Assembly (NCBI RefSeq): GCF_006345805.1
Contig: NC_043003.1
Location: forward strand, 14,632,001-14,696,000
From: Octopus sinensis
Taxonomy: Eukaryota
Length of the DNA stretch: 64,000 nucleotides
Direction: 5' to 3'
Shown here: in pieces, positions 1-64,000 of the stretch
Layout of the letters: every line of letters starts with the position of its first letter
Position numbering within the stretch: the first letter of the stretch is position 1
Made by a program: the position numbers and the translations under genes
Notes under the pieces: generated by a model
Told to the model about the DNA's origin: nothing
What the model saw: only the letters and a program-made list of their open reading frames with translations
The model's database searches: none

Positions 1-1073
1 ACTAATATAGGTGTGCATACAAAAACACATACACACATACACACATACACACAAAAGCATTTATACGCACATACACAATGAGAAACATATGCACACACGC
101 ACATAGACATAAACACACAAACACTTATACACACAAAAAACATGCACATACACAAACATGGGCATACATACACACACATGCACACACATACACATACAGG
201 TACATACACACATACATATACACAAACAGATACAAACATATACACACACACACACAGAGATATATCCACACACACACTTGCATGCAAAATCTCATACACA
301 CACATTTACACAAACATATACACACATACACACACATACACACACAATTACACACATGCACAGAAATCTCATGCACACAAAATACACACATACGCAAACA
401 TGTACATACATATACATATATACACACTCCAACACATGCACACATACACACAAAAAACTCATACAGACAAACACATATATGTAAACACGTACACACACAC
501 ACATATATATATATATATACACATACATACATGAATACATACAGACACATATACATACACACAAAAGCTCATATACATCTACATACATATATACACACAA
601 AACACATATCAAATGCATACACACAAAAACATGCACACACATGCATACGCACACACACACAAAAGCCACCCATACACATACAGCCACACACACACAATTA
701 CATACACACAAAAACACACACACAAAAAACCACCCATACACATACAGCCATATACACACAAAACGCGCACACACATGCATACATGCACACACACAAAAAC
801 ACACACACATACACATACAACCACACACAATTACATGCATACATGATGTATACATACAGATATACACAAGCACCCTCACTCACTCACAAGTTTCTCTCTA
901 TCTTCTCTCCTCCTCCTCCTCCTCCTCCTCCTCCTCCTACTACTACTACTACTACTACTACTATTACTACTACTACTACTACTACTACTACTATTACTAC
1001 TACTACTACTACTACTACTACTATTACTACTACAACTACAACTACAACTACTACTACTACTACTACTACTACA

Positions 1074-1105
<32 letters not shown>

Positions 1106-1436
1106 TACAACTAATACTACTACTACTACTACTACTACAACTACTACTACTATTACTACTACTACTACTACTACTACTATTACTACTACTACTACTACTT
1201 ACTATACTACTACTACTACAACAACTACTACTACATTACTACTACTTACTACTACTACTACTACTACTACTACTTACTACTACTACTATACTACTACTAC
1301 TTACTACTATACATATACTACTACTACTACTACTACTACTACAACTACTACAACTACTACTACTACTACTACTACAAACTACTACTACTATTACTACTAC
1401 TACTACTACTATCTACTACTACTACTACTACTACTC
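1..1436. repeat. Degenerate (CA/CATA)n tract followed by (CCT)n and (ACT)n microsatellites
   Basis: Read directly; the long His/Thr/Tyr ORFs here are repeat read-throughs. Confidence 0.95.
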
Positions 1437-1797
1437 CCATTCTTTCCCCCACCCCATGGACTTTTTTTTTCCTTTTCTGTGGAATTTATTCAACCAGTTC
1501 TCACTCTATTCTGCCAGTTGTCACTTAGCTCTCTGCCAATCTCTCTCTCTCTCTCTCTCCTCTCTCTATCAGTCTCTATCTGTCTCCCTCTCTCCATTTC
1601 GCTTATCAGTCTCTTTGTTGCATATGCACTTTCTCTCCCCCTCTCTCTCTCATTCTCTCTCTCTCTCACACATGCTCACACATGTTTGCACACAGTGTCT
1701 GTCTGTTGGTCTGTCTGTCTTTCACTCACAGCTTTCAATTTGTCTATATACTTAGCTATTTTTTATCATTCCTCTACCTGCCTTTTTCTTTCTCTCT

Positions 1798-1847
<50 letters not shown>

Positions 1848-1965
1848 TATACATATATACATACAAAATTAAGGGAATGACTACTAAAGTGGACACCCTT
1901 ATGCTAAACATAGACGTCAAATCGTTATTATCATGAAGAATGTGTTCTCAGAGAGAACACATTTT

Positions 1966-2185
1966 CACTCTTTACTTGTTTTCTGTCATGTGACTGCGGC
2001 CATGCTGGAGCACCGCCTTTAATCGAGCAACTCGACCCCGGGACTTATCTTTTTGTAAGCCCAAGTACTTATTCTATCAGTCTTCTTTTGCCAAACTGCT
2101 AAGTTACGGGGACATAAACACACCAGCATCGGGTTGTCAAGCAATGCTAGGGGGACAAACACAGACACACAAAACACACACACGC

Positions 2186-2217
<32 letters not shown>

Positions 2218-2385
2218 TACGACGGCTTCTTTTCAGTTTCCGTCTACCAAATTCACTCACAAGGCTTTGGTCGGACTGAGGCTATAGTAGAAGACACTTG
2301 CCCAAGGTGCCACGCAGTGGGACTGAACCCAGAACCATGTGGTTGGTAAACAAGCTACTTACCACACAGCCACTCCTGCGCCTAT
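1966..2385 (-). mobile_element. tRNA-derived SINE family A, full length, with internal (CA)/(TA) microsatellite
   Basis: Reverse complement reads ggcgcaggagtggctgtgtggtaag...ggttcagtcccactgcgtggcaccttgggcaagtgtcttc...gctccagcatggccgcagtca; box A/box B-like head; about 20 copies or fragments in the window. Confidence 0.9.
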
Positions 2386-2499
2386 GTATGTAATACAATT
2401 TTGAATCTTTGGATTTTTTAAATATGCTAAGCCACTGGTTTTAATTGATTAATATCAATTTCTACCCTTATTATTTAATTTCATATATATATATACCAC

Positions 2500-2890
2500 T
2501 AGGTGCAGGCATGGTTGTGTGGTAAGAAACTTGCTTCCCAAGCACATAGTTCTGAGTTCAGTCCCACAGCATAGTACCTTGGGCAAGTGGCTCTACTGTA
2601 GCCTCAGGCCAACCAAAGCCTTGTGAATGGATTTGGTAGACAGAAACTGAAAGAAGCCTGTTGTATGTGTGTGTGTGTGCATGTGCCTTTGTGTCTGTGT
2701 ATCTTCCCCGAAAACTGCTTGACAATCAGTGTTGGTTTCTTTATGTCCCTGTAACTTAGCAGTTCAGCAAAAGAGACGAATAAAATAAGTACAAGGCTTA
2801 AAAGCTAAGTCCTGGGGTCGATTTGTTTGGCTGAAACCCTACAAGGCAATGCTCCAGCATGGCTGCAGTCAAATAACTCTTAAACAGATG
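2500..2890 (+). mobile_element. SINE family A, diverged full-length copy
   Basis: Same head, core and tail as 1966-2385, opposite orientation. Confidence 0.85.
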
Positions 2891-2931
2891 ATATGAAGAT
2901 AATATATAAAAAAGTATATATTTATATATAT

Positions 2932-2963
<32 letters not shown>

Positions 2964-3087
2964 CTGTTTCTGTTATTTTTATCAGTCGTTGGTGTGTTAT
3001 ACAGTGTGTGTGTGTTGTATATATATACTATATATATATATATTATATATATATATATATGTATGTATATATGTGTGTCGCAACATC

Positions 3088-3133
<46 letters not shown>

Positions 3134-3219
3134 ATTATATATATTATAATGTATATATGTGTCGCAAAATCTTTATAATATATATATATAATAATACGTA
3201 TGTATATATGTGTCGCAAC

Positions 3220-3261
<42 letters not shown>

Positions 3262-3655
3262 AACACATACATACTTGGACAGAATCTTACAGCTAGATGC
3301 CTTTCAATTATGAGATGGATACACTTATTTGAGTGGGTGTATTCATATGTGTATACTATATATCTGTATATATACATACATAAATACACACACACACACA
3401 CACATATCATCATCATCATCATCATCATCAGCATCACCACCACTTCCACCACCACCATCATCATCATCATCATCATCATCATCACCATCGACATCACCAT
3501 CCTTCAATGCCCACTGTTCCATGCTTGCATAAAACAGATGGAATTTGTTGAAGCACATTTTCTACAGTTGGATCCCCTTCCTGTCACCAATCCTTGTCTG
3601 ACTCCAAACAAAGTAATATTTCCCATGGCCAGGCATGGTTTCCATGCAAGACTGG

Positions 3656-3752
<97 letters not shown>

Positions 3753-4002
3753 ATCTATCTCTATCTATCTATCTATCTATCTCTATATCTAAATATCTAC
3801 CTGTCTATCTACCATCTATATAGCTACCTCTATACATACATATATATATATGCATACATGTACTTCTCCATATGTATGTACACACACATGCACACACACA
3901 CGGATAGATAGACAAATAGATAAATATCTATATCTATATATATATTATATTATAGAGAGAGAGATAGATAGATAGGTAGATAAACAGACAGATTATATAT
4001 AT

Positions 4003-4051
<49 letters not shown>

Positions 4052-4065
4052 CTATATATATATAG

Positions 4066-4103
<38 letters not shown>

Positions 4104-4330
4104 GTATATGTATATATATATATACATATTATATATATATTATATAATATATATATAGAGAGAGAGAGAGAGAGATAGATAGATAGATAAACAGATTATA
4201 TATATAGATGGATAGATAGATAGGTATAGATAGATAGGGAGATAATAAGTAGATATGTTTATGTATGCATGTAAGCTTTTAAGTATATATATATATGTGT
4301 GTGTACATATTATATATATATATATATATA

Positions 4331-4377
<47 letters not shown>

Positions 4378-4622
4378 CATCTACACACACACACACACAT
4401 ATATATATATATGTATATATGCATATATATGTATGTCAATCTTTATCCTCATCTTCTTTGAATTGATAGTTTTCTACAGCCAAATAATTTGAATTATGGC
4501 TGCATTCTAATACTTTTGACAAGGTATTTGTTATCTGTATTCAGCTCACCAATCTTGCTATTCCCTCTCAAAAGAACAGCATTCATCTCCAGGCAGGTAT
4601 TGACAATTTCAACGTGTGCTAC

Positions 4623-4658
<36 letters not shown>

Positions 4659-4750
4659 CAAGCACTCACGTGGATACACTGACACACAAATGTGTGTGTG
4701 AATATATATGTGTATACATACATACATACATACATATATATATATATATT

Positions 4751-4795
<45 letters not shown>

Positions 4796-4994
4796 TGGTG
4801 AGTGTGTGTATGCGTCTCTGCAAGCTTTTATTTCTCTGCATATGTATGCGCACATGTATGTGTGTTTGTTTGTGGTTGCACGGAATATATGTCTATAAAT
4901 AAAACACGTGCTGCACACATACATTTACATATGTTCACATGCATGTTAGTATTATGAATCTTGTGTTTGTATATATATATATATCTGTATGTAT

Positions 4995-5083
<89 letters not shown>

Positions 5084-5350
5084 CAACTCTGTATGATTGT
5101 GTGAATGTGTGCATGTTCATATGTATGTAGTCAGCTGGATCTATATATATATATGTGTATGTGTGTGTGTGTGTGTGTGTGTGTCTGTGTGTCTGTGTGT
5201 GCATGTATGTAAGTATATTGGGATGTATTTATGCAGTTGTGCATATGTATATATCCATATATATATATACATATATAATTAATTTTTATATAGGTATATA
5301 TATATGTAAATATATATGTGTATATATATATGTGTGTGTGTATGTATATA

Positions 5351-5385
<35 letters not shown>

Positions 5386-5416
5386 GCATATATATATGTA
5401 TATGCATATATATATA

Positions 5417-5454
<38 letters not shown>

Positions 5455-5538
5455 GCATATATACATTGATATGTCTATGTATACAAAAATATGTATATGT
5501 GTGCATGTGTGTATTTCTGTGCTAGTGCATATATATCA

Positions 5539-5577
<39 letters not shown>

Positions 5578-5775
5578 GTTTTGCTCTCTATTCTCTTGTA
5601 TTGGTTTTCAATGGAGTAACTGTGTCCTTTTGTTCACTATGAAATTGGTTAAAAAAATCTCTCTCTATAATTGAACATTTATTTTATATCTGAATAGTTT
5701 TTTTTTCTCTCCTTCTTTCTATTTTTTTTTTCGTTCATTATTTCTTCCTCGCTTTCTCCCATCTAATCTATCTGC

Positions 5776-5806
<31 letters not shown>

Positions 5807-5854
5807 AATATCTATCATCTTTCTTTCCTTCATACTTGTTTCTATATGAAATTT

Positions 5855-6040
5855 TCTTCTTCTTCTTCTTCTTCTTCTTCTTCTTCTTCTTCTTCTCTTT
5901 TTCTTCTTTTCTTCTTCTTCTTTCTTCTTCTCTTCTTTTTCTTCTTCTCTTCTTTTTCTTCTTCTCTTCTTCTTCTTTTTCTTCTTCTTCTTCTTTCTTC
6001 CTTCTTTCTTCTTCTTCTTCTTCTTCTCCTCCTCCTCCTG
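5855..6040. repeat. (CTT)n polypyrimidine microsatellite
   Basis: Read directly. Confidence 0.95.
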
Positions 6041-6105
6041 CTCCTCCCTCCCCATTCCCTCCCTCTTTGCATTTACACACACACACATTTGTCTATCTAT
6101 CTATG

Positions 6106-6160
<55 letters not shown>

Positions 6161-6257
6161 TTATCTTATATTTATCTATATATATATATATATCTATCTA
6201 TCTATCTTTCTATGCACATATATATGCATGCATTTATTGAGTGTATACACACACACT

Positions 6258-6290
<33 letters not shown>

Positions 6291-6421
6291 ATAATGTAAT
6301 TATTTATTTATTTGTTTGTTTTTAATTTTGAAAAAAATCTTCCGGGAAGAAATTTAGTTTCTGAAAGAAGTTCCGTGCTATATCAAGTATTGACACACTG
6401 TCCACTATAAATGCCCATGCC

Positions 6422-6453
<32 letters not shown>

Positions 6454-6855
6454 CATCAATATTGTTTTAACAATATGATCACCAGCTCCCACCATCACTA
6501 GTATGACGTTGTCATTGCAAAACACCATGATTCTGGGCCAACAATGGTGCCATTGCCTTGTCTTGTAATTGACCCACTAGAAATAGTAGCCAAATCTCCC
6601 TAAAACATTGTGACCTGTTGTGTTATAAACAGAAAGGAAGTGTTCATAGACGCACGTGTGTCAGTGTTGTTAAGGAGCTTGCTTAACGACCGCATGGACT
6701 TGGTTTCAGTCCCACTGCGGGGCACATTGGACAAATGTCTTCTGCTATAGCTCTTGGGCTGACCAATGTGTTGTGAGCGAATTTGTTAGCCAGAAAGTGT
6801 GTGGAATTGCATAATATATATATATATATGTGTGTGTGTATATATGTATGTATAT

Positions 6856-7150
6856 GGAGGCGCAATGGCTCAGTGGTTAGGGCAGCGGACTCGCGGTTTC
6901 GATTCCCAGACCGGGCATTGTGAGTGTTTATTGAGTGAAAACACCCAAAGCTCCACGAGGCTCCAGCAGGGGGTGGTGGCGATCCCTGCGGCACTCTTTC
7001 GCCACAACTTTCTCTCACTCTTTCTTCTGTTGGCCTGCTCGCTTGGCCAGCGGGGTGGCATCATTTGAAGGCTAAGACAATGTGAAACGCATTGTGACCA
7101 GCGATGTGTAGCAACATCTGATGGCCTGGTCGGTCACGTGATCATGTGAT
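6856..7150 (+). mobile_element. tRNA(Arg)-like SINE family C
   Basis: ggaggcgcaatggctcagtggttagggcagcggactcgcgg...ggtttcgattccc head; second copy at 61829. Confidence 0.8.
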
Positions 7151-7159
7151 ATATATATA

Positions 7160-7547
7160 CGTATATATTCTTAATTTGTAAATTAACAATGCAACCAATG
7201 GTTTCATGTGAAAGAGTTTTTCACGAAAATTAGAAATAGTGAATTTCTAAATGTCTTAGAGAGACATGAACGGTGGTGGAGCGATATAGTGGTCGTATAC
7301 TGTCAACTCAATGTGACAGTCCCATAAGGGAATTACACCACTGCCATTTAGCCCTAGGAAACATTAACGTTTCCTGTCGGCTTGGACACATTTTCTGTGT
7401 CCTTATATTTTCAAGTTAAAGGAAAGATGGAGACGCATTGTGCAACAAAATGGGTCATATTTGGTTGATTAAAAATGTAATGGCAAGTATTTATTGATCT
7501 TTTTCTTTCCTTTAAGAATTGGAATGAACTTTCCGGACAACCCAATA
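7160..7547. mobile_element. mariner-derived non-autonomous remnant
   Basis: Ends in a mariner-type TIR (gaactttccggacaacccaata) plus TA. Confidence 0.45.
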
Positions 7548-7549
7548 TA

Positions 7550-7712
7550 TACGACATGCCTCTTTCAGTTTCCGTCTATGAAATCGACTCACAAGTCTTT
7601 GGTCAGCCCGAGGCTACAGTAGAAGACACTTGCCCAAGGTTCCATGCAGTGGGACTGAACCCGGAACCATGTAGTTGGTAAGTAAGCTACTTACCACACA
7701 GCCACTCCTGCA
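7550..7712 (-). mobile_element. SINE family A, 5' half
   Basis: Matches family A head and core. Confidence 0.85.
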
Positions 7713-7769
7713 CGTATAGATTAGCATTTGTCCTAATCCATGGCTCAATTCTGGCGCTCATGGTGAATC

Positions 7770-7993
7770 ATCAACTAAGAGGGGGCGAAAGGTTCAGTGA
7801 AGGAATTCTTTGCTGCAAAGGACAAGAACTGGTATCAGAATGGAATCAAAGAACTGGCAGAAAGAAAATGATCGTTTGAGACAGTGCAACACGATGGCCT
7901 CTTCTTTGAATGCCAGGCTGCATTTGTTTGGAACTTGACAAATTAATCAAATATGTTACCAAAATATAGCAAAAACTTTGAACTCAACGTAAT
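7770..7993 (+). mobile_element. mariner transposase C-terminal remnant plus right TIR
   Basis: Translates EFFAAKDKNWYQNGIKELAER...TVQHDGLFFE, typical mariner C-terminus, followed by TIR-like caaaaactttgaactcaacgtaata. Confidence 0.65.
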
Positions 7994-8768
7994 ATTTTGA
8001 ACACAGAATATAAACAACCAGCACTTTATCTACAACCTTGATGACTGAGGTTTAGCCAAAAAAAAAAAAAAACCCTCCAAAAAACAAACAGTCTTTATGG
8101 ATTTTCTATGTTAAAACTCTGCGTCCATAGCAACAAGGCTTTTGTTGGTCTTTTCCTTTTCCTTTATTTCTTTTCCGCCATTCAAAACATCTAACTCATG
8201 TTAAAAGACATTGTACATTTTTCTTCGGATTGTGTTAGTATACATACCAATGCATTATTTTTGTTTATTAAGTTATTTCCTTATTACGTAGCTTACCAAT
8301 GTCATTCACACGAGCAATTTTCACATGTAATTTTACACATGCCAGTTTTTATTTACGTTGCACTAAAACTGTGAATAACGACACAGCATGTCACATATAC
8401 AAACAGGGAATTGAGACAAACAGAGCGGTGACAGCCATAGTTTCTTATATAATAAACAAACAGACGGAGCTTTTTAAAAGGTGGAAGAACAATGTTTTCC
8501 TTAACTGATTTTTTTTTTTTGCTGTGTGTGTGTGCATCCATAGAAATTTGCTTTGAATGCAAATTTTGCCTTTCTTTGCAAAAAAATATGTCTGCATACA
8601 CTTAACGACAAAGGCTTGGTCGTGTGGTTAGGAAGCTTGCTTTGTTTGCAGCTGCACGGTTCTGGGTTCAATCCCACTCCGTGTTATTTTCTTGACAATT
8701 GTCTTCTGACCAATACCCTGTGAGTGGATTTGGTAGATGCAAACTGTGTAGCTGCTTGTCATACAAAT

Positions 8769-8799
<31 letters not shown>

Positions 8800-9804
8800 C
8801 CATCATCACCATCATCACCATCATCATCATCACCGTCATCATCATCACTGTCATCATCATCATCATCATCATCGTCGTCGTCATCATCATCATCATCACC
8901 ATCACCATCATCATCACTGTCATCATCATCACCGTCATCATCATTACTGTCATCATCATCATCATCATCATCATGTTTTCTTATTATCCTCATCATTGTC
9001 ATCATGTTTTCTTATAGACTAATGTCCTGGTTTTTAAATACATCTAATGGCCTGTACTGAGCCTGAAAGATTACTTGGAGATAAATTGCATGTTATATAA
9101 ATCTGCTAATTTATTGTATCTCAAAAGCATGAAACTATTAGAAGCTTTTTTGAAAATTGTGTATATTAAATGATATTTATCTGTTCCTGGAAGGAATACT
9201 TTTTTGCCTGTAGCTTTTCTGTTTTCTAGATAGGGGTGTTGGCCCTATGCAAACCCATTTTTACCTACTAGTTTGGTTTCTATCCTTTGACCTGTTCAGC
9301 CAGTGGCATAGCCAATAGAGGAGCAAGGGGTGCAACCATTCTCGCCAGTGCACATTTTTCAAAACTGGTGTTTTTTAACAAGCTTTCTGACTCTTTAGTT
9401 CACTTTATGTGATAAAAATTGAATCTTGTTTTGTGTCTGTTAATTGCATGGTCTTAGATGACCTTTCTGGAGTCATTACTTTATTTCACCAGGCTCCCAT
9501 GTTTTTGAACTGTCTGCTCAATCCCCTCTGATGGTGGCCCCTGACATCAGAAGAACCAAAACAAACCCTGATGTCATGATCTCTTGACACTGGACGATCT
9601 TGTGGAGTTTCATTCTTTTCCTTTCACACTAGGAGCTGACTGAGAATTTTAAGGGCCCTCAGGCATAACTGTTTATTTACCAGGCCCCTTAGCATTGATA
9701 TCAGTAGAGTTAACATATAGGGTGGGGGTCCCTCAGAGCTCCGGGACCTTGAGCAGTGTCTGATTGACCAACGGCTCAGACTGTCCCTGCATCACAAATA
9801 CCTT

Positions 9805-10195
9805 TCTTTTATCTTTCTGTTACTTGTTTTAGACATTTGATTGCAGCCATGCTGGAGCACCGCCTTTAGTCAAGCAAATCTACCCCAGAACTTATTCTTT
9901 GTAAGTCTAGTATTTATTCTATTGGTTTCTTTTTGCCAAACTGCTAAGTTACAAGGACATAAACACACCAGCATCAGTTGTCAAACAATGTTGAGGGGAC
10001 AAACACAGACACACAAATACATACATATATTATATATATGATGGGCTTCTTTCAGTTTCCTTCTACCAAATCCACTCACAAGGCTTCGGTTGGCTGAGGC
10101 TATAGTAGAAGACACTTTACCAAGGTGCCATGCAGTGGGACTGAACCCAGAACCATGTGGCTGGTAAGCAAGCTACTTACCACACAGCCACTCTC
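9805..10195 (-). mobile_element. SINE family A, full length
   Basis: Matches other family A copies. Confidence 0.9.
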
Positions 10196-10354
10196 CCTTG
10201 TGAGAGGGTGACACACGATGGTCACGGGACCATCTGAAAAGCCACATTCAATTGTTGTAAGTTTTATACATAATAACTATGTTTCTTAAACATAGAATTA
10301 ATAAATGTAGAATACAATTACATTTAATAATGTAAATGAAATATTTCCTGTAAT

Positions 10355-10517
10355 AGGTACAGGAGTGGCTGTGTTGTAAGTAGCTTGCTTACCAACAACA
10401 TGGTTGTGGGTTCAGTCCCACTGCATGGCACCTTGGGCAAGTGTCTTCTACTATAGCCTCAGGCCAACGAAAGCCTTGTGAGTGGATTTGATAGAAGGAA
10501 ACTAAAAGAAGCCTGAT

Positions 10518-10558
<41 letters not shown>

Positions 10559-10770
10559 TATGTCTGTGTGTCTGTGTTTGTCCCCCACCAACACCACACG
10601 ACAACCGATGTTGGTGAGTTTACATCCCAGTAACTTAGTGGTTCGGCAAAGGAGATCCGATAGAATAAGTACTAGGCTTACAAAGAATAAGTCCTGGGGG
10701 GCGACTTGCTCGACTAAAGGCAGTGCTCCAGCATGGCTGCAGTCAAATGACTGAAACAAATAAAAGACCG
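10355..10770 (+). mobile_element. SINE family A, full length
   Basis: Matches other family A copies. Confidence 0.9.
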
Positions 10771-11250
10771 AAAGGAGTAAATATATGAAAAATGAATTAA
10801 AAATTGTTTGGTATGTGTTATGACTTTTTTTTTTAGTTGCTTGCTCTCCATAACTTAAAAACCTGGCTATCCCTCTGTGTTCAGCCCTCCCAGCAAGGCC
10901 CTACTATGAGCTTGCTAGTATAGCTCTCTGACCCAGTAAGGCACTCAAACAAGCACGTTACAATGAGCACTGGGCCTTGTGACTGATTTGCAATAAGTGT
11001 TATAGAGTTAATGTCAGTCATGTCATGCACCACAAACAAAAGAGTTAAGTTTCAGTACAAAATAGATATTAGAGTTAGATGATGGCTAGTTTATTTGGCC
11101 TATATATACACACACACACGTGTGTGTGTGTGTGTGTATATATATATTTATATATATATGTATTTGTTCCCCTTGCTATTTGCGTATTGAACTCATTTGC
11201 TTTTATATTTCATGTTGTTTACTGTTGGTGATGTCCAGTACCCATATATA

Positions 11251-11284
<34 letters not shown>

Positions 11285-11287
11285 CAC

Positions 11288-11705
11288 TACAGGCTTCTTT
11301 CAGTTTCCATCTACCAAATCCACTCACAAGGCTTTGGTCTGCCCTAGACAATAGTAGAAGACACTTGCCCAAGGTGCCATGCAGCAGGACTGAACCAAGA
11401 ACCATGTGTTTGGGAAGCAAGCTTCTTACCACACAGCCACTCCTTAAATGATGATGATGATGATAAGGATGATGATGTATATATGTATATATAATCATCA
11501 TCATTTAGCATTCATTTTCCATGCTGGCATGGGTTGGACATATACAAAGGCCTTCTTTCAGTTTCTGTCTACCAAATCCCACACACAAGGTTTCGGCTGG
11601 CCAGAAGCTATAGAAGACATTTGCCCAAGGTGCCCACGCAGCGTAACTGAACCCAGAACCATGTGGTTGGAAAACAAACATCTTACCACAGAGCCATGCC
11701 AGCAC
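11288..11705 (-). mobile_element. Two SINE family A 5' halves separated by a short RTE-type 3' tail
   Basis: Family A matches at 11288-11443 and 11545-11705; catcatttagcattcattttccatgctggcatgggttggac between them. Confidence 0.8.
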
Positions 11706-12444
11706 CTGTATGTTAAAAATTACAAAACCCCCTCCAAAAAAAAAATGGGGATGATTCAAAGCAAAATTTTCGTTGCTATTTAAGTAGAGCAAGCAACTGC
11801 CTCTGGTAAAAATCACGGCACCGAACACTTAAATCTATTGCTAAATAAATTTTAAATAATAAAACTCTAAACGAAGCTACAGTTGCAAAACTTTTGACTG
11901 TGTTTAATACCTGCTTTTGTACCACCACAAAAAAACAACAACACTAAAACACACACACACACACACACATGATACACACATGCTCATACTCTAAAAAGCA
12001 TGCAAAATCTGAAATATTCATTGCTAATGCACACCAGACTTGCTAAATAAATACTGTCACGTTTATCAATTTATGCATTTGACAATTCTTTGGTTGCATG
12101 CATGTAAAGCTGTCTTTGATAATTCTTTATGCTCAAGAGAAAAAAAAATGTAATTTCTCTTTTATTTTCAATTCTCTGCTGCAAATTCTTTGTTGCTGTT
12201 TTTTCTTTCTTATAAATATTGTTGCTTTAATTCTTATTTTCGTTTTGTTTTCTTTTAATGTGTTTTTCGAAGTTTTTTTATTTTTATATCTTACCTCAGT
12301 CTCACGTCTTTCTCTCTGTTGCTCTGTCTTTCTTTCTATCCATCTGTCTCTCTGTCTATCTATCTACCTACCTACCTACCTACCTACCTAACTAACCTAC
12401 CTACCTACCTACCTACCTACCTACCACCTATCTATCTATCTATC

Positions 12445-15400
12445 AGTTTACGACCACCGCCCTTAACAGGTCGGGCGTATTTTCTTTCAACGTCTAGAAG
12501 TTTTCTGGGAATGTCTCGTCCTTTACTCTTAGTGGGGGATTGGAATGCTACCTTGGACACGCATGTAACTACGTGGGTAGAGATAGGAATAGATGGGGTG
12601 CAAATGCCTCAGAGACCTGCTCAGACGCTTTCAACTGTCTGACAGGTTCCGACTAGACCACCCGAATGCGCCAACGTGGACATGGAGCAACCGCATCGGG
12701 TCGGTCGAGATCGTATCTAGATAGGATACTGTGTAGGACAGTAGATGAGAGATAGCATGGATGTCCACAATTCCACATAGTCAGCTACACGGATCACAAA
12801 CTTGTGACATGTACGCTAGACTTAGGTAAGATACTTAGGCAGGGTCCCGGATACTGGAAACTAAACGCGTCTTTCCCATCGAGACAAGTTTTCAGAGACC
12901 GGATTAGCACACTAGTAAAGAGGGCTTTGACGGGAGCCATCATCAACAACAAATGGTGGTTTGCCCTCAAGAGAGCAGTAAAAAGCAGAAGCGATTAGGT
13001 ACAGAGCAAAGCACTAGCCATAGATAGAAATAGAGTAGAGGGGTGAGCTAGTTAAGAAGCTAGAAGAGGCAATTAGAAGCGGCATCGCACCGACGTTTTG
13101 GCGGCGAGGTTGGCCCTCGACCACACTTCAACGCCAAACACGAAGGATGTGCTGTCAGAGCTAGGATGCGTGCTCTAAGGAACGAAGGTGTTGGAGCCGC
13201 GAGAGAGGGCCCCGGCGGCAGAGGCGCAACAGGGCAACAAAGCCACCATTCGGTCACTGGTAGATGAACAGGGGCGCGAATTGCTCGAGCCAAGTAAAAT
13301 GTGTGAGGCCTTTCAGCAGCATTTTGCCCGACTGTTCGGAACGAGTGGAGGGCAAGAACGTAGGGTGGACTTCAGTGCCTACCTACATAGCCTACCACGA
13401 CTCTCTCGACAAGAAGGCAGGGTGCTGTGAAGGTGCCATCACGGCGGCGGAAGTGCGGGAAGCGATGGTCAGAATGCTCGAGGGACAAATCACCGGGTTT
13501 GGATGGTCTACCCTACGAGCTTTAACAATTGTATGCCAGACTTGTTTGGAGATATCTCTTGGCGGCGTGTACTGCAACTGGCAGCAAAACGGGAGCATTC
13601 CTGGTTTTGTGAGCCGAGGAGCCGTAACACTGCTGAAGAAAGATCTAAACAAGGGAAATGTAATAGATAACTTTAGGCCCATCACTCTGCTTAATGCAGA
13701 CTTGAAAATTTTGGCCAAGGTGCTAGCCAAGAGTTGGCGCTTGTCATCGAGAAAACTGGTCGAAAGGCGCAAACATGCGCCGTGCCAGCCGGACCATCCA
13801 TTACAACCTCCACCTGATCGCTACATCATAGACAGGGTAGTTAACGAACCTGGCATGGGTTGGGGCGCTGATCAATTTGGATCAATCGAAAGCTTTCGAT
13901 AGGGTGGACCATCGATACTTGGAGGCGGTCCCTCGGAGAGGCTGGCTTCGGTCCCGTCTTCCGCGGCTGGATAGCCGCTTTGTACAGAGGCATCCGTTCG
14001 GTAAATTTCGCGTGAATGGACATCTACGAGACCCTTCGACATCGCACTTTCGGGTCCGTCAGGGTATGCCCCTCTCGGCGCTTCTATACGTATTGACTCT
14101 CGAGCCATTATTGCGGAAGCTGGCAACCTTGAGAGGCATCCCGCGAGAACTGGGATGCGGGACGAGCGTGTCTGCATACGCGGACGACGTCACCGTCAAT
14201 AGTGTCTAGCCACGAGCACATCGAGCAGGTCGGCGAGACCTGAAAAACTACGAAGCGTGACAGGAGCGAAAATCAACTGGGAAAAGTCAGTGGGCTTGCG
14301 ACTAGAGCACCTGGAGAAGCAAGCCCATGCCGTCCACCAGCGCCTCTGTCGTGGGACGCTGGACCGACGCCCGGTTGAGTTGCTCGGGGTCTGGTTTGGT
14401 CCGGACCTCCATGGAGAAGAACTGGAACGAGATAACGAGTAGGGTGGTCACTCTTGCCCGGCAATGGCCGAGAGGAAACTGTCCCTAAAAGGGTCGGGCG
14501 GAGGTGGCGAACACGTACAATCGCGTCCGTCATCTACTACCGCCTGACGTCGTACCTTGTCCCGACCCTACCATCACCAAACTACAACGCATTCTCTTTC
14601 GCTTCTTGTGGAAAGGAGTGTCCCGATGGTCAGGCGATCCATTTGCTGTCAACACCCGTTAAAAGGAGGGCTGGGCATGCCGTGGTTGATGATGCGCAGA
14701 CACGCGCTGAGACTGCGACATCTCTGGCTCTATGTAGACGACGGTGAACAGCGTGGTCGCCGTTTGTGAGGCACGCTTTCCCCAGCTCGTCTCCATGACC
14801 GAACTGCAGTCGTGGATCAAAAGAGGCGAAGAAGGGGCGAATGGCACCGCGAGTGTCGCGTTGCTCTCAAGCAACTCTGCCGTCCTGGGTCGACCTTGAG
14901 TGACTTCAACACAACCAAAGCATTCTATAGGGGTTTAAGTGGAGGGGAGGTAATGACGACGAGCTCGGGGCGAACCTGGACGTCGACGAGGAGTACCTGA
15001 CCCGCCTGTTCAGGACGACTTTCGGGCCAGGGCCCATGGACAACTTCCAGAGATCCTGGCCTGGCAGTGCTAACCGAGAAAGGCGCTACCCGTTCGGGAT
15101 AAGCTCTACAGACACGGCTCGAGAAACACGGGGCCGACCTCCCGAGATGCGGTCAGAGCGATGAAACCGTTCTGCACGCACTCGTGCAGTGTCCAACACT
15201 TTCCGACCTGTGGGCTTATGTCGAACAACTGCTGTCACGTGTGGGACGAGTCGTTTTATACATCTGAGTCCTATCGTTAATATTGTCACGCCTCCTCCTT
15301 CAAACGGGAAGGAAGAGCTATTTTCATCATCCTTGTTGCTATGGCGAAAGAATGTATCTGTGGACGCGTTGAAAGGATTGGAGACAAACACTTTCCTCTC

Positions 15401-15953
15401 TGTCAATCTCTCATCAACTTCTTCAAGTACCACTTGAAAAGGAAGTGAGAGTAGAGAGGCAAGTTTTGTCTAGCGAATGTTTTAAAAAAGATGGGTGAAT
15501 GTAGCAAGAATGCACGTATGAATGACGAAGCCCCTTGAGCATGATCCTATGAACCCAGAAATTGGAAAACAGAGAGTTGCTATATTTGCAAAAAAAAAAA
15601 AAAAAAAGAAATATAACATGTGACTCCATTGACCGAGGTTACCGTGGTCTTTTCCGTAGGCTTTTCTTTCCACGGTAAACCTCACCTGTCCTCCCCTTTA
15701 CACTTCATATCGACATTTCTGTGATAACGATCCCTATTGATCAATTTTTTTTTTTTTTCTCTTTTTTTTCTTCCTCTCCCCCTTTTTTTTTAACCCCCCT
15801 TTTTTTGTCCTCTTTCTCTCCTTTACGATCCCTTTTGATCGAAACTCCCCCTTCCTATTTTTTTTTTTTTTTTTTTTTTTAAACCTTGAAAAAAAGCTCT
15901 ACCTTGTAATTTGTTCTATCTGTGTGCAGCCCTGTGTGGCTAATAAAGAAACA
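12445..15953 (+). mobile_element. 5'-truncated L1-superfamily (Tx1-like) LINE; ORF2 APE+RT, frameshifted
   Basis: Colinear motifs across frames: LLLVGDWNATLD, DHKLV, GPGYWKLNAS, NFRPITLLNADLKILAKVLA, DQSKAFDRVDH, VRQG.PLS, AYADDVT, GAKINWEKS, KGGLG; AATAAA at 15942; GC- and CpG-rich relative to flanks. Confidence 0.93.
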
Positions 15954-16072
15954 TATCTATCTATCTATCTGTCACTTTGTCTCTCTCTCCATCTGTCTGT
16001 CTGTCTATCTGTCTATCTATCTACCTACCTACCTACCTACCTACCTAACTACCTACCTACCTACCTACCTAC

Positions 16073-16126
<54 letters not shown>

Positions 16127-16167
16127 GTCACTTTGTCTCTCTCTCTATCTGTCTGTCTGTCTATCTG

Positions 16168-16226
<59 letters not shown>

Positions 16227-16267
16227 GTCACTTTGTCTCTCTCTCCATCTGTCTGTCTGTCTATCTG

Positions 16268-16323
<56 letters not shown>

Positions 16324-16397
16324 CCTATCTATCCATCTATCTATCTATCAGTCACACTTTCTGTTTCTCCTCTCTGTGTCTGTCTGTCTGTCTCTCC

Positions 16398-16459
<62 letters not shown>

Positions 16460-16520
16460 ATATCTATCAGTCACACTTTCTGTTTCTCCTCTCTGTGTCT
16501 GTTTGTCTGTTTGTCTGTCT
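15954..16520. repeat. (ATCT)n/(ACCT)n/(GTCT)n compound microsatellite with higher-order duplication
   Basis: Read directly; gtcactttgtctctctct and gtcacactttctg blocks recur. Confidence 0.9.
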
Positions 16521-18294
16521 GTACGTCTCTTATTGCAGAGAATAAAGTGGAGAAATGGAATAAATATGGCAAAGTAATAGTCATGATTGAAAAGCTATCT
16601 TTAGATATCATCCCCACCACTGCCACCACCACTACAACCACCACCACCACCACTGCCACCACCACCACTATCATCAACATCGTCGTCATTCTCTTTATCA
16701 TCCTCATCATCATCATCATTGTTAACACTATCGTCATCATCGTCATCATCACCATCATTCTCATTGTGGTCATTATTGTCATCATCATCACCATAATCAT
16801 CATTATTGTCATCGTCATCATCACCATCATTATCTTCCTCCTCCTCCTCCTCCTCCTCCTCCTCATCATCATCATCATTCAATACCCATCTTCCCTGCTG
16901 GTATGTATTGGACGAGTTTGACAGGGTCTGATGACCCCAGGGACTGCTTCATACTGCCGACATCTTGCTTTGTCATGGCAACTTCAGTTGGATACCCTTC
17001 CTAACCCTACCCCTAACTCCAACCTTTTCTAACACAACCCACCTTGTAGCGTGTTCCAAGTACATTTTTTTTCATGGCACCAGCACCAGTGGGGTTTCCA
17101 TCCATTCAGCTTGCAAAACTGAAAACCTCTTTTGGGGATGTGGAGCTTTATGTGAGGAGAATAAGAAATAGAGAAGGGGACAGCATGATAGAAAAGGGCC
17201 AGAGCAGAAGAGGATTTTTGTTGAAGTGGAGTTGCATGTCTGCATGTGTGTTAGAAGAGGGAATGACAGGGGTGGGAGGGAGCTGTGAATTGGTGTGGGG
17301 GTATCAGGGTGGACCTTCAGGGTGCAAAGTGGGTAGGGATGAATAGGGCAGGGGTATTAGAAGTGAGTGGGAGGTATAGGGGTGTCTGGTGCAGGACAGT
17401 CGGATAGAGGTGATGGTGCATTAAATGGTGGGTGGGGGATGAAAGAGAGAGAGGGGGAGGGGAAGAGGGAAAGAGAAGGGGATTGAGAAAGAGTGAGGGG
17501 AAGAGGGAGAGAGGGAAAGCGAGAAGGGGATTGAGTGAAAGAAGGAGTGAGAGAGAATGAATGCAGGGGAGAAAGGAGAGAGATATACATAAAAAGAAAG
17601 AGAGAGAGAAGGAGGGATAGAGAAAGTAAGAGGCAAGTACAGTGTATAAGGAGAGTAGGATGTATGGTTGGTGATGGAGGGATGGAGCATGAGGAGCATT
17701 CATGCGTAATTGTATATGTGTGTGTGTATGGGAACACTTGTATGTGTGCGTCTATATGAGAGGTAGACAGATAGACAGATAAATAGACAGATAACTAGAT
17801 AGAGAGATATATACATAGAGAGAGAGAGAGAGAGAGGGAGAGAGGGAGAAGGAGAAAGTGAAAGGGAGAGCAATATAAGGTAAGTCTTAATGAAATGTGA
17901 CGTTGATTAATTAGAAACTATTCAATATCCATGCCTTGGTTGTGTTTCGATGTTGAGCTTAATAAACTTCGTTACACAAGTCAATTAAATATTAATATAG
18001 TTCTGCTTGTCTAATGACATCCAAAAATATGAATTGTCATTCGTTGCGGAGAGAATGCGGCCATGAGGGCCGAGGGCCGCGCCTGCCTCGGAGAAATCTG
18101 GAAGAGAAATCTTATTTGCATTTCATGCTAAATACAGTTTCACACTCACTGAAAAACGGTGTTTCCATCATTATCACTGTTGTCATCGTCATCATTACCA
18201 TCATCATCATGGTCACCATCATCATCATCATCATGATTATGGTGATGATGATGATGGGGATGATGACGATGATAATGATGATGATGTTTACATA

Positions 18295-18460
18295 AGTGCA
18301 GGAGTGGCTGTGTGGTAAGAATCTTGTGTCCCAACCACATGGTTCTGGGTTCAGTCCCACTTCATGGCATCTTGGGCAAGTGTCTTCTACTATAGCCTTG
18401 GGCCAACCAAAGCCTTGACAGTGGATTTGGTAGAGGGAAACTGAAAGAAGCCCGTTGTAT
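18295..18460 (+). mobile_element. SINE family A, 5' half
   Basis: Matches family A. Confidence 0.85.
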
Positions 18461-18541
18461 ATATTGTTCAACCAGTCACCATGATTGACCGCTAAATCCA
18501 CAAGTTTTTTTTATTCTCTCTCTGTTTATTTTCTCTTATTC

Positions 18542-18577
18542 CTTTCTGTTGAAGAGCATAGGCTCGAAATGTAAAAG
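18542..18577 (+). ncRNA. Minimal type I hammerhead-ribozyme-like motif with degenerate core
   Basis: CTTT-CTGTTGA-A-GAGC(ATAG)GCTC-GAAAT-GTA-AAAG: stem I CUUU/AAAG, stem II GAGC/GCUC, GUA triplet; core CUGUUGA deviates from CUGANGA. Confidence 0.5.
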
Positions 18578-19814
18578 ACTTTCTCACCTTCCTGAGCATC
18601 AAACTAATACACCTGTTTGTTGTTTATACACCTGTCTTTGTCTTTTGCTTTACTGTAAATTTCAACTATATGTGTGTGTGTGTTGTGTGTGTGTGTGGTG
18701 TTTGTGTGTGTGTGTGTGTGTGTTTGTGTGTGTGTATGAATGTTGAGAATATTGATCTTCCATGTTTGTGTGAAATAGCTGTGACACTGACATTTCTTGT
18801 TGATATTTCTGTGTTTTTGAAGCCCTTCACTTGGAAACAATTAAGGGTTAGTGACAAGAAGAACGCCCAGCCACTAAAACCTTACCTCAAATTAACTCCA
18901 CCTCTAACTCATGCTAGCACAGAATAAACAACTGAAAATATGAAATTATCTTGAATGAAATAAAGCTTTTTTTTTAAAACTAGGGTATTACTCATAAGAC
19001 GACAGTTAACTTTAATAAATATGCTTTTGTCACTAAGGATAATATCAAGAAATACAAAGGGTGTATATGCAATAATAATAATTTAAATTTCATTAAATTT
19101 TCTTGATGCTAAAACAAGATGATGGAATGAAATGCTAATTTTCAAAAGAAAAATATTTATTAGCTTAATATCAAATATAACAAACTTCTCATTTGTATAT
19201 TTGCAATAAATAAATGCTATTATTTTCCTAAATTTTATCAGCATAATCACTATCTACTCCATTGTAAACCTATCTCGGCAAAATTTCATTAAAAAAAAAA
19301 CAAAATATATAATTTTTCAGAAATACATAAGATGCACGACCTGTTCCTCTTTTGCTAATTCTCTCTCTCTCTCTCTCTCTCTCTCTTCCTCTCTCTTTAT
19401 ATATAATGTAAAGCATCACTAGAGAAATCAGCCAACCAACCAACCAACCAACCAACCAACCAACCAACCAACCAGCCAGCCAGCCAAGTAACATTTACGT
19501 CAGCTGTTGTTGAATAGAAATTGCTTAGGCAAGCAATGGAGAAGGAAGTGGGTGTGGTGATTAGAGTAATTGAAGGGTTGGAAAGTCTGATGCTGTGTTC
19601 CAATTGTTCTCCGTGGCATGTTATATATATATATCATGATAAGTGCTGCATTCTTACATCGGCAATTTTGTCTTCCTTGGAAAATAATCACCAACATCCT
19701 CCTCCTCCTCCTCCTCATCATCATCATCATCATCATCATCAACACCACCATCACCACCACCACCACCACCACCACCACCACCACCACCACCACCACCACC
19801 ACCACCACCATCAC

Positions 19815-20225
19815 CAGTTGCGTATTGGGGTCGATTTAATTGACTGGCCTCCTCCCCCAAAATTTCAGTCCTTGTGTCTGGAGTAGAAACGAATAAATTA
19901 AGTACCAGTTGTGTACTGGGGTCGATCTAATCAACTGCCCCCCCTTCCCCCAAAATTTTAGGCCTTGTGCCTAGAGTAGAAAGGATTATTATAATTATTA
20001 TTATTAAGGTGGCAAGCTGGCAGAAACGTTAGCACACTGGGCAAAATGCTTAGTGGTATTTCATCTGTCTTTACGTTCTGTGTTCAAATTGCGTCGAGGT
20101 CAACTTTGCCTTTCATCCTTTCAGGGTTGATAAATTAAGTACCAGTTGTATACTGTGGTCGGTCTAATTGACTGGCCCCCATTCCAAAAATTTTGGGGCT
20201 TGTGTGTTGAGTAGAAAAGAATTGT
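19815..20225 (+). mobile_element. Nin/Deu-domain SINE family B (short-tail variant), tandem copies
   Basis: gcctttcatcctttcagggttgataaattaagtaccag core; head ggtggcaagctggcagaaacgttagc. Confidence 0.85.
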
Positions 20226-20289
20226 CCTTGGGAGGGGTGTATTGTCCATGGAGGTGGGGGATGGTGTAAATGTCCTAGACTCAATTACA

Positions 20290-21205
20290 ATGTCGAGGGG
20301 TTCCAGTGGATTTGACCAATGGGACAGCCTGCTTATGAAATTAATGCACTTATGATTGAGCATTCTACAGGCATGTGTACCCTTCGTGTAACTCTCAAGG
20401 AGATTCAGCATGACAGAGAACATAACAAGGCAGGTCCTTTGAAATACAGGTACTACACATTTTTGCCAGATGAGCAGAGAAGGTGGCAAGCTGGCAGAAA
20501 TGTTAGCACACCGGGCGAAATGCTTAGCGGTATTTTGTCTGCTGCTACGTTCTGAGTTCAAATTCCACCAAGGTCGACTTTGCCTTTCATCCTTTCGGGG
20601 TCGATTAAATAGTACCAGTTATGCACTGGGGTTGATATAATCGACTCAATCTGTTTGTCTGTCCTTGTTTGTCCTCTCTGTGTTTAGGCCCTTGTGGGTA
20701 GGAAAGAAATAGGAATTTCGTCTGCTGCTACGTTCTGAGTTCAAATTCCGCCGAGGTTGACTTTGCTTTCATCCTTTCGGCGTCGATTAAATAAGTATCA
20801 GTTACGCACTGGGGTTGATATAATCAACTTAATCCGTTTGTCTATCCTTATTTGTCCTCTCTGTGTTTAGCCCCTTGTGGGCAGTAAAGAAATAGGTATT
20901 TCGTCTGTCGCTACGTTCTGAGTTCAAATTCCACCGAGGGCAACTTTGCCTTTCATCCTTTCAGGGTTGATAAATTAAGTACCAGTTATGCACTGGGGTC
21001 GATATGATCGACTTAATTCATTTGTCTGTCCTTGTTTGTCCCTTCTGTGTGTAGCCCCTTGTGGGCAATAAAGAAATAAGATGAGCAGAGAAGGACGACA
21101 TGAAATAAAGTCTTGCTCAAGAACACAACACGCTGCCAGGAATTGAACTCGTTATTGTTACGATCACAAAGCTAAATGCCCTAACCACTCAGTCATGCAC
21201 CTTCA
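20290..21205 (-). mobile_element. tRNA-derived SINE family D, interrupted by a family B trimer
   Basis: Similar to 22150-22400 (+) and 23257-23560 (-); the two halves rejoin across the TSD. Confidence 0.7.
20482..21078 (+). mobile_element. SINE family B head-to-tail trimer (unit about 183 bp) with one 16-bp TSD
   Basis: TSD agatgagcagagaagg at 20468-20483 and 21079-21094; junctions at about 20712 and 20895. Confidence 0.9.
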
Positions 21206-21797
21206 CTTCACCTGATATTGATACAACCCACCCAACACATATGAAACAGAATCACCATTCAACAAAATCTCTCAACTCAGAGAGGATATATTCTATGCAG
21301 GCGAAACACTGAAGTAACACTGTAAACAAGGAAGAATCTGCCACTGAGATGTATGGCATGTGTAGCATACTATCACAAATCTACACTACAAAAAAAAAAA
21401 ATTCCTGAAATACATGCACATATCAGGAAGATATCAGTTGCACAGGTGGTGCAGTGGAAAATTGCATCGAACTGACAAAAAAAAAAACCCAAAAAATAAA
21501 CAGAAGAAAAGAAAAAAAGAAATGATGATAAAATTAATAATAAACTTAAAGAAATCACATCAGCTAAGTCATGCATGTGGGATAAGATGCTTTGAAAAGC
21601 ATGAGTGCTTCTTTCATGAGGATAAGTTATTCAAAAACAAATACCTTCTGCAAAAAAAAAAAACCAAAAAAATAAATAAAAAGGGTTTCACAGAGATATC
21701 AGCTCAAAAAAAAAACATAATGCTATATGACACACTAACATCACCAAATATTCAAACATATTGGGAGAAAAATATCAAACCGAAATATTCAGCATAA

Positions 21798-22036
21798 TCA
21801 AAAGGCATAATGGATTAGAAGATAAAGGGATGAGAGAAATGCAATAATGCTGCGATCTTGGTTCCATGTATCTAGTGAGGAATTCAGCAACACGATGTAA
21901 AGATTGTAAACAACTGCAAAAGCTTCAGGAATTGACAAAAATCTCCCAATTTCTGGCTGAAAATACTTAAACCAAGTATTCATGAAGCTGTGGCAAACGG
22001 CATTCAATGAATTTATAAACAGTCGAGAATTAACAC
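21798..22036 (-). other. Candidate terminal exon, unassigned
   Basis: TE-free island; acceptors ttattcag and tattttcag on the minus strand; open frame ends in hydrophobic SIIAFLSSLYLLIHYAF; U-rich sequence downstream; no recognisable homology. Confidence 0.15.
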
Positions 22037-22149
22037 CTGAATAACTTACTAAAGGGGATGACAAAACTGGTTCCCTCTCCACCACCCCCACGCCTGCCCA
22101 CCTCCCACCCGAAACGAAAATACCAGAGTTCTTCAAAACTATGGATCTG

Positions 22150-22400
22150 GCCACATGTTGTGTTTCTTGAGCAAGACTCTTTATTGCGTGTTGCTCTGGT
22201 TTACTCAGCCAAAAGCAAGTTGTACTGGTAATTCGAAGGACCGGCCTTGTTAAGCATTCTGTGTCATGCTGACTCTGCCTGAGAACTACATTAAGGGTAC
22301 ACGTGTCTGTGGAATACTCAGCCACATGCATGTTAATTTCATGATCAAGATACTCCATTGATTGGATTACCTGGAACCTTCATTGTTGAAACCAAGGAAG
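22150..22400 (+). mobile_element. SINE family D fragment
   Basis: tcttgagcaagactcttta...ttaagggtacacgtgtctgtggaatactcagccac, reverse complement of the 23257-23560 copy. Confidence 0.7.
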
Positions 22401-22462
22401 CAGCAGCAGTTTATGTATGTATGTAATTGTGTATGACAAACTACTTTCAATTTCCATCTACC

Positions 22463-23156
22463 AAAGTGATCAATATCAACCCCTGGGGGTCGATGGGAAT
22501 ATTTAAGGGGTCAATAAATTTCCATCTACCAAAGTGATCAATATCAACCCCTGGGGGTCGATGGGAATATTTAACGGGGTCAATAAATGCACATCTACTT
22601 TATTATTATTATTATTATTATTATCTATTTATTTTCTTGTACATGCCTGGGGGTTGATGAGGGATCAAAGAGTCCATGGAGTTGATGATGGGGTCAAGGA
22701 TTCCATGAAGTGATCAATGAGGGGTCAAGGATTCCATGAAGAGGTCGATGAGAGGGTCAAGGATTCCATGAAGGTGTTGATGAGGGAGTCAATGATTCCA
22801 TGAAGTGATCAATGGGAGGTCAAGGATTCCATGAAGAGGTTGATGAGGGGCTCAAAGATTGCATGAAGGGGTCGATGAAGGGGTTCAAGGATTCCATGAA
22901 GGGGTCAACGAGGGTTCAAGGATTCCATGAAGGGGTCAACAAAGGAGTTCAAGGATTCCATGAAGGGGTTGATGAGGGGGTCAAGGATTCCATGAAGTTA
23001 TCAATGGGAGGTCAAGGATTCCATGAAGGGGTCGATGAAGGTTCAAAGATTCCATGAAGGGATCAACGAGGGGGTTCAAGGATTCCATGAAGGGGTTGAT
23101 GAGGGGTCATGGATTCCATGAAGGAGTTGATGGTTCAAAAGGTTTGAGGACCCCTG
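22463..23156. mobile_element. hAT-like MITE carrying a ~30-bp minisatellite, inserted into a family A SINE
   Basis: About 16 units of ggggtcaaggattccatgaaggggtcgatga (22650-23130); terminus aaaggtttgaggacccctg; SINE sequence resumes at 23157. Confidence 0.6.
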
Positions 23157-23256
23157 ATCTAACCAATCCACTCACAAGGCTTTGGTTAGTTCAGAGCAAT
23201 AGCAGAAGACTAGCTAAAAAAAAAGGATAAAAACCTTCTATTATCACATTGCCACT

Positions 23257-23560
23257 GTCAGTTACGATGGAAAGGGTTCCAGTTGATCGAATCAACAGAA
23301 ATTAACATGCAAGTGGCTGAGTACTCCACAGGCACACATACCCTTAATATAGTTCTCAGGGAGATTCAGTGTGACTTATAGAATGAGTCAAGGCTGACCC
23401 TTTGGATTACAGGTACAGCTCAATCTACAGCTAGTGGAGTGGACTGGAGGAATGAAAAATACTGAGTTTTCCTCAAGGACACAATGCATGGTCAGGAATT
23501 GAACTCATGACCTCACAATCGTGAGACAAATACCCAAACCACCAAACCACGTACCTTCAC
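23257..23560 (-). mobile_element. SINE family D
   Basis: tRNA-like head on minus strand (gagttcaattcc box B) plus family D body. Confidence 0.75.
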
Positions 23561-23614
23561 TCCTTTTGTTCTGAGAACTATTAAGCTATATAAGAAACCT
23601 ATACTAGCTCCTCT

Positions 23615-24205
23615 ATTATTTATTTCTTTATTGGCCACAGGGGGCTAAACATAGAAGGAACAGACAAGGTCAGACAAAGGGATTAAGTCGATTACATTGA
23701 CCCCAGTGTGTAACTGGTACTTATTTTATTGACCCCGAAAGGATGAAAGGCAAAGTCGACCTTGGAGGAATTTGAACTCAGAACGTAACGGCAGATGAAA
23801 TACCTATGTCTTTACTACCCACAAGGGGCTAAACATAGAGAGGACAAACAAGGACATCGACCTTAGTGTGTAACTGGTACTTATTTAATTGAGGCAAGCA
23901 GCGAGCTGGCAGAAACGTTAGCACGCCGGGCGAAATGCGTAGCCGTATTTCGTCTGCTGTTACGTTCTGAGTTCAAATTCCGCTGAGGTCGACTTTGCCT
24001 TTCATCCTTTCGAGGTCGATAAATCAAGTACCAGTTACACACTGGGGTCGATGTAATCGACTTAATCCGTTTGTCTGTCCTTGTTTGTCCCCTCTATGTT
24101 TAGCCCCTTGTGGGTAGTAAAGAAATAGGTACTTATTTAATTGACTCTGAAAGGATGAAAGGCAAAGTTGACCTTGGCGGAATTTGAACTCAGAAGGTAA
24201 CAGTA
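23615..24205. mobile_element. SINE family B multimer (-) with a family B monomer (+, 23893-24127) nested inside
   Basis: 17-bp TSD ggtacttatttaattga at 23876-23892 and 24128-24144. Confidence 0.88.
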
Positions 24206-24214
24206 GATGCCTGA

Positions 24215-24403
24215 CTGAGGACGCTCCCACCATGACCCTCCTAGGAATAGTGAGTGGAAAAATTAGCGTAATTGATATTGAATATTTGAAGCTCAGTAAC
24301 AAAATCACGAAAGTAATAAAATTGAATTTTTTATTTTTTTTTTTAAGCATAACGATAATCAATCCTCCTTCCTAAGTTGCAATATATAATTATCTCGAAA
24401 ATT
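24215..24403 (-). other. Candidate exon with ATG (24350) and signal-peptide-like N-terminus
   Basis: Strong acceptor ctttctttcctttcag (AG at 24405-24404); MLKKKNKKFNFITFVILLLSFKYSIS; donor not clearly identifiable. Confidence 0.25.
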
Positions 24404-24721
24404 CTGAAAGGAAAGAAAGAAAGAAAAAAAAAAAAAACCAAGAAAAAAACAGAAGAACGAAATGTAAAAATATTAATAAAAGAAGCAAAACATAGCAAAA
24501 TAAAATATAGCAAAAAAAAAAAATAATAATAAAATAAAACAAAAGAAAATAAACAGATATATTACAGAATTTAGAATTATTGATTTCTAATTTTGGCAGA
24601 AGACCATTTATTTTGCAGATGTCAGTTAAGTTGGCTCAAGTGACACAACTAACTTGGATGGTAACTTATTTTATCAACTACACAAAGACAAAGGCAGGGA
24701 AATCAACTTTAGGCGTGGCTA

Positions 24722-25285
24722 TAGGCGCAAGTGTGGCTGTGTGGTAAGAAACTTGCTCCCCCAACCACATGGTTCAGGGTTCAGTCCTACTGTATGTGAC
24801 ACCTAGGGTAAGTGTCTCCTGATCAAAACCTTATGACTGGATTTGGTAGATGGAAGAAGCTTGTCATATGTATGTGTGTGTGTGTGTGTGTATATTCTTT
24901 TATTCTTTTATTTGTTTCAGTCAGTTGACTGTGGCCATGCTGGAGCACTGCCTTTAGTCAAGCAAATTGACCTCAGGATTTATTCTTTGTAAGCTTAGCA
25001 CTTATTCTATTGGTCTCTTTTGCTGAACCCCTAAGTTTCAGGGATGTAAACACACCAGCATCAGTTGTCAAGCGATAGTGGTAGGACACACACAGGCACA
25101 CAAACATATACACACATATACATATATACATACATATATATGACAGGCTTCTTTCAGTTTCCTTCTACCAAATCCACTCACAAAGCTTTGGTTGGCTTCA
25201 GGCTATAGAAGAAGACACTCGCCTTAGGTGCCATGCAGTGGAACTGAACCCGGTAAACAAGCTACTTGCCACACAGCCACTCCTG
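24722..25285. mobile_element. Two SINE family A copies in inverted orientation
   Basis: + 5' half at 24722-24870; - full copy at 24895-25285. Confidence 0.85.
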
Positions 25286-26070
25286 TATGTATATATATAT
25301 AATATAATATAAATAATATATAAATATATGCATATATACATACATATATGTACATACCTACATATATATATGTATACATACATGCATATATGTGCACAGG
25401 ACATCAAAAAAACGTTGAACACGATGAGAAACGAAAACATAAAAACATAATGATAATGATGATATATTTATGTGTGTATGTGTGTGTGTGTATGTATATA
25501 TGTGCATCTTTGTTTCTGGGTTTGTCCCCCACCACAGTTAAATAACCAGTGTTAGCGTGTTTATTTCCCCGTAATTTAGTGGTTCAGCAAATGAAAATGA
25601 TGATATAAGTAGCAGGCTTCAAAAAAAAAATTTGAAATAAATTTCAAGGTGGTGCCCCAGCATGAGCACAGTCTAACAAATGAAGCATGTAAAAAATAGA
25701 AAATAGGAGATAAGAACTTGGAACATGATGGGTTGTATTTAATTGCCAGGTTGCCAGCTTGCCCACTGGCAAGTGGGCCCCTATGACATTAGAATCCATA
25801 TATGGGAGCCCATATTAGTATCTAAGGGGTACATCCCCTCATGTTTGAGAATTTTTAATTCACTCCTGGAAAAATGCACCAATTATTTCAGCCTGGCTGT
25901 GACTGTAGACGGATGAAGAGAATACTTTTAACAAAAAAAAAATAAATGATGGCATTGTAGTTGTGGGTGGGCCCCCTTGTTGATGTGGGTTGGCTCCCTT
26001 AGTCTCCTGATAAATGTTAGCAGTCAGATCAAATGTTAGCAGTCAGATCACACCCTACCATCTTAACCTA

Positions 26071-26292
26071 TTTCTTTACTGCCCACAAGGGGTTAAACAC
26101 AGAGAGGACAAACAAGGACAGACAAACGGATTAAGTCGATTATATCGACCCCAGTGCGTAACTGGTACTTAATTAATCGACCTCGAAAGGATGAAAGGCA
26201 AAGTCAACCTTGGCGGAATTTGAACTCAGAATGTAACGGCAGACGAAATACCGCTGAGCATTTCGCCCGGTGTGCTAAGGATTCTACCAGTG
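26071..26292 (-). mobile_element. SINE family B monomer with 16-bp TSD
   Basis: TSD ctaccatcttaaccta at 26055-26070 and 26295-26310. Confidence 0.9.
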
Positions 26293-26444
26293 GACTACCA
26301 TCTTAACCTAACCTGTCCAAGAGTACCTTTGGGCAGTTTCCTGCTTTACTGTGATCTAAAATAAGACTTTCCATCAAAAATTCTCATTCTGTTCTGAAAA
26401 TCTGTTTTTCTGTTGAAAAAATTATTTTACATTATTTACCTTAC

Positions 26445-26852
26445 TCTTTTACCTGTTTCAGTCATTTGACTGTGACCATGCTGGAGCACCGCCTTTAGTC
26501 GAGCAAACCGACCCCAGGACTTATTCTTTGGAAGCCTAGTACTTATTCTATCAGGACTCTTTTGCTGAATCACTAAGTTACGGGGACGTAAACACACCAG
26601 CATCGGTTGTCAAGTGATGTTGGGGGGGGACAAACACAGACACACAAACATATACATACACACATACACACACATATATATACACATATATACGATGGGC
26701 TTCTTTCAGTTTCCGTCTACCAAATCCACTCACAAGGCTTTGGTCGGACCGAGGATATAGTAGAAGACACTTGCCCAAGGTGCCACACAGTGGGACTGAA
26801 CCCGAACCATGTGGTTGGTAAGCAAGCTACTTACCACACAGCCACTCCTATA
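26445..26852 (-). mobile_element. SINE family A, full length, little diverged
   Basis: Matches other family A copies. Confidence 0.9.
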
Positions 26853-26859
26853 CCTTAAT

Positions 26860-27403
26860 TTACAATTGACAGATATTTTACTAAATTCTTAATTACTTTG
26901 AAAATTAATTGAAACAAAGACATATTTCAAGAGAAACATGGTAGACAAAGGTGTTAACCCTTTTGATACAAACCTTCCTGAAATTGCTCCTGATTCTACG
27001 GTAGAAAGTTCCTGTTTTAAAGGTAATCCAATACTAAGTCTCCCATCAAAATTTCAAGTTAATTTTATGTTCCAAAATCAGCCTAATATTGACTCTTATT
27101 TTACTAAATTCTTCATTATTCTCAAAAATTGATTGAAACAAAGATGGTAGATTTCAATGGAAATATGATAAAAAAAGGAGTGAACCCTTTTGATACCAAC
27201 TTGCATGAGACAAATCCTGGTTCTATGATAAAAACTTCTTATTTTAAAGCAATTTAAATTATAAACCTTCTATTCGCTTCTGTTTCAAACACCAGCTTGA
27301 TTTTGATGAAGTTATTTTTTTCACTAAATTCTTAATCATTTTCAGAAATTAATTAGAACAAAGGCAGAATATTTCTACAGAAATGTGTTACAAAAAGGAT
27401 TAA
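26860..27403. repeat. Tandem ~225-bp units with piggyBac-MITE-like TTAA-CCCT ends
   Basis: ttaacccttttgatac at 26954, tgaacccttttgatac at 27181, aaaaggattaa at about 27400; actaaattctt...gaaacaaag recurs three times. Confidence 0.55.
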
Positions 27404-27609
27404 ATTTAAAAGGATGCATTGCTATGGCATACCATGGTATGCATAAGATGTGCAGACTGCACAGGGTGGTGCAATCATGGATAGACACGAGTAGTAATAG
27501 GTACAGACATGGCTGTGTGGTTAAGAAGTTTGCTTCCCAACTATGTGGTTTTCAGTTCAATCCTACTGCATGGTACCTTAGGCAAGTATCTTCTACTATA
27601 CCTATAAAT

Positions 27610-28420
27610 AATGGTTTCAAATTTTGCCAGAAAGGCAGCCATTTTAGTGAAGGGGATGAGTCGATTACATTGACCCCAGTGTTTCACTGGTACTTAATTT
27701 GTTGACCCCAAAAGGATGAAAGGCAAAGTTTACCTTGGCAGAATTTGAACTCAGAACATAGCGACAGGTGAAATACCTATTTCTTTACTACCCATAAGAG
27801 GCTAAACACAGAGAAGACAAACAAGGACAGACAAATGGATTAAGTCGATTACATCGACCCCAGTGCGTAACTGGTATTTAATTTATCGACCCTGAAAGGA
27901 TGAAAGGCAAAGTCGACCTCGGTGGAATTTGAACTGAGAACGTAGCGACAGACGAAATACCGCTAAGCATGTCACCTGGCATGCTAACGTTTCAGCCAGC
28001 TTGCTGCCTTACTGTAGCTATAAAATAATAGCGAGTAAATATCGGTTCCAAATTTTGGCACAAGGCCAGCAGTTTTGGAAGAGGGTGTAAGTCAATTATA
28101 TCAACCCCAGTGTTAACCTGGTAGTCATTTTACTGACCCCAAAAGGATGAAAGGCAAAGTCATCCTCAGCAGAATTTGAACTCAGAACGTAAAGACCGAT
28201 GAAATACCGCGAAGCCTTTTGTCCAGCTTGCTAATGATTCGGCCAGCTCACTGCCTTTAGATTTAAATATAGGTTTCACGTTTTGGCACAAGGCCAGCAA
28301 TTTTGGGGCAGGGGTTGAGTCAATCACATCGACCCCAGTACTCAACTGGTACGTATCTTATTGATCTTGAAAGGATGAAAAACAAAGTCGAGCTCAGTGG
28401 AATTTTGAACTCAGAAATCA
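27610..28420 (-). mobile_element. Cluster of four SINE family B units
   Basis: aaaggatgaaaggcaaagt...gaatttgaactcagaac recurs four times. Confidence 0.88.
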
Positions 28421-28790
28421 AAATCAAAATCAGAATCAAATCAAATCAAACCACAATCAAATGGAAATTGTAGTTGTGGCTGATGCCAATGTTGTCTGAT
28501 TGGCTCCCATGCTGGTGGCACTGCAATGAGCACCATGCATGCGTGGGTCATTGTCAGTGTCGCCTAACTGGCTCCCCATGCCTGTGGCATGTAAAAAGTA
28601 CCATCTGAACATGGTCGATGCCAACCTCCCTGCTTCAACTGGCTTCTGTGCTGGTAGTGTGTAAAAAGCACCATCTGAACATGGTCAATGCCAGTGCTGC
28701 CTGACTCACTCCTGTGCCGGTGGCACATAAAAAGCACCATCCAAACATGGTTGATGCCAGCCTCCCCACCCCGACATGATAGCCGTCCAC
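28420..28790 (+). mobile_element. RTE LINE 3'UTR tandem-repeat segment
   Basis: ggtggcacataaaaagcaccatc units, reverse complement of 54650-54850. Confidence 0.7.
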
Positions 28791-29112
28791 TCGTGACCGA
28801 GGAAGACTATTGCCGACCTTCAGGAACATTGTGCGCTCTAAGACTAACTTATATTTTGCATTTGTGGCTCTGTTGGTGGCTAATGAGCCCTGCTCTTGAC
28901 AAGCATACACGACTGCAAACATTGCAGACCAAGCTTTCTCCATTCACTATACAAGCCGTGCGCTTTCGTGCAGCTCGCTTAAGTTCTTCATGCTGGATAC
29001 GTGCTCTCTCAAAAGTGTCGATCCCCTCCTTAACCTGCTTCCTCCATCTGTGGTGATGACAGGCATTGTTCTCCCAGTCAGTGTCCTGCATATCACAGGC
29101 CTTGAGAGTCAA
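28790..29112 (-). mobile_element. RTE (BovB-like) LINE C-terminal fragment
   Basis: TLKACDM...WE...WRKQVKEG...CNVCSRVCLSRAGLISHQQSH (C2H2 tail). Confidence 0.8.
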
Positions 29113-29354
29113 CGGCCATCCAATAAATGTTAGTACGGGTACGTAGAAATTCCGGGGTGGTGTCCGGCGTGCTGAAAGACCACTGGGAGTGAGGCGTCCC
29201 TCAGCTTTTGTTAAAGCATGTCTCTAGGAGAAGGTCACTCTGATATAAAACCAGATATGCAGGGAATGGCATTGAACATTTTGGGGATCTTTGGATTGTG
29301 CTATAGATCACGGCGATCCCGCCCTGACATACATACATACATACATACATACAT

Positions 29355-30080
29355 GTCATCACAGTATTATCTACTGATGAGACATGACATTGTAGCTAGG
29401 ACACTCTATAATGAAATCCATTGGAAGGATAATCCCGAGGGCAAAGAAATAAGAACTCACAGTATGGTAGAAGCCATAGCCGCTCATAATAAAAAGGAAT
29501 ACTGGTGTAATGTACCAGTGAAGACCTCAATAAAATGTAAGCACAACAGGCCTGACATAATGATTTGGGATGGAGAAGAGAAACTGTGCACAGTTGTGGA
29601 AATTAGCTGCCCAGCGGATGTTAACATAAAGCTGAAGACCAGTGAAAAAGCGAAAACCTATGCTGAACTATTGAGAAATCTGCAGTTACTCTATCCAGAT
29701 TACAAGTTCAGGTTTATACCTGTAATTATTGAGGCCCTGGGGTATGTAACACACTGCCTAAAAACCAGTTTTGAGAAATTAGACTTCTCAAAACCAGAAA
29801 GGAGAAAGTTAATCCGAAGACTACAGATGCGATCCATCACTGGAACTGTAAAAATCTGTAAAACTTTCCAGAAGTTTAGCATTTAAATATATATGTGTAT
29901 ATCTAGATATGTAACTGTATGCATAAAACATACAAATCTGCGCCTACATACATACATACATACATACAAACAAAAATACCCTGTTGTTGATGTTGAAATT
30001 CCAGTGAAGGAGCCTTGGATCTAGGTTAGAAACCGGTTCTTTCTCTATAGGCAAGAAATTTTGAAATAAACGGAATGATG
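29355..30080 (+). mobile_element. 5'-truncated restriction-like-endonuclease LINE (R4/Dong-like) in (ACAT)n
   Basis: Uninterrupted frame to 29886 with RHD, RPDI, VEISCP, K..Y and PVIIEALG motifs; AATAAA near the end; (ACAT)n on both sides. Confidence 0.88.
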
Positions 30081-30494
30081 ACATACATACATACATACAC
30101 ACACAACACACATATATATGTATACATATACATATACATACACATGTATACATATATGTATGGATGTATGGATGGAAATATCAAAATAAGAAGACCTTGG
30201 CTGAAAAGAAACAACAGCAGCGAAATAGTAAAATAGATATTTGAAATCCTACACATTTTCATTTATTAAAGGGAAAACAGATAACAGGGGGGGGGGAAAC
30301 CAAAAAATTATCTTCTTTATTCATTTATCTCTCGTATTTTTCTTCGCTGTTTTAGTGTATAACACATAAAGAACGACAAGTAACAAACAATCTGTCCAAG
30401 CTAATCCAGTGCTTCGACACCTTCGCCAACACCACCACAACCAATATCACCATGACCATCACCAGCATTACCACCACCACTACCACCACCACCA

Positions 30495-30526
<32 letters not shown>

Positions 30527-30585
30527 GTTATCGGTACAGCTAAAAGATATATACACTCGCCGCTTTAATGCCTTGTACTTTGAAA

Positions 30586-30598
30586 TGCATTCTGGGAA
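30586..30598 (-). promoter_or_regulatory. ZNF143/Staf-type motif TTCCCAGAATGCA in a CpG-bearing unique segment
   Basis: Exact core motif; neighbouring ttcgcga and tgacatc; start of a ~6-kb SINE-free island. Confidence 0.4.
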
Positions 30599-30719
30599 TG
30601 GGCCTACTACTATTCGCGATTCAAAAATATTCTCTCATGACATCGCAGCTAATCAGTAAAACTCTCTCTTTGCTCCTGTTCTCTTTCTGTCTGCTTCATT
30701 GTCGGTCTCCTTGTCACTC

Positions 30720-31115
30720 TGTCACACACACACACACCACACACACACTCTCTCTCTCTCTGACTCTCTCTCTTCCTCTCCGTCTGTTTCTCTCTTTGTA
30801 TCTATATCTATCTATCTGTCTCTGTGTTTCCCCCTCTCTCTCTTTCGTCTCTCTCTCTCTGTCTCTCTCTCCCTCTTTCTCTCTTTTCGTGTTTCTTTCT
30901 CTCTCTTTTCGTGTTTTTCTCTCTCTCTTTTCGTGTCTCTCTCTCGTGTTTCTCTCTCTCTCTTTTCGTGTATCTCTCTCTCGTGTTTCTCTCTTTTCAT
31001 GTTCTTTTCTCTCTCTCTCTCTCTCTCTCTTTTCGTGTTTCTTTCTCTCTCTTTTCGTGTCTATCTCTTCCTCTCCGTTCGTCTCTTTCTTTGAAACTAT
31101 ATCTGCCTTTGAGTT

Positions 31116-31158
<43 letters not shown>

Positions 31159-31990
31159 ATTTATCTATCTATCTATGTCTCTCTTACTCTTTCCTTTCCA
31201 ATTTCTTATTGTGAATACGCTCATAGTAAGCTCTTACTGATTGTCTTCCTTCCTTCTCTCTCTCTCTCTCTCTCTCTCTCTGTCCCTTTCATCTTCTCTC
31301 TATCTGTCAGTCTGTCCCTCTTGTATCTCTCTCTCTCTCTCTCGTGTCTTTCCCACTCTCTCAATCTCTTATTGTCAATGAGCTCTCAATTCCCTCTCAC
31401 CTTATTTACCTTATTTTCTCCCCTCTCTCTCTTTCCCTTTCCTTCCACGTCTGCCTATCGGTCTGTCACTCTTGTATCTCACTCCCTCCATCTCCCTCTC
31501 TCTGTCTATTTGTCTGTCTCTTTTCTTCCCCCTCTCTCTCTCTCACTATCTCTTATTGTGAAGGAGCTCTCAATTCCTTCTCAATCAATGTTCTTCTTAT
31601 TTTCTCCTCTCCCTCTTTTTCTCTTTCATTTTCGCTCTATTTCTCACTTTCTTTCCCTGTATCTCTTTCTCTCACTGCTTTCCTCTTTATCTCTCTCACT
31701 CTCTTCCTTTCTCTCTCTCTCTGCCTTTGTTTCTCTCTCACTCTCTTCCTTTCTCTCTCTCTCTCTCTCTCTCTTCCTTTCTTTCTCTCTCCCTCTTCAA
31801 CAATCTCCTATTGTGAATCAGCTAATACTCTCTCTCTCTCTCTCTCTCTGTTTGTCTTCATTTCACCTCTGTCTCTCTTTTCCTTTCAACCATACGTCCT
31901 CTCTTTATCTCTCTCTCTCTCGCGCGCGCTTTCTCTCCTTCGCTCTTTCTCTCTCTCTCTCTAACGTGTCCTCTCTCTCTCTCTTCCCCT
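30720..31990. repeat. (CT)n-rich polypyrimidine tract with internal recurring blocks
   Basis: Read directly; tcttattgtgaa...gctc recurs about four times. Confidence 0.9.
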
Positions 31991-32539
31991 TCATTCTCCG
32001 TCTGTAGTTCTCTATCTATCCCTTCCTCCTCGCCTCCACTCCCTCGCTTCTCTGACTGATTTCAACCTTAAAGTCTGCAATCTATGGCTTGATTTTTTAT
32101 GGTATTGGAGAACAGGATTGCAGCAGCAGCAGAAGCCGATGACGGTATTGGTGATGATGATAATGATGATGATGATGATGATGACAGGAGGTAGTGGTGG
32201 TGGTGGTGGTGGTGGTGGCGGCGGCGATGGCTGGTGGTGAAGGTGCCAGGTTCTAATGGAGGTGAAGGCGATGTGTGTGTGTATGTGTGAGGGGATGAAG
32301 GTAGGTGGTAATCATTGTGGTGTGGATGTTAATTGGAAGATTACAATGGCTAGAGGTAGGGGTGGTGTAGAGGAGGGGGGGACATGGAATGGCAGGCAGA
32401 GCAAAAGGGAGTTGATAGGGAGAAGAACCCTGATTGGTGGTAGTAGTAGGGTGAGGAAGGTTTTTGTGAGAGGGAGAGTGTTGTGGGCATATGTGTGTAT
32501 GTGTGTGTGTACACAGAAGGTGTTTGAGGTTTGGACGAG

Positions 32540-33380
32540 GTGAGAAGGGAGTTTGTAGAAAAAGGAGATTTAACAGAAAAAAAGGGGGTTAAGTAAGGAA
32601 AAAAAAGGACTAAGAAGAAATAAGGGAATTTGTAGAAAAAAAAGGGCGTTAGCAGTAAAAAAAGTGGGGTTAACAGAAAAGGGGGTTAGCAGAAAAAATG
32701 GTTGGTGGGTAGAAGAAAGTTGAGAGTTTTTAGAAATAAGGGAGTTAGAAATTAAAAAGGGAGTTAAAAATAAAGGGATCTGTAGAATGAATTGATTTAA
32801 TAGAGGGATAGAAAGAAAAGGGAATGGAGAAGAAATTAGGGAGTCAGTTGAAGAATGAAAAGGAGAAGAAATGAAGGAAGTGAAATTTAGTAAATAGAAG
32901 AGAATTAGTAGGGAGGGAATTAGCTGGAATAAAAAAAAGTTAAAAGAAAGGGGCTCAGAAAAATTAAGGAGTTTTGGGAAGTAAGGGTGCTTGCAGAAAA
33001 TGAGGGACTTAGAAGAAATAAATGTAGTCAACTGAAAGGAATTAGTAAGAAAAATGGGAGAAGTGGTTAAAAGAAAAGGGCTCAGAAAAATTACGGAGTT
33101 TGTGGAAGTAAAGGTGTTTGTAGAAAATGAGGGTACTAAGAAGAAGTGAAAGTAGTAAACTGAAAGAAATTAGTAGAGAAAAATAGGGAGTTAGCAGAAA
33201 TAAAAGAAATAGTTTAAACAAAAGGGTTTAGACAAAATAAGGGAGTTTGTAGCAAGACATAAGGGACCATGAAGAAATAAAGGTAGTAAACAGAAGGGAA
33301 TAACTAAAAAAGAAAGGGAGGAGCAGGGTGGGGGAGAGAAAAGGGTGTGGCCGCAGATAAGGGGGTATGGAGAAAGAAAA
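32540..33380. repeat. Degenerate purine-rich tandem repeat (agaaaaagggagtt-like)
   Basis: Read directly. Confidence 0.7.
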
Positions 33381-33698
33381 AAATTAGGGGCTGGCTTTAT
33401 CAAGTGTGCCCTATTTTAAAGGCTCCTCCTGTTAGTAATGGTATAAGGTTATGCCTGTTTTTTTTCTTAGGTTTCCACAGAACTCTATCTTCCCCCTTCC
33501 CACCACTTCAGGCTTCTAAAGTATGCAATGTTTTTCTTTGTTTTCTTTTTCTTTGTTTGTTTTTGTCTTTTTTCTTATGAAGAAGGGAAAAGGGTGGCGT
33601 TGGAGGTGCTGGGGAAGGGGAGATGCCGGCGGGGAGGGGAGGAGGTTTCCCTGTCTTAACCCAAGTATTCCTTCCCTGTCTCCAGTCTCCTCCCTTAC

Positions 33699-33721
33699 CT
33701 AACTGCCCTCCCCGCCGCCAT
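33699..33721 (-). CDS. Candidate first coding micro-exon MAAGRAV(R/S)
   Basis: aactATGGCGGCGGGGAGGGCAGTTAG|gtaagg: ATG with A at -3 and G at +4, then a consensus donor; downstream exon not identified. Confidence 0.3.
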
Positions 33722-33934
33722 AGTTGTTGGGGGTGGAAGGATTCATGTGTGTGTATCTGTATATGCAAATGTGTGCGCGTGAGAGATAGATAGATAGATA
33801 GATAGATAGAGAGAGAGATAAAGAAAGAGAAAGAAGAGATGTGTGTATGTGTGTGTGTGTGTATGCATGTGTGCATGTGCCAGATAGAGAGATTGATAGA
33901 TAGAGAGAGAGATAGAGAGAATGGTATGTGTATA

Positions 33935-33986
<52 letters not shown>

Positions 33987-34045
33987 TTTTGCAAGCGCGT
34001 GTGCACATCTGTGTGTATGTGTGTGTATGTATGTGTGCATGTGAC

Positions 34046-34107
<62 letters not shown>

Positions 34108-34879
34108 GTGTGTGTGTGTATGTGTGTGTAAAAGAGAGAGAGAGAAGGGTGTGTGTATGTGAGAGAGAGAGATTGTGTCTGTGTGTACATGTGTGTGTGT
34201 GCATGTGTAATGGATAGGTAGATAGATACAGGAGTGTGTGTGTGTGTCTGTGAAAAGAGTGTGTGTGAGAATCTTTGTTTGTGCATGTGTGTATATGTGT
34301 GTGTGTGGGGGGGGGGTGAGGCATATGTTCAATAGTTTGAGAGAGAGAGAAAGAAATAGACAGAGAGAGTGAGAAAGTGAGAGAGAAAGGGAGAGAACGA
34401 GAGAGAGAGAGACAGACAGAGACAGAAACAGGGGGTGTGCATGTGTGTATGTGTGTGTGTGTGTGTGTGTGTGATAGAGAGAGGGGGGTCTACATGTGTG
34501 TGTGAGTGTGCATGTGTGATTTTTCTCTCTCTCTCCTTTCCTTTTCACACTTCCTCCACCCCCCCACCCCACCGTCCACCCTTGTTTAGTCCTTTTCAGT
34601 GACGACGATGGTGATGATGATGGTGGTGGTGGTGGTGGGGGTGGCAGAGGTGTCTGACCCCACCCCTTTTTTTATGCTGCCTACCTAGAGAGTTGGGGGT
34701 GGTGATGGTGGTGGTGGTGGGGGTGAATGTTGTGGTTGTTGTGCTAGCAATAGTGATAATGGTTAATGGTACGGCGGGGGAGGGGGTGAGATAGAGGGAG
34801 GGAAGGAGACTGGTTTTTAACAGTTCCCTTCTCTTTTTTTCTCTCTCCTCTTCTAACTCTCTTCCTTCCAGTGCCTCTC

Positions 34880-35400
34880 TTTCTCTCCCTCTCACACACA
34901 TGCACACACACCCTCTGTATCTACCTATCCATTATGCACACACACACACACACGCAAAGACATGCACACATTCTCTCACAAATACACACACACGCACACA
35001 TACACACTCTCTCCTCTCTCTCTCTCACATACACATGCACACACACTCTCTCTCACATACACACACACACACATGCACACACACTCTCTCTCACACATAC
35101 ACATGCACACACAGTCTCTCTCACATACACACACACATGCACACACACTCTCTCTCACACATACACATGCACACACACTCTCTCTTACATACACACACAT
35201 GCACACACATGCACACACACTCTCTCTTACATACACACACATGCACACACACTCTCTCTCACACATACACATGCACACACAGTCTCTCTCACATACACAC
35301 ACACACACATGCACACACACTCTCTCTCACACATACACATGCACACACACTCTCTCTCACACATACACATGCACGCATACACACAAACACACACCTCTTC
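34880..35400. repeat. Compound (CA)/(CT) minisatellite (acatgcacacacactctctctcacacatac)n
   Basis: Read directly. Confidence 0.9.
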
Positions 35401-35408
35401 TCTCTCTC

Positions 35409-35439
<31 letters not shown>

Positions 35440-36273
35440 ATATTTATATAGATATATGTATGAATGTACACAAACACTCATACACATGTGTGTGTGTATG
35501 TATATGTGTGTGTGTGTGTGTGTGTCTACTTTCTTTTTTATGTAGACATGCAGGCAGACAAGCAGACGTACATTCCTCTGCAAATCTAAGCCTGTCACAC
35601 CAGGTTTACCTTTTTTTGAGGGTTCCTTTATGTAAAAGGCACCATATAAACCCTGCTCACCCTCTCCTCCTCCTCCCTCCTCCCCCTCCTCATCCTCCTG
35701 CTGCTGCTGCTGCTGGTGTTACCGCCACCACCACCACCACTACTACTACGAGTAAAGGTGTCCCTGATATTTGGACCAAGCCAACGAGGAAGTTTCTATA
35801 ATGTTGCTTGACCAGGTAGAAATAGCAGCCAAATCTCAAATCAATGCTATATTCTTTTTGTCTTCTGAAAAGGGCAAGATACATTTAGCGCATAATATAG
35901 TCGCTGATACCCCTAGAATAGATTGGATGGTTACGGATGTCTGGAACGTCTTTGATCATGGTTCTGTTCAACCGTGGTTGACCAAGGGTTAAACAACTGT
36001 GACATCTAATACCACAACCATCACCACCACCACCACCATCATCATTATCGTCATCATTATCATCATCACCACCATCACCACCATCACCACCACCTTCACC
36101 ACCGCCATGACCATCACTACCGCCATCACCACCACCACCACCACCACCACTGCCACCTCTACGACCAATGCCATCTCTATCTTCCACTGCCAACTATCAC
36201 ACACACACACACACACACACACAACACATTTTGTACAATCAAAAGAACATAAAACTGAAATAGTCTTCAACAT

Positions 36274-36770
36274 AGGCGCTGGCGTGGCCTGTGTGGTAAG
36301 ATGCTTGCTTCCCAACCACATGGTTCCGAGTTCAGTCCCAGTGTCACTTTGGGCAAGTGTCTTTGATTATAGGCTTGAGCCGAACAAAGCCTTGTGAGTG
36401 AATTTGTTTGATGGAAACTGAAAGATGCCTGTCATATTCAGGACTTATTCTTTGTGAGCCTAGTACTTATACTATTGGCCTCTTTTGTTGAACTGCTAAG
36501 TTATGGGGACGTAAGCAGACCAACATTGGTTGTCACATGATGGGGGGGACACAGACACACGAACATATACACACACACACCACACACACACACACATATA
36601 TATATACGGCAGGCTTCTTTAATTTCCGTCTACCAAATCCACTCACAAAGCTTTGGTCTGCCTGAGGCTATAGTAGAAGACACTTGCCCAAGGTGCCATG
36701 CAGTGAGACTGAGCCCCAGGACCATGTAGTTGGTAAGCAAGCTACTCACCACACAGCCACTCCTATGCCT
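36274..36770. mobile_element. Two SINE family A copies in inverted orientation
   Basis: + at 36274-36435; - at 36438-36770. Confidence 0.85.
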
Positions 36771-36792
36771 ACATGTATGTTATATAAAAGTA

Positions 36793-38087
36793 TCAGGTCA
36801 TCCCATAAATTGTGTCTGATTTTACCTTTTTTAAAATTGAATGTAATTTAATAGTATTTTAGAATGTCTAATGGAATTAAAAATTATTTTTATGCATTTG
36901 TGTACATTTAAACTAATTAAATATTATTTGACAGAATAATAGAATTAAAATTTCTTTGATTAAAACCCTTTCTAACATGGAAGTATCCAAAGAGCATTTG
37001 AGGCACATAATGCTTTATGAGCACAAAAAAAGGAAACTCTGCACCCGAAGCGACTCGAAACATACACTCAGTTGATGGGAAAGAATGCTTGAATAAAAGA
37101 ACTTGCAGAAAATGGCTTGCAAAATTCATAAGTGGAGATTTCAGCCTTGAAGATGAAGATCGAACAGGATGTCCAGTTGAGTTTGATGATAAGCTCCTTA
37201 AGGCATTGCTTGAAGAAAATCCTGCATTATCAGTTGAAGAATTGGCAATAAAGATTAGTTCAAACCATACAACTGTTCATCGTTATCTTCAACAACTTGG
37301 AAAGGTTCCTAAACTTGGAAAGGTTCTTAAACTTGGAAAATGGGTGCCTCGTGAATTGTCTGAAAGCAACCGCAAATCCTGAGTTGACATTTGCTCTTCT
37401 CTCCATTCTCATGAACTCATTTCACCCTTTTTGGATAGACTTGTGACTGGTGACGAAAAATGGATCTTCTATCAAAATGTTAACCATTCTAAACAGGGGC
37501 CTGGTAAAAGTGAAAAAGCTCAACCGCAACTGAGAAGGGAACTTCGTGGGAAAAAGGTTCTTCTGGTGGGATTGCAAAGGAGTAATTCACTTTGAATTGT
37601 TACCACCTAATGCAACAATCAATGCTCAAGTCTACTGTCAGCAATTAGAGCATTTGAACCAAGCTTTGAAGAAAATATGACCTGCTTTAGTGAATTAAAA
37701 AGGAGTGATGTTTCATCAGGACAATGCACAACCCCACACTGCAAAGATCACATCACAGAAGATCGAAGAGCTAGGTTGGGAAAAAATTCCTCATCCACCT
37801 TATTCTCCCGACCTTGCTCCTTCAGACTACCATTTGTTTCATAGTTTACAGAATCATTTGGGGGACATAACTTTCGCAAGCCAGAAGGAGGTTGAAATTG
37901 ACATTTCAGAGTTCTTCGCTTTGAAACCAAAAGAGTTTTATACTGATGGGATTAAAAAGCTTGTAAATAGATGGAAGTCATAGATAATCAGGGAAAGTAC
38001 ATTGATGATTAAATTTCAATTAAATATAACATTTGATCACTTGTTTTCTTTATTCAAAATTCGGACGGAACTTATGGGATGACCTGA
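36793..38087 (+). mobile_element. Full-length mariner DNA transposon (about 1.3 kb)
   Basis: TIRs tcaggtcatcccataa / ttatgggatgacctga, TA on both sides. Confidence 0.95.
36977..38011 (+). pseudogene. Inactivated mariner DD34D transposase
   Basis: MEVSKEHLRHIMLYE, WVPREL, VTGDEKW, HQDNAQPH, HPPYSPDLAPSDYHLF; frameshifts and in-frame stops. Confidence 0.93.
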
Positions 38088-39022
38088 TATTTTCTATATT
38101 TCCGAATTGCAGAATCCAGGGTAAGGAAATAAAATATAAATGAATAAAGATGCACAGGTGTCATATGCATATATCTATGTGTGTGTGTGTTGTTGTGTCT
38201 GTGTCTCCGCCCCCTCCCACATCACCACTTGACAACCGGTGTTGGTGTGTTTATGTCCCTGTAACTTAGTGAGACTGATAGAGCAAGTAATAGGCTTAAA
38301 ATAGTCCTGGTGGGGGTCAATTCATTCGACTAAAACCCTTTCAATGTAGTGCTCCAGCATGGTCGCAGTCAAATAACTGAAATAAGTAAAAGGATATAAA
38401 AATTAATGTATATAAAAGAATCAGAAAATACTAACGAAAGTCATGATGTTCTGTTTTGTTTATTTTGTCTGAAAGAAAAACTCTTCTGTGTTAAAAAAAT
38501 ATGTTTATCAGAGTGAGATGAAAGATAATCCTAGCAATTATGTCATGGCACCAGCACTAGTGAGGTTGCCTTGAAGCTTGCAAGGCCATGAACCCCTAGA
38601 AAGGTGGCTTTGCACAAGGAAATAATGAGGCCAAGGTTAAAATTATGAGAAGGGGCCAAAGCAGAACAGGTTCTTGATGTAGAGGGTTACCTGGCTACTC
38701 ACTTTTTATAAGAACGGGTGGGACTGATTGGGGTGGAACTGGAAAGGTATAAAAATGGTGGTGTCTGGGTGGTCCTTCAAAGTATAAGTAGGTTATTCTT
38801 CAAAGTAGAAGAGGGTCAAAGGTGCCTGAAGTGTGGGTAGAGATTGCAAGAGTGTATGGGAGACTAGGAGATGGGGAATAGGTGAAAGGGTGGATATAAT
38901 GAATGAAGAAGTGCTGAGGGAAGAGTAGGTGACAACTGTAGAGATTGGAGAAGGTTAAGGGTTGTATGTAGTGAATGGTAGATAAGGGATGGGTAGGTGA
39001 CCAATGATGCATAGGAGCACGA

Positions 39023-39067
<45 letters not shown>

Positions 39068-39829
39068 CAAACAGATAGACAAACAGACAGACAGACAGAG
39101 ACAAAGAGAGAGAGACACTCAGAGAGACACAGAGAGACACAGTGACACAGAGAGACAGAGAAAGAGGCACACAGACACAAAGACAGAGATACACACAAAG
39201 ACAGTGAGAGATGTCACTTGGTTGGGTAGGTCACAAGAGTAGGGGTAAGTAAAGCAGATGTAATACAAGAGAAGAATGAGAGATGTATAGTGGGGGAGAA
39301 GGAGAAATTATTTGATGACTCAGAGGTGGGGGTGTGTGATCAATGTAAAATGTGGGTGGAGAGTACAGTATTAAAAATGAAGGATGGGTATAAAGGGAAA
39401 TGGTTCTGGGTAGTGAGAAAGATTAGTGGCATTGAGGAAAAACTGAAGTGAGAAATGATATACACCTGCCCTCATACATGCATACACATCCTCACATGTT
39501 TACCCCGGTACAGTCTTTTTTTTTTGCATACTACATCTAACCCTTTATATGTTTTTTCGAGTATGGGAATTTTCATTTATCTCATCTTTGAAAGAACAAA
39601 ACTACAGAATGATTTACTGGCAGAGAAATGTAAATGAACTTCATTACGGCTCACAGACATTTTATGTGGAGCACACACACACACACACATACACACACAT
39701 ACATGCAAACACACACACACATACACTTGCACATGCACTCATATAGGCACACACACACACACACACACACACACAACAAACTTGTACTGTTTCTGTCTAT
39801 CAACTTCACTACCCACATGGTAATGTTAT

Positions 39830-40840
39830 GATCAAAGTAACGGTGAACTTAATACTTTAAGTAGAGTAAATATTTAATAGATAAGGTTATAGTTCCAGCA
39901 AACAACATTCCGTTACTCAGGATTTTATGTCTTTATTCTCCTATGAGTCTGGTTAGTAGACTGAATACTACTCTTGGTCACAGCTTATTAGTATTATTCA
40001 ACATAATGTTGATTTCCAGTTTGTCTTGCATACAAATTGATGGCTTATAAACTTCCAGTTTTTCTGGTGCTTATATTTGTTTTAGCCAGGTTCTATGGTT
40101 CCGTTGAGATGGGAAAGAATGAACTTGTTTTCATGATGGCACTTAGATGTTAACTCTGATTTTGTACTTAAGGTATCGGCTGTCTTGGTGAGGTTAGAGT
40201 ATTGTTTATCATCATAGAGGCCACAGAAATTACTGACATTCAATAAAGACCAGGTAATATGAAATGTGGGAGACCAGGTAATATTAAGTACTACCAGATG
40301 CCAAGTGCTGTAATAGGTTTGATAATAATACTGTTACTTTTGTCTGAATGACTAAAGGTAGAATTATGGTTTAAGCACTGCCTCTTGAACCTGTTCCTAC
40401 ATGTTCCAATGTATGATGTTGGTAGTTGTATTTCTCCTGTGAGTGACACCATTACTTAGGCGATCAGTGAAATTTAGTTCTACATAAATTGTCACAGGGG
40501 CATAACTAAGGAGTTATGGTCATTTTCTCCAATCCTTAAATTGGGAGATTATTCAGATAAATGTCACTGAACTGATTAAGCTTGGAGCATCTATTTAGCG
40601 GTTCGAGATACCTAGTACCTGGGATGCTGTCCCCTGTATTAGGCATGTGACTGTAACTAACTTTTCAGATTTGCTGGTTAAATTGTTTAGAATGTTTCCA
40701 TTCTGTTAGGGAATGTTTCTAGATTAGATTCAGGAGGTTCTTGACAATATTGAGTTTCATATTGTGGAATACAAAAGGATTAAACTAGAAATAATTTCAG
40801 GAGTAAACTGAAGCCTGACATAATGGCCATTAACAACTCT
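39830..40840 (-). mobile_element. Highly decayed Penelope-like RT remnant
   Basis: GLYDD-like motif near 40210-40225 and scattered RT-like peptides; no open frame. Confidence 0.3.
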
Positions 40841-40928
40841 TAACAAAATCTATACATTTTCCAACAAGACAAAAAGAAGCAAATAATAACAACAACAACA
40901 ATAATAATAATAATAATAATAATAGTAA

Positions 40929-41052
40929 TACCTACGCAGAACACTTTCCATACAATAACCATCAGAGCATCACAACAAATCACAGCACATACCCAAGGCA
41001 CACAGAGCTGTGCTCGGTAGTGAAGTGAAAGCACGCTATAAAAATAAAACTA

Positions 41053-41055
<3 letters not shown>
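40929..41055 (+). mobile_element. R4/Dong-like LINE extreme 3' end
   Basis: LRRTLSIQ* plus 3'UTR, between (AAT)n tracts. Confidence 0.65.
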
Positions 41056-41095
<40 letters not shown>

Positions 41096-41255
41096 TTTTA
41101 AAAAGGATCGACGTAACTCTTCACAAAGCTAAACAGTCAAGTTCAAAATAAGAAGTGATAAAAATTCAAAATTATAGAAATTTAAAGATAAAGTATGAAC
41201 GAGAAGAACCAGCGTCCACACGTTGATAGAATGACCTCATCAGCTTTTAAGTTAC

Positions 41256-41293
<38 letters not shown>

Positions 41294-41296
<3 letters not shown>

Positions 41297-41705
41297 TCTT
41301 GAAATATAAAGATCTTGAAATAGAAATTAGCAAAATGTGAAACCTGAAGACTAAAACAATACCTGTTGTCATAGGTGCCCTGGGAATGATAGCAAAAGGG
41401 GCTGATTGCTACCTGGCTCGGATACCAGGAAACCCCAAAATGGCAGAAATTCAAAAGATAGTACTCATAGGAACTACCCGTATCCTACGCTGGATACTTT
41501 CTATGTAATCTCAAGTTTTAAAACAAACATAATTTTCGTATGATTTTTTTAGACATTCACTTGTACAACACTAAGTACAAATACAAATATATGGCACCCT
41601 AGGCATAACAACAACATGAACTTCCAACCTGTTGTTTCTTGAAGTCTCTGAGTGAGACTTGGAGCCAATTTGTACAAATGTAAAGCAAAGGTCAAACATA
41701 GAATG
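41294..41705 (+). mobile_element. R4/Dong-like LINE 3' fragment (second subfamily)
   Basis: KYKDLEIEISKM*NLKTKTIPVVIGALGMI...EIQKIVLIGTTRILR; flanked by (AAT)n. Confidence 0.85.
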
Positions 41706-41765
<60 letters not shown>

Positions 41766-41768
<3 letters not shown>

Positions 41769-43285
41769 TACAAATATTTAGGGATAAATGAAGGCTCTGG
41801 TATTCAGCATGCAAGCATGAAAGAGAAGATCAGGAAGGAATGTTATAGGAGAGTTCGTGCAGTCCTGAAATCTGAACTAAATGCACGTAACAAGGTGTTA
41901 GCTATAAATTCCTTAACAGTTCCAGTTGTTACTTATAGCTACAATGTGTTGAACTGGAATATGAGTGAAGTAAAGAATATAGATAGAAAAATACGCAAGC
42001 TGCTGAGTTGTAATAGGATGCACCACCCAAAGGCAGACGTAGATCGCCTTTACCTTCCCAGAGCCCAAGGAGGTCGAGGCCTGATCCAATTTGAACTAGC
42101 TTACAAAACAACCACAATTGGACTGGCCAAATATCTCGAAATAACGAATGACTGGATGCTAAAGCTCGTGGAAAATCATGAGAGACGAAAGAAGCTTCAT
42201 TCTATCATAAAGGAAAGCAAAAAATTTGCTATTGATCTCGTGCAGGATACCCAAACTGAACAACCCGAGGGAAGTACGGCAACTATTGTTGCAAAGAAGG
42301 TGAAAATGATGGCAATGAAAAAAGCGCACGAGCAATTGGCTGATAGGTGGGAGGAGAAACCTCTGCACGGCAAATATGTGACCCGCAGCAAACAAGCTAA
42401 TGTTGACCAGAAGCAAACCCATCAGTGGCTACGGAGCTCAGGGCTAAAAGCAGAGAGCGAAGGTTTCATCCTGGCTGCTCAAGATCAAAGCCTATTAACC
42501 TGGAACTACCAGGCCAATGTGATGAAAAATGGAGCAGACCCAAAATGCCGATTCTGCAACGACATGATTGAAACAGTGGACCACCTAATCTCTGGATGTA
42601 AAGTCTTAGCACCAGTGGAGTATAAATTAAGACATGACAGAGTTGGCCAATATCTCCACTGGCTAATAAGTCGGCATTTTAATATCAAAACTGCCGACAA
42701 GTGGTATAATCACCACCCTGAGGCTGTAACTGAAGGAGAAAATGTAACCATTCTGTGGGACTTTCCAGTACATACAGACCGAACCATCAAAGCCAATAAA
42801 CCAGATATTGTTGTGAAAGACCAAAACAATAAAGTTTGCTTATTGATCGACATGAGCATCCCCTGTGATCATAATATCTCAGCGAAAGAGTTTGACAAGC
42901 TCAGAAAATATAAAGACCTACTCATTGAAATTGAGAAAATGTGGCATCTCAAGGCGGTTACAATACCAGTGATCGTAGGAGCACTAGGAATGATCAAGAA
43001 GGGAACCGAAAATTATATGAGAATGATCCCTGGCTTACCATCCCTGCAAGAAGTGCAAAAGATTGTCTTAACTGGTACATCACACGTATTGAGAAGAGCA
43101 TTGTCGATGTGAGAACTGTTGCTGCTCATGTATTTTAATTTAACTTAAAAAAAAAAAAAAAAATGAACGAACTACTGAGTTTGGTTTAATGGCCTACCAA
43201 TGTATACTATGAGTTTCTTTGCCCTAGGAGTCGGGAAGACACTCGGCAAGAAATGGAAGCAAATTTGAAAGAAGAAAAAAAAAAG
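41766..43285 (+). mobile_element. 5'-truncated R4/Dong-like LINE with intact C-terminal frame (RT end, CCHC knuckle, REL endonuclease)
   Basis: YKYLG, GGRGL, AAQDQ, CRFC...ETVDHLISGC, RHD, KPDI, IDMSIP, KLRKYKDL, VIVGALG; stop at 43112; (AAT)n on both sides. Confidence 0.95.
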
Positions 43286-43316
43286 TAATAATAATAATAA
43301 TAATAATAATTATAAT

Positions 43317-43536
43317 GGTTTTAAATTTTGGCACAATGCCAGCAAGTTCAAGGAAGAGTGTAAGTTGATTATATATCAGCCCCAGTAGTCAACTGGTACT
43401 TATTTTTATCGAACCTGAAAGGATGAAAGCCAAAGTTGACCTTGGCAGAATTTGAACTCAGGATATAAAAATGGATGAAATGCTATTAAGCATTTCACCC
43501 AGCATGCTAATTTTCCTTGCCAGCTCACACTACCTT
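43317..43536 (-). mobile_element. SINE family B (short-tail variant) within (AAT)n
   Basis: Family B core and head. Confidence 0.85.
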
Positions 43537-43569
43537 AATAATAATGATGATAATAATAATAATAATAAC

Positions 43570-43628
<59 letters not shown>

Positions 43629-43649
43629 TAATAATAATAATAATAATAA

Positions 43650-43888
43650 GTGGTCATGGGAACTGCCCATATCCTACGCAAAATACTTTCAATGTAATCT
43701 CAAGTTTAAAACAAATACATGATTTTCTCAGTTTCTTAAACATTCTCTAGAACAACACTATGTACAAAACCAACTATATGGCACACTAGGCATAACACCA
43801 ACGTGACCTTCCTACTTGTTTTCTCTTGAGGTCTCTGGGTGAGACTTGGAGCCAACTTGTACAAATGTAAAGCAAAAGTCAAATATAA

Positions 43889-43889
<1 letters not shown>
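43650..43889 (+). mobile_element. R4/Dong-like LINE 3' end (same subfamily as 41294-41705)
   Basis: VVMGTAHILRKILSM* and near-identical 3'UTR ending ggagccaacttgtacaaatgtaaagcaaa. Confidence 0.85.
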
Positions 43890-43956
<67 letters not shown>

Positions 43957-44039
43957 TAATAATAATAATGACAATAATAGTAATAGTAATATCACAGAAT
44001 ATACAAATAAAAAATATCATACTAAAGTACTAGTAGGTT

Positions 44040-45550
44040 AACTTAATACAAATACTATGATAAGATTTATAATGAAAAATAAATTTCCCCAAAACAAGGT
44101 AGATAAGAAAGCACAGTGTTTAACCAAATACAAAACATACATAACCTTTAAGAACCACAAAGAGAACTTCCTTATAAACCTACAAATATAAGTAAATAAA
44201 TCTTAGTAAGTGTGAACTTTAGAAAGTTAACAAGATTATACTAAACTGCATTAATGCTAAAATTAGAAATTCCACTTGATTGCAATAATGGAATGGTATC
44301 GGCACAATATTTAACGAGTTTAATAACATTTGTAATAAAAATAAATGTGAATTTGCCCTGTCAGATACTTTTCAAATTTTATCAGACAATTTCTAGACCA
44401 CTCTTCACTAAGGATCTGAAATTTATGGCATATTGCAATACTGATGAATGTAATGGTGGCATAATCTAATGATTACAATGCAAGACAGTTGCTTCTTTTT
44501 GGCAGAGTATCAGCATCTATGAAAGATACCAAGGATCCGTTTAATTGACACGACAGACTGATTTGACAGAGTGGTGATTTGTAATCTGGTTGGATTAATT
44601 ATCCTTGATAAACTTAAGTCTAAATTTAACACCCTTCTAAAGAGGCTTCTAAAGAGATGATGGCCTTGCTGGTTTAGACAACATAAATGGACAATAAAAC
44701 AATAAAAGTCCTGATTAGTATCTTTTAAAGAACTAGGACTTAATATCACCATAACAGCTCACACAGTCCTCTAGTTGATCTACACCAACCTCAGTATATA
44801 ACTGGTACTTATTTCATCAATCTTGAAAGGATGAAAGGCAAATGATAGTTCCTTTATGACACATCACCTTATATCTCAACATATGTAAATTAGGAGTGGC
44901 TGTGTGGTAAGTAGCTTCCTTACCAGCCACATGGCTCCGGGTTCAGTCCCACTGTGTGGCACCTTGGGCAAGTGTCTTCTACTATAGCCTTGGGCCAACG
45001 AAAGCCTTGTGAGTGGATTTGGTAGACGGAAACTGAAAGAAGCCCATCGTATATATGTGTGTATATATATATATATTGGTCTCTTTTGCCGAATCGCTAA
45101 GTTACGGGGACGTAAACTCACCAGCATCAGTTGTCAAGCAATGTTGGGGGACAAACACAGACAAACATACTTATATACAACGGGCTTCTTTCAGTTTCTG
45201 ATGCTGGTGTGTTTACGTCCCCGTAACTTAGCGATTCGGCAAAAGAGACCAATAGAATAAGTACTAGGCTTACAAAGAATAAATCCTGGGGTCAATTTGC
45301 TCAACTAAAGGCAGTGCTCCATCAAGGCCACAGTCACATGACTGAAACAAGCAAAAGAGTAAAAGAGTAAAAGTATACAAACCACAACAGGAAACAAAAT
45401 GAAAAGCTCATTTACACTGACCAAAATTTCTTCCACTTCAGACCATCATTATTAAGAACCTTACCATTAACAATAAATGAATACCCTCCAACATTTTTTA
45501 AAATAAAGAAGCATTTTGTACAGCTGCAAATTACTCCATGAAAGTGTTGG
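44040..45550 (+). mobile_element. Decayed Penelope-like RT remnant, interrupted by SINEs
   Basis: FKELGLNITI near 44725 and RKQNEKLIY...IIKNLP near 45390-45470. Confidence 0.4.
44892..45372. mobile_element. SINE family A with an internal inverted segment
   Basis: + 5' half, - segment at 45075-45197, + 3' half. Confidence 0.85.
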
Positions 45551-46019
45551 GGATTAAGGAATTTAGAGAAAATGTGGAGGTTAATTGCAAGTCTGAAGAA
45601 CCCCAGTTAGCGAAAGCAAACTCTACAAACATCATAAACTCATTGTCTGTAATATGTACTTTACTGTTATTTAAATTGACATGAAGATATGAAACAGAAG
45701 TAATCCTAAGAAGGATGAGATTTATTCAGCAAGAGCTCTATGGCAGACATTTCTTGTTCTGCTGTTTTGTGTTCTGATAAAAAGATGTTTGCTTTTTAAG
45801 ATGCGATGCAGCTGACAATAAGAGAAATGTGGATGTATCAGTTAGGCTTCAGCATCTATGAGGGACTGTTCCTGAAACTGTTTGATGGTCACAGAAAAAA
45901 AAGCACTATATTTAAAAGGTTAAGGGAAATGCATGCAACAAAAGCATTTCCTCCCTTGGCACAGTCAGTCATATGATGTCTTCGATCCCACGGACTTCAA
46001 GAGTTTTGGCAAACCCCTC

Positions 46020-46870
46020 TTTGGACTTTTCCAGGATGTTCTTCCTCCCCTTCCTCTCATTCTTCCCCTCCCTACCCTCATATATACCCCGTCTTGAACT
46101 TTTCTAGGAAGTCCTTCCACACCTTCCCCCTCAACTCCCACTCCTTGGAATGTTCTTGGAAATTACCCCTTTTCTCATTGCTCCTTGAACTTTCCATGAA
46201 GTCCTTGCTCTCCTTCCCCCTCAACTCCCCTCCTTGGAATTTTCCAGGTAGTTCCATTTTTCCCACCCCTTGGACATTTCCAGGAAGTCATTCCTCCACT
46301 TCTCTCCTTGGAATTTTCGAGGAAGTTCCCCCGTTTCACCCCTCCACTTGGACTTTTCAGGAAGCCCTTCCTCCCCTCCCCATCAACCATCTTTTTGGAA
46401 CTTTCCAGGAAGTCCCACATTTCACCCCTTTGACTTTTCCAGGAAATCCTTCCTCTCCTTCCTCATCTGCTACCCCTCCTTGGAACTTTCCAAGAAGTTT
46501 CCCTTTCACCCCATCCTTGTACTTTTCCAGGAAGTCCTTCCTCCCATTCACCCCCAGCTCCTCCTCCTTGGAACTTTCCAGGAAGTCCCCACTTTCACCA
46601 CCTTCTCGGACTTTTTCAGGAAGTCCTTCCTCCTCCTCTCTGCCTCCTGCATGGAACTTTCCAGGAAGTCCTTCCTCCCCTTCACTCTCATCTCCCCCAC
46701 CTTGGAATTTTCCAGAAAGTCCTTCCTCCTCTACTCTGTCCCCTCCATGGAACCTTCTAGGAAGTCCTCCTTTCAACTCCCCTCCTTGGACTTTTCCAGA
46801 AAGTCCTTCCTTCTCTTCCTTCCCTTCACCTTCAGCTCCCCGTCCTTGGAACTTTCCAGGAAGTTCCTCT
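46020..46870. repeat. Minisatellite of about 19 units: conserved ttggaactttccaggaagtcc core with variable C/T spacers
   Basis: Read directly. Confidence 0.9.
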
Positions 46871-46879
46871 TTCAACCCC

Positions 46880-47074
46880 CTGACTGGCTCCCATTCCAGT
46901 GGCATGTAAAAAGCACCCACTATACTCTTGGAGTGGTTGGTGTTAGGAAGGGCATCCAGCTGTAGAAACATTGCCAGATCAGATTAGAGCCGGGTGAGGT
47001 TTCCTGGCTTGCTAGTCCCCAGTCAAACTGTCCAACCCATGCCAGCATGGAAAACGGACATTAATCGATGATGA
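46880..47074 (+). mobile_element. RTE LINE 3' end with (GAT)n tail
   Basis: gttaggaagggcatccagc...ccaacccatgccagcatggaaaacggac; matches 54501-54660 in reverse. Confidence 0.8.
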
Positions 47075-47787
47075 GATCCCCAAAAGCTTATATGGACACA
47101 CAGGGAAGATACAGACCTGGATGAGAACCACTGTGTTAGACCATTAATACTGCGCAGTAATTATCTGAGATTTCAATAGGTTATTAAGTTCCTCATTTAG
47201 AAATCATGTCTTCAAACAGAATATCATTTCATACACCACGGAAGGCATAAAACAATTTACACCATCACTGTTTCACAATTTAAATTTATATATATTGATA
47301 TCAAATCATGTTTACTTTAAGTACTCCACCAGTTTATATAACAATACTGGGAGACAATTATATTTCACACAAAACAAATCGACAGTATATATTAAAATGC
47401 TTTTGTTATTAAAATTCCTCATTTAGAAGAAGAAAAAATAACATATTCAAAAACTGAAGCTGTTTCAAATACCATGGAAATAGAAAATAAATAATTTATT
47501 CTTTTGTGATTTCATGTTTAAATTTGGTTATACTTCTGAAAATATACAGGTATTATGTTCTGTGAATTAGTCTGTTAATTTTTGCCAAAAATTTGAAATG
47601 TATTCAAACATTATAAAAATTAACAGTCAGATTTATAGAGCATAAAACTTGAATATTTTAGAAATAAATATAAACAATTTTTATGTGAAAGTAGAAACTA
47701 TTTTACTATTTTCCATGGTGTATGAAACCATATATTGAACTTTTTGAAGATATGACTTTTAAACTCGGAATTTTAATATTAACAGCC

Positions 47788-49198
47788 ATCATTACTGCTG
47801 TCGGCGTCATCATCATCATCATCATCATCATCATCGTTGGCGGCATTGGCGTTGGCGTCATTGTCATCATCATCATCATCATCCTCATCATCATCCTACT
47901 CATCTTTGTTGTCATTGTTGTTGTCATCATCATTGATACCGTTATCATCATCTTCATCATCATCATCATTATTGTCATTATCATCTTCATCATCAGCATT
48001 GTCATCATCATTATCATCATCATCATCATCGTTGTCATTATCATCATCATTATCATCAGCGTCATCATCGTTGTCATCACTCTCATCATCATTATCATCG
48101 TTGTCATCACTCTCATCATCATTATCATCGTCGTCGTCATCGTTGTCATCATCATCCTCATCAACATCATCACTTTCATCATTATCATCATCATCATCAT
48201 CATCGTTGTCATCACTCTCATGATCATCATCATCGTCGTCGTCACCGTTGTCATCATCATCATCATTATCATCATCATCATCATCGTTGTCATCACTCTC
48301 ATCATCATCATCATCAGCGTCGTCACTGTTGTCATCATCTTCATCATAACTGTCTTTATTGTTGATGATGTCATTTAATGCCTGTCTTTCTTCCATGCTG
48401 ACATCGGTTGGATGGTTTGACAGGTTGTTCCTATGGGTCCAGGACAGCGCCATACCCTACCATCTGTTTTAACATGATTCCTTATAGTTGGGAGTCCTTT
48501 CCAAAGGCAACCATTTTATAGAACGAATTGGGAGCTTTGTTTGCAAAGTATCACCATTTGTGAGGTTGCCATGTAGCAGCTCACAAGACTAAGTTCTTAT
48601 TTGACAGAGTGGAACTACAGCTTAGAGGAAGGTAGCCTTATACCAGGTGGGGCCTTCCAGATTGCCAGCCCTGGTCAAATCGTCCAGCCCTGGTCAAATC
48701 GTCCAGCCCATGCCAACCTGGACAATGGTTGTTAAATCCTGATGATGATGATTATGCTGTTGACAATGATGCTGATAATGATGATGCTGATAATGATGAT
48801 GATGATGATGATGATGATAATGATGATGATGATGATGATGATGATGGTGGGGTGGAGGTGGTGGTGGTGGTGGTGATAATGATGATGATGATGATGATGA
48901 TGATGTTGATGCTGTTGATGATGATGTTGATAATGATGATGATGCTGTTGATGATGATGCTGATAAAGATGATGTTGATAATGATGATGATGATGATGAT
49001 GATGATGATGGTGGTGATGATGATGATGGTGATGATGATGATGATGGTGATGATGGTAGTGGTGGTGGTGATGATGATTGTGATGATGATGATGGCGATG
49101 ACGTCGGCAACAACAACGACAATGATGACGACAACAATGATGATGATGATGATGATGATGTTGATGATGATGATGATGATGGCGATGATGATGATGAT
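47788..49198. repeat. (ATC)n tract, two outward-facing RTE-type tails, then a (GAT)n tract
   Basis: (ATC)n 47788-48373; (GAT)n 48740-49198; RTE tail motif adjacent to each. Confidence 0.85.
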
Positions 49199-49554
49199 AT
49201 ATATATATATATATATATATAGAACAATGACCTCTGTAGAGTCAGTCCAATTTCCTCTGCTTTAGAATTAAATTCTAAAGTTAAAGGAAGTGGGTCTAAT
49301 CTTAACAGTCATTGTATTAATATGTATATTGTTTTAATATATATGCGTGTATGTGTATAAATGTGTTTGTGTGTGTATGTGTGTGTATGTGCCTATGCAT
49401 GTGTGTATATGTGTGTGTGCCTGTATGTGCATACACACACATAGTGATTTATGTATATGTATATCTGTGTTTGAGTATGTATATATATATATATAGTATG
49501 ATGATGAGTATGTATATAAGTGTGTGTGTATGTACATATATATATGTGTGCGTA

Positions 49555-49650
49555 TGTGCATGTATATATATGTATATGCATCTATCTCTATCTGTCTGTC
49601 TATCTATCTATCTATCTATCTATCTGTCTATCTATCTATCTATCTATCTA

Positions 49651-49718
<68 letters not shown>

Positions 49719-50106
49719 CATACATATACATACATATATTTATATATACATATATATATGTATGTATATCTGTAAATATATATATATATGTGTGTGTGTG
49801 TCTATGTGTGTGTTTGTATGTATGAGAGAGTTAGTGTGTATGTGTCTGTGTGTATATACAGATATATATACACATACAAATTTATATATATATATATGTA
49901 TATGTATATACATAAATACATACATATATATGTATGTGTGCGTGAGTGAGTGTGTTTATGTGTACACACTCATATATATATATCTGTGTATATATACCTA
50001 TTTGTATGTATGTATGCATGCTTGACTGTATGTATGCATGCATGTATATATGTATATGCATCTATCTCTATCTGTCTGTCTATCTGTCTATCTATCTATC
50101 TATCTG

Positions 50107-50149
<43 letters not shown>

Positions 50150-50156
50150 CTCTCTC

Positions 50157-50218
<62 letters not shown>

Positions 50219-50540
50219 CATACATATATTTATATATACATATATATATGTATGTATATCTGTAAATATATTTATATATGTGTGTGTGTCTATGTGTGTG
50301 TTTGTATGTATGAGAGAGTTAGTGTGTATGTGTCTGTGTGTATATACAGATATATATATACACATACAAATTTATATATATATATATGTATATGTATATA
50401 CATAAATACATACATATATATGTATGTGTGCGTGAGTGAGTGTGTTTATGTGTACACACTCATATATATATATCTGTGTATATATACCTATTTGTATGTA
50501 TGTATGCATGCTTGACTGTATGTATGCATGCATGTATATA
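49555..50540. repeat. ~490-bp tandem duplication of a compound microsatellite block
   Basis: Identical ORF starts at 49946 and 50436; shared non-repetitive text such as gcttgactgtatg. Confidence 0.85.
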
Positions 50541-50825
50541 TGCATATACAGTTTTCTCTCCATTTTCTACCCAAGTAAGCTTGGGTGGGATGGTTTATTT
50601 TCTGCAGTATTTGTTTTCACAGCTGGATGTTATGAAGTAGGTGTGGAACCTGTTTTCTATTCATTAGGAACAGTTAGAAGCTTTGCTTTGCATCGCAGTT
50701 CAACAATGGCAGCAAGATTTGAACTTCTGATTAGGGATTAACAACTTTAAGTCCAGAACTTTAACAACACAACTAGTGTCCTAGATGTACACCATATACA
50801 GACGTGTGTATGCATATCTACACAT

Positions 50826-51013
50826 AGGGTGCATAGAATAACCTGCCATCTAAATTATGCAAAAGTGAAAATAATACTGACATCTCATTTTAACAAATAT
50901 ATTTACCAAAATTACATGAAAATATCTTGAAATATTAAAGAGTACATTTATTCAATAAAATCACCCTTGGCTTCAACCACGGCCTCCAGATGACTTCAGA
51001 ATCTTCTGCAACT
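50826..51013 (-). mobile_element. Tc1/mariner (maT-like) transposase C-terminus plus TIR
   Basis: CRRF*SHLEAVVEAKGDFIE* on the minus strand. Confidence 0.7.
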
Positions 51014-51098
51014 CTGGCGAGCTGACAGAAACGTTAGCATGCCGGGTGAAATGCCTTGAGTACATATTAAATTTTATTAAACTTGAACAAAGTTTTTC

Positions 51099-51376
51099 AA
51101 CAATTACAGCATGGAAGGTGTTTATAAGCCATTTAAGAAACACACAAAACCGTTAGATTCACTTCAACATTTAAATTTAATTTTTCAAAATATTTTCGTC
51201 ACTTTGACACCGTGACCTGTTCACTGACAAAATTCTGTGCTGCATCCCAGTGAACAGGTCACGGTCTCAAAGCGACGAAAATATTTTGACAAATTATATT
51301 TGAATGTTAAAGTGAATCTAACGGTTTTTGAGTGTTTCTTAAATGGCTTATAAACACCTTCCATGCTGCAATTGTT
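51099..51376. repeat. Long inverted repeat, ~128-bp arms with 21-nt spacer
   Basis: 51099-51226 is the reverse complement of 51248-51376 with about nine differences by eye. Confidence 0.95.
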
Positions 51377-51949
51377 TTCGTTCCAGCACACGATCTCAGA
51401 TCAAGTCACTTGCTATGCAAGTACATCTCCGTAAAAAGTTTTTCAAGCAACGAACAATTTCCATCAAAACAATGATATAATTTATCGACTTGGAACTTAT
51501 TGCAAAGCTGCATGATAAACAACATTTTTTGTCTTTCCATTCAGGGTCAGTACAAATAGCTTGTTTCCATTCCCCAGCCTTTAACAATCAACATACAGCT
51601 GGCCGTAGGCAACAATAAACTTACCTTTTAAAGATTAAAAAAAAAAAAACTTCAGCGGTGGTGCCCCAGCATGGCCGCGGCCTTCGGGCTAAAACATTTT
51701 TAAGGATTTAAGGATTTTACCTTTTAAAAGTAATTCTTCTGCTGCCATTTAATTTAAAGACAATTTGATGTACATAGGGCCTTACTTTTCATACAAATAA
51801 TTATTTGTAGTAGCTGGTTCATACCTAAACTTCTGTTTGTAGTTTGAAGGAAAATTAAACCATTGTCGCTAGACACTATTTTCATGTGCGCTGTTTATAG
51901 TCTGGAATTACTCTAAATATATTTGACCAAAAAGATGTTTGAATTTAGT

Positions 51950-52610
51950 ATTTTTTCGTATTTTTGAAGTAATAATAAAATTATTCAAATCTATTTTCAT
52001 GCAGTTGAAGTGCGCTAAGTTTCCATAGCTCCAATGGCCGATAGCATGAAAATAGGTCCAACAAATTTTATTAATATCTAAGAAAATACTAAGTTTCCAA
52101 TATTTTTATGGTAGAGAGTTATGTGAGGTAATATTGTATGAGAGAGTGTGTACAATACGTATTTCAGTTCCGAATGTTATGGAGCACATGTTACTTGATA
52201 GAGCACATTACTTGATAGAGTTATAATATTTAGAGAAAGATTTTTTCAAAATGTTTATTTTGGAAATAGTTATAATATTTAGAGAAATATTTTTTTCAAA
52301 ATTTTAGGATTAAGAAAGAAAACTGTTTTAGAGAGTAGAATTAGTATTTTTTAAGATAATAATAAAATTAGTCGAATCTATTTTCATGCAGTCGGAGTGC
52401 ACTAAGTTTCCATATCTTTGACGGCCGATAGCATGAAAATAGGTCTGAAAAATTTTATTAATATCTGAAAAAATACTAAATTTCCAAACTTTTTATGGTA
52501 GTCAGTGAGTTCAATATGTATTTCTGTTCCGAACGTTATGAAGCACGTGTTATGGTTAAATTACTTGATACAGTTATAATATTTAGAGAAAATTTATAAT
52601 ATTTAGAGAA
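51950..52610. repeat. ~385-bp diverged tandem repeat with internal inverted repeat ctattttcatgc/gcatgaaaatag
   Basis: Blocks at about 51970 and 52357. Confidence 0.75.
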
Positions 52611-52762
52611 TGAAGAACAGTAGAAGTGTCATTGAATAGTGAGAGAGGGGTAAAGCATGAGGAATAGTAGAAGTGTCATTGAATAGTGAGAGAGAGTGGT
52701 GAGGAGTAAAGTTGAAAAAGTGTGACACACTGACACACTAACAGACTGACATTTGTTTTCGC

Positions 52763-52806
<44 letters not shown>

Positions 52807-52889
52807 GCATGTTTGCTCAATGAATGCACAGGACCTCCCTGATTGTCCCTTTTTGTTTTCCTCTCCTCCAACCTTGAATGTTGACCTTA

Positions 52890-53200
52890 AGAACAAACAA
52901 CTGAAATCATTTGAGCAGCATGCTTAGTGAGTTCGTGAAGGTCACCCACTGTTTCTTGTGCCGCCCCGGTCTACCTCTGGTGCACCTTCCTTCCACGGCC
53001 ATCTGCACCATCTTCCGGCTACTCCTCAATGCTCCAATGATGATGCCCGGCGTTTGGCACAGTGTTGTCATGCATGCCTGTCAGCATCTGCATCTGCATG
53101 GATGTGACCGCAGCCTATGCTGCCAGCCTGGCTGCTGTTACCGGCCAGACCATGACTGTTTGGTCGATACCGCAACGCAGTCTGTCTGCCAAATGTCAAG
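52890..53200 (-). mobile_element. Old RTE-like C-terminal remnant
   Basis: VEGRCTRGRPGRHKKQW. Confidence 0.45.
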
Positions 53201-53480
53201 AAGCCCGCAGGGGGACAGCCACTCTCTTGATGACCATTGCACCCCAAAGGGGATCCAGACTACTATACCCCTCTCCTATTCTTACCAAGGGCATAGCTAT
53301 GGTGGGGGCAAGCAGGGCACATGCATTGGACACCACTTTGGGACAGGGCGCAATTTTCACCAAGATCCTTTTCTAATTAAGCCATTTCTATGTGAGTTTC
53401 CCCTTTTTGGTTGGGGATGGGGGCATAATTTTGATGCTTGCCCTGGGCACCATTTGCCCTAGCTATGCCCCTGATTCTTA

Positions 53481-53897
53481 TTTCTTTATTGCCCACAAGG
53501 GGCTGAACATAGAGTGGACAAAAAGGGACAGACAAAGGGATTAAGTCAATTACATCGACGCCAGTGTGTAACTGGTACTTAATTTATCGATCCTGAAAGG
53601 ATGAATGGCAAAGTCGACCTCGGTTGAATTTGAACTCAGAACGTAACAGCAGACGAAATGCCTATTTCGTTACTACCCGCAAGGGGCTAAACACAGAGAA
53701 GACAAACAAGTACAGACAAACGGATTAAGTTGATTACATCGACCCCAGTGCATAACTGGTACTTAATTTTATCGACTCCGAAAGGATGAAAGGCAAAGTC
53801 GACCTCGGCAGAATTTGAACTCAGAACATAACAGCAGACGCAATACCGCTAAGCATTTTGCCCGGTGTGCTAACGATTCTGCCAGCTCATCGCCTTA
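53481..53897 (-). mobile_element. SINE family B dimer with one 16-bp TSD
   Basis: TSD atgcccctgattctta at 53465-53480 and 53907-53922. Confidence 0.9.
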
Positions 53898-54500
53898 GGA
53901 TCAACCATGCCCCTGATTCTTACCAACTAACTAACCTATCATCGTTTTTACTGGTTATGACTAACTTGGATCTGAACTCAGAAAACACAGAGCAAAGAAA
54001 CCAAACACTATAAGATATTTCTCTTTCGATGTTCTAATATTCTTTTAATTTACTGCCAAATTCTATTAAAGAACCATTACTTTGGATAAGTTTTTTCATT
54101 TGAGATTCATTTGAAAATTTTTGCGTTCGTCTAAGCCAAATGTTTACATCTTGCCATTATCGACATCAAGCGTTATTTAAAAACATTTATTGGAATAAAA
54201 TTCTTTGATCACTACCTAATCTGATGGTTACCTTCACTGACTGGCATGAAACTCAGTCATGGACCATTTAGCTACACTATATATTAATATATACATATAT
54301 ATATATACATAGATATATAAATACAAACATCCATACATGAATATGTGTTTCTCTGTATGCTAGTGTGCTTGTGTGTATGTGTACTTTTGTGCGTGTATGC
54401 ATGTATATCATGTGTGTGTGTATGTGTGTGATTGTGTGTACATATATTTATATACATATATATATACATATACATATCATCATCATCATCATCATCATCA

Positions 54501-56948
54501 TTTAGCGTCCGTTTTCCATGCTAGCATGGGTTGGACGGTTCTACTGGGGTCTGTGAAGCCAGAAGGCTTCATCAGGCCCAGTCAAATCTGGCAGTGTTTC
54601 TACGGCTGGATGCCCTTCCTAACGCCAACCACTCCGTGAGTGTAGTGGGTGCTTTTTACGTGCCACCCGCACTGGTGCCAGACAGAGCTGGCAAACGGCC
54701 ACGAACGGATGGTGCTTTTTATGTGCCACCGGCACGAGGGCCAGGCGAGGCTGGCAACGGACACGAAACGGGGCGGTGCTGGCAACGGTCGCGAAACGGA
54801 AAGTTCTCTTACATGCCACCGCTCTGGTAACACATCTGCAATTTCCATTGATCGATTTCCATTGATCGATTTCGATTCTGATCCTCACTTGCCTCAATGG
54901 GTCTTCACAAGCAGAGTTTCGACATGCCACCGGCACTGGTAGCACATCCGCAATTTCCATTGATCGATTTCGATTCTGATCCTCACTTGCCTCAACACGT
55001 CTTCACAAGTAGAGTTTTGTGTCCCAAGAAGGGAAGGTATGCATACGTAGGCTGGCTCCATCCCATGTAGAAGGCCACGGGTTGTGGACTCACTTGTCCT
55101 GCGGGTCTTCTCGCGCACAGCACACTTCCAGAGGTCTCGGTCTCTAGTCATTTCCTCAGTGAGACCTAAAGTTCGAAGGTCGTGCTTCACCACCTCGTCC
55201 CAGGTTTTCCTGGGTCTGCCTCTTCCACAGGTTCCCTCAACCGCTAGGGTGTGGCACTTTTTCACACAACTATCTTCATCCATTCTCGCCACATGACCAT
55301 ACCAGCGCAAACGTCTCTCTTGCACACCACAACTGATGCTTCTTAGGTCCAGCTTTTCTCTCAAGGTACTTACACTCTGCCGAGTGTGAGTACCGGCATT
55401 ACACATCCATCGGAGCATACTGGCTTCATTTCTAGCGAGCTTACGCATATCCTCAGCAGTCACGGCCCATGTTTCACTGCCATGTAGCATGGCTGTTCGT
55501 ACACACGCATCATACAGTCTGCCTTTCACTCTGTGCGAGAGGCCTTTTGTCACCAGCAGAGGTAAGAGCTCTCTGAACTTTGCCCAAGCTATTCTTACTC
55601 TAGCAGTTACACTTTCAGCACACCCGCCCCCGCTGCTGACTTGGTCACCTAGGTAACGGAAACTATCAACTATTTCTAGTTTTTCTCCCTGGAAAGTGAC
55701 GGAAGTTGGTCTCAGAGCATTTTCAGTGTTTATTGTTCCTGAGCATCTGCCACATACAAAAACCATCTTCCTAGTTAGCCTTCCTTTGACATTGCTGCAT
55801 CTCTTATGTGTCCATAGCTTACACTTGGTGCATCTTATAGAGTTTCTACCTACACCTTTTCTACAGATCGAGCAGGGCCATCTACCTGAAGGTGTTGTGA
55901 TTTGTCTACCTTCCTACTGATTACGACTTTGGTTTTAGCTAGATTGACTCTGAGGCCCTTCGATTCTAATCCTTGTTTCCACACCTGAAACTTCTCCTCC
56001 AGTTCTGATAGCGACTCAGCAATTAGAGCAAGGTCATCAGCATAGAGGAGCTCCCAAGGGCATCCTGTCTTGAATTCCTCCGTTATTGCCTGGAGGACTA
56101 TGATAAATAGGAGGGGGCTGAGTACTGAGCCTTGGTGGACCCCTACCTCTACCCGGAATTCTTCACTGTACTCATTTCCAACCCTCACCCTACTAGCGGC
56201 GTCCCTATACATGGCCCGCACAGCTCTCACTAACCATTCATCTATCCCTAGTTTTCTCATTGCCCACCAGATAAGGGATCGGGGGACCCTGTCGAAGGCT
56301 TTCTCCATGTCAACAAAAGCCAGGTACAGGGGCTTATCTTTGGCTAGGTATTTCTCCTGCAGCTGCCTTACCAGGAATATAGCATCAGTAGTACTTTTCC
56401 CTGGCACAAACCCAAACTGCATCTCATCTAAACTAACTCTCTCTCTAATTAGTTGGGCTATGACCCTCTCCGTAACTTCATCACCTGGTCCAACAGCTTG
56501 ATACCTCTGTAGTTATTTGTATCTAGGGCATCACCTTTACCTTTGTAGCAGTTGACTATTATACTGCTACACCAGTCATTGGGTATGACCCCTTTGTGTA
56601 TCACCTGATTAACTATATGGGTGACTAGGCTATAGCCGACACTACCAGACATTTTGAGCATCTCTGCAGTGATTCCTGATGGGCCTGGGGCTTTCCCTGT
56701 CTTCATGCTTCTAATTGCCTTAGCTACCACAGAACTATCAACTCGGATAGCTGGTCCCTCTGTTGGGTCAACATTCGGCAGACTCTCTTTATCCCATTCA
56801 TTTTCTTCATTCAGCAACCTTTCATAGTGGCATCTCCAAACCTCTCTCTTTGCATCCTCATTTAGCGCAAGTGAACCATCTTCCATGCGAACACACTTCT
56901 CTCCTACCACATCACGATTCTCTCTCACACACTGTCTTGCAACACGAA
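54501..56948 (-). mobile_element. 5'-truncated RTE-clade LINE (RT with embedded PHD-like finger; two frameshifts; (GAT)n tail)
   Basis: KAPGPSGI, NYRGIKLL, QFGF, FVDMEKAFD, GVHQGSVLSP, LYADD, KTK, FRYLG, SETW, RLRWYGHV, RGRPRKTW. Confidence 0.95.
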
Positions 56949-57022
<74 letters not shown>

Positions 57023-57086
57023 TTCGTGTTGCAAGACAGTGTGTGAGAGAGAATCGTGATGTGGTAGGAGAGAAGTGTGTTCGCAT
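56885..57086. repeat. ~200-bp palindrome centred on (AT)n at the RTE 5' junction
   Basis: About 70 bp of RTE sequence duplicated in exact inverted orientation. Confidence 0.93.
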
Positions 57087-57136
57087 ATGGTTCATATGCG
57101 TGTATATATATATATTATATATATATATATATATGC

Positions 57137-57187
<51 letters not shown>

Positions 57188-57196
57188 CATATATGT

Positions 57197-57287
<91 letters not shown>

Positions 57288-57289
<2 letters not shown>

Positions 57290-57510
57290 AGACTGTGCTG
57301 GTTTGGTTATGTGATGAAGATGGATGCTGACAGTTCCATAAGGAAGTACTGATCTCTCAAAGTAGATGGAACACCTAGAATTTGGAGACCCAGGTAGGCA
57401 TGGATACGAAGAACTGAAAAAATGACCTCAGGATGCTGAATCTATGAGGCAAGATGATAAAGGACTAGGATGCTTGGCACCTTGCTCGAATCAAGAAAAC
57501 CCATGTCCAC
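57288..57510 (+). mobile_element. Older RTE C-terminal remnant
   Basis: [13 protein letters not shown]...LKVDG...RPR. Confidence 0.65.
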
Positions 57511-57649
57511 AGCAGAAGTATTAAGACCGGTCCCCCTGGGGAAGAGGATTGATCTGTTTGACTAAAGGTGGTGCTCCAGCATGGCCACAGTCAAATGACT
57601 GCAACGAGTAAAAGAGTAAAAGAATAAAAGAATACACACACACACACAC

Positions 57650-57687
<38 letters not shown>

Positions 57688-57903
57688 AATGAAGAGAGAA
57701 TGGAGAGGTAATTAATAAAATATTATTTATTAATTATAAAATATGACAACATCTCTGACAACTGTTTCGATTCAGTAATCTTCAGATAATTAATTCATAA
57801 AATTAAAATCTCTTGAGAGGTAGTAAAGATATACCGATTAGAAATACACATTGAGATATGTACACGCACACACACACTCTTGTGCACACACACACACTCT
57901 TGT

Positions 57904-57942
<39 letters not shown>

Positions 57943-58229
57943 CACACATTCACTCATAAATCATTGGCAAACCTGAAGCTATAATAGAAAGCATTCGTTT
58001 AAGTGCTGCATTGCGAGATTGAACCAAGGACCACATCACTGTGAGTCAAAGGCTTTCATTATACAGCCTCATTTCATCCCTTGAATGTTAAAGAACAAAT
58101 GGTGCTAACAGAAAGGGAACAAGAGTTAGGAAGTTCCCAGCTGATCAAGATTAGGACCCAAATTATGATTTTTCCCTTTAAATAATAACCAACTTATACT
58201 GCTAAACTCTTGGATAAGTTCCCAAACAA

Positions 58230-58900
58230 CAAGGCAGTGAGTTGGTAGAAATGTTAGCATGCTTGGCGAAATGCTTAGCGATATTCCGTCTGTCTCTACG
58301 TTCTGAGTTCAAATTCCACCAAGGTCAACTTTAGCTTTCACTCTTTCGGGGTTAATAAATTAAGTACCAGTTGCGTAGTGGGGTAGATCTAATCGACTGG
58401 CCCTCACCCACCAAATTTTGGGCCTTGTGCCTATAATAGAAAGATTATTATTGTTAAGGTGGCGAGCAGGCAGAAATATTAGCATGCCAGGGGAAATGCT
58501 TAGCAGTATTTCATGTCTTTATGTTCAGAGTTCAAGTTCCGCTGAGGTCGAATTTGCCTTCCATCCTTTCAGGGTCAATAAATTAAGTACCAGTTGTGTA
58601 CTGGGATCGATCTAATCGACTGGCCCCCACCTCTCAAATAATTTTGGGCCTTGTGCCTATAGTAGAAAAGATTATTAATGTTAAGGTGGCAAGCTGGCAG
58701 AAACGTTAGCATGCCGGGCAAAATACTTAGTGGTATTTTGTCTGTCTTTACATTCTGAGTTCAAATTCCGCTGAGGTCAGTTGACTTTGTCTTTCATCCT
58801 TTCAGGGTCGATAAATTAAGTACTAGTTGCATACTGAGGTCAGTCTAATCAACAGCCCCCATCCCCCAATATTTCGTGCCTTATGCCTAGAGTAGAATAA
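58230..58900 (+). mobile_element. Three complete SINE family B (short-tail) copies in tandem
   Basis: ~225-bp units, each with its head, joined by gattatta..gttaaggtggc. Confidence 0.88.
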
Positions 58901-59276
58901 AACAAAAAGAAAAACAGTTCCCAAACAACCTCCCTTATCAAATATCAAAGTATCTCATGGTTCTGATCTTTTAAAAGAAAATTGGTCATGTTTTTCTTCT
59001 GGGTTCTACTAATTTCTTATCCATTTCTTCCATAGTTTTAAGATTTTTTATTTTCTGACAGTGAGGTTTCTCCAAGAAAAAAGGCCACAATTAATTGAAA
59101 CCCAATCCTTAGATCATGTAGAAAGCTGAACACCTCCAGTGTTCAGTTTACAAGCAAAGCAAGGGTTTCTAGTTACATCTGGGCCTGGAAATCTCATAGA
59201 CTATGCTGAACCTTCGCTCCCTCCCCCAAATCTTTTACACTAAATGACCGTAAATACTTTAATAGTCACATTTACT

Positions 59277-59331
<55 letters not shown>

Positions 59332-59353
59332 CATTATTATTATTATTTTATTA

Positions 59354-59408
<55 letters not shown>

Positions 59409-59432
59409 ATTATTATTTTATTATTATTATTA

Positions 59433-59466
<34 letters not shown>

Positions 59467-60172
59467 GTTGTTGTTGTTGTTGTTGTTGTCTTTGTTTCTA
59501 TTTCTTTTTTATCGAAGTAAACTGATGCAAGCGTTCAGAATATCCCTCTCTTCAGACCAAGTCTTTCTTTGTACCATATTTGTGTTTCGTATTTGCCAAC
59601 TTCCCACATCATACATACGTTAGTTTGTAAAAATAATCTTTGCCATATGTTCCACTCACTCCAAGACATGATAGACAAGGAAACTAAATCTGCAAAAATT
59701 CTAGAATTAGAACAATTTTTCTGTTTGTTTATTATCATTATTGCCGTTTTCTTTCTGTTTATCTTTTCTTTTTATAAAAATTTAAACACTTTTTATTCAA
59801 CATTTCCAAGTATCTCTTTTCTCTCAAGTAATTTTTTTTTTCATATAAAGAAGGAAACAGCAACGATAACAACCACAACAAAAAAAAATTCAAAGTATTT
59901 TACTCCCTGTTTTTATCTCAGTTTACCATTTTCAAACATTTGTCTCTAATTATCAATGAGATTTCTCTAATTCTTTCTCAACATAACTTTGATTCTTCAA
60001 AACTTATATTCTATGTCTTCCATTCTTATTTCCAGCCCTCAAGCTTAGTTCACACATTTGCAGATAACAGAAAATACGAAATACCATTAAAACAACAATT
60101 GGAGTTGCTGATATCAATGTTGTTGTTGAAGATGTATCTGCATTTTGATTCTTCCACATTCAGTTTCATGAT

Positions 60173-60389
60173 TCAGTACATGTATTGTTTAGTGGTGCTC
60201 TCTTCTTGCGATAACATAACAATGCCAAACAATGGTGCTGGAATGAAACAAACAGGCGTAGCTGTTTTGGTGTTGATGATTTGACATGGCTGTGTGGCTG
60301 CTGATGACTTGGCACTGCTATTCGGGTGCTGATAATTTGGCGTCGTTGACTGGGCGTTTAACATGCTTTGGTGAGAGTGCTTTTTGGCA
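60173..60389 (-). CDS. Candidate terminal coding exon of an unidentified host gene
   Basis: Acceptor tgtttgcctccag; open frame AKKHSHQSMLNAQSTTPNYQHP...TKQYMY*; non-repetitive, with TE-free sequence downstream; frame unverified. Confidence 0.35.
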
Positions 60390-60435
60390 CTGGAGGCAAA
60401 CATACTCACACACATACCCGAACATTCGATAGTAA

Positions 60436-60725
60436 TTCATGTAAAAAATGGGGTGATGACGGGGTAGCGATTCATGTAAAAAGTGGGGTGATAATGGGGT
60501 AGCGATTCATGTTAAAAGTGGGGTGATAAGGAAGTAGTGATTCATGTAAAAAGTGGGGTGATAATGGGGTAGCGATTCATGTAAAAAGTGGGGTGATAAT
60601 GGGGTAGTGATTCATGTGAAAAGTGGGGGGATAATGGGGTAGCGATTCATGTAAAAAGTGGAGTGATAAGGAAGTAGCGATTCATATAAAAAGTGGGGTG
60701 ATAACAGGGTAGCGATTCATGTAAA
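60436..60725. repeat. 35-bp minisatellite, about 8 units
   Basis: (gattcatgtaaaaagtggggtgataatggggtagc)n; hAT-type end aaagtttgggaaccactg at 60878-60895. Confidence 0.92.
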
Positions 60726-61082
60726 GACAGCAAAATAATGGGTTCATGAGGTTAAGTTTTATTTGTTAAATACAGTTGTTTTGAATCTGCCTCAGAAAGG
60801 GGTCTATGTTCGTTATGGTTAGTTGGGGTGGGGGTGCTAGGAATGTGGCCTAGGTATCAAGGGGGTGGCAACCCGAAAAAGTTTGGGAACCACTGCTCTA
60901 CTCTATTCAGCTCAAACTTATGGCTATTTAATTAAGCTGTTTCCTTTGCAATCATGTGGCTTTAGGTTCAATCCCAATGTGATATGCCATAGACAGGTCT
61001 CTCATACCATAATCTTTGGTTGACCTAATCTTCATGAGTGGGACAGCAGCAAATTGGTAAATGTATGGAAGCATGGAAGCAC

Positions 61083-61635
61083 CTTAAACTGACTGTGCCC
61101 ATTGCTGGATATTTGACTTGATCTCTCTCCTGGTGTAACACCAGCACCTCCACCACCACTACCACTAACAACAATAGCACCACCACCACCACCACCACCA
61201 CCACCACCACTACCACCACTACAACCACCACTGCCACACCCACAACACCACCACTGCCCCCCCAGCAACAACAACAACACCACCATTGCCAATGCCACCA
61301 CCACTACCGACACCACCACAAACTCCACCATCACTGCCACTACCACCACCACCAGCAACACCACCAGCAACACCACCATTAATACCACCACCAACACCAC
61401 CACTAATACCACCACTATTACCACCACCTGGCCCCTGGATATTGCTGTCACAAGACCATTCTGTAGCAATCTTTTGGACCAGGTCCCCAGTCTGAGGGGA
61501 ACTCACTATCTTGATGTCCTGTGCCAAGCCAAGGATAAAAACCATTGTGACATACCTTTCCTCCCTGCTTTCTTCTTCATTCCAATCTCAGAGACTCTGC
61601 AAAGAACACCGTGGTTGCTGCCATCATTTCTCTGT
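61083..61635 (-). other. Candidate exon(s): 80-nt AG/GT-bounded segment (61635-61556) and a Gly-rich frame
   Basis: tatcgcttag|acag...gaaag|gtatgt; IQGPGGGNSGG...AGVTPGERSSQISSNGHSQFK needs a frameshift at the G7 run. Confidence 0.25.
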
Positions 61636-61828
61636 CTAAGCGATAAATATAAGAAAATTGGTAATTATTTACCCCTAATTTTTAATAACTGGTCATTAAC
61701 TTCAACTTTATTAGCTTCAAGCCAACATGAGTATCTCTGTGTCTCCTTTCAATCGTCTTAGATATATTACGGTAGAATTCTCTTGAAAACCAGAGATGAC
61801 TATCTTTTGAAAAAAATATATATACACA

Positions 61829-62058
61829 GGAGGCGCAATGGCCCAGTGGTTAGGGCAGCGGACTCGCGGTCGCAGGATTGCGGTTTCGATTCTCGGACCG
61901 GGCGTTGTGTGTGTTTATTGAGCGAAAACACCTAAAAGCTCTACGAGGCTCCGGCAGGGGATGGTGATCCCTGCTGTACTCTTTCACCACAATGGCGGTG
62001 CCCCAGCATGGCCACAGCTCTAGAGCTGAAACTGGAAAGCATAAACATAAACATAAAC
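61829..62058 (+). mobile_element. tRNA(Arg)-like SINE family C
   Basis: Same head and body as 6856; tail ggcggtgccccagcatggcc shared with family A. Confidence 0.8.
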
Positions 62059-62059
62059 A

Positions 62060-62873
62060 GGAGGGGCTGTGTGGTAAGTAGCTTGCTTACTAACCAGATG
62101 GTTCCGGCTTCAGTCCCACTGCGTGGCAATTTTGCCCATGACACTACATGGACCCTAAGTAAGGCATGTGTAAAATTTGAATGAAATTGGTTGTATAGTT
62201 CACAAGTTTTAGGAATTCACACAGAAACACAGACAGACACACATTCTCATCTTTATATATATATATATATACAGACACACACACACAACAGGCTTCTTTC
62301 AGTTTCCTTCAACCGAATCCACTCACAAGGCTTTGATTTGCCTGAGGCTATAGCAGAAGGTGCTTGCCCAGGGTGCCATGCAGTGGGACTGAAACCAGAA
62401 TCATGTGGTTGGGAAGTCAGCTTCTTACCACACAACCACTCCTGTGCCTATATACATATACATACACACACACATACACACACACACATATATATATACA
62501 CACACACACATATATACACACATAATACCCTCCCTCCACACACACACACATATATATATATACATGCATATATACGTATATGTATGCATTAAATATAACT
62601 ACAAGACAATGCTCTGGGTTAATGTAATTTACTAAAAGCCCCATACTCTTTTACTTGTTTTAATCATTTGACTGTGGCCATGATGGAGCACCGCCTTTAG
62701 TCGAGCGAATCGACCCCAGGACTTATTTTGTAAGCCTAGTACTTATTCTATCGGTCTCTTTTTGCTGAACTGCTAAGTTACGGGGATGTAAACACACCAG
62801 CATCGGTTGTCAAGCAATGCTAGGGGGACAAACACAAACACACAAACATATACACATACATACATACATATAC

Positions 62874-62949
<76 letters not shown>

Positions 62950-63275
62950 CATATAAATGACGGGCTTCTTTCAGTTTCCCTCTTCCAAATAGCCTGAGGC
63001 TATAGTAGAAGACACTTGCCCAAGGTGTCACGCAGTGGGTCTGAACCCAGAACCATGTGGTTGGTAAGCAAGCTACTTGCCACACAGTCACTGCTAGGCC
63101 TATATATATATATATGATAGGCTTCTGTCAGTTTCTATCTACCAAATCCACTCACAAGGCTTTGGTCGGCCCGAGGCTATAGTAGAAGACACTTGCCCAA
63201 GGTGCTATGCAGTGGGACTGAACCTGGAACCATGTGGTTTGTAAGCAAGCTACTTACCACACAGCCACTCCTACA
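62060..63275. mobile_element. Cluster of four SINE family A copies or fragments
   Basis: + 62060-62140; - 62290-62448; - 62645-63098; - 63115-63275. Confidence 0.85.
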
Positions 63276-63853
63276 CCTTCTTGAAATTTCTAATACATCA
63301 TGGCCACAGTTCAGCAAAACTATTAAAATAAAAAAATCTAAAAAAGAAATTTTTTTAAATCTAAAATACCCATATACACATATTTACTTAGGTGCTTATA
63401 AATATAGTCTTTCTGTCAAGGCTGTAATCTAACAATGTAACAACAGGTTACAAGTTATTCCATTCTCTTTAGAATTACAAGCAGCCTGACTAAATATATT
63501 TGAAGAATGTAAAAATGTTTTAGAAATATATTATGCTTTCATATGCAAAATTATTTCCTTATCAGGCCGTACCATTTTCCATGTAATTTAGTACACACAT
63601 ACATACATACATTACATACATAAATACAAGCACATGTGTGTTATTTTTGTATCTATGTATGTATGTGTTATACATACACACATATAATATTTGAGTATAT
63701 ATGTGTATATATATATATGTATATATGTATGTATGTATATATATATATAAAGTTAATCCGAACAAGAAAACAAAAACAAAAAAACACAACAACGCAAGGA
63801 CGTGGAACAAATAAAGTATTATTGGACGCTCAAGAAAGAAGGGAAGAAGGAGG

Positions 63854-63888
63854 GTTTGACGTTTCGAGCGGAGCTCTTCGTCGGAAAC
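63854..63888 (-). ncRNA. Minimal type I hammerhead-ribozyme-like motif (Penelope-type)
   Basis: GTTT-CCGACGA-A-GAGC(TCC)GCTC-GAAAC-GTC-AAAC: stem I GUUU/AAAC, stem II GAGC/GCUC, GUC triplet, palindromic ACGU; one core deviation (U to C). Confidence 0.55.
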
Positions 63889-64000
63889 ATAGGAGAAGGA
63901 AAGATCCCGAGAAGGGAAGATAGAGGGAAAAAAAAATAATAAATCGCCAACGGTACACACGAGATCACATTTATCATTCCTTTTGAAGATTGCTCTTAAA

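What the first reader, a model, noticed from the sequence alone, without database searches (positions are those of the whole stretch)
20468..21094. SINE concatemers inserted as single events, with a fixed junction in the loop of the tRNA-derived hairpin
Seen: a trimer (20482-21078) and a dimer (53481-53897) of the Nin/Deu-domain SINE each lie inside a single 16-bp TSD, as does a monomer (26071-26292). Only the first unit has the 5' head. Later ~183-bp units start at the same position, with tail ...aaagaaatag joined to gtatttcgtctg; five such junctions occur at four loci (about 20712, 20895, 23805, 27775, 53660). That position is the apical loop of a 12-bp hairpin (cgggcgaaatgc-ttagcg-gtatttcgtctg) lying between the box A and box B-like elements, where an anticodon arm would be. 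Inference: multimers are reverse-transcribed as one cDNA. The exciting option is loop cleavage and circularisation (TSEN/RtcB-like) followed by rolling-circle reverse transcription, as in retrozymes but without a ribozyme. Simpler options are a tandem master locus or template jumping aided by the gaaat microhomology.
Basis: partly seen in the sequence, partly recalled or inferred. Interest (0 to 1): 0.75.

Follow-up and report, generated by a model that had tools for sequence, protein, structure and literature searches.

The report
Jumping gene homes into itself
These chains of a short jumping gene (SINE) are real and share one fixed joint at over 31,000 places in the genome, but their units mostly come from different copies, so they are likely not rolled off an RNA circle; they likely form because new copies land at one short motif inside older copies, a choice likely steered by the RNA's own read-through end, and the fused pair is then likely copied as one.

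Summary
Observation confirmed; the circle idea is not supported. The trimer, dimer and monomer each sit in one 16-bp TSD, and the junction occurs 31,246 times exactly.

Units of one array are mostly unlike. The trimer's units differ at 18-26 of 183 sites. Adjacent units differ by 8.9% within arrays against 9.5% between arrays. Last units belong to other subfamilies.

The junction is an insertion site. Copies with a GGGT tail insert at Y|GGT(A), and position 50 is the only such sense site in the SINE. True nested insertions there, with TSD and host head, exist (7 of 19 places). GGGC-tail copies prefer AGA and make a second fixed junction at position 17, outside the hairpin. An L1/Tx1-type LINE with the same tail shows no GGT preference (0 of 15).

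Best reading: nested self-insertion, Pol III read-through, copying of the composite, then slippage between repeats. Target choice is likely set by the read-through RNA end pairing with the nicked DNA.

The scan reached this reading before on other DNA of this genome (e1-10356551, e1-10333072, e1-10333171).

The parts
20468..20483 (+). left TSD of the trimer (last 4 bases overlap the SINE's first 4)
20480..20711 (+). unit 1: head with box A/B-like motifs, body, GGGT (A1-like) tail
20512..20541 (+). 13-bp hairpin with 4-nt loop in the head; C|GGTA target motif (consensus position 50) at 20529
20712..20894 (+). unit 2: head-less, starts at consensus position 50, GGGC (A2) tail
20895..21078 (+). 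unit 3: head-less, A2 tail; 26 of 183 sites differ from unit 2
21079..21094 (+). right TSD of the trimer (starts AGA, the A2 target class)
53480..53896 (-). A1-A2 dimer in one 16-bp TSD (53465-53480, 53907-53922); units differ at 26 of 183 sites
26070..26294 (-). A2 monomer with altered 5' end in a 16-bp TSD (26055-26070, 26295-26310)
27615..28010 (-). A1-B chimera: A1 unit joined at position 50 to a head-less unit with a B-type tail; degenerate TSD seen by eye only
23622..24207 (-). 5'-truncated host dimer with a position-50 junction at about 23805, interrupted by a nested copy
23893..24127 (+). A1 monomer nested antisense into the host at T|GGTACTT; 17-bp TSD at 23876-23892 and 24128-24144
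14700..15952 (+). 3' part of a broken LINE whose last ~45 nt are homologous to the SINE A tail, followed by (TATC)n; a sister of the closer partner family. Its 5' limit was not mapped.

Best explanation
The arrays are single insertions of composite SINE copies whose fixed junction is the element's own preferred insertion motif, and they likely arise by nested self-insertion followed by likely Pol III read-through and likely LINE-driven copying of the fused RNA. Steps: (1) Shown: an L1/Tx1-type LINE shares the SINE's 3' end; that it mobilises the SINE is inferred. (2) Shown: GGGT-tail (A1) copies often insert at Y|GGT(A) and GGGC-tail (A2) copies at (C/A)|AGA(A/T). (3) Shown: the only sense Y|GGT site in the SINE is position 50, and the only sense C|AGA(A/T) site is position 17. 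(4) Shown: nested insertions at 50 create head-body-tail plus head-less host. (5) Inferred: Pol III starts in the new head and reads through T4-free units; the RNA is primed at any tail and lands in one TSD. (6) Inferred: the 3-7 nt after the tail (GGUAUUU) pair with the nicked target, so daughters keep choosing GGT sites, including SINE heads, which closes a feedback loop. (7) Signature shown, timing inferred: roughly a fifth of adjacent units come from slippage or recombination between the repeats, which builds the long arrays.
For: Nested insertions at 50 with TSD and host head: 7 of 19 distinct places read (L040, L041, L046, L049, L050, L056, L060), plus L025. Control site on the antisense strand (T|GGTACTT): 111 matches, 11 of 12 read have the right-hand TSD, so the motif, not the hairpin, is hit. 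Targets in unique DNA: GG class 17 A1 and 1 A2, AG class 1 A1 and 10 A2, p=6e-6. Tail predicts junction: A1 to 50 in 129 of 130, A2 to 17 in 15 of 24 (type-blind sample 31 of 31 and 9 of 15). Genome-wide junction 17: 2,360 with a C tail, 355 with a T tail. Target match to the junction continues over positions 5-8 (50 of 96 against 30 expected; type-blind only 27 of 60 against 19, p=0.02) and stops at 9-12. Same-tail LINE: 0 of 15 exact ends followed by AGGT, 1 of 19 distinct flanks. In RNA run X21 about 90% of tails are GGGC and junction 17 outnumbers junction 50 by 1,127 to 70 reads; in X1 contigs GGGT and junction 50 dominate. No TTTT in either consensus. Crossover mosaics in L008, L018, L115, L062, L122. 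Precedent for short RNA-target pairing: L1 primes with 4 matching bases (PMC3649969, abstract); SART1Bm and R1Bm (PMC7265360, passages).
Against: No daughter was traced to a specific nested source locus. Sibling arrays were not detected (Mantel r=0.10, p=0.20, 46 arrays; 1 close pair in 816 B-unit pairs, and those two loci are neighbours), which needs many sources or shuffling. True nested loci are rare against multimers (1 of 59). 12 of 19 places are head duplications or unresolved, and only 1 of 9 candidates at position 17 is nested. A1 is never last in the 35 type-blind multimers, although priming at internal tails predicts some. The same-tail LINE is low-copy and looks young, so it may not be the enzyme of the A1 burst. 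About half of A1 copies use TATA or GATA targets. T4 runs occur in 10 of 50 middle units. No Pol III transcript was observed.
Confidence: 0.62

Rival explanations
1. Composites are assembled anew during reverse transcription. RT starts on an A2 or B RNA and switches to another RNA, either by GGUA microhomology at position 50 or by homology anywhere in the shared body of a dimer RNA.
For: No sibling arrays. Last B units have an A-like 5' part more often than B monomers (13 of 31 against 21 of 116, p=0.008). 5' head duplications, which suggest RT re-priming, are common. L029 has tail + GGTATTTT + a full head inside one TSD-like repeat.
Against: No excess of 5' ends at 50 (0 of 14). End-to-end jumps to position 1-2 are 1 of 57 tail-to-SINE joints. 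Homologous switching can only pass on a junction that already exists, and nested insertion is seen making it. Contraction by recombination gives the same mosaics.
Confidence: 0.2
2. Same nested-insertion and read-through route, but the target is chosen only by the endonucleases of different L1/Tx1 subfamilies (one cutting at GGT, one at AGA), with no RNA pairing.
For: Tx1 elements are often sequence-specific, and Kojima 2015 ascribes this mainly to the endonuclease (PMC4494074, passages). A sister LINE here is followed by ATATCT in 19 of 28 copies. Only the best 30 of 150 scored zf-RVT matches were read.
Against: The LINE with the A1 tail shows no GGT preference. Target class tracks a single tail base, and the match fades as GGT-ATTT, like pairing.
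Confidence: 0.1
3. One reading: the RNA is cut in the hairpin loop, ligated tail-to-cut into a 183-nt circle and reverse-transcribed by rolling circle.
For: The cut lies at the edge of a stable hairpin loop (z about -3). 19 of 74 adjacent unit pairs are more alike than 95% of between-array pairs. Arrays of 6 or more units are homogeneous (3.3% within against 7.2% between). Junction-spanning RNA reads exist, but genomic arrays explain them.
Against: A circle has no head and gives identical units, yet arrays start with a head, mix subfamilies and end in A2 or B tails. The alike pairs show crossovers inside the body. A second junction at 17 lies outside the hairpin. No ribozyme or tRNA fold was found. 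The circle would need a second exact cut at the tail.
Confidence: 0.03
4. One tandem master locus, or a few, is transcribed and copied whole.
For: Subfamily depends on position: A1 is first in 20 of 27 typed and last in 0 of 11 typed A units.
Against: Last B units average 17.7% apart and span several B subfamilies. Many architectures occur. No correlation of unit 1 with unit 2 across arrays. A junction variant seen in two arrays occurs only 4 times genome-wide, twice in heads.
Confidence: 0.03

Closest known systems
TSD1-(SINE)n-TSD1 arrays of the blood clam Scapharca broughtonii (PMC11481361; passages read)
   Same: Mollusc tRNA-SINE multimers in one TSD, head only on the first unit, later units cut at the same head position.
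   Different: There the non-final units also lack part of the tail, about 3% of SINEs are in arrays or palindromes, and unequal recombination is suggested. Here every unit keeps its tail, 35 of 105 A-tailed elements are multimers, units are of mixed subfamily, and the junction is a demonstrated insertion site.
SINEU-3 with Tx1 partners in crocodilians (PMC4494074; passages and section 14 read)
   Same: SINE linked to Tx1 LINEs, with a target preference inside another repeat, a 16-bp TSD and tandem copies by sequential insertion.
   Different: Its target is a Mariner element, copies sandwich a TSD and are not described as copied composites. Here the target is the SINE's own head, and the preference is not shared by the same-tail LINE.
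SINE-derived satellites of squamates (PMC10702118; passages read)
   Same: Tandem repeats of part of a SINE that grow more uniform with length; matches the 7-10-unit arrays L011, L012, L024.
   Different: Most arrays here have 2-4 heterogeneous units and moved as whole retrocopies; seeding by self-insertion is shown.
RNA-target pairing at TPRT initiation: L1 snap-velcro (PMC3649969, abstract and outline), SART1Bm/R1Bm (PMC7265360, passages; the R1Bm paper itself was not held)
   Same: A few RNA bases pair with the nicked DNA and help pick the site.
   Different: Here the pairing bases would come from read-through into a captured copy of the element itself, making the address heritable and self-directed.
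Metazoan non-LTR retrozymes (PMC7761336; passages read)
   Same: 150-300-bp units in tandem.
   Different: No hammerhead found, a SINE head and LINE-derived tail are present, and units are not copies of one circle.

Membership tests
non-LTR retrozyme / rolling-circle retroelement | self-cleaving ribozyme in each unit | tested here: not met
   Rfam scan of 20400-21150 at E up to 10: 0 matches
non-LTR retrozyme / rolling-circle retroelement | units of an insertion copied from one circle, so alike and of one type | tested here: not met
   55 of 74 adjacent pairs lie within the between-array range
non-LTR retrozyme / rolling-circle retroelement | abundant circular RNA | not testable with these tools
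   junction reads cannot separate circles from genomic arrays
TSEN/RtcB substrate (pre-tRNA-like) | tRNA cloverleaf with a canonical anticodon arm | tested here: not met
   ARAGORN 0 genes; Rfam 0; 13-bp stem with 4-nt loop; box A to box B about 19 nt longer than in a short-arm tRNA (my count; canonical spacing recalled)
tRNA-derived SINE with LINE-derived tail | box A and box B in the head | tested here: inconclusive
   motifs seen by eye in the consensus; no tRNA model matches; Pol III transcription untested
tRNA-derived SINE with LINE-derived tail | 3' end shared with a LINE of the same genome | tested here: met
   12 of 30 zf-RVT loci end like the A1 tail (alignment score 56-64), the last 27 nt identical in the best copies
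tRNA-derived SINE with LINE-derived tail | short, high copy, flanked by TSDs | tested here: met
   232-nt consensus; 22,712 exact head 22-mers; TSDs found for 51 of 119 elements, mode 16 bp
Nin/Deu-domain SINE | central domain alignable to Nin/Deu consensus | not tested
L1/Tx1-clade LINE (partner) | ORF1 with CCHC knuckle; ORF2 with AP endonuclease, RT and zf-RVT | tested here: met
   L276: 349-aa and 1128-aa ORFs with Pfam hits; best solved relative human L1 ORF2p, E 2e-68
L1/Tx1-clade LINE (partner) | RT phylogeny placing it in Tx1 rather than L1 | not tested
   no named Tx1 reference proteins were on hand; the Tx1 label is a recalled resemblance
SINE-derived satellite | long, locally homogenised tandem array | tested here: not met
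   not met for the window's arrays; met for L011, L012, L024 elsewhere
TSD1-(SINE)n-TSD1 arrays (blood clam type) | one TSD, head on the first unit only | tested here: met
TSD1-(SINE)n-TSD1 arrays (blood clam type) | non-final units with truncated tails | tested here: not met
   non-final units end in the full tail

The most novel reading that the evidence does not exclude
The SINE carries a heritable, RNA-encoded address. The bases read through after its LINE-derived tail pair with the target and override a loosely cutting L1/Tx1 endonuclease. Once a copy landed in a SINE head, the address became the SINE's own sequence, so the family homes into itself and spreads as ever-longer composites. 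Different lineages locked onto different self-sites (position 50 or 17).
Probability: 0.5. Interest if true: 0.72.

Novelty: new variant of a known kind. Interest (0 to 1): 0.5.

Why it matters
If true, a non-coding passenger RNA can set the insertion site of a LINE enzyme through a few read-through bases, and this address is inherited and self-reinforcing. That gives a direct, testable route from dispersed SINEs to tandem arrays and satellites, and it explains roughly 10^5 fixed junctions in one genome without any circular RNA. An intact partner LINE (L276) makes the pairing rule testable in a standard retrotransposition assay. The ingredients (nested insertion, read-through, short primer pairing, SINE arrays) are each known; their closed loop was not found in the papers searched.

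Tried and rejected
Rolling circle and TSEN/RtcB: rejected on unit heterogeneity and the missing tRNA or ribozyme fold.

'gaaat' microhomology jump: it would leave GCTTAGC in the junction, which is absent.

RT stall or cleavage at the loop: no A-tailed 5' truncation at 50 in the type-blind sample. Across all loci two B-type hits start at 50-51 without a tail upstream (L013, L096), which may be alignment trimming.

An R4/Dong or RTE partner was my first guess from memory; I dropped it once the L1/Tx1-type tail was found. A pattern for a hybrid of the (TATC)n-LINE and the SINE tail found nothing.

Head-plus-head patterns over-call nested insertion: 5 of 19 places at 50 are head duplications, and 8 of 9 at 17 lack the right-hand TSD.

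The sibling-array search was negative and underpowered. Target memory in the LINE itself: one pair shares 6 nt and one shares 5 nt, which chance could give.

Run search: no RNA holder listed. Raw RNA runs X21-X23 are unstranded and fragmented and showed no pile-up of ends; this says nothing about cleavage or circles.

Nin-domain check by motif search: empty. Supplements of the other papers were not opened, and Repbase/Dfam entries and older octopus SINE papers were not available, so the family or its dimers may already be catalogued there.

Full report
1. Observation. The three insertions, their 16-bp TSDs and the five junctions are at the stated places. The junction 22-mer has 5 matches in the window against 0 in 100 shuffles, and 31,246 exact matches in the 2.72-Gb genome with 0 for the reversed control. 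The intact head 22-mer has 22,712. In 1.264 Mb of sample, 10 exact matches correspond to 45 junctions found by alignment, so roughly 10^5 junctions exist. This is a rough scaling. The genome is octopod-like: a named homologue of a resident LINE comes from Argonauta hians, 64% identical.

2. Sample. I read the window plus 120 stretches of 10 kb taken without regard to array type. The C1 stretches were chosen in SINE-dense regions, so this sample is blind to type, not to density. I also read 20 stretches centred on exact junctions and loci from pattern searches. Elements at stretch edges were dropped. Two SINE types share head and body to about position 168: type A, with tail variants GGGT (A1) and GGGC (A2), and an older type B with several tails. 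Of 105 type-blind elements with an A tail, 70 are monomers, 26 dimers, 5 trimers and 4 tetramers. Of 57 tail-to-SINE joints, 45 go to position 50, 10 to position 17 and 2 elsewhere. A TSD was called for 20 of 91 multimers, some weakly; 9 of these enclose A..B chimeras.

3. Units are not copies of one circle. The trimer's units differ at 18, 24 and 26 of 183 sites (11, 15 and 16 outside CpG), and the dimer's at 26, while their TSDs are perfect. Adjacent units in arrays of up to 5 differ by a median 8.9% outside CpG, against 9.5% between arrays; 19 of 74 pairs fall below the 5th percentile. Last units of the 35 type-blind multimers are A2 (11), B (16), untyped A (3) or truncated (5), never A1; first units are A1 in 20 of 35. 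A circle has no head and one tail type, so it cannot give these arrays. The alike minority shows middle units whose 5' part matches the downstream neighbour and whose 3' part matches the upstream one (L008, L018, L115, L062, L122). That is a crossover between direct repeats. Arrays of 6 or more units are homogenised (3.3% against 7.2%). Whether this happens in DNA after insertion or during RT is not resolved.

4. The junction is an insertion site. TSDs were found for 51 of 119 A-ended elements. They start GG in 19 (17 A1), AG in 11 (10 A2), TA in 13, GA in 5 and otherwise in 3. The base before is G in 1 of 51, and the A after AAAGAAAT is usually not in the left copy. The consensus has one sense Y|GGT site (50), one antisense (T|GGTACTT) and one sense C|AGA site (17). 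A pattern for host head + TSD + new head at 50 gave 59 matches. Of 19 distinct places read, 7 are nested insertions whose TSD matches the host on both sides, 5 are head duplications and 7 are unresolved or not nested. L046 is a trimer nested in an old host. The antisense site gave 111 matches, 11 of 12 with both TSD copies; the window holds one. So site 50 is an ordinary motif target. What is special is that only sense insertions leave a complete tail downstream and can be copied on. At 17 the evidence for nesting is thin (1 of 9), but the junction is common and tied to the A2 tail (2,360 against 355).

5. Partner LINE. A LINE end in the window led to a (TATC)n-targeting family with a related tail. 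A search for zf-RVT then found a family whose end matches the A1 tail (12 of 30 loci). One copy is intact, with CCHC ORF1 and endonuclease-RT-zf ORF2, closest to human L1 ORF2p among solved structures. None of its 15 exact ends is followed by AGGT; 1 of 19 distinct flanks is, against 23 of 49 A1 ends in non-SINE DNA. Among AGG-starting A1 targets the match to the junction continues over ATTT (50 of 96 against 30 expected) and ends at the next four bases (18 of 96 against 21). Two of the 24 rows look like diverged SINE hosts, and the type-blind subset is weaker (27 of 60, p=0.02). This favours pairing of read-through RNA with the primer. It does not prove it: the LINE is low-copy, and other enzymes may have acted.

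6. Reads. No run on record as RNA was listed as a holder. Raw RNA runs of coded organism G carry about 90% GGGC tails, and junction 17 outnumbers junction 50 on both references (783 to 54; 1,127 to 70). Contigs of run X1 show the reverse. The head hairpin is shared, so the tail, not the hairpin, predicts the junction. The libraries cannot show ends, strand or circles.

7. Mechanism. Nested insertion creates the junction (shown). The new head drives Pol III through units whose consensus has no T4 (inferred). The LINE enzyme primes at a tail, using the next bases to pair with the nick (inferred), and the composite lands in one TSD (shown). Composites with intact heads become sources, and repeats expand or contract by slippage (signature shown). 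Against this: only 1 of 59 multimers is a nested locus, no siblings were found, and last B units are often mosaic (13 of 31 against 21 of 116). Template switching between RNAs therefore keeps 0.2, endonuclease-only targeting 0.1, the circle 0.03 and a single master 0.03.

8. Known relatives. Arrays with one TSD and a head only on unit 1 are described in a blood clam (PMC11481361, passages). Tx1-linked SINEU-3 targets a Mariner and forms tandems by sequential insertion (PMC4494074, passages and section 14). SINE-derived satellites occur in squamates (PMC10702118, passages) and a limpet (PMC11121367, passages). Short RNA-target pairing is shown for L1 (PMC3649969, abstract) and proposed for SART1Bm and R1Bm (PMC7265360, passages). 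Retrozymes need a hammerhead (PMC7761336, passages). A 2026 octopus repeat annotation lists L1-Tx1 and many unclassified SINE families, and the passages I saw do not mention these arrays (PMC13282606). PMC4758252 (passages, 4 supplement files searched) and PMC5804259 (passages) gave no sequence to test the Nin label. Nine searches found no paper on a self-homing SINE; older subscription papers, Repbase and unopened supplements could hold one.

9. Earlier scan notes. Three unreviewed notes on other pieces of this genome agree (e1-10356551, e1-10333072, e1-10333171), and two suggest related homing (e1-8665859, e1-10109858). They are not independent support.

10. Verdict. Real and genome-wide; not a ribozyme-free retrozyme. 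It is a new variant of known SINE behaviour: self-targeted nesting with copied composites, probably steered by the RNA's read-through end. Interest 0.5; 0.72 if the heritable address is confirmed.

Noticed in passing
window 14700-15952 (+); L190-L219: Broken LINE 3' end with a tail homologous to the SINE A tail; this family is followed by ATATCT in 19 of 28 copies, so it targets (TATC)n microsatellites.
   Followed up: partly
L276 651-5390 (-): Intact two-ORF L1/Tx1-type LINE (349 aa and 1128 aa) with the A1 tail; several other zf-RVT matches have open frames of 1,126-1,140 aa.
   Followed up: partly
L032, L034, L042, L051; G000:C3430:1370-2208: Tandem repeats of only the SINE head (65-76-bp period, up to about 10 copies) placed before a full copy.
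   Followed up: partly
window 23893-24127 and many monomers: A subfamily with C at position 50 has lost the GGTA self-target and mostly uses TATA or GATA targets (AGGT in 2 of 22 monomers); it may be an escape from self-insertion.
   Followed up: partly
L034, L082, L016, L006, L060, L167, L101, L186: The same AGAAAT stutter of the tail occurs at junctions and at unique-site insertions, suggesting one initiation process for both.
   Followed up: no
runs X21-X23 against X1: The dominant junction differs between coded organisms (17 in G, 50 in A) and follows the dominant tail type.
   Followed up: partly
window 58231-58898, 19813-20217, 28046-28416: Runs of 2-4 head-to-tail B-type SINEs separated by ATT repeats; probably sequential insertion into their own (ATT)n tails.
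   Followed up: no
window 22449-22588 and 22650-23132: A 68-bp dimer and a 31-bp minisatellite that both carry the SINE motif GGGGTCGAT.
   Followed up: no
L258, L248, L249; L261, L286: Partner LINE copies inserted at different positions of the same host repeats.
   Followed up: no
L223 6810-7499 (-): Reading frame resembling an LTR-retrotransposon pol fragment upstream of the LINE copy.
   Followed up: no
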